From assembly GCF_037042905.1 (NCBI RefSeq), contig NC_087251.1, forward strand, positions 310,001-374,000: 64,000 nt of DNA, written 5' to 3'. The DNA is from Lytechinus pictus. Taxonomy: Eukaryota. Every line of letters begins with the position of its first letter. The stretch's first letter is position 1. The position numbers and the translations under genes are program-made. The notes below the pieces were generated by a model. It did no database searches, was not told where the DNA came from, and saw only the letters and a list, made by a program, of their open reading frames with translations. Shown piece after piece: positions 1 to 64,000 of this stretch.

Positions 1-200
1 TCATGAAATTTTGCTTTGATATTCATAAAACTCTTCAGAAAAGGCATTATTGAAATCTGTGTCAGCAATGTTCTAACTTTGAAGAAGAGACACAAACAAG
101 AAAAACATGTCTTTATGACTGTAATGTATGTCTATCTTCGCCTGTTTTTTTGGGGGGGAGGGTATTTTCATTATATCTTTCGAACTGAACAGATCAAATA

Positions 201-829
201 AACAAGAGTGTCACGTGGGTGAGCACATAATACAACCGCCTGTATAATGCGGAAAATTGAGTTATTGGTCAAGCAAGAAAAGTGGAAGGTGGCAACTTGA
301 ACTTTGACCTTTTGATCTCAAAATCAATAGAATTCCTGGAGTCCATGCTAGTATCGTACTACACTAAATTATATGAGCCTAGGTTAAGTTAAACTGAAGT
401 TATCGCGTTTACACGGACTTCAGAAGGGTAAGATGAAAACATGTCACTGTGACCTTTAATAACCTTTGACTTTTTTACCTCAAAATCAAAACACTTTCTC
501 GGATCTGTGCTAGTATCATACACACCAAATTATATGAGCCTAGGTTATCGTGCTTACAAGGACTTCAAAGGGTAAGATGAAAGCATGTCACTGTGACCTT
601 GACCTTTGAACTTTTAACCTAAAAATCAATAGGTCTCCTGGAATTCATGCTACTATCATACACACCAAATTATATGAGCCTAGGCTAAGGTAAACTAAAG
701 TTATCACATTTGCAAAGAAAAGTTAATGGATGGACAGACAGACGGATGGATGGATGGACGGACAGACAGACGGACGAACACTGAGCGTGATACCATAATA
801 CATTCCGTAGGATGGGCATATAAAAAAAT
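201..829 (+). mobile_element. HINE/pearl(Tsp)-type non-autonomous element
   Basis: Starts AACAAGAG; about 3 internal tandem core repeats (GACCTTTGA...CACACCAAATTATATGAGCCTAGG); (GGAC/GGAT)n microsatellite at 727-776; 3' stem (CCATAATACATTCCGTAGGATGGGCATA) then an A-run. Confidence 0.7.
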
Positions 830-879
830 AGATATTTTTCTTTTCTTTCATATACATCAAATATCTGGCATCTTTCACT

Positions 880-2003
880 GTAACACGCTGAATAATTTCA
901 GAGGCTGTATATAAATGACCTGAAAATAGTGTTGTTAAGGGAATATGATTTGATTTAATATGCTCATGATGGTTGATATAGGAGAATAATCATGTTAAAA
1001 AAGTGACAATGACCTTGACCTTTTAGAGAAAAGTGATGTGCCATTACATATGGGACACAAAATAAAAAACAAAATATTTAGACATTTTTTCAAGTTGAAA
1101 TTATCTGAAAGTATAATCATTGACAACTTGTAATGCAGTGCACATGGTAAAAATCAGAACACTCCAGTATATCAAAGGCAAAATAAAGGCAAAAACCTCT
1201 CATTACAGACTCTAATTAAACAAACTGACATGTTACGTATGGGACATTTCGTCCCCATCGAGAACGTACACAATTTTCCCCACAATTAAAAAAAAAAAAA
1301 TTCGAATATAGAAATAACAAGAATTTTTTTGTTCTTTTAAAATATTCTATTGAGACACATTTGATATGACTGAAAAGGAAATTAGCCATTTCAACAGTTT
1401 TCTCATTTGTAATGATTTTATGTATCATATTTTCCATTTTTACTATTTTTTGCTTCAATTATTTTCAATATCTATAACAAAGCAATATTTAGAAATTCAA
1501 GAAAAGGTGAATAAATCACTTTTTTGGAGCACTCCCAATTGACATTGTGTACAAATGTCCCATACATAACATGTCCCATATGTAACTTTAAAAAAAATAA
1601 ACCTTCTAATAAAAGGTAAGATATATTTTTGAAACTTTTGTGGTACTATGTAACATTTTCATACTAACTTCCTAGAGATGCTACAATGCAAGTATTGTAT
1701 TCTGAGAAATAACTAAATCCTTTGACAAGACCTAAACCACTTTTTTATCAAAAGAAAAGTAATAAGATGTGGGGGTCCATGTCCCACCTTGATTAAATCT
1801 CACATGTGGTATGAGTTTTTTTAATTGCCCCATATGTAACACCCATTTTGCCAATTACGCAGACCTTAGGTGCTCCAAATTAACATGATTTTGCATAATG
1901 AAGTTTTGAAATTTGGGCTTTCTTGTGCCAACAAATATATTTTATTAAAATATACCGGTAGATGAAATTTTGTCTTTTAGGATGACATTTTTTTAACTTG
2001 CCT
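880..2003 (-). mobile_element. Degenerate copy of the non-autonomous Sola2-like element at 25224-27631 (opposite orientation)
   Basis: Reverse-complement matches, e.g. 895-931 vs ~27560-27593 and 1760-1805 vs ~25453-25500; repeated ACATATGGGACA motifs. Confidence 0.7.
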
Positions 2004-2029
2004 GTAAACATGTTGTAGTCATTGCTTAC

Positions 2030-2078
2030 CAATCATGTGAATTATTACCAATAAACCATTCGTGAACTATATGGACTG
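2030..2078 (-). CDS. Candidate small exon of an unknown host gene
   Basis: Minus strand CTCTCATAG|...|GTAAGC in non-repetitive DNA; one frame reads VHIVHEWFIGNNSHD. Weak polypyrimidine tract. Confidence 0.15.
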
Positions 2079-2334
2079 CTATGAGAGGCACGATTGTTTC
2101 TACTTTCTAGAGGCTCAAGGGGACTGCAATGCTACATGTACTATGCATGGTCTGGCCAGTGCGGTATTTTAGAGCCCAAAGAAACAACCATACAGTATCT
2201 CAAATATCAGAGCAAAGCAAATCTTTTATGAACCAAATTAATAATACATGTACTGTAAGTCTCAAAAATAGTCTACATAAGATGTACTCGTAAGATCAAA
2301 CAGAACAGCTAACGTTAGACCGAGGACTGTTATA

Positions 2335-4546
2335 CCCCCAGAGGGGGGCAAAAATTATATTTTGATGGGGGTGTGCCTCCCGAATCCCTGAAATGGGGGT
2401 CAAAGGAACAGATCACATGGGTAAAATACAGGGTCTTGGGAACTTAGTATATACTGGGTGGTGTGAAAAACTGGGTCAACAGAACGGGATCGCAGTATAT
2501 GTACAGTATACGGTCATACCTGCCAACCTTTAATAAAAAATCAGTATCAATACTACGAGGGCACCGAGTGGGTGTCCGGCCCGTTTTAACGGTAGGCCTA
2601 GGGGCTCTTTGCATTTTCAGCATGTAAGAGTAGCGCATTTCCCTACACTTTTTAAAGCAAATATACCCTCATAATCTACCTTTATGTAATTTAATATCAT
2701 TTGTCAATTAAAAGAAGGTCTTTAAATATCACTTTTGTGACAAAAAACACCCAGTTTCATGCAGGTGTGATTTGTTTTCATTTAAATCTATGAATTTTTC
2801 TTGTTCACCAGAGCTCTCAAGAACTTTAATTTTGAATATATTTTTGAGAGCCCTCTATTGGTGGAAAGTGAGATTGATGCAGATCTTCATCTCCACAGAT
2901 TCTCTTTTTAATTAGAAAAAATTAATTTCACTAATTCAATTGAGTTATGGGCCAAGGCATAGGCCTATTTTTATGATGAATTTAGATCCAAGTTGGGCCT
3001 AACTTACTGTATGAAAAACTGACGTGCCAAAAAATCAAACATTTATCCAGCCTATATCAAGAGAAAATAAGCCAAACATTGACAATCATATTCATGTTAT
3101 TTCACCGCACAGGGGTTACTGACTGAGGACAAAACCTAAATTGGATAAGTGCTTGTTGGTATGAGAGAGCAGATTTTCAGCCATGACGAAAACAAAGCCG
3201 AAACTAAACGGCTGCATGCGCCCGACCCGCACTGCGCACTTGCGGTGCGCCGGTGAGCTAAGACGGAGAGGCTGAGGCGCAGCAACTCGGCGGGCGCCGG
3301 GAGCTTAGGCAAGCGAAGCAAGTAGATTTGGCGTTCGGCTCCGAAGGCTCAACTTGAGATCGAAATTTGATAATCTCCTTTCCTCCTCAAAAATTTGACA
3401 ACTATTCAAAAAATAAAGTATAGATCAATGTTAAAATTGCGTTGGGATAGATCTAACTTAGAGTAGCGTCGGTGCGCGGCTGGCCGGGCGGCGCGGGGGT
3501 ATGGTGTGCAGCCATTCGGCAGCTGCAGCATGCAGCGCTAGGCAGCGCAGAAGCTCAGCAATATACCACTGAAATCACCAAACACACTAGACATACACTG
3601 CACATTCACTAACTCACTCCCACACTACAAAATCTTCCGGCGACATGGGCAAAACCTCAAATAAAAGGTGAAATTTTCTTACCTAAATAACCATATTTCG
3701 CGTCAAAAATATCACCACCGGTAATTTTTAACATCGTAGTTAGGAAACAAGGGGTCTAAAAAAGTGTATTTTTCACGGTTTTTCCGATGTTCGTGGATTA
3801 TGAAAACATGTCCTCACTAAAAACTGGCACTTTCGCGAGCCGATGTCAGCCGCCATTTTTTTCCAGAAGTCAACGCTAAGTGCGGCCGTAGCGTGTACGC
3901 TCGTTATTTTCACATGCATTTGCAATGGAACTGCGCACTTAGCAGTGTTTGCGCGCCGTTTAACGTCGCTCTCTGTGCAAAACTAGCGCATTTGCGTAGC
4001 TGTGCGCTCCAGTCGTTTATGCGTTAGTCGCATCTTGATATGAGCCGTGCATGCGTTAGTCGCATCTTGATATGAGCCGTGCATGAATTAGTCGCATCAT
4101 ACAGCCGTTTCAATAATTTCAACACTATATTGATTAACCCAAAAATCAGAATTTTGGTTTTAAAATTCGGAATTCAGAATGGAGGTATAAAAATCGGTAT
4201 AATTCCGCCAAAATCGGAATGGTTGGCAGGTATGTACGGTGCACGCTAGCGCTGTGCATGTACAATGTTTGTGGGCACTAGCAGTGTATGGAGCTGCTAG
4301 CTGAGGGAGTTTTGAAGCCATACGTGCAGCTCTCGCATGCGGTGCTCACGCTGGACAATTTTGGCAGGGCTGTGGAACTGAGATGTTTCGTAAAGGGGGT
4401 CTTGCGAGCAGGGCGGGGCGGCTTCTGAATAAAACTTCTGTCATTCGGAGTATCTAGAGAACTGAAAATCGGGTCTGAAAAAGGGGGTCATCAAAGTGGC
4501 AGGTCCCCAAATCACCAATACATGTGAGTGCCCCCCCCCCCCTGGG
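2335..4546. mobile_element. Non-autonomous DNA element with G/C-run TIRs, interrupted by 2515-4234
   Basis: CCCAGAGGGGGGCA ... TGCCCCCCCCCCCCTGGG termini. Confidence 0.5.
2515..4234. mobile_element. Non-autonomous hAT-like element with 6-bp TSD
   Basis: TIR CATACCTGCCAACC / GGTTGGCAGGTATG; TACGGT duplicated at 2509-2514 and 4235-4240; CpG-rich interior; 32-bp tandem repeat at ~4020-4105. Confidence 0.8.
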
Positions 4547-4694
4547 TAAGACCCTTGTCCTAACATTCTGTTAGTAATGTTAGATGTAGTAGATCTAGCT
4601 AAACTTATACTTGGGTAGACCTTACCATTTATTTTGCGAGCATTAAGGCTTGAACAAGGCTTGATGATTGATACATCCGTAATAAGTTCCTTAA

Positions 4695-5476
4695 AGGAGA
4701 ATGAAACCCTTGAAACCATCTGAATCCATATAAAAGAGAAAAATCAAAGAAACATATTGTTGAAAGTTTGAGGAAGATTGAATGAATAATAAGAAAGTTA
4801 TGAGCATTTGAATATTGAGATCACTAATGCCATGTAGATCCTCCCATTGGCAATGCAACCAAGATCTGTGATGTCACACACGTACAACTCCCTCATTACT
4901 TTAGTACTTATTTCACTTATATTCTCACTTTTATAGAGTCTATCACAAGGTGAGGTGTACTCTTTATGAGAGGACAAGTACAGAGGTTTCACAACATTAT
5001 ATCATTGATGAATCGTTTGTCATATGATTAGAATGAGCAAAAAGAGATGTTTTGGGGTATATTTTCAGTGTCCAAAACTGGACAACTCTCCCCTTTTGGA
5101 CACTGAAAATGTACCCCAAAACATCTCTTTTTGCTCATTCTAATCATATGACAAACGATTCATCATTGATATAATGTTGTGAAGCCTCTGTACTTGTCCT
5201 CTCATAAAGAGAACACCTCACCTTGTGATAGACTCTATAAAAGTGAGAATATAAGTGAAATAAGTACTAAAGTAATGAGGGAGTTGTACGTGTGTGACAT
5301 CACAGATCTTGGTTGCATTGCCAATGGGAGGATCTACATGGCATTAGTGATCTCAATTTTCAAATGCTCATAACTTTCTTATTATTCATTCAATCTTCCT
5401 CAAACTTTCAACAATATGTTTCTTTGATTTTTCTCTTTGATATGGATTCAGCTGGTTTCAAGGGTTTCATTCTCCT
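4695..5476. mobile_element. Palindromic Kolobok-like MITE
   Basis: TTAA at both ends, AGG...CCT termini; arms 4695-5077 and 5094-5476 are near-perfect reverse complements. Confidence 0.85.
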
Positions 5477-5740
5477 TTAATACTTTTAGACAATATTCAA
5501 TAAAATATTGGGGATAGAACAAGCAAAAGTCAAGAATCTATCATTCCATCGATAGGTCCGTTACACACACACACACAATAAGAGCGTAAATGCACGAGTT
5601 GTCAAAAGTTTTCGATTACATTGCGCTGATATTATGGTATCTGCAATCACTCCTGAAAGCAACCTTTTGCACGCAATCAAATGAGGATCTCAGATGTCAT
5701 CAAGCACAGGTGCAGATTTTGCAAAACTGATGCATGAATT

Positions 5741-7590
5741 AAAAAAGGATCAAAGGAGATTCCAGGAAATTATAGACCTATTTCTGTATTACCTATATTG
5801 GCAAAAATATTTGAGAAAATCGTTAATGATAGGTTGATGAGATTTCTAGAAGGTAACAATGTATTGCAAAAACATCAATATGGCTTCAGGAAGAAATATA
5901 ATACAAAATTATCAGTTGTCAATTTATGTAATGCCCTCCTGAAATCATTAGATGGAGGGAAAATAACGTAAGGAGTTTTTATTGATTTTCAAAAGGCATT
6001 TGACACCATCAACCATGATATTCTAATTAAAAAATTGTCTCATTATGGAATACGCGGATTTGCCCTCCAATGGTTTGTGGATTATTTGAGCAACAGATCT
6101 CAGTTTGTTAAATACAAAGACGTCATGTCTCTGCACATGAAAATTTCTTGTGGTGTTCCACAGGGATCAGTTCTTGGTCCAACTCTCTTTCTTATATATA
6201 TATATATAAATGATTTGCCAAACTCGACATCCTTCTTTAACTTCAGGTTATTCGCAGATGACTCAAATTTGTTCCACACCTTTGGGGCTGGAGAGACTGA
6301 TATCGATATGAACGAAGTAAATGTGGAGTTGAATAAGGTGCAACAATGGTGTTATTCCAACAAATTTACAATCAATCTTAGTAAATCTGATTATATGATA
6401 ATTAAGAGCAAAAGGAGATTAGTAAATGTAACAGGTTCCCTTGATATAGCAGGGACCACACTGTTTGAGGTGAATGATGTATCTTTTGTTGGACTGCAAA
6501 TTAATAAGCACCTCACGTGGGATGCGCATATAAAAATTGTAAACAGAATAATCCGCTCAAAAGTAGGTATCTTGTTCAGACTCAGGCACTTTGTTCCAAG
6601 AAGCATTTTGATATTGAACATTATATAAGGCACTTATACAACCACACCTGTCGTATGGCATCGAGGTGTGGGGGAGCACCTACAAGACCAATTTAAATTG
6701 TATTTTCTTGGCCCAAAAAATGGCAATGAGAGCTTTAACCTTTAACCCGAGAGGTGCCCACTCTGATCCCCTGTTCAAAGCATTGAATATTTTGAATGTA
6801 CATAAAATTCACTTCCTCTCCATTTCAACATTCGTCTATGATTTATTGCATGGTAGGTTACCACACTCTCAAATTGGGTACTGTCAGATAATAGACCATA
6901 AATATGCTACAAGGAGTAAAGATGCTGATCAATTATATCTCCCAATATGCAGAACCACACAGGGCCAGTTTTCAATTTCTTTCATGGGATCAAAACTTTG
7001 GAATTGTATACCAAATTATATAAAGGAAAGGAAATCAAGGAACACTTTCAGAAAGGCATTATTTGCTTACCTAAATACAAGTACAACCAACCCTCTAATT
7101 TAATTCTGACAAGAGAATAAAAAATATTTCAATAGAATATAAGAGTATTCTAGATAAAGCTCTCATTCTAATTGTATGTTTCATATAACGTGGTGATTTC
7201 TCAAACAACATTTATAGCATTATTCACTGTTCACACATATTTCTTTTATGTAAAAATACCAAAGATTTGAAGGAATCAGTCTCGACTAGCACTTGTGCTA
7301 CCTTCTGGTTCCTTCTTATTACAACAACATTCAACCATCTTTTTGTTAGATTATCAATATTGGAAACTGTGACTGGGATCTTAAAAAACGTTAAAACATT
7401 TGTTTCAGGTTTATACACCCACGTCACATTTTTTATATTCAGATTTATCGTTTGTATTCTCATTTTATCCTTTATAATGTTAGCAATTACATCTGTATAC
7501 TAGAATAGTTACGTTTGTGCTGTGATGTTAACACATTGTTATCGTTATTGTTATTGTTGTTAAGTAAACAAATAAACTCAAACAAAAAAA
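5741..7590 (+). mobile_element. 5'-truncated CR1/L2-group LINE; RT pseudogene plus 3' UTR
   Basis: NYRPISVLP, DFQKAFD, GVPQGSVLGP and FADD motifs; in-frame stop near 5969 and frameshift near 6628; AATAAA and A-rich tail at ~7570-7590. Confidence 0.92.
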
Positions 7591-7786
7591 ATAATAATAC
7601 TGGCAGTATGAAGGAAAGAAATACCTTTTTTTGTACACACAAATGTCTGAATTAACTACTACTTACTTTAATTATGTTCCCCCCGAAATGAAACCTACCA
7701 TGTAATTATGATGCCTATATTTGAAGCTTATTAGGATCCCAGTTTGAATCTTACTCGTCTGCTCATGCTGATATAATTTATGCACA

Positions 7787-8149
7787 ATGAATTCATCCCA
7801 TGATGTACCCGACTTTATTAACTTTACTCTTCTTTCAGAACATGATGTTAAAAAACTTATAACCAAGTTCAGCAAAAAGTCGTGTGCATCGGACCCAATG
7901 CCCACAAAGATTCTTTTACAGTGTACGGACACACTGATTCCCACCATCACATCTCTAATTAATCTCTCATTGTCATCTGATAATTTTCCTTCGCTATGGA
8001 AAACCGCTATAGTTAAACAAGTACTGAAAAAATCTGGTTTGGAAACAAAATTCTGTAATCTTCGGCCTGTAAGTAATCTGAAGTATGTATCAAAGCTTGT
8101 GGAAGGTGCTGCATACACGCTAATAATGAATCACCTTGACCGCAACTAA
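7787..8149 (+). pseudogene. L2-clade LINE ORF2 fragment (region N-terminal to RT core)
   Basis: KSCASDPMPT...INLSLS..FP..WKTA.VK..LKK...NLRPVSNL...SKLVE. Confidence 0.85.
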
Positions 8150-8159
8150 TGTTGTAAGT

Positions 8160-8430
8160 TAGAGCAATAACGGGATCGGAGTTCGGTTCGGATGTTTTGC
8201 TCCTAAAATCGGAATCGGTTCGGATATCGGATCGGAAGATATTCAAAAACAAAAAAATACATTAAAATTTGTATGTGGCCGGCACGTGGACAAATGCTGC
8301 AAGCTACACTGATGACAGAATTTGTTTTGATCTCCGATAAAAGCAGAGGAAGAAGATGATGATTTGTTTTGATCTCCGACATAATCGGAGGAAGGAAAAG
8401 AAGATAATGACGTTGCAGCGCGCGACACTA
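8160..8430 (+). mobile_element. Left terminus of a hAT-like element leading into the satellite
   Basis: TAGAG start followed by dense TCGGA/TCGGT subterminal motifs (8170-8240); partner end not found. Confidence 0.45.
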
Positions 8431-8439
8431 CCGCGATCA

Positions 8440-11400
8440 ACGATAGACCTTTCTCTACAACATCGTGGTGATGGCGGAGTCCGTCGTGAACTTTTAGAGG
8501 TCGCATTTCTTACCGATAAGGACGCACTATTATCTAAAGTTGTTTACGATGATATCCACCTTCTCTACCACATCGTAGTGATGGCGGAGGTAATCGTAAA
8601 CTCTTAGAGGACGCATGACCTCCCCAAAAAAGACGCACTATTATCTAAAGTTGTTTACGATGATATCCACCTTCTCTACCACATCGTAGTGATGGCGGAG
8701 GTAATCGTAAACTCTTAGAGGTCGCATGACCTCCCGAAAAAGACGCACTTTTCAAAGTTGTTTACGATGATATTCACCTTCTCTACAACATCGTAGTGAT
8801 GGCGGAGGTAATCGTAAACTCTTAAAGGACGCATGACCTCCCGAAAAAGACGCACTATTATCTAAAGTTGTTTACGATGATATCCACCTTCTCTACCACA
8901 TCGTAGTGATGGCGGAGGTAATCGTAAACTCTTAGAGGTCGCATGACCTCCCGAAAAAGACGCACTATTCAAAGTTGTTTACGATGATATTCACCTTCTC
9001 TACAACATCGTAGTGATGGCGGAGGTAATCGTAAACTCTTAAAGGTCGCATGACCTCCCGAAAAAGACGCACTATTATCAAAAGTTGTTTACGATGATAT
9101 TCACCTTTTCTACAACATCGTAGTGATGGCGGAGGTAATCGTAAACTCTAAAAGGTCGCATGACCTCTAGAAAAAGACGCACTATTATCCAAAGTTGTTT
9201 ACGATGATATTCACCTTCTCTACAACATCGTAGTGATGGCGGAGGTAATCGTAAACTCTTAAAGGTCGCATGACCTCCCGAAAAAGACGCATTATTATCC
9301 AAAGTTGTTTACGATGATATTCACCTTCTCTACAACATCGTAGTGATGGCGGAGGTAATCGTAAACTCTTAGAGGTCGCATGACCTCCCGAAAAAGACGC
9401 ACTATTATCCAAAGTTGTTTACGATGATATTCACCTTCTCTACAACATCGTAGTGATGGCGGAGGTAATCGTAAACTCTAAAAGGTCGCATGACCTCTAG
9501 AAAAAGACGCACTATTATCCAAAGTTGTTTACGATGATATTCACCTTCTCTACAACATCGTAGTGATGGCGGAGGTAATCGTAAACTCTTAGAGGTCGCA
9601 TAACCTCCCGAAAAAGACGCACTATTCAAAGTTGTTTACGATGATATTCACCTTCTCTACAACATCGTAGTGATGGCGGAGGTAATCGTAAACTCTTAGA
9701 GGTCGCATGACCTCCCGAAAAAGACGCACTATTCAAAGTTGTTTACGATGATATTCACCTTCTCTACAACATCGTAGTGATGGCGGAGGTAATCGTAAAC
9801 TCTTAAAGGTCGCATGACCTCTAGAAAAAGACGCACTATTATCAAAAGTTGTTTACGATGATATTCACCTTTTCTACAACATCGTAGTGATGGCGGAGGT
9901 AATCGTAAACTCTAAAAGGTCGCATGACCTCTAGAAAAAGACGCACTATTATCCAAAGTTGTTTACGATGATATTCACCTTCTCTACAACATCGTAGTGA
10001 TGGCGGAGGTAATCGTAAACTCTTAAAGGTCGCATGACCTCCCGAAAAAGACGCATTATTATCCAAAGTTGTTAACGATGATATTCACCTTCTCTACAAC
10101 ATCGTAGTGATGGCGGAGGTAATCGTAAACTCTTAGAGGTCGCATGACCTCCCGAAAAAGACGCACTATTATCCAAAGTTGTTTACGATGATATTCACCT
10201 TCTCTACAACATCGTAGTGATGGCGGAGGTAATCGTAAACTCTTAGAGGTCGCATGACCTCCCGAAAAAGACGCACTATTATCCAAAGTTGTTTACGATG
10301 ATATTCACCTTCTCTACAACATCATAGTGATGGCGGAGGTAATCGTAAACTCTAAAAGGTCGCATGACCTCTAGAAAAAGACGCACTATTATCCAAAGTT
10401 GTTTACGATGATATTCACCTTCTCTACAACATCGTAGTGATGGCGGAGGTAATCGTAAACTCTTAGCGGTCGCATAACCTCCCGAAAAAGACGCACTATT
10501 CAAAGTTGTTTACGATGATATTCACCTTCTCTACAACATCGTAGTGATGGCGGAGGTAATCGTAAACTCTTAAAGGTCGCATGACCTCTAGAAAAAGACG
10601 CACTATTATCCAAAGTTGTTTACGATGATATTCACCTTCTCTACAACATCGTAGTGATGGCGGAGGTAATCGTAAACTCTTAAAGGTCGCATGACCTCTA
10701 GAAAAAGACGCACTATTATCCAAAGTTGTTTACGATGATATCCACCTTTTCTACAACATCGTAGTGATGGCGGAGGTAATCATAAACTCTAAAAGGTCGC
10801 ATGACCTCTAGAAAAAGACGCACTATTATCCAAAGTTGTTTACGATGATATCCACCTTTTCTACAACATCGTAGTGATGGCAGAGGTAATCGTAAACTCT
10901 AAAAGGTCGCATGACCTCTAGAAAAAGACGCACTATTATCCAAAGTTGTTTACGATGATATTCACCTTCTCTACAACATCGTAGTGATGGCGGAGGTAAT
11001 CGTAAACTCTTAAAGGTCGCATGACCTCCCGAAAAAGACGCATTATTATCCAAAGTTGTTTACGATGATATTTACCTTCTCTACAACATCGTAGTGATGG
11101 CGGAGGTAATCGTAAACTCTTAAAGGTCGCATGACCTCCCGAAAAAGACGCGTTATTATCCAAAGTTGTTTACGATGATATTCACCTTCTGTACAACATC
11201 GTAGTGATGGCGGAGGTAATCGTAAACTCTTAAAGGTCGCATGACCTCCCGAAAAAGACGCATTATTATCCAAAGTTGTTTACGATGATATTCACCTTCT
11301 CTACAACATCGTAGTGATGGCGGAGGTAATCGTAAACTCTTAAAGGTCGCATGACCTCTAGAAAAAGACGCACTATTATCCAAAGTTGTTTACGATGATA

Positions 11401-11595
11401 TTCACCTTCTCTACAACATCGTAGTGATGGCGGAGGTAATCGTAAACTCTAAAAGGTCGCATGACCTCTAGAAAAAGACGCACTATTATCCAAAGTTGTT
11501 TACGATGATATTCACCTTCTCTACAACATCGTAGTGATGGCGGAGGTAATCGTAAACTCTTAGAGGTCGCATGACCTCCCGAAAAAGACGCACTA
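8440..11595. repeat. 110-bp tandem satellite, 28 copies plus one degenerate leading copy
   Basis: Unit CAAAGTTGTTTACGATGATATTCACCTTCTCTACAACATCGTAGTGATGGCGGAGGTAATCGTAAACTCTTAAAGGTCGCATGACCTCCCGAAAAAGACGCACTATTATC; five 107-bp variants. Confidence 0.98.
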
Positions 11596-12695
11596 CAGTG
11601 CGTATCAAAAAAAACGGGACAGATTTGAAAAGTCTATAAAATTTTAGTTTCAAATTATTATGTCTATATTTTGGTGTTAATCGGTGCTCTAAGGTCTTGT
11701 CTTTCAAATGCTATTAAAAAAAAATAGTTTTGTTTATGCTTGAGCGAACACGGGACGTTTTTGTTGGGGGTTCAAAAAGAGGCTTGCGCCAGAATTGCAG
11801 AATATGAGTAATATGATGATCGGACTTCTTGCTAATTAGCAGACTTCCTCTTAACCTTTTCATTATCTTTGCCATAATTTTCAAATCATGCGGTCAAAAT
11901 TCATTTTCAGATCTATTTATTTGATTGAATTATTCTGTTATTTCTTTTTAATATGCTCTCTGTTAGCTTTGAATATTCCTTCTTCAAGCTAAAATTATTT
12001 TTTTCAACCGAATTATGGGAGAGCATGGATTTTTTATTCAAATCCTTTCATTATGTGCTACAAAGGTTATGGTGCCTTTTGAACAAAGCCACACAGATGG
12101 GCGGGCGCTCGGGGGTTGCTCCCCCCCCCCCTCAAATAAAAAAAATCATGACCACGAAAAAAAGTGGACAGGAAATAAAAGGAAAGATAGAAAGTAAAAT
12201 ATGATATTATTTGCTGAATATTATGTCAAAATCTATCACAAAATTTGATATTGTAATTAAAAAAAGTGGGAATATTTGCGTGCTCACTTCGCTCGCTCAC
12301 AACTTTTTAATACATTTTACCCGATCCGCCATATCTAGCTCCTTCAAAATTGACTCAATACACTATTGTCATTGAAAGACATGAATCCCTTCCTGTGTTT
12401 CCTGTCAAGCAATTAAACTTGGTCAACGAATTAATGACCCATTGAAAAATAGATTCATGTCTTTTAAAGGTACATAACATAATTTGTTTCACATAATAAA
12501 ACGATTTGAATAATCACAAGTTTTCCCAATTAATAATTCAAATCTTCTTGCTTGGGTTAACAAAAAAAATCTTCTTTTCTCAGTTACTTATGAAGGAAAA
12601 TTAAAAGGTAAGAGAAGTTTAAATGAAAAAACAAAATAATTCAATTAAATAAATAACTTTGTAAATGAAATTTGACAACATAATTCGAAAATTGC
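11596..12695. mobile_element. Tc1/mariner-type non-autonomous element, right end lost
   Basis: TA|CAGTGCGTATCAAAAAAA terminus; 12600-12693 is an inverted match of ~11850-11940. Confidence 0.65.
12090..12368 (-). mobile_element. CAGTGGCGTA-type MITE (family also at 20880-20969 and 21147-21410)
   Basis: Reverse-complement similarity to 21147-21410 (TATGTCAAAATC, CTCGCTCACAA, GCCATATCTAGC). Confidence 0.65.
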
Positions 12696-12699
12696 GTGT

Positions 12700-13925
12700 C
12701 AAACTCTCCACCTCTGTCTACCACAAGCCCACTCATACAGACCAATACATACCATATGATTCTCATCACGACAATCGGTCAAGAAGGGTCTTGTTAAATG
12801 CCTGTTCGACAGAGCAGCACGTATTATAACTCACCCACCTGAACTCCCGAAAGAAAGAGCACACATACGTGGCGCCTTGTACAGCAACGGCTACCCACGC
12901 CGTTTTATCAAGAACACTTTCAAGAAAAAACAACCACCAAGGGATCAGAAGGTTTTCAAGACTTGCACAGTCTTGCCATACATAGAGGGCCTTTCACAAC
13001 AACTTAAACGCCGATTAGAAGGTCACGGTTTTCCGCTCGGACACCACCTTACACAAACAGCTTGTACACCCCAAAGACCCTATCCCTGATCACAGACGTG
13101 ATGGCGTAGTATACAACATTCCTTGCCAGGGATGTGACGGGTCTTACATCGGAGAAACAGCCCGACCGATAGTTGAACGCATTTCTGAACACAAGCGCGA
13201 TGTTCGGTTACAGCGAACCGACACATCCGCAGTGGCAGAACATGCTTGGGAGAAGCAACACCACCCAGATTGGGAGGGTGTACATTGCATTGCCAAAGAG
13301 AGACATTGGTATACACGCAGGATTAAGGAGGCTATTAGTATACGTCTTTGTCCTAACAACTTCAACAGAGACAGCGGGATCGACATCCCCGACTTCTGGA
13401 TGCGAACCATCCGACAGCACAATACCCCCTTACCTGGCAGTGCACGCCGACCCGATCGTTCCCGGCCCCGAACGAGGGACCGATCAGCTAGTCAACCCCC
13501 GCCCACGGGAAACTAGCGAGCCCGCCAATTTGGTCTAATTTGCATATTGCCGACCCACGGCGTATTTGCATATACCCCCGGCTTATTTGCATATACGGAT
13601 TACCGGCCGCACCGCACACCGACGCAACGGATCAATGCCCACCTATTGTTCTCGCGTTCGTGCGTACGGTCCTGGAGATTAGTATAAATAGAGTACGTTA
13701 TCAGATTATTTTCGTCACTTGATAAAGAGTTGCAGCGGCACTCGAAAGCTCGTGAACTTGTAAGCTAGTGAACACTTTTTGCGAGAGTGATCACGAATTT
13801 CCTAGAAAGCCAGTGAACACTTTTTACGAGAGTGATCACAAATTTCCTTGTTGACCATAGTAGATTACGAGACAAATGAATACCCTCTAGCGATTATTTC
13901 AATCCGCAATAATGAACCTATTTAG
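12700..13925 (+). mobile_element. 5'-truncated Penelope-like retroelement: RT C-terminus, GIY-YIG endonuclease, pseudo-LTR
   Basis: VYHKPTHTDQY, NGYP, LPYIEGLS, GVVYNIPCQGCDGSYIGET, R..EH, SAVAEH, KEAISI...NRDSG; frameshifted; pLTR ~13540-13925 is shared with 29313-29760. Confidence 0.93.
13715..13755 (+). ncRNA. Minimal type I hammerhead ribozyme, core variant
   Basis: TCAC-TTGATAA-A-GAGTTGCAGCGGCACTC-GAAA-GC-TC-GTGA: stem I TCAC/GTGA, stem II GAG.TGC/GCACTC, GAAA core, palindromic AAGCT helix III. Confidence 0.75.
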
Positions 13926-14279
13926 TAAGATATATTTTACTTATAATTGACAAAATTGTTCCTACCATATTCTTTTCTTCATTCTCTTTTCCATCAGTCC
14001 ATTTTCAATTGAAAGTGTAGGTCTATCCAAAAAGTTTCAATTCAGCACAAAAGTTGAAAACCTAATTGAATTTATCATAAATCCAGCATACATGTAGCTA
14101 CCGCACCTGATTCCTATCCAAGTCAGTAGAATGGTACAGATTTGTAGACATATTATGGAAATATCTCAGGTTATTCTGAACGATATCTGTCGTTACAAAT
14201 ATATACAAAAGGTACTGTCACAAGCTAAGGTCGATAGAATAGTGCAACAAATGCACTATGAATTCTTCTATTCTACATG

Positions 14280-17200
14280 TCTGTGACCAAACAACCAGTC
14301 TGTTCATTAACATGTCCATTGATCCAAAATGACCTTTGACCACGATCATGTGGCCTAAGACGTGCGCAAAACAATCATTCATACTTGATTACCCTATGTC
14401 TATGTTTCATGAAAGCATGCGTAGATCCATAAACTTTCGAAGTTATGATGCCAATTTAACATACTCCTAACACGTCCATAATTCATTTACCTTAAGGACG
14501 TTCCACAGTTAAAATGAAGTCCATGTCATTTTCACCAAATTTTGCACAGAGTTACTTTGGTATCTATGCATTATGAAAATGCAAAAACTAATATAGGTTC
14601 ATGTGCTTATTTTTTTCTACGGGACTTCAAAGTCGTGGTATTTGAATGATATGAAATGTTGCGCAATCATGAGAATTATGCCTCTCTTAGACCTCACGAA
14701 TTCACCAAATGAGTTTAAATCATCTTTACTCAAATTTTCAAGATATATAACAAAGTGTATTACAAAGTAAGAAAGTCTTTTAATTCGTAAAACTATATCT
14801 ATTTAGAGTCAGCAGCGCCCTCATTTGGCAAGAATGGTGCAAAAGCTAGGAAAAAACCAATCTTCAAAGACGTGAATCTACTCAAAAATTTAAAAAAAGT
14901 ATTTTATAAGCTGCACTTTTTTCAAAATCCATGTCATTTTTATCAACTTCGGCTAAACTGTAGAGGAATGTATATGGAAGATGTAGGGAAGTTAAAAATA
15001 TGGGGTCCATGTGCTCATTCTTTAACTATGAGTGTCAAAAGTGTTGCGACTTTGCATGAAATTCACCTAAAATGCGCCGAAAACATGCAAAAGTCTCATA
15101 ACACCGTCTGAAATGAAAAGGGTTCCCGTATTTCTCTCCCAAACATTCAAAATCCATGTCATTTTCATAATACTCTCTAAATTTATAGAGGAATATATTC
15201 TAAAGCCATTAAAATATTAAAAATATGGGGTCCATGTGCTCATTTTTAAACTATCAGTGTCCAAAGTATTGCGAGTTGGCTTGAAAATATTGAAATCCAC
15301 CTAAAGAGCACCGAAAATGTGCAAAAGTCTAATAATACCATCTAAAATGCGAATGGTTCCGTAGTTTTGCTCCCAAACATTCAAAATCCATGTCATTTTC
15401 ATCATAATTTCTAAATTTGTAGAGGAATATATTCTAAAGCCGTTAAAATATTAAAAATATGACGTCCATGTGCTCGTTTTTAAGTTAACAGTGTCCAAAA
15501 TGTTCCGAGTTTGCTTGGAAATCGCCTAAAATGCGCCGAAAACATGCAAAAGTCTCTTAATACCCTTAACAATGCAAATGGTTCTATATTTCGTTCCCAA
15601 ACATTCAAAATCCATGTCATTTTCATCATACTCTCTAGATTTGTAGAGGAATATTTTCTGAAGGCGTTAAAATATTAAAAATATGGGGTTCATGTGCTCG
15701 TTTTTAAACTATCAGTGTCCAAAGTATTGCGAGTTGGCTTGAAAATATTGAAATCCTTAAGTGCAACGAAAACGTGCAAAAGTCTAATAATACCGTCTAA
15801 AATGCGAATGGTTCCGTAGTTTTGCTCCCAAACATTCAAAATCCATGTCATTTTCATCATACTCTCTAGATTTGAAGAGAAATGTATTCTAAAGACGTCA
15901 AAACATTAAAAATAGTGGGTCCATGTGCTCGTTTTTAACTATCAGTGTCTAAACTGTTGCGAGTTGGTTTGAAACAGCCAAAAATGCACCCGCGAAAACA
16001 AGCATAAGTCTGATAATACCGTCCAAAATGTCTAAAATACGAATGGTTCCTGAGTCCTGCTCCCAAACATTCAAAATCCATGTCATTTTCATCATACTCT
16101 CTAGATTTGTAGAGGAATATATTCTAAAGAAGTTAAGACATTTAAACTATGGGGTCCATGTGCTCGTTTTCAAATTATCAGTGTCCAAAGTATTGCAAGT
16201 TGGCTTGAAACAGCCAAAAATGCGCCGAAAAACAAGCATAAGTTTGTTAATACCGCCTAAAATGCGAATGGTTCCGTAGTCTTGCTCCCAAACATTGAAA
16301 ATCCATGTCATTTTCATCATACTTTGCACATAGATATTATAGCACCTGAATATTTCAAATATGCAAAAATCAACATGGGTCCATGTGCTTTATTTTTTGC
16401 TATAGAGCTTCAAAGTTAACCGAAATGGATGTTCTTAAGAATTGCGCATTCAAAAGAATTTGGCATTTTTAGACCTCACGAGATCACAACAATGAGTTTA
16501 ATGCTTTATTACTCAGTCAAAATCCATAAAAATTTCATCAAATTGTATCCTTAAGATGGATAATCTATTTATATTGCTTACAATATTGTTTGCTCATTTA
16601 AGTCTAACAGTACTCTCAGTTCTTAGAAATTGTGGGAAAGATATCAAAAATGTGAAATTTCAATAACAAACTTGAGCAGTAAAAGAAATGCTGCACTTTA
16701 TTCAAAACCCATGTCATTTTCACCAAACTTTACAAAGTTTTAGAGGAAGGTATACCTAAGAGGTGCAAACATTAAAAGATATGGGTTCATGTGCTTGTTT
16801 TCAAACTATCAGCACTCTTATTAGAGCAAATGTGCTTCTTAAAACACCCCCAAAATGCGCCAAAACTTTGTATCTATGTGAGGAAAAATTTCGAACCACT
16901 CTACCATTTATTCAAATATTCATCATACTTTGCAGCACTACAGAGAAAAGTATTTTGACATTTTAGAGGAATAAAAAAAAATGGTCCATGGAATAATTCC
17001 AGTTTATTAGCTTCATAAAATAACACATCGGATCTGCAGTTAGTGCAGATAAGGAGAAAATTCAGCTCACAATACCTACAGCTGATTAATCACCAGTTCA
17101 TCCATTGTGATGTCAGCGCGCAGAGTGTAAAATATGCGCAGATCATGATGCGCACAAACATAACTGTGGAACGTCCTTAAATGACCTTTGATCTTGGTCA

Positions 17201-17745
17201 TGTGACCTGAAACACGCAAAAGATATTCAGAGATACATGGTTACTCTTATGTCCATGATTCATGAACTAGATCCATTATAATTTCAAAGTTATGATGACA
17301 ATTCCACAAATACCCCGAACATGGCCGAAATTCATTGTCCCTAAGTGACCTTTGTCATGTGACCTGAAACTCAGACAGGTTCTTCAGTAATTCACTATTA
17401 CCCTATGCCTAGGTTTCATGAACTAGGTCCATATACTTTCTAAGTTATGAAGACATTTCAAAAACTTAACCTTAGGTTAAGATTTTGAACATGGTCAAAG
17501 TTCATTGACCCTAAATGACCTATGACCTTGGTCATTTGACCTGAAACTCAAGCAGGATGTTCAGTAATACATGTACTTGATTACCCTTATGTTCAAGTTT
17601 TATGAAAAAGGTCCATATACTTTCTAAGTTATGATGACATTTCAAAAATTCAAGCTTGGTTAAGATTTCAATATTGACAACGCTACTGCCGTCGCAAAAG
17701 TGGCGCCTACATAAGTCTCGCTCTGCTATTCTGACGAGACAAAAA
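14280..17745 (+). mobile_element. HINE/pearl-type element split by the 14496-17176 insertion
   Basis: Tandem cores (ATGACCTTTGA...CATGTGACCTGAAAC) on both sides; 3' GTCTCG...CGAGAC stem then AAAAA. Confidence 0.7.
14496..17176. mobile_element. Kolobok-like non-autonomous element with an internal ~230-bp tandem array
   Basis: TTAA TSD; perfect 16-bp TIR GGACGTTCCACAGTTA; AAAATCCATGTCATTTT unit starts near 14925, 15148, 15383, 15607, 15838, 16073, 16298. Confidence 0.88.
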
Positions 17746-18025
17746 TGTGACATAAGAATATTAAGAATTTCCATCAAGAGTGTTCATTGTAGGTCTAAGT
17801 AATTCCGCACTCAAACCAGGTGAGGTTAACTGGAACCTGGAAGGTTGACTTCCAAGCGCCTTTAGGAGGTGGAGCAAAAGTTGGTACTATTGAACTTAAC
17901 AGCTCTAGAATCTATGATTACATGCGTTGCTTTTCATTAAATTTTACTTTGCCTACGGTAATCTAATTGGTTCAAGATAACATGTACATGTAGAGCTCTT
18001 CATTTGTATGCCTAGTTTAACCAAT

Positions 18026-18752
18026 CAGTCCTTCACGTTTATAATTTCGTGGAGCTCAATAAATCGTTCTCCTTATTTTTTCGAGGAGCTCAATTGAGCT
18101 CCTCAGAATCGCTCTCCTTGAGGAGCTCAAATCAATTCAATACAATATATGTATGATAAATTGTAGATTTTTCTTAAAATTGTAAATGCAATAGCTGTGT
18201 AGCTATTAAACAATATGTGGTGAAACTATGCCTTGGTTAATACGTTTACAAAATATTGCGCTCCTGCTCAAAAAAAAAATTGCTAAAATTTCACATTTTA
18301 CATCTTTAAATCCATGAAATGGCCATCTATTTTCCATAATTCCTTGAAAATATTTTGATTAAGTTGAAAACTATCAGTAAAATGAAGAATATTCAGTTCT
18401 TTTTAAACTCTGATCGATGTTACAATCGGTATATATTGTAGTCCCACATGTAGACTTCCACGGAGTATTTTTTTCAACACATGATAGTCTACATATGGGA
18501 CTACAATATTTACCGAGTTTAAAATCAAATCAGAGTTCGGAAAGAGGTATTTTTTCTTCATTTTTCAACTAAATCAAAATAATTTCAAGGAATTATGGAA
18601 AACAGATGCCTATTTCATGAATGTAAAATGTGAAATTTCAGCAACTTTTTGTGAAGGTTTTTTTTAGGAGCTCGATATTCTGTTCTCCTTATTTTTTTTA
18701 GGAGCGCGGTAGGAGCGCCCGCGCAATCGCGCTCCTCAAAAATGAAGGTCTG
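18026..18752. mobile_element. Palindromic hAT-like MITE
   Basis: CAGTCCTTCA / TGAAGGTCTG termini, GGAGCTC/GGAGCGC subterminal repeats, internal inverted arms ~18270-18460 vs ~18485-18650; TSD not clean. Confidence 0.65.
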
Positions 18753-19135
18753 ACCAAATTGTTTATTTGATTATGCTATGTACATACATGTATACATGTT
18801 ACATAGTACATGCACATGCATGTTTGATTCTTGTGGAATATAAGATACACTAAACTGAAACTTTACATGAATCTAGTCAACTACTGTAGATGATTGGTGC
18901 CTCATAAATGCTACATATAAAATAGTTTTGTGTCTTTCATACAAGAAAACAAGATAGCTACTTTACTGCTACAATACCAAACTCAATCGATGATCCCACA
19001 GTTTTGGCTGTGTCATTAAATTTTGAAATGCAGCATATGAACATTTATTTTCATCTCTCTTGTTGAATCTACAAGTACTATACACATTCAGAAGATTCAA
19101 AACACTTTAAAAAACAGACAATCTTCAGTACTCAC

Positions 19136-19164
19136 TTTCCCATGTTAAAGAACAAAGGATACAC
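19136..19164 (-). CDS. Candidate 29-nt microexon of an unknown host gene
   Basis: Minus strand CTTTGTTCTCAG|GTGTATCCTTTGTTCTTTAACATGGGAAA|GTGAGT: good acceptor and consensus donor in a non-repetitive island. Confidence 0.3.
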
Positions 19165-20277
19165 CTGAGAACAAAGCCGATACGATTCCTTTCAAATTGC
19201 TATTCCATGTGGATTCTCACTTGAATGCAACCATCCTTCCAATCTAACAAAAATAAGCCTTGAATCCTAATACTGCAAATGAACTCTCTCAAATTAGTAC
19301 ATGTGCCTGTCCCTCTCTACGATGCCCTTGAGCCAATCATCACAGGCTAATGCCATAAACACCAGCTTAAGCTTTACGCTTTGATTTGCCTTGGGCCTGT
19401 GCATCATATCCTGGTCTAGTCTGTTGTGTGTCACCTTCTTGTGGGAAGGTATATAATCTCAAAAGATGGCACGCTCGGCTTCCCCCAACTTTAGTCAAAT
19501 ACCTTCAAAATCATTCAACTTCCTTCATTAGGGATGACACCCATAAAGTTTGTCACAAGAGAGTCAACCATAAAAACTGTGGCCCTTTTATAAAGTACAT
19601 GTATACTACAAAAGTCATTACCTCTTGGTCACATGTCATGAACTGGTAGCCCAACCAAAAAGGGTGGTGGAATAAAATGTTGACAGCAAAAACCAGCAAA
19701 AATACGTTGTAGATCAGAAATCCCAAGTCCAATCAGCCTAGTTGATATCTCATTTTAAAGCTTAACAATAGAGCTAAAAGATTGCAAAATATTATTTCAG
19801 ACAAATGTATTGCTGTAGACAAGCGTGGCCAAATTATTTCCAAACACCCCCTCAACGAGTTTTTCTCTGTCTGCAAGATAGCCCCCTAAACAAGTTTTTT
19901 CGCGGGCTTTATTTACACATTTTGGCCCCTAAACAATTTGTCGCCAGATATGACCCCAGGGAAAAAAATTGGGAAAAAAACATACCCTAAACAACGTTTG
20001 GCTAGTCTTACAAAAAAAGGTTTGGAAAAAAAACATACCCTAAATACGTTTGACCCTGCAATCGACCATTGACCAGTCTTTCAAAACTACCCCTTTTTTG
20101 AAAATCTGTGTTTTTGATACCCTTAACGAGTGCATGCGCGGCCCGCCTGCAAAACTGAAAAAAACACCCCTTTAAACATGTTTTTTTGGTCACGCGTGTG
20201 TACAGCAATATATTCGACAGGCTGAAATATATTTTTTCTGAATATTATGCCATATAATATAATTGGATTTTTTTTAA

Positions 20278-20862
20278 AGGACAAGTCCACCCCAACAAAA
20301 AGTTGTTTTTGATAAAGAAAATAAAGCAAAAAGTATAACACTGAAAACTTCATCAAAATCGGATGTAAAATAAGAAAGTTATTACATTTTAAAGTTTCGC
20401 TTTATTTCACAAAACATTTATATGCATATCATGATCGGAATGCAAATGAGGAGACTGATGACGTCATCCACTTACTATTTCTTTTGTATCTTATACATAA
20501 TATATGAAATATGAAACATTCTAATTTTCTCCTCATTGTCAAGTGAAACAATTAATTTTCCCCTCATGTGGAATTAGTATGGTTCAGTCAAGTTGGTCCT
20601 TATATTGTCAAATCTGCAAAAATGAAATATTGTATAATTCAAACAATAATAACAAAAGAAATAGTGAGTGAGGTACATCATCGTTTGTCTCATTTGCATG
20701 TCACTGAGTTGTGCATATCACTGTTTTGTGAAAAATAAGCGAAATTTTAAAATGTCATAATTTTCTTATTCACATCCAATTTCGATGAAATTTTTAGTTT
20801 TATGCTTGTTTGATTTTTCTCTATTTATTCAAATGAACATTTTTCTGGGTTGGACTTGACCT
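20278..20862. mobile_element. Kolobok-like palindromic MITE
   Basis: TTAA|AGGACAAGTCCA ... TGGACTTGACCT|TTAA with long imperfect arms. Confidence 0.8.
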
Positions 20863-21146
20863 TTAAAGATAAAAAAGTCTAAATTTTTGCTCGCTCACAA
20901 CTTTTTTTTTAATTTTGCCCGATACGCCATATCTAGCCCCTTCAAAATCTTTGGCTCATCATGCCACTGATATGTTTCATTACAATTCTATGCAAATGCT
21001 ATTAGAATACGCTATTTCTCCTAATAATTCCATTGTTTTATATGGCTTTGTGGAAATTGTTGGGGGTCTAGAATTATTTCATTAATATGCAATTTTATTC
21101 AAAATCACAAAAAAACTGCAAGCTCTCTTCTTTTTCTCCTAATTAT

Positions 21147-21410
21147 CAGTGGCGTAATGAGCCAAAAAATTTGAGGGGGTCAGATATGTCGTATCGGGCC
21201 AAAAAATTGTGAGCGAGCAAAAAAATTTCAATATTTTCATTTTAAAAAAAATCAAATTTTGTATCAGATTTTGACATAAAATATTCAGAAAATGATATAT
21301 TTCACCTTTCTCTCTTTTTCTTTTCTTTTCTTTTTTCTTATTCGTCATTTTTTTTGGTGGGGGAGCGCCCCAAGCCCCCCCCCCCCCCCTCTCTGTGCAC
21401 TTCTACCAAT
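21147..21410 (+). mobile_element. CAGTGGCGTA-type MITE
   Basis: CAGTGGCGTAATGAGCCAAA terminus; complementary end type TTTGGCTCATCATGCCACTG at ~20950-20969. Confidence 0.6.
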
Positions 21411-21609
21411 AGTCTATGAATATTATATTGTTTTTATTATTTGATAAACAATTTTCATAGAAATGACTGGTTCAGAAAACTATTAAACACAGCCTTTCGT
21501 GAAAAGCTCCCCCCCCCCCCCCCCGTTGTCCCAAAAAGGTGCGTTTATTTGACTTCCCTCCCTCAATCCACCCTTTCGAGAAAACCGGGGAAAGGTTGCG
21601 GCCATCCAC

Positions 21610-23130
21610 GCTCCATCCCCGCTCCGCGAACGCAGACGATCGTAACAAGCAAAGAATCTTGAGCAATGTGGATGGTATGTTAACATCTGCACCATTGACT
21701 TCACCAAAGCATTTGACCTTGTGAACCATTCCAAGGTCATTGAGAAGTTGATCCAACTAGGAATTAATCCTTCAATTATTCCGACTGTTTGTAGTTTTCT
21801 GTCCGATCGTCATCAGGTAGGGGCAGACATCAAGCCAGATGAGCCTGTCATGCGGAGTGCCTCAGGGTATTAAGTTGGGGCCGATCCTTTTCCTTGCTCT
21901 AGTTAACAACGCTGCCATATCTACATCATAGAGATGAAAGTGTATCGATGATTTGAGTCTGGTAGAAGTATTATCTAGGAACCAACACAGTACCATACAG
22001 GATCACGTTGGTGAGCAAGGGGAATGGTGTGCCCTAAATGACGTCACGTCGAAGCCTGAGAAATGTAAAGTTATGCAGGTTTCTTTCTTAAAGAATCCTC
22101 CTTCTCCCATGCTGGAGCCAGGATATCACCATCGCAGACACTCACTCATCTTGAACGTGTTGATTTTCTGATACTCCTTGGTGTAGCAATTCGCTCAGAT
22201 CTGGAATGGGACAATCAGGTCCAACAGATGACCTCACGGGCTTCGCGGAGACTGTACATTCTGTGTGTTCTCAAGAAATTTGGAATTAACGAGAATGATC
22301 TTGTGACCATCTATAAGACCTCCATCCGTCCTCTTGTGCAGTTTGGTTTACGAAAAAGCAGAGTGATGCAATCCAACGGATTAAAAAACGTGCTCTTTGC
22401 TTCATTATGTACCCATCTACCCTATCATATGCACAATGGCTTATTCTTTTCAAATTGCCTATGTTGTGTGACCGCAGGAATGATCTTCTCCATTTTGGAC
22501 GCGGTCTCCTAAAATTGCATCGCCATTGTGACATGCTACCAGCCACTCATCAAAACATCTCTAACCGTAGTTCTGCATTAAGGAATACCCATCGTCTTCA
22601 CTTGCCATGTTGCAAAACTCAATGTTACATGATCTCTGCCATTCCATCCTTAACAAGAATGCTAAATTCCACTGTGTAATTTCTTATTTTGTTCATTTTT
22701 AATGTTTCAAATGAATGTTGATATCATTTTGTCTCTTATATAATTGAACTTGTTAACTCATATACTCTTACCATCAACTTCATTTTGATTCATATACTGT
22801 ATACCCCCTCCCCCCCTGCCCCCATAATCATTTTTCAATGCTGATAGCAACCTCTATCGGTGTTTCGGGCTATCACTGACCAAAACATATTATCTCTATT
22901 CATAAATTTTTTTTTTTTCACGGCTAGCAAGCATAGTTCTGCTAGGCAACAATTTACCTCTAAAATAACTAAGCTATAAACTCAACTGCTGTAGACTTTT
23001 GGTACACTTTATGTTTATGTTTTACTTCTTACCTGGCTACATATGAAACATGTGTATGATTAATAAAGATAATAATAATGACTTGGAAATTATAACATAA
23101 ATTGGTAACGATAATAATAAAATAATAATA
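21610..23130 (+). mobile_element. Heavily decayed CR1/L2-group LINE 3' part
   Basis: Frameshifted DFTKAFDLVNH, GVPQG.KLGP, DDLS and RASRRLYIL...IYKT.IRP; (AAT)n tail at ~23060-23130. Confidence 0.8.
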
Positions 23131-23286
23131 CAGATAATGAAACATCAAATATAGTGATAATGATTCTATTTATTTATCATTTCCATTTTACTGTAGTATG
23201 CTTTTGCTTTAAAATTTAGTTTTAACCTATTTTGTAATGTGTTCCCATATGCATTTAGCTAATACTCTGTAGTGCAACATGCCTAA

Positions 23287-24014
23287 GGGTGTGTTTATGC
23301 TTCCATTGCGAGGACAGAATCAGCTTTTTCAAACATCGATTGAAAACGCCGATCGTAAACGTGGTTCTGGGAGTGCTGTTTATGCTTTACTTTTCAGAGG
23401 CGAAGTCACGATCTCCAGCTGGCTTCGCATCGTAATTTTCGTTGAGCAGGAAAGCTAGGTCAAATTGGGCGCGCCCTTTTTCGAAAGTTTTTTTTCCGAG
23501 TGTTGTTATGGGGAAGGTACGTTGACTAGTATATAAACATCGAACAGTTTCCGATATTTTAGTCATTGCATGGAGCTTCTTGATATAGCCATATAATTAA
23601 TATAATTTCCACCATGGTGAGGATAATAGTAAGAAAAAATAAAGAATATTAAGTATACAAAATAATAAAATATCTATTTGTTTATGCTACTGGGGCATCT
23701 GGCGGTGTCTCCTCATTATAACTCATGTTCCAGGGTTTTTTTTTTGTGTAAATCCCTTAACGTTCATTCATCGTGATGATAAATTGGAAGAGTAATACTA
23801 GTAATAGTACTACACATGCAAAACAAGGGATATGAGAGGTAATTCCGTGGAGGTAACATGCGACCATGGAGCAATGCGACTGTATTTGCCCGCGGATTTT
23901 CATCTCACCGGAAGCATGTACCAAATGACGTCATTTAAACACGTTTACGATCGTGGTTCTGTTTATACTCCCCAGAAAGCCTGATTCTGGTCAAACAACG
24001 TTTACAAACACACC
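23287..24014. mobile_element. PIF/Harbinger-like MITE (degenerate)
   Basis: TAA|GGGTGTGTTT ... AAACACACC; inverted CGATCGTAAACGTG / CACGTTTACGATCG. Confidence 0.55.
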
Positions 24015-24111
24015 TTGTACACATGTACAAATTACATTATATTTCATGACTGGCAAGAAAACCTAATTGAAGCAACAAGAAATAAATAGTCAGTACCGGA
24101 ATTCCCTTTTA

Positions 24112-25028
24112 TACCCCTTTCATACTGCGCTTTTCCCCGGTGAACTTCACCAGCGAAGTTCGCCAGCAAAGGGGAAAGTGTCCAGTATGAATGGTACACA
24201 GGAGAACTTCCCCTGCGAAATTCTCCACCTCTAGAGGTGGAGAACTTCACCCGTGAAACTGTTTCCCCGGCGAAGTCCGCCGGTGAAACAGCCAGTATGA
24301 AAGCTAACTGGAGGACATCTCCTCTTTAATGATGTCAGAGGTCATTTTTTTCTCCCAGAAATCCCCTGAACTGAGATTCCACGTGCTAGCTAGCTATTAT
24401 TTCTGTGGCTAAATGTAGAACTAAAAGGCCATGCTTTATGAGCGATTTGATCATTCCACAGACTTAAATACCCTCAAACATACAGTTTTTTTTTTCACTA
24501 ACGATATTTATTATAAATTACATGCTGAAAATGTGCTTAAAATATCAAAATACTTTTTGGTTTTGCTTCTAGTTCTAATATTTCTAGAATATGTTGTAAT
24601 TTATTTTTTACACCTTTTTGTTATCTGTAAGAAGCAATGTTTACGATTTTCTTTTCGTTCTAATTCTGCATGCGCGCACATGCCGAGTGAGCTGATCAGC
24701 AGCAGCAGCTGAGAAGTGTTAACCAGCCGTTATCTCCAAAACTTCGCTGATAAGATTAATTAGGTGTCTGCAATTAATAAGGAGAGTACGATTAAAACCA
24801 AAATCAAAAGCGTGTGCTTTCATTGACACCGGGTCTGCACTTACTTTCGCATGAGCAAATCACCCGTTGACTTTTGCCAGGGAAGAGATGTCAGTGCGAA
24901 GGGTACGTTTTTTTCTTCGCCGGGGAAGTGAGGAATGCGGGCCAGAGAAGTTCGCCGGCGCCAGAGAAGTTCGCCGGCACCGGCGAAGTTCACCAGGTAA
25001 AAATGAAGAGGCCAGTTTGAAAGGGGTA
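24112..25028. mobile_element. PIF/Harbinger-like MITE
   Basis: TIR TACCCCTTTCATACTG / CAGTTTGAAAGGGGTA; 3-bp TSD TTA; subterminal GAAGTTCGCC repeats. Confidence 0.8.
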
Positions 25029-25223
25029 TTACACGTAAACACCAATCTGTGATGGATCAATCACCCATAATGATAAATCATTAATAAGACAACATATGCG
25101 CCATCCTCAGGCTGTAGAGCATGTCAAGGTTTCAATAATAATTGTGATATCTTATTAAACGCAAACCATTCAGAGATGCTCATGGCGCTTGCCCAGAAAC
25201 AGTTCCTTTGGATATATATATAT

Positions 25224-26165
25224 GGGCAAATCCAAGAAAAGGTCACCCGAGAAGGCAAAATTGTATCTTTAATTTAAGATTTATCCTTAGTGGGGTAAGA
25301 AATCCCAAATGTTGCATTGTAAAATTTCATTAAGAAAAATTTGATAATATGCATATTTATGCTAATTTGGGGAACCTTATTTGCATAATTGGTAAAATGG
25401 GCGTTACATATCGGACAATTTAAAAAAACTTATAGAAAATCAAACAAAACTTGTGAGATTTGGTCATAGGTGGGACATGGTCCCCCTAAACATCTTATTA
25501 CGTTTTTGGGGAAAAAAGTGGTGTCATCTAATTAAATATGCAAATTAGGTCTTCTCCAAGGATTGAATGTCCCATTTTGAGAATGTTTTTTTAAGTTATT
25601 TCTCATAATGCAATACTTGTATTGTTGCATCTCTGGGAAGTTCTAATTTATTAAGTATGAAAACGTTATACCACAAAAAGATTCAAAAATGTAGTTTACT
25701 TTTTAATTAAAAGTTGATTACAAAATTGTTACATATGGGACAACATGTTACGTATAGCACATTTACACACAATGTCAATGGGGAGATTTGTGTACAAAGT
25801 GAATGGAGAAAAACAAATTTCAAGAGTGCTCTAAAAAATGATTTACCATTTCTTTAGTTTTCAAAGACTGATTTGTTATGATTACTGATTAATGAAAACA
25901 AGCAAAGCTAAAAACAATTGTGAAAATGGAAAATAAATGAAAAAAATAAAAAACAATAGAAATACATAAGAAATTCATGAAACCATGAAAAACAAGAAAA
26001 GAAAATTGTTGAAATGGCTGATTTCCTTTCAGTCATATCAAAAGTGTCTCAATAAAACATTTTAAAAGAATTTTTTTTTGTTATTTCCATATTTTAAATT
26101 CCAATTTTTTTAATTACCGTAAGTAACGGTGTATTAACCGCACCCGTGTATTAACCGCACCCCCA

Positions 26166-26206
<41 letters not shown>

Positions 26207-27631
26207 TTCTCACATTTACATGCATATTTGAGGTACGAAGAAACAAAAACTAAGTTAAAGATTTCAAAGTATTCAAAGAGATTACCGGTATGCGGAAATC
26301 TGCTGTTCTTGATCAATTCATCTACAAATGTTAGCAAGAAAGAAAGGTCCCGACAATATTGGCCATTTACACACTCACTCACCTCACAGTCACAGTGTAC
26401 ACACACACAGCACTGCCGTTCTTGTACATGTACATTGCAAACTTCGATACGGTACCACTACCAGTACATCTTATCAAATTGTGAACTGTGTCTTTCACAT
26501 TTCTTGCATCACAACCTCACAATCACTTTCAGAATTTGTCTAGCATTGATTGGCTTAGCATGAATTTTGGATACGGGATTACAGGAAGGTTCAAGAAACA
26601 AAATTTACATTTTTTCCAGTTGTTTTACGGCTTCGTGTCGTCTCTCTCATAAGTGGTGCACGGTGTACATGGTATCTTATGAAAAGCAAACAGGAAAGAA
26701 AAAAATAAGCTGGCGCGAAACGGGACTTTGAGGGGTTAAATGAATAGCACCAGCTTAAGTCGCACTCAAACCACACAATACAACGCAAGCTAGCTCTCGG
26801 CTCTTGCTGAGCTGTGACAAATTATTACCGAGAATGCTTGGCGTCTCTTTGAACTTAGCCAGGGAACTTTGCTGCTTTGAATCGAGAATAAAGTCGAAAT
26901 TAGTGTCATGAAGGTGGGTGCATTTGTTATGGACACTATTTGATTAAGATCGTAATAATCGCTTCCCATTACCCGCGGCTCATACCCCTCTAAACGACAT
27001 TGCCCTGGGCGGCTACGCCCGGCCACTCGATGTGTTGTGAACTGGCAGACTTCTTACATGTTCGGGAGGGGTTACGCGGGCGGGCTCAGACCCGTCACCG
27101 TGGATAAACCGCACCCCCGACTTTTGCTTATATCCCGCCGAGAAAAAGGTGCGGTTAATACACCGTTACTTACGGTATGGGGAAAATTGTGTACGTTTAC
27201 TATGGGGACAAAAGGTCCCACACTTAACTGTCCCATACATAACATGTCATTAATTTTTTTTTTTTTTTGAGTCTGTAAGTAGAGGGTTTTGACTTATGAC
27301 ATGAAACTTGCCTTAGATATACTAGAGTGTTGTGACTCCTATCACACTAAGTTACAAGAGCTTTGTCAAATGAAATACTTTCAGAGAATTCTCAACTTGT
27401 AAAAAATGTTTTTAAAATTGTCTTTTTTCTGCGTCCCATACGTAACGGCACATCTTTTCTCTCTAAAAGGTCAAGGTCAAGGTCACATGTCACCATTTTT
27501 GCATGATTCTTTTAGATGTCTACCATCATGAGGGTATTCAATCTAATCAAAGTCATTTAACACTATTTTTTAGGCCATTAAAGCCTCTGAAATGTCCCAT
27601 ACGTAACACGCGCAAATTCTTGGACTTGCCC
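25224..27631. mobile_element. Non-autonomous Sola2-like element
   Basis: TIR GGGCAAATCCAAGAA / TTCTTGGACTTGCCC; flanks ATAT/AAAT; GTTACATATGGGACA subterminal repeats. Confidence 0.75.
26117..27175. mobile_element. Tc1/mariner superfamily (Tc2/pogo-like) MITE nested in the Sola-like element
   Basis: TA TSD; perfect 28-bp TIR CCGTAAGTAACGGTGTATTAACCGCACC; the empty site is seen in the copy at ~1270-1290. Confidence 0.88.
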
Positions 27632-28191
27632 AAATATAAAACCCATATATAAAAGCCAGCCTTGCCCCCCCCCCTTTGAGAGGCACAATTAAAAAAATTT
27701 ATGTAAAAATGCTGTTAAAACAGAAGTGTGCCCCCCCCCCCCCCTTTGAAAGATAAGGCCTTTTTTCCCTTGTTTAAATTTTTCGTGGACGAAATATCCT
27801 TATTTCTTGTTTATTTTTATTTTTTTTGTCAAATTTTTCCTCGGGAAAATGAGCCCCCTCTTTTAGAAAATCCTGGATCTGCCCCTGATACAAACAACAA
27901 CAAAATTAATATGAAAATGAAGTCAACAAAGAGATCTTATCAAAGTTACTACAAATACAAACAGGAACATGATTTCAAAGAGTAGGCCTGCAGTTTTGCA
28001 TCACCCACTGGAATTTCTAGCTAGATCCTGGTGGGGGCTGGCTGGTGCCTTCCTACTTGGGTTAAGATTGGCGTTCCAATAAGGGCTAAATCTGTTTTGG
28101 AGGCTTTGAATCAGACTAAAAATCTTGGACTTTTTATTTTTCATAGTGTTGCCTCAATTTTTTTTTGTAAAAAAGAGAACTTTGAAAAATT

Positions 28192-28289
28192 GTTCAAGAT
28201 GAGACTCGAACCTGCGTCAATGACCTTGACGTCAATGACCTTGACTGCAATGAACTCATAATAGCGCCTCATTTTACCGATTGCACCAC
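28192..28289 (-). mobile_element. tRNA-derived (SINE head-like) sequence
   Basis: Minus-strand A box TGGTGCAATCGG and B box GGTTCGAGTC, with an internal 15-bp duplication. Confidence 0.55.
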
Positions 28290-28470
28290 ACCAAATGAGC
28301 TGGTCGGCACGTCAGGCGTCGTCTGACTAAATAAACCCTATTGGGTATCGAGTCAGCCGAATCTACGCCAATATAGTCTTAACCTCCTGCTTGCTGCTCC
28401 ATTCACCAACAATTTCAGGAACCTGAATTTGAGACCTGAAGATGTAAAATGTGAAATTTCAACAACTTAA

Positions 28471-29076
28471 AGGACCCGGCTGGAGATATGATAGGCCTAT
28501 GGACAGATAAAGAAAAATCAGACTAACAAAACACTGAAAATTTAATCAAAATCGGAGAGGAAATAACAAAGTTATGACATTTCAAAGTTTGGAATTTATA
28601 TGCTGCTGAAACAGTTAGAAAATAGGCATGTCTTCATGAATATTCAATGTGCAAACTGATTATGTCATATCTCAACTTGTTCTTTTGTATTTTATTATAT
28701 GAAATTATGTTTATTCAAATTTTTTCCTCCAAGAACTAAAAAGTTGAACTGACAACTTATGTAGTGCTTTAGATTTTCATTCCTGCAACTTATTTCATGG
28801 GAGACATAATGAAACAATTATGATTTCATGGGAGACATAATGAAACAATTATGATTTCATGTAATAACAAAGAAAAAGGAAAGAGGGGATGTGACATCAT
28901 CAGCCACCCAATGAATATTGATGAAGTGAATATAACTGTTTTCACACATATTGCTAAATTTCAAAATTCAACAATTATTATTGTTATCAGATTTTGATGA
29001 AATGTTCAGCATTTTTCTCTGTGAATTTTACTATATTCATTATTAGATATAAATATCTTCAGCCCGAAGTAGCCCT
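28471..29076. mobile_element. Kolobok-like MITE (partial relative at ~63100-63335)
   Basis: TTAA|AGG ... CCT|TTAA, inverted arms. Confidence 0.72.
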
Positions 29077-29410
29077 TTAAGGGATTATTTGTGCTCCTCC
29101 GCACCCCCCCCCCCCCTACACACACATAACTATTAACTGGGTGTCTATAAATGGTATTTAATCATTTTTCACAATAATCATAATGATTCACATTAGGGCT
29201 GGGACTAAAACACGAAAACACGGGTACCCGGGTCCCGCCCGGAAGCCTCGGGTACCCGGGTAGAAAAATCAATATCCGATACCGGAAAATTGCTTACCAC
29301 TATAACGTATGTAATAATCGCTAGAGGGTATTCATTTGTCTCGCAATCTACTATGGTCAACAAGGAAATTCGTGATCACTCTCGCAAAAAGTGTTCACTA
29401 GCTTACAAGT

Positions 29411-29451
29411 TCACGAGCTTTCGAGTGCCGCTGCAACTCTTTATCAAGTGA
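29411..29451 (-). ncRNA. Hammerhead variant, copy 2
   Basis: Reverse complement of 13715-13755. Confidence 0.72.
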
Positions 29452-29594
29452 TGAAAATTATCTGATACGGTAGTCAATTTATACCAATCCCCAGGACCGT
29501 ACGCACGAACGCGGGAACAATAGGTGGGCACTGATCCGTTATGTGATTGGTCGGGCGTATATGCAAATAAGCCGGAGGTATATGTACATTTTCG

Positions 29595-29635
29595 TCACTT
29601 GATAAAGAGTTGCAGCGGCACTCGAAAGCTCGTGA
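29595..29635 (+). ncRNA. Hammerhead variant, copy 3
   Basis: Identical to 13715-13755. Confidence 0.72.
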
Positions 29636-30417
29636 ACTTGTAAGCTAGTGAACACTTTTTGCGAGAGTGATCACGAATTTCCTTGTTGACCATAGTAGAT
29701 TGCGAGACAAATGAATACCCTCTAGCGATTATTTCATTCCGCAATAATGAACCTATTTAGTATAACGTATGTATTTGATTTGTATTGCGTAGTGTAAGAC
29801 ATGATGGTAACTCATCACAAAAGTATACAAGTCTCATTTTGAATCTTACCAATTACCCTCGAAATATCCATAAATATACAAGTTTTTCAAGTGACGATGT
29901 GACTGAGATTGTTCAATTAGCGCCATGTTTCTTTTGCAGCTTGAGCATATGAAGTGCCAGCCAATCACGTTCGTGTTACCATTTTCAGTTCATCATAAAC
30001 CGAAAATGGCTACTTCTTAAGATTTTGACGGAAAAGCAAGAAGTAATCAAAATTTGCTTCATACCTGTGTGGTATCGTTGAGAAAACAGATCCTTTGAGA
30101 ATACCTTTCATAATATGAAATAGAGGAAAGTGGAATTCTAGTTCGATTTTGGTATGAGGTGACACAGTATTGCAGACTTGTTTTGATGGAATACTGCATG
30201 GGGCACGGGAGGCTTGCACTGCACATGCTTTACTATATTTTCATTGATAAATATTGGCTTGCGGCGCAGAGGCTGGATGACATCACCTATGGGGTTTTTC
30301 CATCAGTCATATTTCATGCGACATGATTTTCAAAAATTACCATGGGTACCCGTAGACAAAAATACCGGAAAGTCCCAGGCCTAATTCACATAGTACTTTA
30401 ATGGAGGCCAACAAATG

Positions 30418-31230
30418 TAGAGGGCAGCAACACTTTGCAGTATTGCTTTTAGGAAGGTCCACTCTGCTCAGATTTTGTGACCACTCTAAGCCCCGCCCCT
30501 CACTCAGAACTTTTTAGGTAGATTGCAGAGTTGATTTTTTTTTTCGTTTGTTCAATTTTACTATTTTTTATGGATAATGAAAACTCCAAGAATGAATGTT
30601 ACATATTATTTTCAGAATATTTATTTTGTAAAAAAAGTAAGACACAATGTAATCATGATTCTTGTAGTTTGCACATCAATAAAAATACATAGTCTGATGA
30701 TATTGTATTGCCATTCTTCTGCTAAATTTCGCTGCCCCTACCAAAAATACACCAGCCAACACCAGAGTCAAGACCTTGATCATTTGCCTGGCCGCACCGA
30801 AACTTCCCCGGGGTCACATAATGGTGCGCGTCCAGCTGGCTGCACTGCACTGGCGCATGTTATCTGGACGCGACTTGACATAGCTAGATATGGACCTGCA
30901 TGATATGGGCTTGGTCTGTCATTGTTCTGGCACTAAGGCAGTTGAGCAACGATATATGTTAAAGGTTAGAATCTTAATTTGAACTTTCAATGTAGATTGG
31001 AGTCTGAAAATATAAAAATGAGAATATAATATCCACAAATCCGACTGATTTTTGCCATCCATCAGGCAGAGATCGAATACAGCCACTACACTAGAAGAGT
31101 AGCCTAGTCCTAGACCTAGTCTGTCGTTAGACCTAACATCAGATCGAAATTATCTGTTCCAGTATGGACCCTTACATATCCTGACAGGTTTTGACTTGTG
31201 AACTATCAAAGGGCGGAGGTCTCTCCTACA
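30418..31230 (+). mobile_element. Unclassified interspersed repeat; uninterrupted partial copy of the 53712-63015 family
   Basis: Collinear with 53712-53979 joined to 62046-62600. Confidence 0.75.
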
Positions 31231-32666
31231 GCTAGGCCTATAATCATTCACAAACTCCTGTAGAGAATTGATTCACCTGCAATATTCCAATATCAATGTG
31301 TTAATTTCGTCTGTAGATCCATGCTTATGACATGTGCTCTGGAAAATGCTCAAGTACATAGTAAGCAGGGACTGCATAGAGAGTATGTTGGAAAAGCTCC
31401 AGTCCAAAGAAACCCCTGATACGATGTTTACTCAAACCTCTATTTAATTCAGTTAAAATTCATTTGCATGGTGATACTGAGTCATGGATAGTAGTAACAT
31501 GTTCATTCGTGTATGCATGATGTAGAACTTAATACACATGAATAAAGTACTGCATACAATGAGCCATGCAAAGAGGGTCAATGGGTAGGTATTCAACCCA
31601 TTCAGTTCCCAGGCATCACAGTACACACAGTGCAGCTATCATAACTGTACAAGAGATTTATAGCCTTCATTACATCTGATTCATGAATATTCAAGACTGG
31701 ATTGACAGAGCTGCCAATATGTAATGTACACTCACATAATTGGCTCACAAACATGCAATACAAGGCCTACTGTACAAGCATATACATGTCATTAAGAAAT
31801 ATTGTGATCACATAAAAACAACAGTATGAAGTCATGTATTTGCAGTGTACTTCTTCAAATACACTGAAACCAACAATATGGACAAGCATATATGTGTATT
31901 ATGGTTTTTGTATCACAATGCATCACATGAATTCTAGTACATATGTACAGCAGTTGAACCTCCAATCACTGAAATCCATTTATAACACATATTTTCATGG
32001 CAAATGATTTTTGGGGGATTGCTATTTATACAATAATCATGAGTAATATCAAGAGACCAGAAATGAGTAAAATGTTACAATTCCAATAAAATATTCTTTA
32101 TGGTAGCGCATGTACCGCACAGCATGTTGGCTTAAATGGCTCTGCGGGGTGAAACTAAATTTAGCACAGAGTTAAAATTCTGGTGGCATCTGCTCACTTA
32201 AACACTCGCCGCCTAATACGCTCAGTGCCTGAGTGGTCGCCGTCCAGGCGCCGACCTTATTGAGCAATCGCTGTCGAACGATTTAGGTCAAAAATTGAAT
32301 TCGTTGGATCAAAGACTGTCTAGCGGTCACCGGCAGAAGGTTCCCGGCCGCTCAGAGATCGGTCAATGATCTCAAAGTGAATTCAAGTTGGGCTGGTGGC
32401 CGGTGGGAGACTGCTTGGGAATCAATGGGTCATCAGTCGATCACTGCTCGGACGCCAAACAGAAAAGTTCCCTGATTTGGCCTTGAGTAATGGGTAATCG
32501 ACAGGGCTTTGCTCGGCCACTGATAAGTCTTTACAGTCGACTCAACTTACAAAAATCGTTGGGCGATGCCTAAATTCCAGCGGCGCCCGAGCAGGCTACT
32601 AATTGGTCGGTTGCAGCTCTGACTTAAGCCTACATGGACTGTTAGACCGGCACATCATTTGTGCAC

Positions 32667-32975
32667 AGGGGCAAAAATCTCTACCAAAAGGTAGGGGGGA
32701 CAAGGGGCTGAAAAATTTGACAAGCAAAAAAAAAAAAAAAAAAGAGGTTATCACCCCAAATGCAAAGTCATTTCGACCAAAATAAATTTGACAAGCAAAA
32801 AAAAAAAGGGTTATCACCCCAAAAGTAAGGTCATCTCGTACAAAATACATGTTTTATTTTGATTTTGAATGATGAATTTCTTTCCATCATAAAAGATCAA
32901 AAATAGAAGGGGGACATTTGATATTGTGTCCCCCCCTACTATTTTTAGTAGGGGGGACGCATCCCCCCTGGGATG
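32667..32975 (+). mobile_element. CAGGGGC-type hAT-like MITE, same family as the outer element at 43054-45438
   Basis: Shared AAAATTTGACAAGCAAAA...GGGGGACATTTGATATTGTGTCCCCCC. Confidence 0.7.
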
Positions 32976-34698
32976 TTTGTGCAGCAGAAAGAAATAGGTG
33001 AATATTATTTTTCTCTTTTATAACAAATTCCTATTAATTTACAATATTGCCGTAGCATTTAATGATTATTTGACTTTGAAAATGAGAAAGTCTTTGCGAG
33101 AGAATATATTCAATTGATTTGTTTTATATTTCTCCTGGAACAGCAACCCTGGATGTGTGGACGAGGCGCCTATTCGTTCGTTACTTAATATTATTTCAAA
33201 AATGTCGCCGATTGATATTTTGTTTCTTTTTCAGGTGTTTTGCTTTTAAGCCTGAGTCGATTTGATTTTAAAATCGGTGAATGATCGATGTCATCAAGCG
33301 CCGGTGCAGATTTTGCAAAATCGGTGCTTCGAATTTTTTTTTTAACGATAGTGTAAAGGAAAGTAATATGGCCTTTGCGTTTGGTACACACAATCATCGA
33401 AATGAACAATGTTTTGAATACTTGAATGATACCTACATTGTGTAATTATAATGCATATTCGCCATTAATTTGAAGTTCATTTTGAACCAGTTCGAGTCTT
33501 ACTATTCTGTTCATGCTGAGATACTTATAATTTATTCACGATAATTTCATGAATGGCCGTCTTTGATCGCGCATGTGCACTGTGATTTATAATCAAACCA
33601 GATCAAAATGGAAGGAAAAAATGAAAATGACGCGATCAACTTAAAATAAACCTTGCTCCCATTCATAGAACATTATTTAATTGTAATATTTTAACAATAA
33701 TTTGCACATAATAAACATTAATATAAATTTAAAGCTTGATGTGAAACATTTGTATCCCGCTTCCATTTTTAATGACGAATATCACAAATTTGAGACAGAG
33801 TGATGACCAGCATTTGTCTCAAAAAAATTATATGTCAGGATTGATTCTCGAACATCGTCATTGTAGCAACTCTTCTCACGATCGTAATATCACCATAAAA
33901 TATCATTTTACATGACCAAGCATAGAAAATTATGTTTGATTCAACAATCAAATTCAATTCAACTTCATTAAAAACATGATTCGCAGCCAAATGGCTGAGT
34001 TGGTCATGTATTCAAAGTACAAACAACTAAAAGGCTCATTACATATTTAAAACATTAAAAAGCAGTAACCTTTGTAAAAACTGACATGAGAAATGTGTAT
34101 AGGCAAGAATACCCCAATATGCAATGAAAATTTATATTCATGTACATAAGATAATGAGGAAGTGGTAAGATGGTAAATTACGAATGATATAAAAAATAAT
34201 TTGTAAAAGATCATTAAATGTATATGGATTAAATAAAAGTGTTGATTTCCTCATTCATTAAAAAACTTGATATTGCAAGTAGGCTGGTATTGCTTTCAAA
34301 TCAGTAATGGGTTTTGATTGGGCATGTCTTTATTCAGGAGATCTATGAAATGGGGTTATCACCGGTAAAAATCGCTGTCGGGCCAGTAGATTTTCAGAAA
34401 TAGCAAGATTTACTGGTCCGACATGACCAGTAAAAAGATATCATTGTCGGGCCAGTAATTTTTCAAAAAATAGCAAGATTTATGGGTCCGGCATAAACAG
34501 TAATAAAAACCATTGTTGGGCCAGTAACTTTTCCAGAAATGGTCAAATTCACTAGTCCAACATAAAAAATATTCCATGACTCAAATTGCAAACCATTTTC
34601 CTCCCGTTAATGTCATTTACACAAAGAATACACACAGAATGAATCGCATGCAATTTTTACTAGGGTAACATACAGTGTACATATGGCTAGCCAGCCAC

Positions 34699-35237
34699 GC
34701 ATACAACCGTAATTCCGAAGCTTCGTTATTCCGAAGGTTCGTTATTCCGAAGGTTCGTATTTCCGAAGGTTCGTTAGTCCGAAAACGAAATAAGGTTCTT
34801 AATTCCGAAGGTTCGTTAGTCCGAAAACGAAGTGAGGTTCGTAATTCCGAAGGTTCGTTAATCCGAAAACGAAATGAGGTTCGTAATTCCAAAGGTTCGT
34901 TAGTCCGAAAACTAATGATTAACGAACCTTATTTCGTTTTCGGACTAACGAACCTTATTTCGTTTTCGGATTAACGAACCTTCGGAACAACGAACCTTAT
35001 TTCGTTTTCGGATTGACGAACCTTCGGAACATCGAACCTTATTTCGTTTTCGGATTATCGAACCTTCGGAATAACGAACCTTCGGAATAACGCCACAAAT
35101 GTTCGGATTAACGAACCCTTTTACGTTTTCGGATTAACGAACATCGAGGTATAGGCAATTTACGTGTTTCGGAATTACGAACCGTCGGAATAAAGAACCT
35201 TCGGAATTACGAACCTTCGGAATTACGAAGTGTAACC
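34699..35237. mobile_element. MULE-like palindromic MITE built from TTCCGAAGGTTCG units
   Basis: 10-bp TSD AGCCAGCCAC (34689-34698, 35238-35247); unit orientation flips at ~34915. Confidence 0.75.
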
Positions 35238-35599
35238 AGCCAGCCACACAGCCCACATGGTAAATTTTCTACTGGCTGCGCGAACGAAGCTTGGCTAACC
35301 TCTGGCAGAAATCTCTCACAGAACTGTCTAAATTTACATTTCACACTAAGGAAAAGCTCTTATAATGTCCATATTGCCTAAAAATTGGGGTAACTCTGTC
35401 ATTTGTAAGCAGTAAAAGGAGAAATTTTCACTTCTGTTTTAGTTCAAAGAGATCGGGTTTCGAACGATATCATCTGAATACATGATAGCTCCACATATGC
35501 ATTTGTGTGTGTGTTGATACACTTGGTTTCTTTCGTAGCTATATATATCTTAATTGAGCCAAAAAGACACTGATAATTTATTAATGATGATAGTTTTAG

Positions 35600-36497
35600 C
35601 TTTATTTCTCCGTTTTCTTTCTATCTTTCTTTCCTTCTTTTTTTTCAATCTTTCTTTATTTCTTCCCTCTCTTCTTAAATTTTTTTGTTACTGTCTTTCT
35701 TTTTTAATTTTCCTTTTTTCTTTGTCTTTCATTCTTTCTGTCCTTTTAATATTTTTCTCTATTTCTTTTTCTCTTTCTTTTTCTTTCTTTTTTGATTTCT
35801 TTCTTTCTTTAATTCTTGAGTCCATCCATCCTATATTTATCTCTTCTTTCTTTCTTCCTTTCCTTCCTTCTTTTTACCCTTTCTTTCCTTCGTTCTTTAC
35901 TTTCTTTCTTTGTTTCTTTCTTCATTTCATCCATCCTTTCTTTACCCTTTCTTGTTATTTATTTCTTCCTTCTTTCAGCCCTTTCTCTCTTTCTTTCATT
36001 CATTCCTTCTTTCTGTCTTTTGTTCTTTCTTTTTCCTTTCGTTATATCTATCATTTTACCTTTTCTTTCTTTTTTTTTACTGCTTGCTTCCTTTCCTTTC
36101 TTCTTTCGTTCTTTCTTTCTTTTATCCCTTCCTTTCTTTGTCTTTCGGTCTTTTTTTTCTTCCTTTCATCTATTCTTTTACATTTTCTTTCTGTTATATT
36201 GCTTGCTTCCTTCCTTCTACATTTCTTTCCTTCATTCTTTTTTCCTTCTATCTATCATTTGACCTTTTCTTTATTTCTTCCTTAATTCCTTTCTTCCTTC
36301 TTTCAATTCTTTCTTTTTCCCTACTTTCCATCTCTCCTTTTACCCTTTCTTTTTTTATTGCTTCTTGAATTCTCTTTCCTTCATTACTTTCTGTCTTTTG
36401 TTCTTTCTTTCTATATTGCTTGCTACATTTCTTTCCTTCTATTCAATCTTTGTTTCTTCCCTCTCTTCCTTATTTTTTTTTGTTCTTTGTTTCTTTA
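35600..36497. repeat. Degenerate (CTTT)n polypyrimidine tract
   Basis: About 900 bp of almost only C/T on the + strand. Confidence 0.92.
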
Positions 36498-37545
36498 ATA
36501 AATTTCACAACCTTGATTCAGCTCCTCGGTAATTTTATAACCGTGTCTAAATTCTTTGAATGCGCAATTCTTATGATTACTTGACTAATCATGGGCACCA
36601 ATAAATGGAATACCTTCATAAATATAATTCAGGATTATTATTGGCGATGATAACAACTTTTTTGCAAACAATTAAAAACGATGACTAATAAAATTAAAAA
36701 ATGAAAAAAATTACGTACCTGGAACGAAACCAGCAGTACAAGCTTTATAACGAACGTCAACAATACGGTCTACCGAAGTCTATACGATGAAAAGTAGTGC
36801 TGCCACCAAACGGATATCCGAATGGTTTCCGCCCGCGTGGACGGATAACGGTTTTCATTTTTCGGGTTCGGGTATCCGTGGACACTGATTCACCACTTTC
36901 CTGTTACAAAAACTCATTAAATTTAGTAAGACTCACCAACAAAATTTATAAGTTTTAGTAGCCAATATAATCACCAATATCAATTAATCTTCTTCGGTAA
37001 TATATTCCCGCCGAAAACCATCGTTTTTAAATCAGTTATGAAACATGACCTTATATCAGTTTTGGAGCATGACCGTCCGTGAATGGAGTAAAGTTCCGTT
37101 CTGACAACGATCGCGATTTTACTATGGTGTCGCTTAAGATCGTTTTTCTTTCCCGTCTTATGTTTTGATGATTTCAAATGCGTAACTCATCGTATATTTT
37201 CTTACCTCGACTTTCAATGCGAGTGAAGAATGAAGATAATTTGAAACCATTTAAGCGTCAAATAAATGTTGATCGGGTTACTCGGGTGTGTCATGTGTTT
37301 CTTGTAATTTATTTATCAAATGCAAAATGAATTCTACTTTTTCTCACAGCAACTTTGGTTACCAATGAAGATGATTATTTTGAAACTATGAAAAGTTGAA
37401 AACGTCGAATGAATGTTGATTGCGTGTGTCATGTTGTTTCTTGTAATTAATGCAAAATGAATTCTACTTTTTCTCACAGCAACTTTGGTTACAAATGAAG
37501 ATGATTATTTTTGAAACTATGAAAAGTTGAAAACGTCGAATAAAT

Positions 37546-40500
37546 GGGCAATTCCACCGTTACGGACGTTACATTCATAGGCAACTTCAAACATTTAATT
37601 CATTAAAAAAAATATTTGCAGTTGGAAAAACAGCTTATTTCTTTTTATATTTGTAGAAAACATCTAAGTGTTTAAAATAATAAAATTACATTGTTTTAGC
37701 TTAATTGATTAATTAACCACAAGCGTTGGAAGTGAGTGTTACGGATGTTACGCATTATGACATGGCTTTTTTGCATATTGAACATAATGGTGAAACTCTG
37801 TGAAGTTACTTACTTCAGTTTTTCCTACAACCTATTCTCATATAGGTCTGAGTTCATTCTATATAATCATAAACAGCAAGTTTGAAATAAACACTTTGTA
37901 TTGGCTAATTAGGCTAAATTAAGGTGTTACGGACGTTACATTTTAGTGTTACGGACGTTACATGTATGAAAATGCAAGGGAACAACATATTTTAACATTT
38001 TTATAACAACTTTCTTTTAAACATACACAATTAATTTATGTTAAGTGGTGATTGTATGAGGACAGGGAAAAAATAGCTTCAGTTTGAGGTTCTTCTACTA
38101 CTCCCCCACACGGCCACACCCCTCATACACAACCGTACACACCTTGCTCTTGAAAAAAGGTAAATCACATTTTGGTCAAAATCGGGTAGGTACAACTAAA
38201 AACTGGTGGAATCAGTTTTCCTCACCACCACAACAGAAAGATAGAGAAGTAATTTTACAATGTTTTTATTTTTAAACTGATTTTGATTTAAACTCCATGG
38301 AATGCCAATTCAGCCTTCTTGATATCCTCATCAAAGAGAAGCCGGCTTCCTATCATGACAATTTTGGATGCTAGTTTTGGTAACGATATCAAAATGAGTT
38401 CGTACAGAATCCAATGAAATGACCACCAAAGTGTCTGTTTGTATAAATAAAACGCATGTGCCAAAGGATTCTGGAAGAAATTGTGTAATTGCTGAGAAAT
38501 CAGCAAATAAGCACAGGATTCGGGTAGAGCGTCGGGCCCGACGCTCAAAGCAATAATTATACACAGTCCCACGTGCGCTTATCTGTGTTGGGGAAGTTCA
38601 GTCTGAACATTTTTCAGCGTAGATTTCAAGATTTCACAAAGTTCAGTTTATTTATTAAACTGTACCAGATCTAGATCCTCGATGATATACTGACAATTAA
38701 GCCTGGTTTTACAGACTTTCTCATGAAATCGGTGTTTACTGCAACTACTGGAATTTCTCTTTAAACTCTCCATTGTTCTTCTCCTGCTGGCCAAGTGTAG
38801 GGATTTTTCTGCTTTATCATGTATGAAACACCATACTGTGCCTCGGCTTGGAGATGACCTTTGCAACAAACAATTGGTCTGATGCCTTTTTACTGGTCCC
38901 TTTTACATGCACAGCCATAAAATCTTGAACATCTACATCCATGTTGATGTTTGCTTCCATTCCGACTCCATTTGAGTTGTTATCCCCATCAGCCTTCTAC
39001 TCCTGGTCTCTTCTAGCTTGTGCTGCTGTTTTGCTGCCTCCATTTGCAGTTCTGTTGCTTCTCCCTGGGTACTTGCAGTTCCACTTTGCAGTTCTGTTGG
39101 TGCATCTTGCTGGGCTCCTTGAGCTTCATTTTGCTGGTCTGTGGATGCATCTTGCTGCTGGTCACTGGCTTCTGAACTTGCTGTCACTTCAGGATGGTGA
39201 AGAATAAGCTGCTCTTCTGCAGTGACCATTTGCTTCAGTCTTATCAGTTCATTTGATGCCATGGAATATGGTTTGAAGACTTACCATCCCCCTGTGGAGA
39301 TGCGTAGTGAAATGAGTGTGCCCGGTATACTTGGTACATTTTCCCACACAGCTGTCAACTTGTCTTCAGATGTCTTGGTGATTTGCTCCTCAGATATGTG
39401 CATGACTTAAATTTTCTGTTTCTTTTGTAACACAAACAAAGGGTTGAGCATTTGTGATAGTGGCCCTCCTGGCTTTTATCATGTTGAGAGCCTTTAATAC
39501 ACTTGATGCTGCCCCCTATCCCATCCACAGCACCCTTGCCATGGGATGTGGCAAAGAAATGCCGCATCAAGTCAAGCTGGAGCTTTTCCTTCAAGACACA
39601 CAATAGCTTTAATAAAGACAAACTTGTTCTTGAACTGCAATGCAGCACCATCACTGAAGATGTGCACTTCCTTGAGCTCTGGATATATCCTTTTCATCTC
39701 AAACAGCAGATTTGTCATGTAACACTTCACAGTGATCTTCTCATGGTCAAGGCTGTCAGAGATGAGTGCAAATGCCTGGTCCTCTTCATAACCCCAAGAC
39801 ATTTCAGTGAAAACAGTCACCTGCTTTTGGTGTCAATGGGCACTATGTACCTTATCTTGCCACAATGCTGCAAAGTTCTCGGCAAAGACAACTTGTAGTG
39901 CAGCAACAGTCTCATTATTTTTTGCATCAGCTTTTATCTCCTCAAATATCTTGCTCTGCTCACATTTCACAAAGCTGTGGATGAGAAACTTTAGTAATTC
40001 AATACTGAATTCCACTATCAGATCTTCAATTGTCCAGTCTTCTCCACTCTGACCATCCTTCCTTCATAGGTATCCCATCTCTTTCAAACCACTGGTGCCA
40101 ATTGATAGCTTTTCTTGGGGAACTTTGATGGTGAACATTTCATTGAATAGCTGCAGCTCACCACATGCTAGGCATTCACCATTCATACATTCGTTTTGGA
40201 AAGCTCTAGAGTGTGTTAAGTATAGCTGTAACGTCCGTAACGTAACGTCCGTAACAATTTATGTAACATCCGTAACGCTTGTTAGCCTATTTCTAATTAT
40301 CATAATTAAATAATTCTTACTCTATAAGTTCAACCATGGTAAATTGGCAGTAAATATGTGGTATGATGAAAGTCAGTCAATTATTTTTCATTGTAGCTAA
40401 AAAAAAATGCATTAATTGTTACGGACTTTACACAGTTCCATGGAAAAATGGGACGGGAAGTTAATTACGCATATTAGGGTTTGCTGATGAGATATGATTT

Positions 40501-40813
40501 TTATTCTTTTTCCATTCATCTGAAGCTTGCTTTCTTATCCACGAACATCAAATAGCAAGTTATATGAGACTTTTTAAGAGATAAATGAAGAATTTTTATG
40601 ACATCCATTATTTTCTTGATTATTTTTTTATACATCGCATTTTGACACACCCACATTCAGACAACAAAATAATTAGTAAAACGAACACTCTGAGGTAAAA
40701 TCTTTTCAGATTCCCTAAGTATAGGTATACCCCTAACCAACCATCAAGGAGAAAAAAACATACAATCAATTTGAAATTTTGGCATTCATGTCACAGTTGG
40801 CATGGAATTGACC
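37546..40813 (-). mobile_element. Decayed Sola2 DNA transposon
   Basis: TIR GGGCAATTCCA / TGGAATTGACC; 4-bp TSD AAAT; GTTACGGACGTTAC subterminal repeats; transposase remnants inside. Confidence 0.85.
39300..40190 (-). pseudogene. Sola2-type DDD transposase remnant
   Basis: Three frameshifted pieces: LQVVFAENF, ISDSLDH...HIFSDGAALQFKN, HFFATSHGKGAVDGIGGSIK. Confidence 0.85.
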
Positions 40814-43053
40814 AAATGTTGATTGCATGTGTCATGATGTTTTTGTGATTTATTCATCAAATACAAAATGAATTCTACTTTTTCTCACGGCAACTTTCGT
40901 TACAAATGAAGATGATTATTTTTTAAACTATGAAAACGCCGAATGAATGTTGGCTGCGTGTGTCATGTTGTTTTTTGTAATTTATTTAAATTGAAATGCG
41001 TAACGAAATATTCATTTTCAGTACTTTTTTCTCACATCAACTTTTGAAATGAATGAAGAATGAAGATAATTTTGAAATTATATAAACGTCAAATACATGT
41101 ACATGTTGATTGGCTGTTTTATTTTGTTTCTTTTGATTTATTTATCAAATCCGAAATAATGAATCATCCCTTTTCTTTCTTGAACTGTCATTAATAATGA
41201 TTAATTAGAATGAAACTGTCCATTGTCGTAAACAACAATACTTAAAAGGCGGTATCGTGCCAGAAAGGTTTATGATGTGCGCCCGCCGAGTATGTGGTCG
41301 GTTGTGAATCGACGTGTTTTGCAGTAAAACTTACTGGTGATGAATGTAAGTGATTAGTTACTGTTACTGTGATTAAATCTTGTCTTGAATCTTTGTTAGA
41401 AGTGTGATTATGTTTCAGAAGTTGAGAAATGAGAAGCTTGGCTATAATTTGGTGAATGGGGAGAAACCCGACATGAAAATGAAAATATTCCAAGTACGAT
41501 CCCATTTGAAGGTGTAGCGAGTGTAATGTGACCAAATATATATCGGACGATTCACTCCAGACACGTCCAGACAGGACAGCACGTGCGTGAGCTGAATGAT
41601 GTAGGCCTGTCTGGTTTTAGACTTTTAGTAATAGTAGACTCGCACTTACACTCGCCTCGGTCAAATTCATTGCATCTTATTTCATTCCATCGGAACTAAA
41701 AAATAAACACACATAGGCCTACTCTCGCAACCATTAAATGGGATCGTAACTAGGCCCGACTTGTATAACTCAAATAAATAGTCAATTACTAATAACTTAC
41801 ACAGTCATACGATCTACATTTGTAGCCGTATATAGCCTCACGCTAACTCACATTAGTCAAATCCGATTGCAAAACAGATTCAACCCAAAATATTCAGCTT
41901 CTCGTAATTTCGTGGTTTTCAGAAATATTTTAATTAGCGCACGCTGACTCTCGCCGTCATCGGATAGGTTCAAAACTCAAATATATAACTGAAAATCTTA
42001 AATATAACTCTAATAAGTGCAAATGGATATTATTTTTTATATTTCAGGGTAAAATTTCGGATACCCGTCCGCCGTCCGGTTTTCAGTGTCGGGTATCCGA
42101 ATATTGAAATATCCGTTTCAAGTCAGGCCTAATGAAAAGATTGGTCACTTTACGGACTTTGCGTAATGCTTTGCGTCGATTTGTGTGTAAAATAGTTTAG
42201 GTGCCTAGTCTTTCCCTTGTCATGTCTTTGATATGAATATAAATCGCGCGCCCTCTTTAGGCCAAAAATTGATGTCGTTCGACAAGCCGCGCGACGTCAA
42301 GAGCAAGAAAAGATAAGGAACAGAGTAGGTATGTTGCAAAAGCGCCCTCTAGGTGCATTCTGAATGAGGCATTGAGTGTGCTGGCTGGAATTGCAGGGCG
42401 ACTGTGGGGGCATTGCTTTGTATTGTGTTTGCATGTGCAAGGAAAGGTTATTCCCCATGGCATCATTGTTTTTACGTAGTTGAATGTTTATGGCAGCTGT
42501 CTAGACTTGAAAAAAAATCTCACTCGGTGATCTTGCGACTCTGTGTGCTACTGGAACTTTGGCCTTGCTTTCAACCTCTTGCTATTCACATTTACAGGTA
42601 TCATCCTACTCTAAAAGGTATTCATTCCGATAGAGCAACATTTTAACTATATTGTGGTGAAATTTGAATGAAATCTACTGACGCTAAGTGTGTTTTTTAT
42701 GTCCCTGTTTCGGCAGCATCTGTTATTTTTGGGAGTGTTGTTGGGCACTTCCATATGCCAATGTATGCGCATTCTTGTTTTCTATTAGTGCACCTTGGTC
42801 CCAATTAAGATCACAACTATTGGCTTAAAAAACAAAGGAATACATAAGAATTGAATAGGCAATTTAAATACGACCTTAAAAACTACAATAACTTTCTTAT
42901 TTCTGGGGCTATTGAGATAAATGAGGTGTTAAATTAAAGGTCTTGATGAGCTCTAAATGATGCCATGAAGAAAACACCTTATTTCTGAGATGTATTTTTT
43001 TTGCAACATACCTAAACAGAGGGGAATAGATTGCTCAAATAAGTCTCCAAATG

Positions 43054-45438
43054 CAGGGGCGGAAATCTCTCCCAAAAGGTAGGGGGGACACAGGGGCGGA
43101 ACCAGCCTTCGCCAATAGGGGGGGGGGGGCGGAAATTTGTTTCAGCCATATTTTCCCCGATCGGCAGCTCGAAGATGATTTTTGTTTGCTTCTTTGAAGG
43201 GGTAGTCCTAATCAGTCACTTCTTAGCTTTATTCTTATAAATTGATATATAATATCATAATCCTTATTTATCTTTGGAAATTTTAAGTATTTTTCCTGAA
43301 ATTTGAACTGATTCTGGGCAATGTTTGTTATCCTGAAAAAGATGTGTATGCAACTTAATAATTACTACGAACGCAAAGCGCGAGCAGAAATGAACTGATG
43401 GAAAAGATAGGCTACCTGTTAAAGTAGCATTTAACAATCAAATAATGCGAGCGCGAAGCGCGAGCTGATTTTTTTTGGACATTTTCACCTAAAGAATGGA
43501 AATTCTAAGCCCTTTTTGGTAACTCAAGCAGAATAGGTAAATCATTATTAAACAATTAATGCGAGCGCGAAGCGCGAGCGTAAAATTTCGAGATTTAGTC
43601 CTAATAATATTTACTGAAAGAGACGCTCTATTCATGTTTTGTAAATCCTGAAAAGGATGAGTATTAACAAAAGCGAGCGCAAAGCGCGAGCAGAAATTTT
43701 TTATATACGTTTTAAACTGGTACCTGTTGAAAAGGTACCTGTTAAGGACTTCTTGCACTTAGCCATGAAGGCGTTACATATTTCAACAATCAAAATATGC
43801 GAGCACGAAGCGCGAGCTGAAAATTTTTGAACTTTCTAAAGAAAGAATGGAAAATTTTAATCAGTTTTTGTAATCGTGAACAGGATAGCTATATAATTTA
43901 ACGATTGATGCGAGCGCGAAGCGCGAGCAGATTTTTTTTTCGAGATTTAGACCTAAAAATGGGCCATTCTGTTCATGTTTTGTAAATCATCAAAAGGATG
44001 AGTAATATGGGGTCTTCCTACATTAATAATGCAAGCACAAAGCGTGAGCAGAAAAAATTGAAAATGTGATCTGAAACTGGATAATGATTTAAATTAGAGA
44101 ACAAGTTGAGTATCTGAATAAACACGCGCGAGCGTGTTTCATATTTAGACCTAGAATTTAGGCATTCTAAATACAACTTTCATCATGAAAATAATGAAAC
44201 TTTGATATTCCGATCCGAAAAAAAGAGTCAATTTCAGCTTTTATTTCAAGCACTTTGTAGAAAAATTGTAAGGTGGATATGGATCACACTTAAAAAAGAG
44301 CTGATATTATTTTTACTTTGAGTTTTGACATAGGACCGGGACATCCTTACGACATGTCATCATATGAAAATGATGACTATTTTCCTATTCCTCTTGCTAA
44401 GCGCGAGATGAAACAAAAGGGACAATTTAATTATTAAATTAATATCATATTTATTAATGCCTTATGAGGGCGCGAAATCTGATGATATCATGGTATAAAA
44501 ACTGGACATTTTACTTTTGTGATTATGAATATGATGCATCAGTTAATATATATTTAGCCATTAATGCGAGCGCAAATCGCGAGCTAAAATTTTTGATAAA
44601 CTGTCATGAAAAGGGGATTTTAAGTAGTTTGTTGTATAATCAATATTGAAACATTTATATAATCAAAATGCGAACGTGCAGCGCGCTAGCTGATACGTCT
44701 TGACAGTCAGACCTGAAAAGGGATATTTAAAAACTTTATGGAATACACGAAAGTAATAGGTACCTGATAAATCAAAATTTGAGAGCGCGCAGCTCAAGCA
44801 GCAAATGTTAAAATTCAGACCATGAAACTGACATTTTTACAGAGCACTTTTTAAAAACTAATTTGTAAATTACACAAAATAATGAAAGGTCGATTTCCGA
44901 GGTGAAATATGTTTTGTATTTTGACTTCCAAACTTGATATTCGAACTCCATATTGAACAAGATATGTAAATCATCTAATAGGCAATGCGAGCGCGAAGCG
45001 CGAGCGAAAATTTTATATAGTGGCACGAAAGATTCTTTTTATTGTCCAATTCTTCCCCTCATCTTATTTTATGCACTCGTCGTCCTCTTCTTTTTCTCCT
45101 CTCTTTTCTCTCCTTTTTTCATTCATTCTTTCTTTCCCTTGTTTTCTTTTTTTGCTCCGCCAAGAGGGGGGGGGGGGTAGGGCGGGCCCCTCGGCCCCCT
45201 GGATCCGCCTATGGGGAGAAGGGGCGGGAAAATTTGACAAGCAAAAGAAAAGGTTATCATCGCCAAAGTAAGGTCATCTCGTCCCAAAATACATGTTTTA
45301 TTTCGATTTAGAATGATGTATTTCTTACCATCATAAAAGACCAAAAATAGTAGGGGGGACATTTGATATTGTGTCCCCCCTACTATTTTGAGTAGGGGGG
45401 ACACGTCCCCCCTGTCCCCCCTGGGATTTCCGCCCATG
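43054..45438. mobile_element. hAT-like MITE (outer)
   Basis: CAGGGGCGGAAATC / GATTTCCGCCCATG; 8-bp TSD TCCAAATG. Confidence 0.85.
43091..45213. mobile_element. Nested element with ~120-bp internal repeats carrying GCGAGCGCGAAGCGCGAGC
   Basis: CAGGGGCGGAACC / GGATCCGCCTATG termini; flanks GGGACA/GGGAGA; empty site visible at ~32695-32710. Confidence 0.8.
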
Positions 45439-47685
45439 TCCAAATGGACTTCATGAATCATATGGATCGGTAAGTGAAATGGAATAATTTTATGATATAA
45501 TAATAGATGTAGCAATATCGATTCGGCTATGTGCATGGAAGTGGTTAATCTGGACTCCAGGAATCTCCAAATTCTGTGGAAGGATCAGCTCATAGAGTGA
45601 GTTGCATGCGACATGCCTTGATTTTACCATGCACGGCGGCAGTAATGCAACCATGGGTGCCCATGTACATGATTTAGGGCTAGATCTTTTAAGTTTTACA
45701 GGGAAAGTAGAAATCTCGGGGGCGAAAGTTTCATGTTTTAAGGCCGTATGTGTAGCCGTATGGGAAGCAATTCCAGGCTCCATGGGGAGTAAGCCTACGT
45801 ATAGTAGACTGATTTTTACTCTCCAGGAGCCTCCAGAGCAGAGTCCACTTGTTCACTGCAACCACCCTGCCTGTGGGGAATCTACAGGTTGGACTATGGC
45901 ATGCCAATGCTTAGACAGGAATAACCATCGTTTCTGGGGATTTATTCAACAATTTCTGACATTTTACTATCATCCCCATTCACCGACGGTAGTGTTAGTG
46001 CGAGCCTGCATGTGTAATCAGGTCAGCAATTCGGAAGACGGGTTTTGTCCAGATTTTTATTTTTTTTTATTCTAAATGGCATTATATTATCTTGAACGAA
46101 GGCCCACTATTTTTGTTAGACTCTAATCTTTCTTTCGATACTTTATAAGTTCTAAGAAAATAATGCAAATATACGTTACCGATGATTTATTCCTTATTTT
46201 TTTAATTTTCTGCCGGAGAGGAAAAAATGGCAGCCGTGTGTGTTGCTGCCCGAGTTGTGCTTTTATCAAGGCTTTCTGATTAAATTTTCGATATCCTGGC
46301 CAATCAATGCGAGCGACAAGTTCCGAACGCACGCACATCTACAAGCGCAAAGCTGCGGCACAAATCGTGATATATAGCGTCTGGTACATACATCTGTAAG
46401 GATGATGACGTCATCCAAGATGGCAACTTACGTTGACCAACAAAAGGATCGAAGATGACTATGTTTCGATCATCATTTGAAAAGAATTAGCAGTAACTGC
46501 CGTCTGAGGTACGATATTTCTGAATTTTAAATATTTTTTTTTCGTAAGTTTGAATGTACTTTCTTTTTTATAATGTGACATTTTATGTACAAAAAAACGA
46601 TCCGAAAATCGGGTTTCCGCCGAATGTTAGATCTAACGTTACTGCTAATACGTTGGCTATACGTACGGGCCAACAACTATGTATGGGTGAGTGGAACAAC
46701 CAAAATACATTAAAATATCACTTTTGTGACCAAAATTACTAATTTCCATACAGTTGCAATTTATTTTTCATTAGTAACTTAGGAATAAATTTTGTATTCA
46801 CTAGAGCGCTCAAAAACTTGAATTTTGGGCATATTTTTGTGTAATATTGGTGGAAAAGAATATGGCAAGAAAATTCTCATTTTTTTATCTCTATTTTTTA
46901 ATTAAGAAAAAAATAATTTAAAGAATCAAATTTACTTAAGGACGTTCCACAGTTAAAATGAAATCCATGTCATTTTCACCAAAATTTGCACATAGATACT
47001 TTAGAACCTGAATATTCGAAATATGCAAAAATTAACATAGGTCCATGTGCTTGATTTTTTGCTATGGAGCTTCAAAGTTCACCCGAATGAATGAATTTGG
47101 TATTTTTAGACCTCGCAAGATCACTACAATGAGTTTAAACCTCTATTACTCAGTCAAAATACATGAAAAAGTCATCAAATTTCGCAAGAGAGTTAATAAG
47201 TGTATCGTTAGAATGGAGAATCTAATTATAGTGCTATTTGTTTGCAATTTTAAGTCTAACAGCACTGTCAGTTCTTAAAAATGGCGTAAAACATAACAAA
47301 AACCCAATCTCAAAAAAGTGAAATTTCAATAACAAACTACAAAAGTACAATAAATGCTGCACTTTATTCAAAATCCATGTCATTTTCACCAAAATTTGCA
47401 AAGTTGTAGAGGAAGGTATACCTAAGAGGTGCAAACATTAAAAAATAGGGCTTCATGTGCTTGTTTTCAAACTATCAGCATTTTCATTAGAGCAAATGTG
47501 CTTTTTAAAACACCAAAAATGCGCCAAATGCTTTGTATCTATGAGAAGAAAAAATCAAAACCACTCTACCATTTATTCAAACTCGGGGTCATATTCGTAA
47601 TTTTTGGCAGCACTGCAGAGTAAAGTATTTTAAAATTGTAGAGATGTTTTTTTAAATGGTCCATGGAATAATTAACGTTTTTTAG

Positions 47686-49892
47686 TAGGAGTGGGCTATA
47701 AATGGGTGATATTTAGTTTTACTGTGACAACAGTTTTATTGTGTTCCTTTTACCTTATCTCAACATGAAATGACAATATTTTTTGTCTCGGGTCCGAGAA
47801 AAAAGTGTGCCGGGCCAAAATCCAAAATGGCCGCCAAAACCCCCCAAATTCACATTTTGGGCCACAACTTTTTTATTTGATGGTCTTTTTCTCTGGTTTT
47901 GGTGTCTATTCATATGTTTCTGGGGGCAGGGAATATGTTTTTCCTAAACTTAGTACTTTTAAATCATTATTTGTAGTTATAAGGTGATTTTACTTAAATT
48001 TACCACTTTTTAAAGCCATTTTTTCAGCCAAAAAGTAGATTTCATCATTATGTGGTTCTTGAATATTAGACGATACCATTTTAACAGTAGCAGGCAGCTT
48101 TATTAGCTATATTGCTTTTATTCCTCTACTTTGGGTTTTTACGGATATTTGCGAAATATATCTTATCAAATAAAAGAAAATGTCATTTATCCATAGGGGC
48201 TATACGGTATACAATGCACTGTACTGTACATACTACACTGCATATATCCATGCATTAAAGGGAAAGTTCACCCTGACAAAAAGTTTATTGTAAAAATAGC
48301 AGAAAAAATAATAAAAAATATTGCCGAAGGTTTGAGAAAAATTCATCAAATAATTAAAAAGTTATTAGAATTAAAATTATTTGATTTGTGACGTCATATG
48401 CGAGCAGCATTCCTACATAGCGAATGGTAAAAAATCAATGAAATGTCATTTTCTCAGAAAATTGGAAATGGTTTTTACCGTATCTTTTGTATATCAATAG
48501 ACAAATCATTTCACACCCGATCATGAATAGAAAACAAAATTAAGTCATCAGGAACCATATAAAATTTGAAATTCATGCATTTTATATTACATAACACATG
48601 GGGCAGCTGCTCGTTTATGACGTCACAAATCCAAAACTTTGAACTCTAATAACTTTCTTATTCTTTAACGGATTTTCCTCAAACCTTCACCAATATTTTT
48701 TACTATTTTTTCTGCTATTTTTACAACAAAGTTTTTTTCAGGGTGAACTTCCCCTTTAACCACCATGACATATGAAAAGGACTGTATATAAACTATAGTG
48801 TCATAGAAATGAGCTCCTAATGTTTAGAATTAGATTGTGAATTGTGAATTTGATTGCTTGTCAGCTGATGTATAATACATGTACATGATAAAACCAGCAA
48901 CATAAATTGCACAAAAATATCACATATACATGTATATCATATACGTACATCACATTTTTAACTATATCTTCTCCATTTGGAGGCTTTTTTTACCTGGTTG
49001 TGGTGTCTAAACTGGCCTATATTTATGGGGTCAGTTAAATATCATGGTAACGCTGATCAACAGCAAATCAGAATCAAGGATTCAATGCAAGTTACCATTA
49101 AGTTAAGTTAACATAATGGTAAATTTTTATGCAACGGGGACCAGAATAGCTAGTGTAAATGCCATGATGTGGGGTTAATAACCTCTCTCCGCCCCCTGAA
49201 TTAGCATATTTGACAAAACGTCCTCAATTTCTGAGACAAATCATATCTTCAATTTCTGATGCATCTAATTCTAAACCTGAGAGCTCATTTCTATGACACT
49301 ATAGTTTGTACAGGCGTTGTTAGCTGTCATGGTGGCCAATGCATTTATGCAGTGCAGTATGTGCAGTAGGCCCAATGGATAATTGACATTTTTTATTTAA
49401 TAAGATATACATCACAAATATCTGTAAAACCCAAAGTAGAGGAATAAAAGCAATATAGCAATATGAAGCTGCTTTCTATTGTTGACCTCGTACAATCTAA
49501 TATCCAAGAACCCCAGGACGATAAAACCTACTTTTTGGCTGAAAAAAAACTATAAAAATTTGAAAATTTAGGTATAATTACCTTTTAACTCTACAAATAA
49601 TGGTTTAAAAGTACTAATCATAGGAAAAACAAATTGCCTGCCCCCCAAAACATATGAATAGACACCAAAACCAGAGAAAAAGACCACCAAATAAAGAAGT
49701 TGTGGCCAAAACTGTGATTTTGGTGGCTTTTGGCGGCCATTTTGGATTTTGGCCCGGCACACTTTTTTCTCGGACCCGAGACAAAAAATATTGTCCTTTC
49801 ATGTTGAGATACATTACAAGGAATAAAAAAAAACTGTTATCATATTGAAATTACAAAAAAAGTATTTTTGACCCATGTATAGCCCACTCCTA
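47686..49892. mobile_element. Long-arm foldback element with 7-bp TSD (hATw-like)
   Basis: TIR TAGGAGTGGGCTATA; TTTTTAG duplicated at 47679-47685 and 49893-49899; inverted arms of roughly 600 bp. Confidence 0.8.
48259..48755. mobile_element. Kolobok-like MITE
   Basis: TTAA|AGGGAAAGTTCACCCTGA ... TCAGGGTGAACTTCCCCT|TTAA. Confidence 0.85.
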
Positions 49893-50259
49893 TTTTTAGC
49901 TTCATAAACTAACGCATCGGATCTGCAGTTAGAGTGCAGATGATGAGAAAAATCAGTTCATACCCACAGCTAATTAATCACCTGTTCATCCATTGTGACG
50001 TCAGCGCGCAGAGTGTAAAATATGCGCAGATCATAATGCGCACAAACATAACTGTGGAACGAAAACAGCCGTTTTAACATTTTTTGTACCAGCTGAATAT
50101 AGGTGGTTACCGTGGTTTGAATAAAAATGAATAAAACGGCTGTTTTCGACTCGCCGTAGAGCAAATGTGATGGAGGTATTATTTGGAAGCCTCGGAAGTT
50201 TTCTTCCGAGGCTTCCAAATAAGGGGCATCGGTATTCATGAGACGGGGTCCCCAACTTA

Positions 50260-52000
50260 TATAATTTGCATGGTTTTTTGTTTGGTTTATTCGATACTCA
50301 CTGAAACTATAACTCTCATAAGACTTCTGTTGATGATGTTTATACTAATAATTTCCAATCGAGATTCTTTTATCACTGTCAATTATTGCTGTGTTCCTTT
50401 GTATTGTTCGTTACTCACCTATAAAATAATGAATGTGCTGTGCTCATCACGAGCGTGAGAAATATTTTTAGTCATTCATTATACTGTAATATTACGAATT
50501 TGTTTTTCTTAACTGCGATTTAAAATGTTTTGAAAGTATAGGTTAATTGACAGGAAATAAGATTTCTATTTTTACATAATATATTATGTAGGCCTACATA
50601 TACAGCGTGTGTGAAAGAGAGGAAGAGGGGTGGGGTTGTAGGATGGTCGAAGGGAGAGAGCGATAGGGGAGGGGTCGTGGCGTGGACAATAACAAGGGGA
50701 TGTTGAGATCGTGTGTGTGGGATTGGTGAAGAAGTCAATATTCAAAGCGAATACATTTTTATAGACGTGTCTATACTTCTACCGATGATGACGGCCGAAT
50801 AATCTTTCTTACATGTATATTTTGGTGAATTAAAAAATATTTTCTTGCGCAATGAGTGGGATGATCGAGGTACGTGATTCAATAAATTGCATCACAATAT
50901 CACTATAGGTGTAGTTTGAAAATCACGAACAGTTTATTAAAAATGAATAAAAGAGAAACATCTTCTTAATTTTAAAGCCCCCATCCAGCGTCAACACCAT
51001 GAAGAGTTTTTGAGGTCACGAAATCAGCTGATTCGCACTCAAACAACAGGTTAACAGGTCACACACGTGGGACACATTCCAAGGGCGGGAATTCGGGGAA
51101 ACCCGTTTTCAAGCACAGTGATTGGCTCAACCCAGAAAGTGAATACTAATTAGATCACGTGCCATCGGCTTTGGGGCGTCTCATTCACATTCCAACTCAT
51201 TTCATAAATATCATCCACTCGCAGTATAATTAGGCTAACGACGTTGCCAAGATATAACTCATATATTAAAAGCACAATTCCGATATAAAACAATAAAGAC
51301 ATAAGTGAACTTGAAAAATTCATCCAACGATATTCAAATTATACTAGCAACTTATTGTGGACGTGAAAAAATGATATACATATCCGATATCCTCTAAAAC
51401 GTTCACACATATCAACTTCAATAATTCGTACTTGAAACGAATATCTGTGAATGAATTGCCAATTCCACTTTGTTGAATGTGTACTTCTATCGATATCTAT
51501 TGAATCACGTACCTCTCCCGACCCAAGGTGGATTTTCCAATCGCCATAAAGATTATGCAGCCACAATCACAGTAGACACATCCATAAATGAATATTAATT
51601 TCGTTCGCTACGAACTTAATCCCCTCCCCACAAAGTCACAAACATCCCATCATTTTCATCTATATTGCCCACGGCCATCCCCCATTCTCTTTTTTCCTTT
51701 ACACAAATTAATTTCAAATGATATTTTGTTTTAAATCGTAGTTAAGCAATTGTACAACAAATTCATAAAGCATTCACTGTGATGACTAAAAACATTTCTC
51801 AGGCCCGCGACAGGTGCGCTCATTATTTAATTGGCAGGCAAAGAGTAATAAAGAACAATACAAATGAAAATACACTATACGTATAACTCACATTAAAAAA
51901 ATGAGTCGTAATGATAAAAAATGTGAATAATATTAATAAAGATTATTAATTATGAAAATTATAACAGATTCAATGAATATATGAAAAAAATCAAATTAAA
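50260..52000. mobile_element. Old large foldback element, unclassified
   Basis: GAGAAATATTTTTAGTCAT...CTTAACTGCGATTTAAAA (50457-50525) inverted vs TTTTAAATCGTAGTTAAG...ATGACTAAAAACATTTCTC (51729-51800). Confidence 0.55.
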
Positions 52001-53017
52001 TTAGTTTTGGATCCCATCTAATTTTGGAAGACTATCGGATCCCCGGATCAAGGATTTTGATGCCATGTGCGATTTGAGCGCGAGTGCAGTGGCACAGAAC
52101 TTGGTAGACACGCCGTCGCGAAATTAATCAACAGTTTCAAAAGATCGACGTAGAGATCAAGACTTTGGAAATAATGGAGTAAAATCGGAATTTAAATGTG
52201 AATAAATCATTTTGATGTAAGTAAATGAGTTGGACATTATATCAATCCATTCCATTGGCTTTGTCATTATTAATGTGATCTTTGAATAGTTTTTCTCAAT
52301 TCGCTCTACGGCAGTGTCATCAGAAATGCATTCAATGAATTCATGTAGATGTAGCTATAAAGGCTGGGGCCTGGGACGAGATGAAACTATATTTCGATCG
52401 AATTTTGATTTTGATTTTGATTTTGACACACTTTATTTTTGACATAATAAGTGACAATATCAAATGAAATTCGTAATAATCTAAATTACATTGCCCAAGC
52501 CAGTAACCCACGATACCCCTCTCCCCTCACTTGTTTTTGAGCGTATTTACTACCATTTTAAAGACGTAAATAATGTGAGCAATGCGATACGCAAATGCGA
52601 GGTAAACATCTTCGCGCTTCCCACAAAAGAGATTGGGCCTCGAGTCGAGGTCGTATCGTATATAGCGCACTAGTAGTAGTGAGTGAGTCAAATAAATCCC
52701 GGGAAGAAATCGAAATAATCGACAAGTTTATTTTAGGATCTGAAAAGCAGATTATTTTTTTATATATTATTCAGTTTTTGTGTAGATCTAGGCCTGTTTT
52801 ACAGTTGTCGGCCACGGTTGTCGGGGAAGTTCAGGGTTGGCGGATTTGCCCTGAAAATTTTCAGGCTTGGCGGCGCCCGCCAACCGTGACGCGTGGTAGC
52901 GAGAACGTTGACGGGACTAGCGTGATTTATGGTCTAAATATTTCTCCAAATGAATTGTGAAAACAGAAATTATCATCATGATCATGATGATGGAGATATA
53001 ACTGAGTGAGAACAAGG

Positions 53018-53160
53018 TTCTTCTTCTTCTTCTGGAAACAGTACAGTCCACCGTCTGGTGTATTGTCATTATATAACCTTGTTCCTTGAATGAGTGCCAG
53101 AGTCCAGGCTTGCTTGGCTTGCCTTGCCCTTGGCTTAGTCCTTCGACCCATTATTGGTAG
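53018..53160 (-). mobile_element. RTE-like LINE 3' tip
   Basis: GRRTKPRARQAKQAW-type C-terminal motif followed by a (GAA)n tail on the minus strand. Confidence 0.45.
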
Positions 53161-54775
53161 TGGTATACCCAGTTGTTGTGTGTCCGGACAGGTTGTGTGT
53201 CCGGACGATCAATTTTAGAATTAGAAAGTCATTTGGAAAAAATTACAAGCGAAGTTTCATCAAATTTTAGTACAAAATTTTAGAAAATATTATAGAGAAC
53301 AAAATAGAAGATGATTACAACTATTGAATTCATATTTTTAGTGTAATCTTAAGACAAAAAAGAAGGCTTCAAAAATATAAAGTGTCCGGACACCCGATCC
53401 CCCATCCTGCATGGCTACCAGGTACATGTATGAATTTACAAACCATGCATGCAAACGGCGCCTCATAAATGACTGTGTTACTGTTAGTGTTACTTTGTTA
53501 GTGTTAATACTAGATTTCTACAATAAAATTACCAATAACAGTTAGGTCAACTCACTCAGTCTAACGTTGCCCTAACGTTATGCGATGTCCCAGCTCTACT
53601 AACGTTATACAGAATAAAACGATTTTCACTAAGAAGATCACGACGCCAGATCCCAGTCGAGTCTTAGAAAGTCGACCGACATTAACGTTAGACAGTCTTA
53701 ATCAACAAACGTAGAGGGCAGCAACACACGGCAGTGTTGCTTTTATTTTAGGAAGGTCCACTTCGCTCAGATTTTGTGACCATTTTCTCCCAGAGCACTT
53801 TTTTGAAAGATTGTAGAGTGGATTTTTTTTTCGTTTGTTAAATGTTTCTTTTTTTTATTGATAATGAAACCTCCAAGAAAATATGTTTAATAATATTATT
53901 TTAGCATATTTGTATTTTTTTTTAATTGTAAAACAAAAGGTAATCATGATTCTTGTAGTTTACATAGCAATAAAAATACCTCAGGACCAAAATCCAATTG
54001 AAACCAGTTGGATTTCCAACTGGTTTCAATTGGTATTAACTGGTTTTCAATTGGTTTTAACTGGAATATAACAATTTCCAGTTGAAACCAATTGAAACCA
54101 GTTGGGCAACTGGAAATCCTAACTGGAACCTGTTGGGCAACTGGAAATCCTAACTGGAACCAGTTGGGTAACTGGAAATGAGTTCCAACTGGAAATAGTT
54201 TCTAACTGGAACCAGTTGGGTAACTGGAAATCCTAACTGGAACCAGTTGGGTAACTGGAAATCCTAACTGGAGCCAGTTGGGTATACTGGAAATCCTAAC
54301 TGGAACCAGTTGGGTAACTGGAAATGACTTCCAACTGGAAATAATTTCTATAACTGGAACCAGTTGGGTATAACTGGAAATCCTAACTGGAACCAGTTGG
54401 GTATACTGGAAATCCTAATTGGAGCCAGTTGGGTATACTGGAAATCCTAACTGGATCCAGTTGAGTAACTGGAAATGACTTCCAATTGGTTTCCAATTGG
54501 GCGTTGTGGCGTGCGCCTGTAATCCAAGTAACTGGATCCAGTTGAGTAACTGGAAATGACTTCCAACTGGAAATAATTTCTAACTGGAACCAGTTGGGTA
54601 ACTGGAAATCCTAACTGGAACCAGTTGGTATAACTGGAAATCCTAACTGGATCCAGTTGAGTAACTGGAAATGACTTCCAATTGGTTTCCAATTGGGCGT
54701 TGTGGCGTGCGCCTGTAATCCAAGTAACTGGATCCAGTTGAGTAACTGGAAATGACTTCCAATTGGTTTCCAATT

Positions 54776-54952
54776 GGGCGTTGTGGCGTGCGCCTCTAAT
54801 CCAAGCTGTGGGGAAATTACAAATTGATGCAGAGGTTCGAGGTTCGAGCCCTGGTCACATCTTTCGGATGGTGACATTAAAGGTCGGTCCAGGCGTAAAT
54901 AATCATATCTGATTGATACACGTCTGACAAAACTCAAATACACACACACACA
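54776..54952 (+). mobile_element. SINE-like element with 7SL-like head, B box, Nin/Deu-like segment and (CA)n tail
   Basis: GGGCGTTGTGGCGTGCGCCT(G/C)TAATCCAAGCT; GGTTCGAGCCC at 54841-54851; TCTTTCGGATGGTGACATTAAAGGTCGGTCC; (CA)6 tail; possible TSD ATTGG. Confidence 0.7.
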
Positions 54953-57900
54953 TTGGAAAATTTCCAGTTACCCAACTGGTTCCAATTGAAACCAGTTAAT
55001 TTGCATATTATCTGCCAGTGTGCACAGATTAATGTTTTATGTGATTCATCATCATTTACAATGTATCTATTTAATTATTTTCCATTTCAAGTACCACACT
55101 TGTTTCAGATAAGTGTTTAGAATGCTTAGCAGTGAAAACCATGTTCATAAATGTTTTAGATTATAATTAAAACAGATTATAAGATAATTAGTACACCACT
55201 AACTGGTATAATAATAAATACATTATATTTGAAGATCTTTCACATAAATATATACATATGAAAGTCTATTTTATCAATGGCCTTTTCATTGGTATAAATA
55301 GAAATATTGCACTGCTTCTGTGTTGGCATGAGCAATATAGTGCAAATGCTAATTAATTTGTAACTAATAACGTTCATTCCAACTGGAAGTTCCAATTGGA
55401 AACCAGTTGGAAACCAATTAGTTTCAACTAGTTCCAGTTGAAAGCTGTTGCCTCCAATTGGTTTCAACTGGAACCAATTGAAACCAGTTGCCTCCAATTG
55501 GATTCAACTGGTTTTAATAGGGAAATTGGAACAACTGGAACCAATTGAAACCAGTTGCCTAATTGGTTTCAACTGGAACCAGTTGAAACCGATTGCCAAC
55601 TGGTTCCAGTTGCCCAATTGGTTTTAACTGGAACCAATTGGCAACTGGTTCCAGTTGCCCAATTGGTTTCAATTGGAACCAGTTGTTCCAATTTCCCTAT
55701 TGAAACCAGTTGGCCAACTGGTTTCAATTGGTTTTGCTCTAATTGGATAAAGAATGGTTTTGTTAAACCTGTTTTTACCATCTTTCTGTGAATCTTTATT
55801 TGACGACTACAATAATACTATTGTAAACTGTGAGAAAGAAATTCAAGTACCCGAAAACATTCCAGAGCCAAATTTACAACAAAAAAACTCGAAGGATTCA
55901 AGTTTACTTTATCAAGATTTTGAAAACATATTTGCTGTAAAAGGTCTTTACTTTGTACATCTAATTGTTAGATCTATTCTACCAAAAATTTAAGAACTTC
56001 GAATTTTATTTAAGAGAAAGAAGCTTGCAGTCATTGCTTTCACAGAAACATGGCTAAATGACTCGGTAAATGATGAAGAAATTAATATAGATGGATACAA
56101 AGTAATACGCAATGATAGATTATCAGGCTCTGGGGGTGGTGTATGTTTTTATGTCAGAAATGATATTGCATTCAATATCATAGATGTTTTAAGTACAGGT
56201 GATTCTGAATCACTGTGGATTAATTTGCTTCTACCAAGATCAAAACCAATTATTGCTGGTGTCATTTATAGGCCTCCATAAAGCAATCAATTTATTGAGA
56301 AGATGTCAAGTATTCTCGATACATTAAAGAAAGATGATGAAATTATACTTTTAGGTGATATGAATGTTTGTCTTTTTCAGAAATCTCCACTGGCTAAAAA
56401 TATACTGATCTATTGAGTCTTCATGGATTTAGCCAACTGATCAAAGATGCAACCCGTGTCACATACACATGTTCTTCTTTATTGGACCATGTTATTTGTA
56501 ATAACGAACAAAAAATAAGTCAAAGTGGTGTTATTGATCTTGGTATAAGTGACCATTCTTTTACTTTCTGGACACGAAAGAAAGTTAGGCTGGCTATAGG
56601 TGTTCACAGAAAAACTGATATTAGATCGTTAAAAAAATATAGCGAAGAATCTTTCAATCTTAAACTGTCTGCCGTTGATTGGTCAGAATTAACCCAATGC
56701 ACTGACGTAAATAAGGCTTGGTCAGTTTTTCAAAATACTTTTATTTCAACGTTGAATATGATAGCGCCTCAAAAACGGATTAGAATTAAAAAGAGATCAG
56801 AAAACTGGATGACTAAAGATATTATTTCTCTTATTTGAGAAAGAAATGTGGCGTATAAAAAAATGAAGAAAAATCTAAGCGATGAGGATTATGACACGCT
56901 TTCCAAAAGATACAAGAAATTAAGAAATATGGTTCAAAGAGAGGTGAAAAAGGCCAAATTAGAATACCTACAAAATAAAATAGAAGAAAATAAAAATGAT
57001 TCTAAAAGACTTTGGCAGAATATAAAAAGTTTGGGATTAAAAAAGAAAAATGGAAAGGACCAAGAATTAGTCGTTTCAATTGACGGAGAATTATGTCATG
57101 ATAAGATAACTATTTCCAATGAATTCAATTCCTATTTTACAAATGTCGCAGCTACGTTGGTAGATAAACTTCCATCTTGCAAAGACATTTTCAGTGCAGA
57201 CAGTGAGAACATTCGTGAATTTTAAGGAAAAAAGGGTATAAGCCAAGATAAATTTGAATTATTACCTGTTAGTGATCAATTAATTTTTAATGAGTTGCGT
57301 AAATTAAATGTATCAAAAAGCACTGGGTTAGATTTGATCCCTGCTAAATTTCTAAAAGAAGGAGCAAAGAGTTTGTACAAACCATTAAATTGTTTGATAA
57401 ATCTATCTATCTTTACTAGCACTTTCCCAGAGGATATGAAAATTGCAAAAGTAACTCCTATTCATAAGAAGAAAGATAAAACTGCTGTTGAAAACTATAG
57501 ACCTATCAGTGTTTTAAGCATAGTATCAAAAATTCTAGAAAAGGCGGTATGTGTTCAGATCGAAAAATATTTTAAAGAAAATGATATGATTTACGAATAT
57601 CAGTCTGGTTTTCGACATGACTATTCGACTGAGACATGCCTTATTCACTTGACTGATTATCTGAGAACTAATATTTCTAAGGGACAATTTGTTGGGATGG
57701 TACTCCTAGATCTTCAAAAAGCATTTGATACAGTTAATCATGGCATCTTATTGAAAAAATTACAAATAATGGGTTTTATATTAACCAGGCTACTGTAGCA
57801 TGGTTTTAAATCCTACTTGTCGAGTCGACATCAAGTAGTGGCTATTCGCGATATTCGTTCCAAAATTATGCCTATAACGTGTGGAGTTCCACAGGGAAGT

Positions 57901-58499
57901 ATTTTAGGCCCAATTCTATTTTCAACTTATATCAATGACATGTCTATTTGTATAAAAGCTGACTGTAAATTATTATTGTATGCAGATGATAGCGTACTAC
58001 TTTGTTCAAATTCCAACCCAAAATCTGTTGAGGAAACACTTAGCGAACAGCTGTCTACATGTGTCGATTGGATGACTGATAATAGATTATCGTTACACTT
58101 AGGCAAAACCGAGAGCATTCTGTTTTGTTCTAAAAGTAATTATAAAACTTCATTTGAATTTGAAGTATCATACAATAATAAGACAATTCAGAGGAAAGAA
58201 TCTGTAAAGTATTTAGGCATTGAATTGACTAGATCCCTTTCATTTTCATCTTTAGTAGAATCAATCGTGAAAAAGGCGAATGCCCGTTTGAAATTTCTGT
58301 ACAGGTATCAAAGTTGTATGGATCAAAAAGCAAGGCGTATTCTCTGTTTTGCTCTTATTCAGAGTTTATTTGACTATGCTAACCCTGCTTGGTTTAGTGG
58401 AATAAGCGAACTCGATAAAAAAGAAGTTGAAAACTAGATTTCAATTCATCATGCGGACGAATTAGGTGGTCTGTCAGACAAATACTAGTTGATAAACAT

Positions 58500-59620
58500 A
58501 CATAATTATTTAACAAATGAGTATATATAAGATTGAAAGATAAATAGACAGATAGACATACATATTTAAACAGATACACATAAAAAAGATAGATAAACAT
58601 ACATAATAATTGAAACACATAAATATATATTAAAGTGAAAGATAAATGGATCGATAGACAGACAAATTCAAACAGATAGATATACGATAGATAGATAGAA
58701 CATAGCTAGAAGAAAATAGATAGATAGAGAGACAGACATACAGATAGAGAGATAGAAAGAAAGATAGATAGTTAGATAAATATATCATGTAGGTAGATAG
58801 ATAGATAGATATAGATAGACAGATAGATAGACAGACAGATATATAGATAGATAGAGAGAGAAAGAAAGAGCGAGAGACAGACAAATAGATTGAAATAGAA
58901 AGATAGACAAATTCAAACAGATAGATATACGATAGATAGATTTATTTTTATTTATTTATTTATTCTCGAATATTTATACAGAGTGGCCTGATCAGCATTA
59001 AAAAACATACGAAAAACATAGTAACAGGTCATTATGAGATACATAAAAAAGGAACAAATAAATACAAAGTAAAATACGAAAATATATTACGAGTTACAGA
59101 TGGCAAGATTATAAATACGCAAGATATTAACATTAAAAGCTGGTCTACCTCAGGGCCCTGTGATAGATAGAACATAGCTAGATAGAAAATAGATAGATAG
59201 AGAGACAGACATACAGATAGAGAGATAGAAAGAAAGATAGATAGTTAGATAAATATATCATGTAGGTAGATAGATAGAAAGATAGATAGATAACCAGACA
59301 GACATACATATAGATAGATAGATAGATGGATAGATAGATAGATATATAGATAGACATATTTAAACAGATAGATATATATATTAGACAGAGAGAGAGAGAG
59401 AGAGAGATCGATAGATAGACAGATAGATATACTGTAGGTCTACAATATATAGACAGACAGACATATGGATAGATAGATAGAGTGTGAGAGAGAGAGAGAG
59501 ACATATTCAAACAGATAGATATATATTAGATAGAGAGATAGATAGATATGTCATGTAGGTAGATAGATAGACAGACAGATAGATAGATAGATAGATTTTA
59601 ACATAGACAGCGGATATGAT
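58500..59620. repeat. Degenerate (GATA/GACA)n microsatellite with ~110-bp internal duplication
   Basis: 58690-58800 is repeated at 59162-59275; a (TTTA)n-headed insert lies at ~58940-59160. Confidence 0.9.
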
Positions 59621-59706
59621 TAGATTTAAAAACAGTAATTATAATCTGTTTTATTTTGCAATATTTTAACTATTATTAATTAGAATTCTTATAATTGATC
59701 GTGCGC

Positions 59707-59741
<35 letters not shown>

Positions 59742-59742
<1 letters not shown>

Positions 59743-59817
59743 GTTCACCCGCGGACTCGAACCCCTGCCCGCATGATTGAAAGAGATGCAAGTCTGACGC
59801 CTAACCGATTGAGCTAG
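59742..59817 (-). ncRNA. tRNA-derived Pol III cassette (not a canonical tRNA)
   Basis: A box TAGCTCAATCGG and B box GGTTCGAGTCC, followed on the minus strand by a T28 run. Confidence 0.55.
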
Positions 59818-62800
59818 AATATTTCCCATAGACTTTACACGTAAGCAAAATAAGAGAATCTCAAATCCAATTTTGCAAGTGAAATACGGGCATGATCCCG
59901 GCATCTGATCTGAAAATGAAGGCAACACTCCCGAAAGCTTAGAATCTCAGCTACAACATACTAAAAGCTCAGGGATAATTGACAAGAAAAAATGGAGATA
60001 TAGCTCACGAAATAGAGGAATGTAGAATCTAGTTTTGACAAAAAGTCATGTCCCATAGAGATTACACGCAAAATGAGTAAAAATGACATGTCATTATTAT
60101 TTGCAATTTTTGAGGATGATCCATTTTTTAAAATGAAAAATAAAGGCAATAATTCAGAAAGAGTAAGACCTATGCTACAACATATCAAAAATTGGGCGAA
60201 ATTTGATCAATATTCACGGAGTGAGAGCCAAATTTGCATAATTATAATGACGTCATAACACGCAAAATTGATATTTTGACTTCCGACGCCATTTTGATGA
60301 CGTCATAATATACGTTAGGGTCAAATGAGACATGAAATCATATGTATGATTCATATTTTATCGAAATATGAAAAAAAAATCCGTTCGTTCTGAAGAGCTA
60401 CAGTGAACTTTTAATAGGCATGTTAATTTTGCCCATATAGAGCCTATGGAAAGAGCTCGCGCGCACGCGTGCTGCAAACTTTAATGGGTGCTCATTCCCT
60501 CATTAATGATCGTAGAGAGTTGATCGAGGTATCAATTTGATCAGAATTATATCAATAATAGATACGCATGAAAAAAAACAGCAAATATATGCTGCGTAAC
60601 GCCGTTACGCACGGAAACGTGCGCGCATACGTGTGCGCGCGCAAAATCTTGAAATGCTTAAAATGACCTGAATCGTACCCAAAAAAATTTATAGGCCATT
60701 TGGAGAATTTTTTTTGCTTTGACGCACGCGTACGCGCGCCTCATGACCTTTACATGACCTTTGATGACATTGACAGACGACCTTTGACCTAAAGTTTATT
60801 TGATGTGAATATGATTGACTATCAATTATCCGTTATGTAGATATGATCAAATTAAGAATTTTACAAAATGGCGTGTAGATGACGTCATCATGACCAGGTA
60901 ACCTTGTAAAGCTACGTATGCCGTCTCTATGATGGACTCTATACATGACAAAAAATTCAGCAAAATTGATCCAGCCTATTCGGAGAAAACTTGGCGACAA
61001 ACATAGGTGCGAAAAATAAATAAATAAAGAAAGAAAGAAAATTCTGACGAAATTAAGAGGTGATCTGTCATAGACAGACCACCTAATTATACAGAATAAA
61101 ATGGTTAGATTAATTAACTGTTCTGGTCCCAGAACCCATGTTGGTTACACCGAACTCTCTGGAGCAGGTTTTCTTGAAGTCAACAAAAGATCAAAACAGC
61201 TTATTTTGCACCATGTGCATAAAATCTATCACAATAGATCGAATCATTACATTGGATCAAACTTTAACTTAGTTACCGAATTACATAACTATAATACAAA
61301 AAACAGCCATTTAAACTTTTGCTTACCAGAAAGGGTAGGTAGTATTGGTAACTCCTTTCATTACAATGCTATTGGAATTTCCTTCCCAATGATATAAAGG
61401 AAATAGGAAACTTTTTGCATTTTAAGAGGAAATTGAAAGAATATCTTTCACTTGAGAGTCAAAGAGAAGATGCAAATGATATGTTATACGGTTGATTTAG
61501 CCTGAATACTGACCACGTTCTTTTCTCTTCTCTACCAGGTATTATTATTTATTTTACATAGTTTGATTGAAGCTTCGATATGTCCTTTCTTCTATTCTTT
61601 CTATTTCTTTGATCTCTTCCTTCTATTCTCCTCTTCGTGTTGTTATTGTTGTCGCCGTTTTTGCTGTTGTTCTTCTCATTATTTTTCTTCCTCCTCCTTT
61701 TCTTCCGTCTCCTTCTCCTCCTCCTCCCCTTTCTTCTTCTATTCCTCCTCCTTCTTCTCCTTCTTTTCTTCTTCTTCTTCGTTATATTCTTGTATATATT
61801 ATCTATATATCTTATTTATTGGTAATAGTAAATTCTGATTTTTTTTTCTTCACTTTTTTAATATGTAAATAGTATAATTTTACCATTTTATTATCTTAAT
61901 TCTGTATGTCGAGGACCCCACTGGAAATAAGCTTTCGAGCTTTCGTGGGTCATCCTGTGCAAGCCTGTTGTTTTAATGCTACTGTATATATGTTATGGTG
62001 ACTTGCCAAATAAAATCAATCAATCAACTGGATTTTGGTCCTGGGACATAGACTGATGACATTTGTGTTACCGTTCTTCTGCTTAATTTCGCTGCCCCTA
62101 CCAAATCTACAAAGGTAACGCCAGAGCCAAGACCGTGATGTTCTGGTCTAGCCGCGCCGAAACTTCGCCGGTCACCTGTACCTCGGTGCGCGTACTGCGC
62201 TGCGTGAATGATAATGCTGACTGCACTGCACTGGCATGATAATCTCGACGCGACTCGACTTAGCTATATAGATATGGACTTAAAAGATATAGACTTGGTC
62301 TGTCATTGATGTGGCACTATGGCGGATGAGCAACGATAAATATTCAAGGTTAGAATTTTAATTTTCACTTACAGTGTAGATTGTAGTCTGAAAATCTAAA
62401 ATAATTATGCTATATCCACAAATCCAACCCACATTTTGCAATCCATCAGGCAGGATCGAATACGCCACTATAAACAAAACAGCAAAGCCAAGTCCCAGTC
62501 TATAAACGTTAGACAGAAATTATCTGGTTCAGTATCGAGCTATGTATATTCCGACGGGTCTTGACTTGAGACGAATTATCAAGGGGCGAAGGTCTATGTC
62601 ACATCTACCATTTTCATTCCATAATTTTACAAAAATTTGTGTTAGCATATGCATGCAGCCCACCGTACCCTACCTCAGCACCGACCGGCCCGGGGCGCCG
62701 GGGCGGCCATGGCGCTTGTATACTCAAGAGGCGGTGCTGGATTGTGTAGGCGCATTATGGTGCAGCGAAATTTAGATGAAGACGTATCAACCTCACGTAT

Positions 62801-63671
62801 ACTTGTTACCATATTGATATGCTAAGTCATAAAACTGTTGTCACTACCATGTAATATTTTATGAAAAATACAGGAATAAGTATTTCATATTTTAAGCATG
62901 ATATTTGATGTAAAAACATTTCAAGCAAAAATAATGATAAAGAGGAAATGAAAATAAATCAACTCTACAATCTACTAAAAAAGTGCTCTGAGAGGTTTTC
63001 GGTGGTCACAAAACATAGAGATATATATATACTAATAAGTAATTAGCAATCCAATTGTTTCAGTTCTTGGTAGACAAATTATGAATAAACCTAATTTCAT
63101 ATAATAAAATACAAATGAACAAGTCATGCAAGTGGGGATATGACATCATCAGCCCGCGAACCTAATGAATATTCATAAAGACATGCCTAGAACTGTTTCG
63201 CCGGAATGATGCAAATTTTTAAAATTCAATAACTTTGTTATTTGTTATCCGATTTTGATCAAATTTGCAGCATTTTGCTTTGTGAATTTTACTCTATTTA
63301 TTGAGATATAAATATCTCCAGCATGGACCATCCCTTTAATTAGTCAAGAGTAGATCGACAAATTTGAGCGCGGGAGCGAGGATGGATCAAGGGGGAAAGG
63401 CGAGATGGGATAGAAGGGGAGAGATTGCAAGAGGGAGGTTGAGAGAAACATATGAGTGCAAGAGAGAGAGAGAGTGAAACTAGATGGAGAGGAGGGGGGT
63501 GGCGAGGACATTATGCGAGTCCATTCAGTCATGTTTCAGAAAGAAACAGAGGGGGAGAGAGAGGTTGCATGAAAGTGGGGGGAGCACAAAAGGTGGTTTC
63601 AAACCGCCTCGATCACAAGAATCCCCGTTAAATTACGAGAACTTTTTTAGGCTGAAAAATACCCATTAATT

Positions 63672-64000
63672 ATCCCTGCATTCACACCGCCCTGAAACAT
63701 ACCCTTCGGGATAAGTTCCTGAAGTTACGAGCATGCGCAGTATGGTCTGATAAGCAGCAAGGCGCGAAATTCAAAATCACTAGCCCAGCAGCAACCCATG
63801 CACGGCGCCGCACCCAACGACACGCTGGGCTAAAAGTTCCCGTAATTTGCTTTCAGACCGCCAAAATACCCACGACCTTGGAAAAATCCCCGCGAAAGTT
63901 CTCGTAATTTCGCCAAGTACCTACTATTTATCGGGTATTTTCTTTCGGGGATATTACGCGTAGTTTGCTTTCACACCGCCAAAATACCTGGTATTTTCTG
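63672..64000. mobile_element. Harbinger-like MITE, runs off the window
   Basis: TGCATTCACACC start and repeated GCTTTCA(C/G)ACCGCCAAAATACC. Confidence 0.45.

Follow-up and report, generated by a model that had tools for sequence, protein, structure and literature searches.

The element studied in the current work was confirmed to be a single copy of a young, dispersed, 7SL-headed SINE of about 180 nt in a sea urchin genome. It is located in a window (the whole stretch of DNA that was analysed, 64,000 nt) representing the forward strand of Lytechinus pictus NC_087251.1:310,001-374,000 (assembly GCF_037042905.1), and the genome searched comprises 811.7 Mb in 368 contigs. The reading which we regard as reasonably probable is that this SINE of ~1,300 copies arose when the first 45 nt of a host 7SL gene were joined to an older SINE body consisting of a B box, a Deu core and a hairpin tail, and that its propagation would involve RNA polymerase III (Pol III), an I-group LINE and SRP9/14.

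Composition of the element

All the parts which a preliminary description, prepared from the letters of this DNA, had assigned to a candidate SINE were recovered, and the presumed invertebrate host is a sea urchin. The start had been placed at 54776, 3 nt inside the true start at 54773, from which a head corresponding to nt 1-45 of 7SL RNA, i.e. the Alu 5' domain (helices 2-4), extends to 54817, as defined by alignment to host 7SL gene L037 and by an Rfam SRP match (54773..54817, + strand, as are all parts named below). The predicted A box (7SL nt 6-15, a position taken from the available text of PMC7245038) occupies 54778-54787, while the linker (54818..54840) contains a 7-nt direct repeat that is missing from the 'short' subfamily. 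The tRNA-type, T-loop-like B box (54841..54851) was recognised by its sequence and aligns with the B boxes of two tRNA-like-headed sisters, L135 and L136. It precedes a short Deu/Nin (Inv-like) core that forms a hairpin (54854..54890) and a second, better hairpin (54890..54926), previously overlooked, which is common to the end of a host I-group LINE. The element is completed by an A-rich spacer and (CA)n tail (54927..54952, with (CA)n at 54940-54952). The short target-site duplication that had been suspected is indeed present and measures 5 bp, its 5' copy (54773-54777) overlapping the first bases of the element and its 3' copy being located at 54952..54956.

Three occurrences of the head were counted in the window, as against none in 100 shuffles. 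The two upstream 31-nt heads (54498..54528 and 54694..54724) had been counted correctly, but represent duplicates amplified with a tandem repeat, in the units of which (periods 81 and 196) they reside, and not separate insertions. Since both retain G24, which has since changed to C in the full copy, they were duplicated after the insertion. An uninterrupted unit of the tandem repeat hosting the insertion is found at 55390. Neither Rfam at gathering scores nor ARAGORN returned a match across the whole window. The insertion site is part of a repeat of short palindromic units arranged in two opposed blocks (54008-55735), which is foldback- or MITE-like.

The head derives from host 7SL RNA

Metazoa_SRP was the best Rfam family for all three window heads (E values of 4e-8, 6e-5 and 2e-4), in agreement with the 7SL relationship originally proposed. 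These matches cover only the first ~45 model positions, and it is this restriction to the 5' part that keeps their scores below gathering; Rfam gave no tRNA match for the heads at E≤10. The host genome contains seven full-length 7SL genes (272-283 bits), to which the first 31 nt of the SINE correspond in 30 positions. Over nt 1-45, the common form of the family matches L037 in 42 of 46 columns, as against 38 for L031 and L033, while the window copy matches L037 in 39 of 46. The alignment is gap-free over the first 30 nt, and not throughout as earlier described, since two 1-nt gaps follow. A paired change, involving the 5' end and nt 43-45, is common to L037 and the SINE, and the first-helix compensation earlier ascribed to the SINE is already present in the sequence of the host 7SL gene.

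The head is closer to host 7SL than to the Rfam consensus, and scores 59-70 against the host 7SL genes, whereas 33 distinct host tRNA-like sequences, all from Lys and one other group, give no score above 24, so that a better fit to tRNA, previously named as evidence against the proposal, was not observed. Judged by these alignments, the head derives from host 7SL.

The end of the 7SL match coincides with the closure of the Alu 5' domain in the Rfam structure. Comparison of the remaining 7SL sequence with SINE nt 46-176 gave a score of 23, which was reached by 68-73 of 500 shuffles, a search of the SINE for the 3' Alu strand found none, and the central deletion that joins the 5' and 3' parts of 7SL in Alu, B1, Urop and Ebu1-1-type elements is absent. 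Nt 33-46 also resemble the beginning of the V domain, a similarity which was set aside, as host 7SL accounts for these bases. By these comparisons the SINE lacks all 7SL sequence beyond the Alu 5' domain, unlike Alu, B1, Urop and hagfish SINE1, and the notion of an Alu-like chimera is supported for the 5' half of the Alu domain only. In the Repbase sense, SINE1 elements have a 5' head from 7SL, here seen in the L037 alignment, and are uniform chimeras rather than mere full-length 7SL retrocopies, here seen in 81 copies; the family is a SINE1 variant and not an Alu-type member.

Copy number, age and subfamilies

A genome DNA search returned 43 matches from the 40 scored of 1,657 candidates; the window copy itself aside, these are 91-97% alike and have unrelated flanks. 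Exact 32-nt heads number 665 in the genome and 34-nt tails (at most one mismatch) 1,135, so that the finding of a single copy only, which the preliminary description had named as refuting, did not occur. Contig C1 contains 50 heads and 44 exact tails, with 22 of each kind forming pairs, and from this overlap ~1,330 copies are estimated genome-wide, a figure likelier to be too low than too high. Viral contigs searched for the SINE gave no matches. Twenty loci chosen on C1 by their tails all proved to be copies of the family, 13 being full with altered heads, six 5'-truncated or split, and one of both kinds.

The sample used for defining subfamilies consisted of 111 copies minus 30 (21 with the same flank and nine second tandem members), the resulting 81 being skewed to young copies. 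Subfamilies vary in the helix 4 loop and in the 7-nt repeat ahead of the B box, and 19 copies of this young-biased sample share an identical 163-nt core. In 41 copies chosen by pattern, mismatch of the body to the common form has a median of 1.1%, while two copies, L094 and L103, are much older. The length of the (CA)n tail varies between copies (median 14, maximum 28 nt).

With respect to the SINEBase definition, as given in the available text of PMC3531059, the family is shorter than 1 kb, interspersed and present in at least 100 copies, and its simple-repeat tail, duplications, 5'-truncated copies and LINE-derived 3' end point to insertion driven by a LINE. It falls short of at least 60% identity to tRNA, 5S or 7SL over at least 60 nt, the 7SL match being 91% identical but 45 nt long, and the tRNA-like part being ~30 nt and non-contiguous; the same definition allows exceptions given shown Pol III transcription.

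Four copies are arranged head to tail with an identical short spacer between them (L017:1331-2036), much as in the TSD-(SINE-TSD)n arrays known from bivalves. Part of the head recurs in reverse-complement orientation as the 5' flank of L003, L020 and L065, which suggests fold-back in reverse transcription.

Insertion sites and an empty histone gene

Target duplications of at least 5 bp were identified at 26 of 74 independent sites, compared with 3.4% (maximum 10.8%) in 300 shuffles, and 43 of the 74 sites are without duplication; this strict scoring skips the window copy because of the overlap described above. No general target consensus was found across 76 sites. One insertion concerns a 7.5-kb histone repeat with the order H1-H4-H2B-H3-H2A on one strand, the H2B of which is identical to a record named sea-urchin embryonic H2B, a match that places the host among the echinoids without fixing the species. 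In this array (L197 and L198, on contig C66) the SINE resides in the 5' leader of early histone H3, between the TATA box and the start codon, in two of the three repeats examined, while the third is empty. The empty H3 site proves insertion with a 6-bp duplication.

These data bear on the suggestion, which we consider extremely improbable, that there is no self-propagating family and that the copies represent 7SL chimeras retrocopied one by one, passively duplicated sequences or contaminating primate Alu. Some copies have been multiplied passively within other repeats (L039-L044, L085 and the histone repeats). However, a single head/body junction is present in all full copies and the subfamilies are defined by changes in common, which already refutes a non-family reading; furthermore, 76 flanks are independent, the head matches the host and not the Rfam consensus, and an insertion is found in a sea-urchin histone gene for which an empty twin is present.

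A new head on an older SINE body

In the metagenome contigs L135 and L136 the body, with 75 and 77 of its 79 nt identical, follows other heads, which are tRNA-like by their A- and B-box motifs as assessed by eye, and for which Rfam gave no tRNA or SRP match at E≤1. The B box of these sisters is positioned at an equal distance from the Deu core, and runs X15 and X16 (sea-urchin and echinoderm metagenome) contain the body from approximately the B box onwards, preceded by different 5' letters. From these comparisons it follows that the head was swapped onto an older body. We infer as the simplest history a single template switch, by which 7SL nt 1-45 would have taken the place of the front of a tRNA-like head: during reverse transcription of a tRNA-headed Deu SINE, a switch onto 7SL RNA would have exchanged the 5' half of the tRNA head for the 7SL piece, from which the 5' end and the A box would stem, while the B box would be a remnant of the old head. 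A DNA search of this genome for the parent SINE with the L136 head returned nothing, a result which does not show its absence.

The Deu/Nin-like nature of the first hairpin appears to hold, as the core aligns with a tRNA-headed host SINE in 28 of 34 columns (12/14 motif-search matches), the same motif having served to select that SINE, and the segment after the B box resembles by eye the Deu part of BivaMD-SINE1 in the available supplement of PMC4824008. The central Deu/Nin domain of described DeuSINEs measures 70-330 bp, that of the present SINE ~35 nt.

An improbable alternative is that head and B box both originate from a 7SL locus, where a read-through transcript would have lost its interior, captured a B box located behind the gene's terminator and then been joined to the Deu body. 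A perfect tRNA-type B box is present 19-43 nt downstream of the terminator in six of the seven host 7SL genes (L031-L036), and the linker plus B box match such a downstream box in 24 of 33 columns, a tie with tRNA-Lys. The 23-nt linker alone likewise ties between the sequence behind host 7SL genes and the L136 head (score 16 each, 1% of shuffles), and the B box has no match in the 7SL interior. However, L037, the 7SL gene nearest to the head, is without a downstream B box within 300 nt, and the B box of the sisters was already at the same distance from the Deu core, so that one switch explains all. A single template switch onto 7SL RNA is the preferred origin.

The position and sequence of the box behind the 7SL genes suggest an extragenic promoter element, on which no paper was found in our literature search. 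SINE copies also precede, by ~33 nt and on the same strand, three 7SL genes that form a cluster on C10 (L031:877-1467, L035:1294-1467 and L036:1315-1467), and probably represent one insertion multiplied with the gene. L053, L054 and L074 are dispersed tRNA-like genes of 71-72 nt with a TCA anticodon and common flanks, designated SeC by ARAGORN, and may represent either a pseudogene that has become repeated or a tRNA that reads opal codons.

An I-group LINE as likely partner

The 70 RNase-H-bearing loci examined (30, and a further 40 selected for their coverage of families) include several families whose 3' ends form a hairpin alignable with the SINE tail; the best-matching LINE ends are L252 and L253, with 44 of 55 columns (score 58 versus a shuffled maximum of 32). 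A LINE sharing the 3' tail, for which the preliminary description had proposed a search, is represented by the I-group end L252. In an alignment of six sequences containing the shared hairpin, pairing is retained in 96% of cells, and both sides are changed in 4 of the 13 pairs; the covariation exceeds that of all 500 shuffles and of the slid controls for these six, related, sequences, and the number of changed pairs did not exceed shuffles (40/500). A pattern designed to leave out most SINE copies retrieved 102 LINE ends of this hairpin type, many of which are 5'-truncated. An exact 3' flank common to a SINE site and a LINE end was found in 3 of 87 cases, as against 0 of 87 at five offsets; a fourth apparent common site was dropped, being due to a head-to-tail SINE. 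The 30 top RT loci (L1/Tx1-like and CR1-like) gave no tail match, the best score being 26, with many of their ends located beyond the fetched flank.

Accepted cases of 3' homology between SINEs and LINEs, as described in the available text of PMC3747384 and PMC11481361, span 35-61 bp at 72-95% identity, a range which includes the present pair with 55 columns at 80%. Pfam detected APE, RT and RNase H in the sister family L248, and the features of the I group were observed, namely APE/RT/RNase H in ORF2 and zinc knuckles in ORF1 (L248, with RNase H in L252 and the frames in L287). L287 is near full length and contains a 1,125-aa frame that is broken in RNase H, while no intact copy of the partner LINE was found among 12 loci. 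The tail repeat of the L252-type LINE is (AAC)n versus (CA)n in the SINE, and the tail is only 80% alike; given the (AAC)n repeat, the working partner may be a close sister family. The common hairpin makes it likely that the SINE is copied by a host I-group LINE, the reverse transcriptase of which would bind the 3' hairpin and prime at a nick, a process expected to leave (CA)n tails of variable length, target duplications that are short or missing, and some 5'-truncated copies. Considering the presence of Nimb elements in sea urchins reported in the available text of PMC4758252, the LINE clade is presumably Nimb.

I-group LINEs and the SINE recur at one position in two repeats (L050, L056, L057, L229, L252, L253 and L257-L286), and many very short LINE ends have since been amplified with one of these two repeats.

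SRP9/14 binding and transcription

According to the available text of PMC12265939, SRP9/14 binding needs G4, U23, G24 and GGC-GCU loop pairing. Among 80 copies (those without an indel in nt 1-30), G4, U23, G24 and the two loop triplets are kept in 73, 80, 78, 74 and 76, respectively, while the window copy carries G24C, for which the same source reports weaker binding. The available text of PMC11760393 describes a 46-nt 5' Alu domain which binds SRP9/14 and is required for Alu jumping, but which cannot spread further without a B box; as far as its sequence indicates, the SINE is a 5' domain of this 46-nt type plus an attached B box. SRP9/14 binding by the SINE head is accordingly a prediction, by which the folded 5' domain would recruit SRP9/14 and take the RNA to ribosomes making LINE protein. 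In the commonest subfamily, the helix 4 loop has lost two bases and helix 4 pair probabilities are 0.35-0.63, versus 0.85-0.99 in 7SL, and the fold of the whole SINE RNA is no better than that of shuffles (z -0.23).

It is conceivable, if rather unlikely, that the SINE, its origin and its LINE are as proposed, and that the 7SL piece acts as transcription start and A box only, SRP9/14 binding being lost or irrelevant. A hairpin-recognising LINE may not need ribosome docking, and the sisters carry the same body behind tRNA-like heads without any 7SL piece, which implies that this piece is dispensable. Helix 4 is, moreover, most altered in the commonest, youngest subfamily, and the 3' Alu strand is missing from the SINE, whereas the whole Alu domain matters according to the available text of PMC7245038. 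Yet the 7SL piece ends exactly where the 5' domain closes, ~30 nt beyond what an A box needs, the subfamily changes leave G4, U23, G24 and the loop triplets untouched, and a 46-nt domain is enough in Alu (PMC11760393, available text). In addition, the 20 loci chosen by their tails comprise only 7SL-headed or truncated copies. A head predicted to recruit SRP9/14 is part of the favoured reading.

The SINE is likely transcribed by Pol III, which would proceed to the first run of four Ts in the flank; 79 of 81 copies contain no internal T4. Of the reads in a quarter of one RNA run, 1,701 fell on the SINE body, equally distributed between both orientations; they demonstrate presence in RNA only and could stem from mRNA-embedded copies.

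Relation to known SINEs

In the available text of PMC7245038, PMC13023118 and PMC10886601 (2020, 2024, 2026), 7SL-derived SINEs are limited to supraprimates, shrew mole and hagfish, and the same literature argues that it is the whole Alu domain with one particular deletion which makes 7SL SINEs work. The preliminary description had correctly listed Euarchontoglires and hagfish, and had omitted the shrew-mole Urop (PMC13023118, available text). No invertebrate 7SL-headed SINE was found in a search confined to openly accessible papers rather than Dfam or Repbase entries, and within those papers the family has no earlier description. The sea-urchin SINEs in the available text of PMC3747384, PMC4824008, PMC4758252, PMC5804259 and PMC3531059 are tRNA-headed.

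The closest parallel is hagfish SINE1-1_EBu (Kojima 2020, available text of PMC7245038), which similarly combines a 7SL head with an older tRNA SINE, ends in a microsatellite tail, has a family of similar size (2,363 copies) and uses a non-L1 partner through a LINE-derived 3' end. In the hagfish element, 5' as well as 3' sequence of the Alu domain is retained together with the B box of 7SL itself, the partner is RTE and the duplications measure ~17 bp, whereas in the urchin SINE nt 1-45 alone are combined with a tRNA-type B box, a Deu core and a tail of I-group type, and duplications are short or missing. Alu, B1, Tu and the shrew-mole Urop, as described in the available text of PMC13023118, also have the 5' domain of 7SL at their start, complete with the nucleotides that bind SRP9/14, but a central deletion of ~183 nt joins their 7SL ends, they end in poly(A) and they use L1; the join is absent in the urchin SINE.

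In 5S-headed DeuSINEs (available text of PMC4824008 and PMC4758252), a second Pol III RNA was likewise switched onto a tRNA-headed Deu SINE with part of the tRNA head left. Their heads consist of 5S rRNA and partial tRNA and their tail is of CR1/L2 type, as opposed to the 7SL donor, the ~35-nt Deu core and the I-group tail found here. Sea-urchin SINE2-3_SP, a DeuSINE, provides a further example of a Deu core in an echinoderm, the partners of sea-urchin SINEs in the same source being CR1/L2 (PMC3747384, available text), versus the I group here. SINE2-3_SP, the other SINE2-n_SP and the bivalve Nimb-tailed SINEs are all listed as tRNA-headed and are set apart by their descriptions in the available text of PMC3747384 and PMC11481361.

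We tentatively propose, at somewhat less than an even chance, that this family is the first 7SL-headed SINE outside vertebrates and a fourth independent origin of such elements, in which 7SL was cut to the 45-46-nt SRP9/14-binding minimum, and which out-competes its tRNA-headed parent on a hairpin-recognising I-group LINE. If true, SRP9/14-mediated ribosome docking would be a portable, LINE-independent booster of retrotransposition. The family breaks both the taxonomic limit and the architecture of 7SL SINEs, as it contains the 5' domain alone, equal to the 46-nt minimum of cell assays. Since its sisters have the same body and tail behind tRNA-like heads, they offer a natural paired comparison of SRP9/14 recruitment and promoter as reasons for the success of Alu-type heads. 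The family also provides young insertion markers for a model animal.

Other repeats in the window

A tandem array with a 110-bp unit (28.7 copies, 95% matches) occupies positions 8451-11595 of the window. Reverse transcriptase frames of CR1/L2 type (Pfam RVT_1), broken by a (GATA)n-rich stretch, are found at 56398-58437 and 61074-61397. Further pieces, labelled by eye, belong to LINEs (5972-7103, 7772-8149 and 22069-22679) and to a Penelope-like element (12760-13516).
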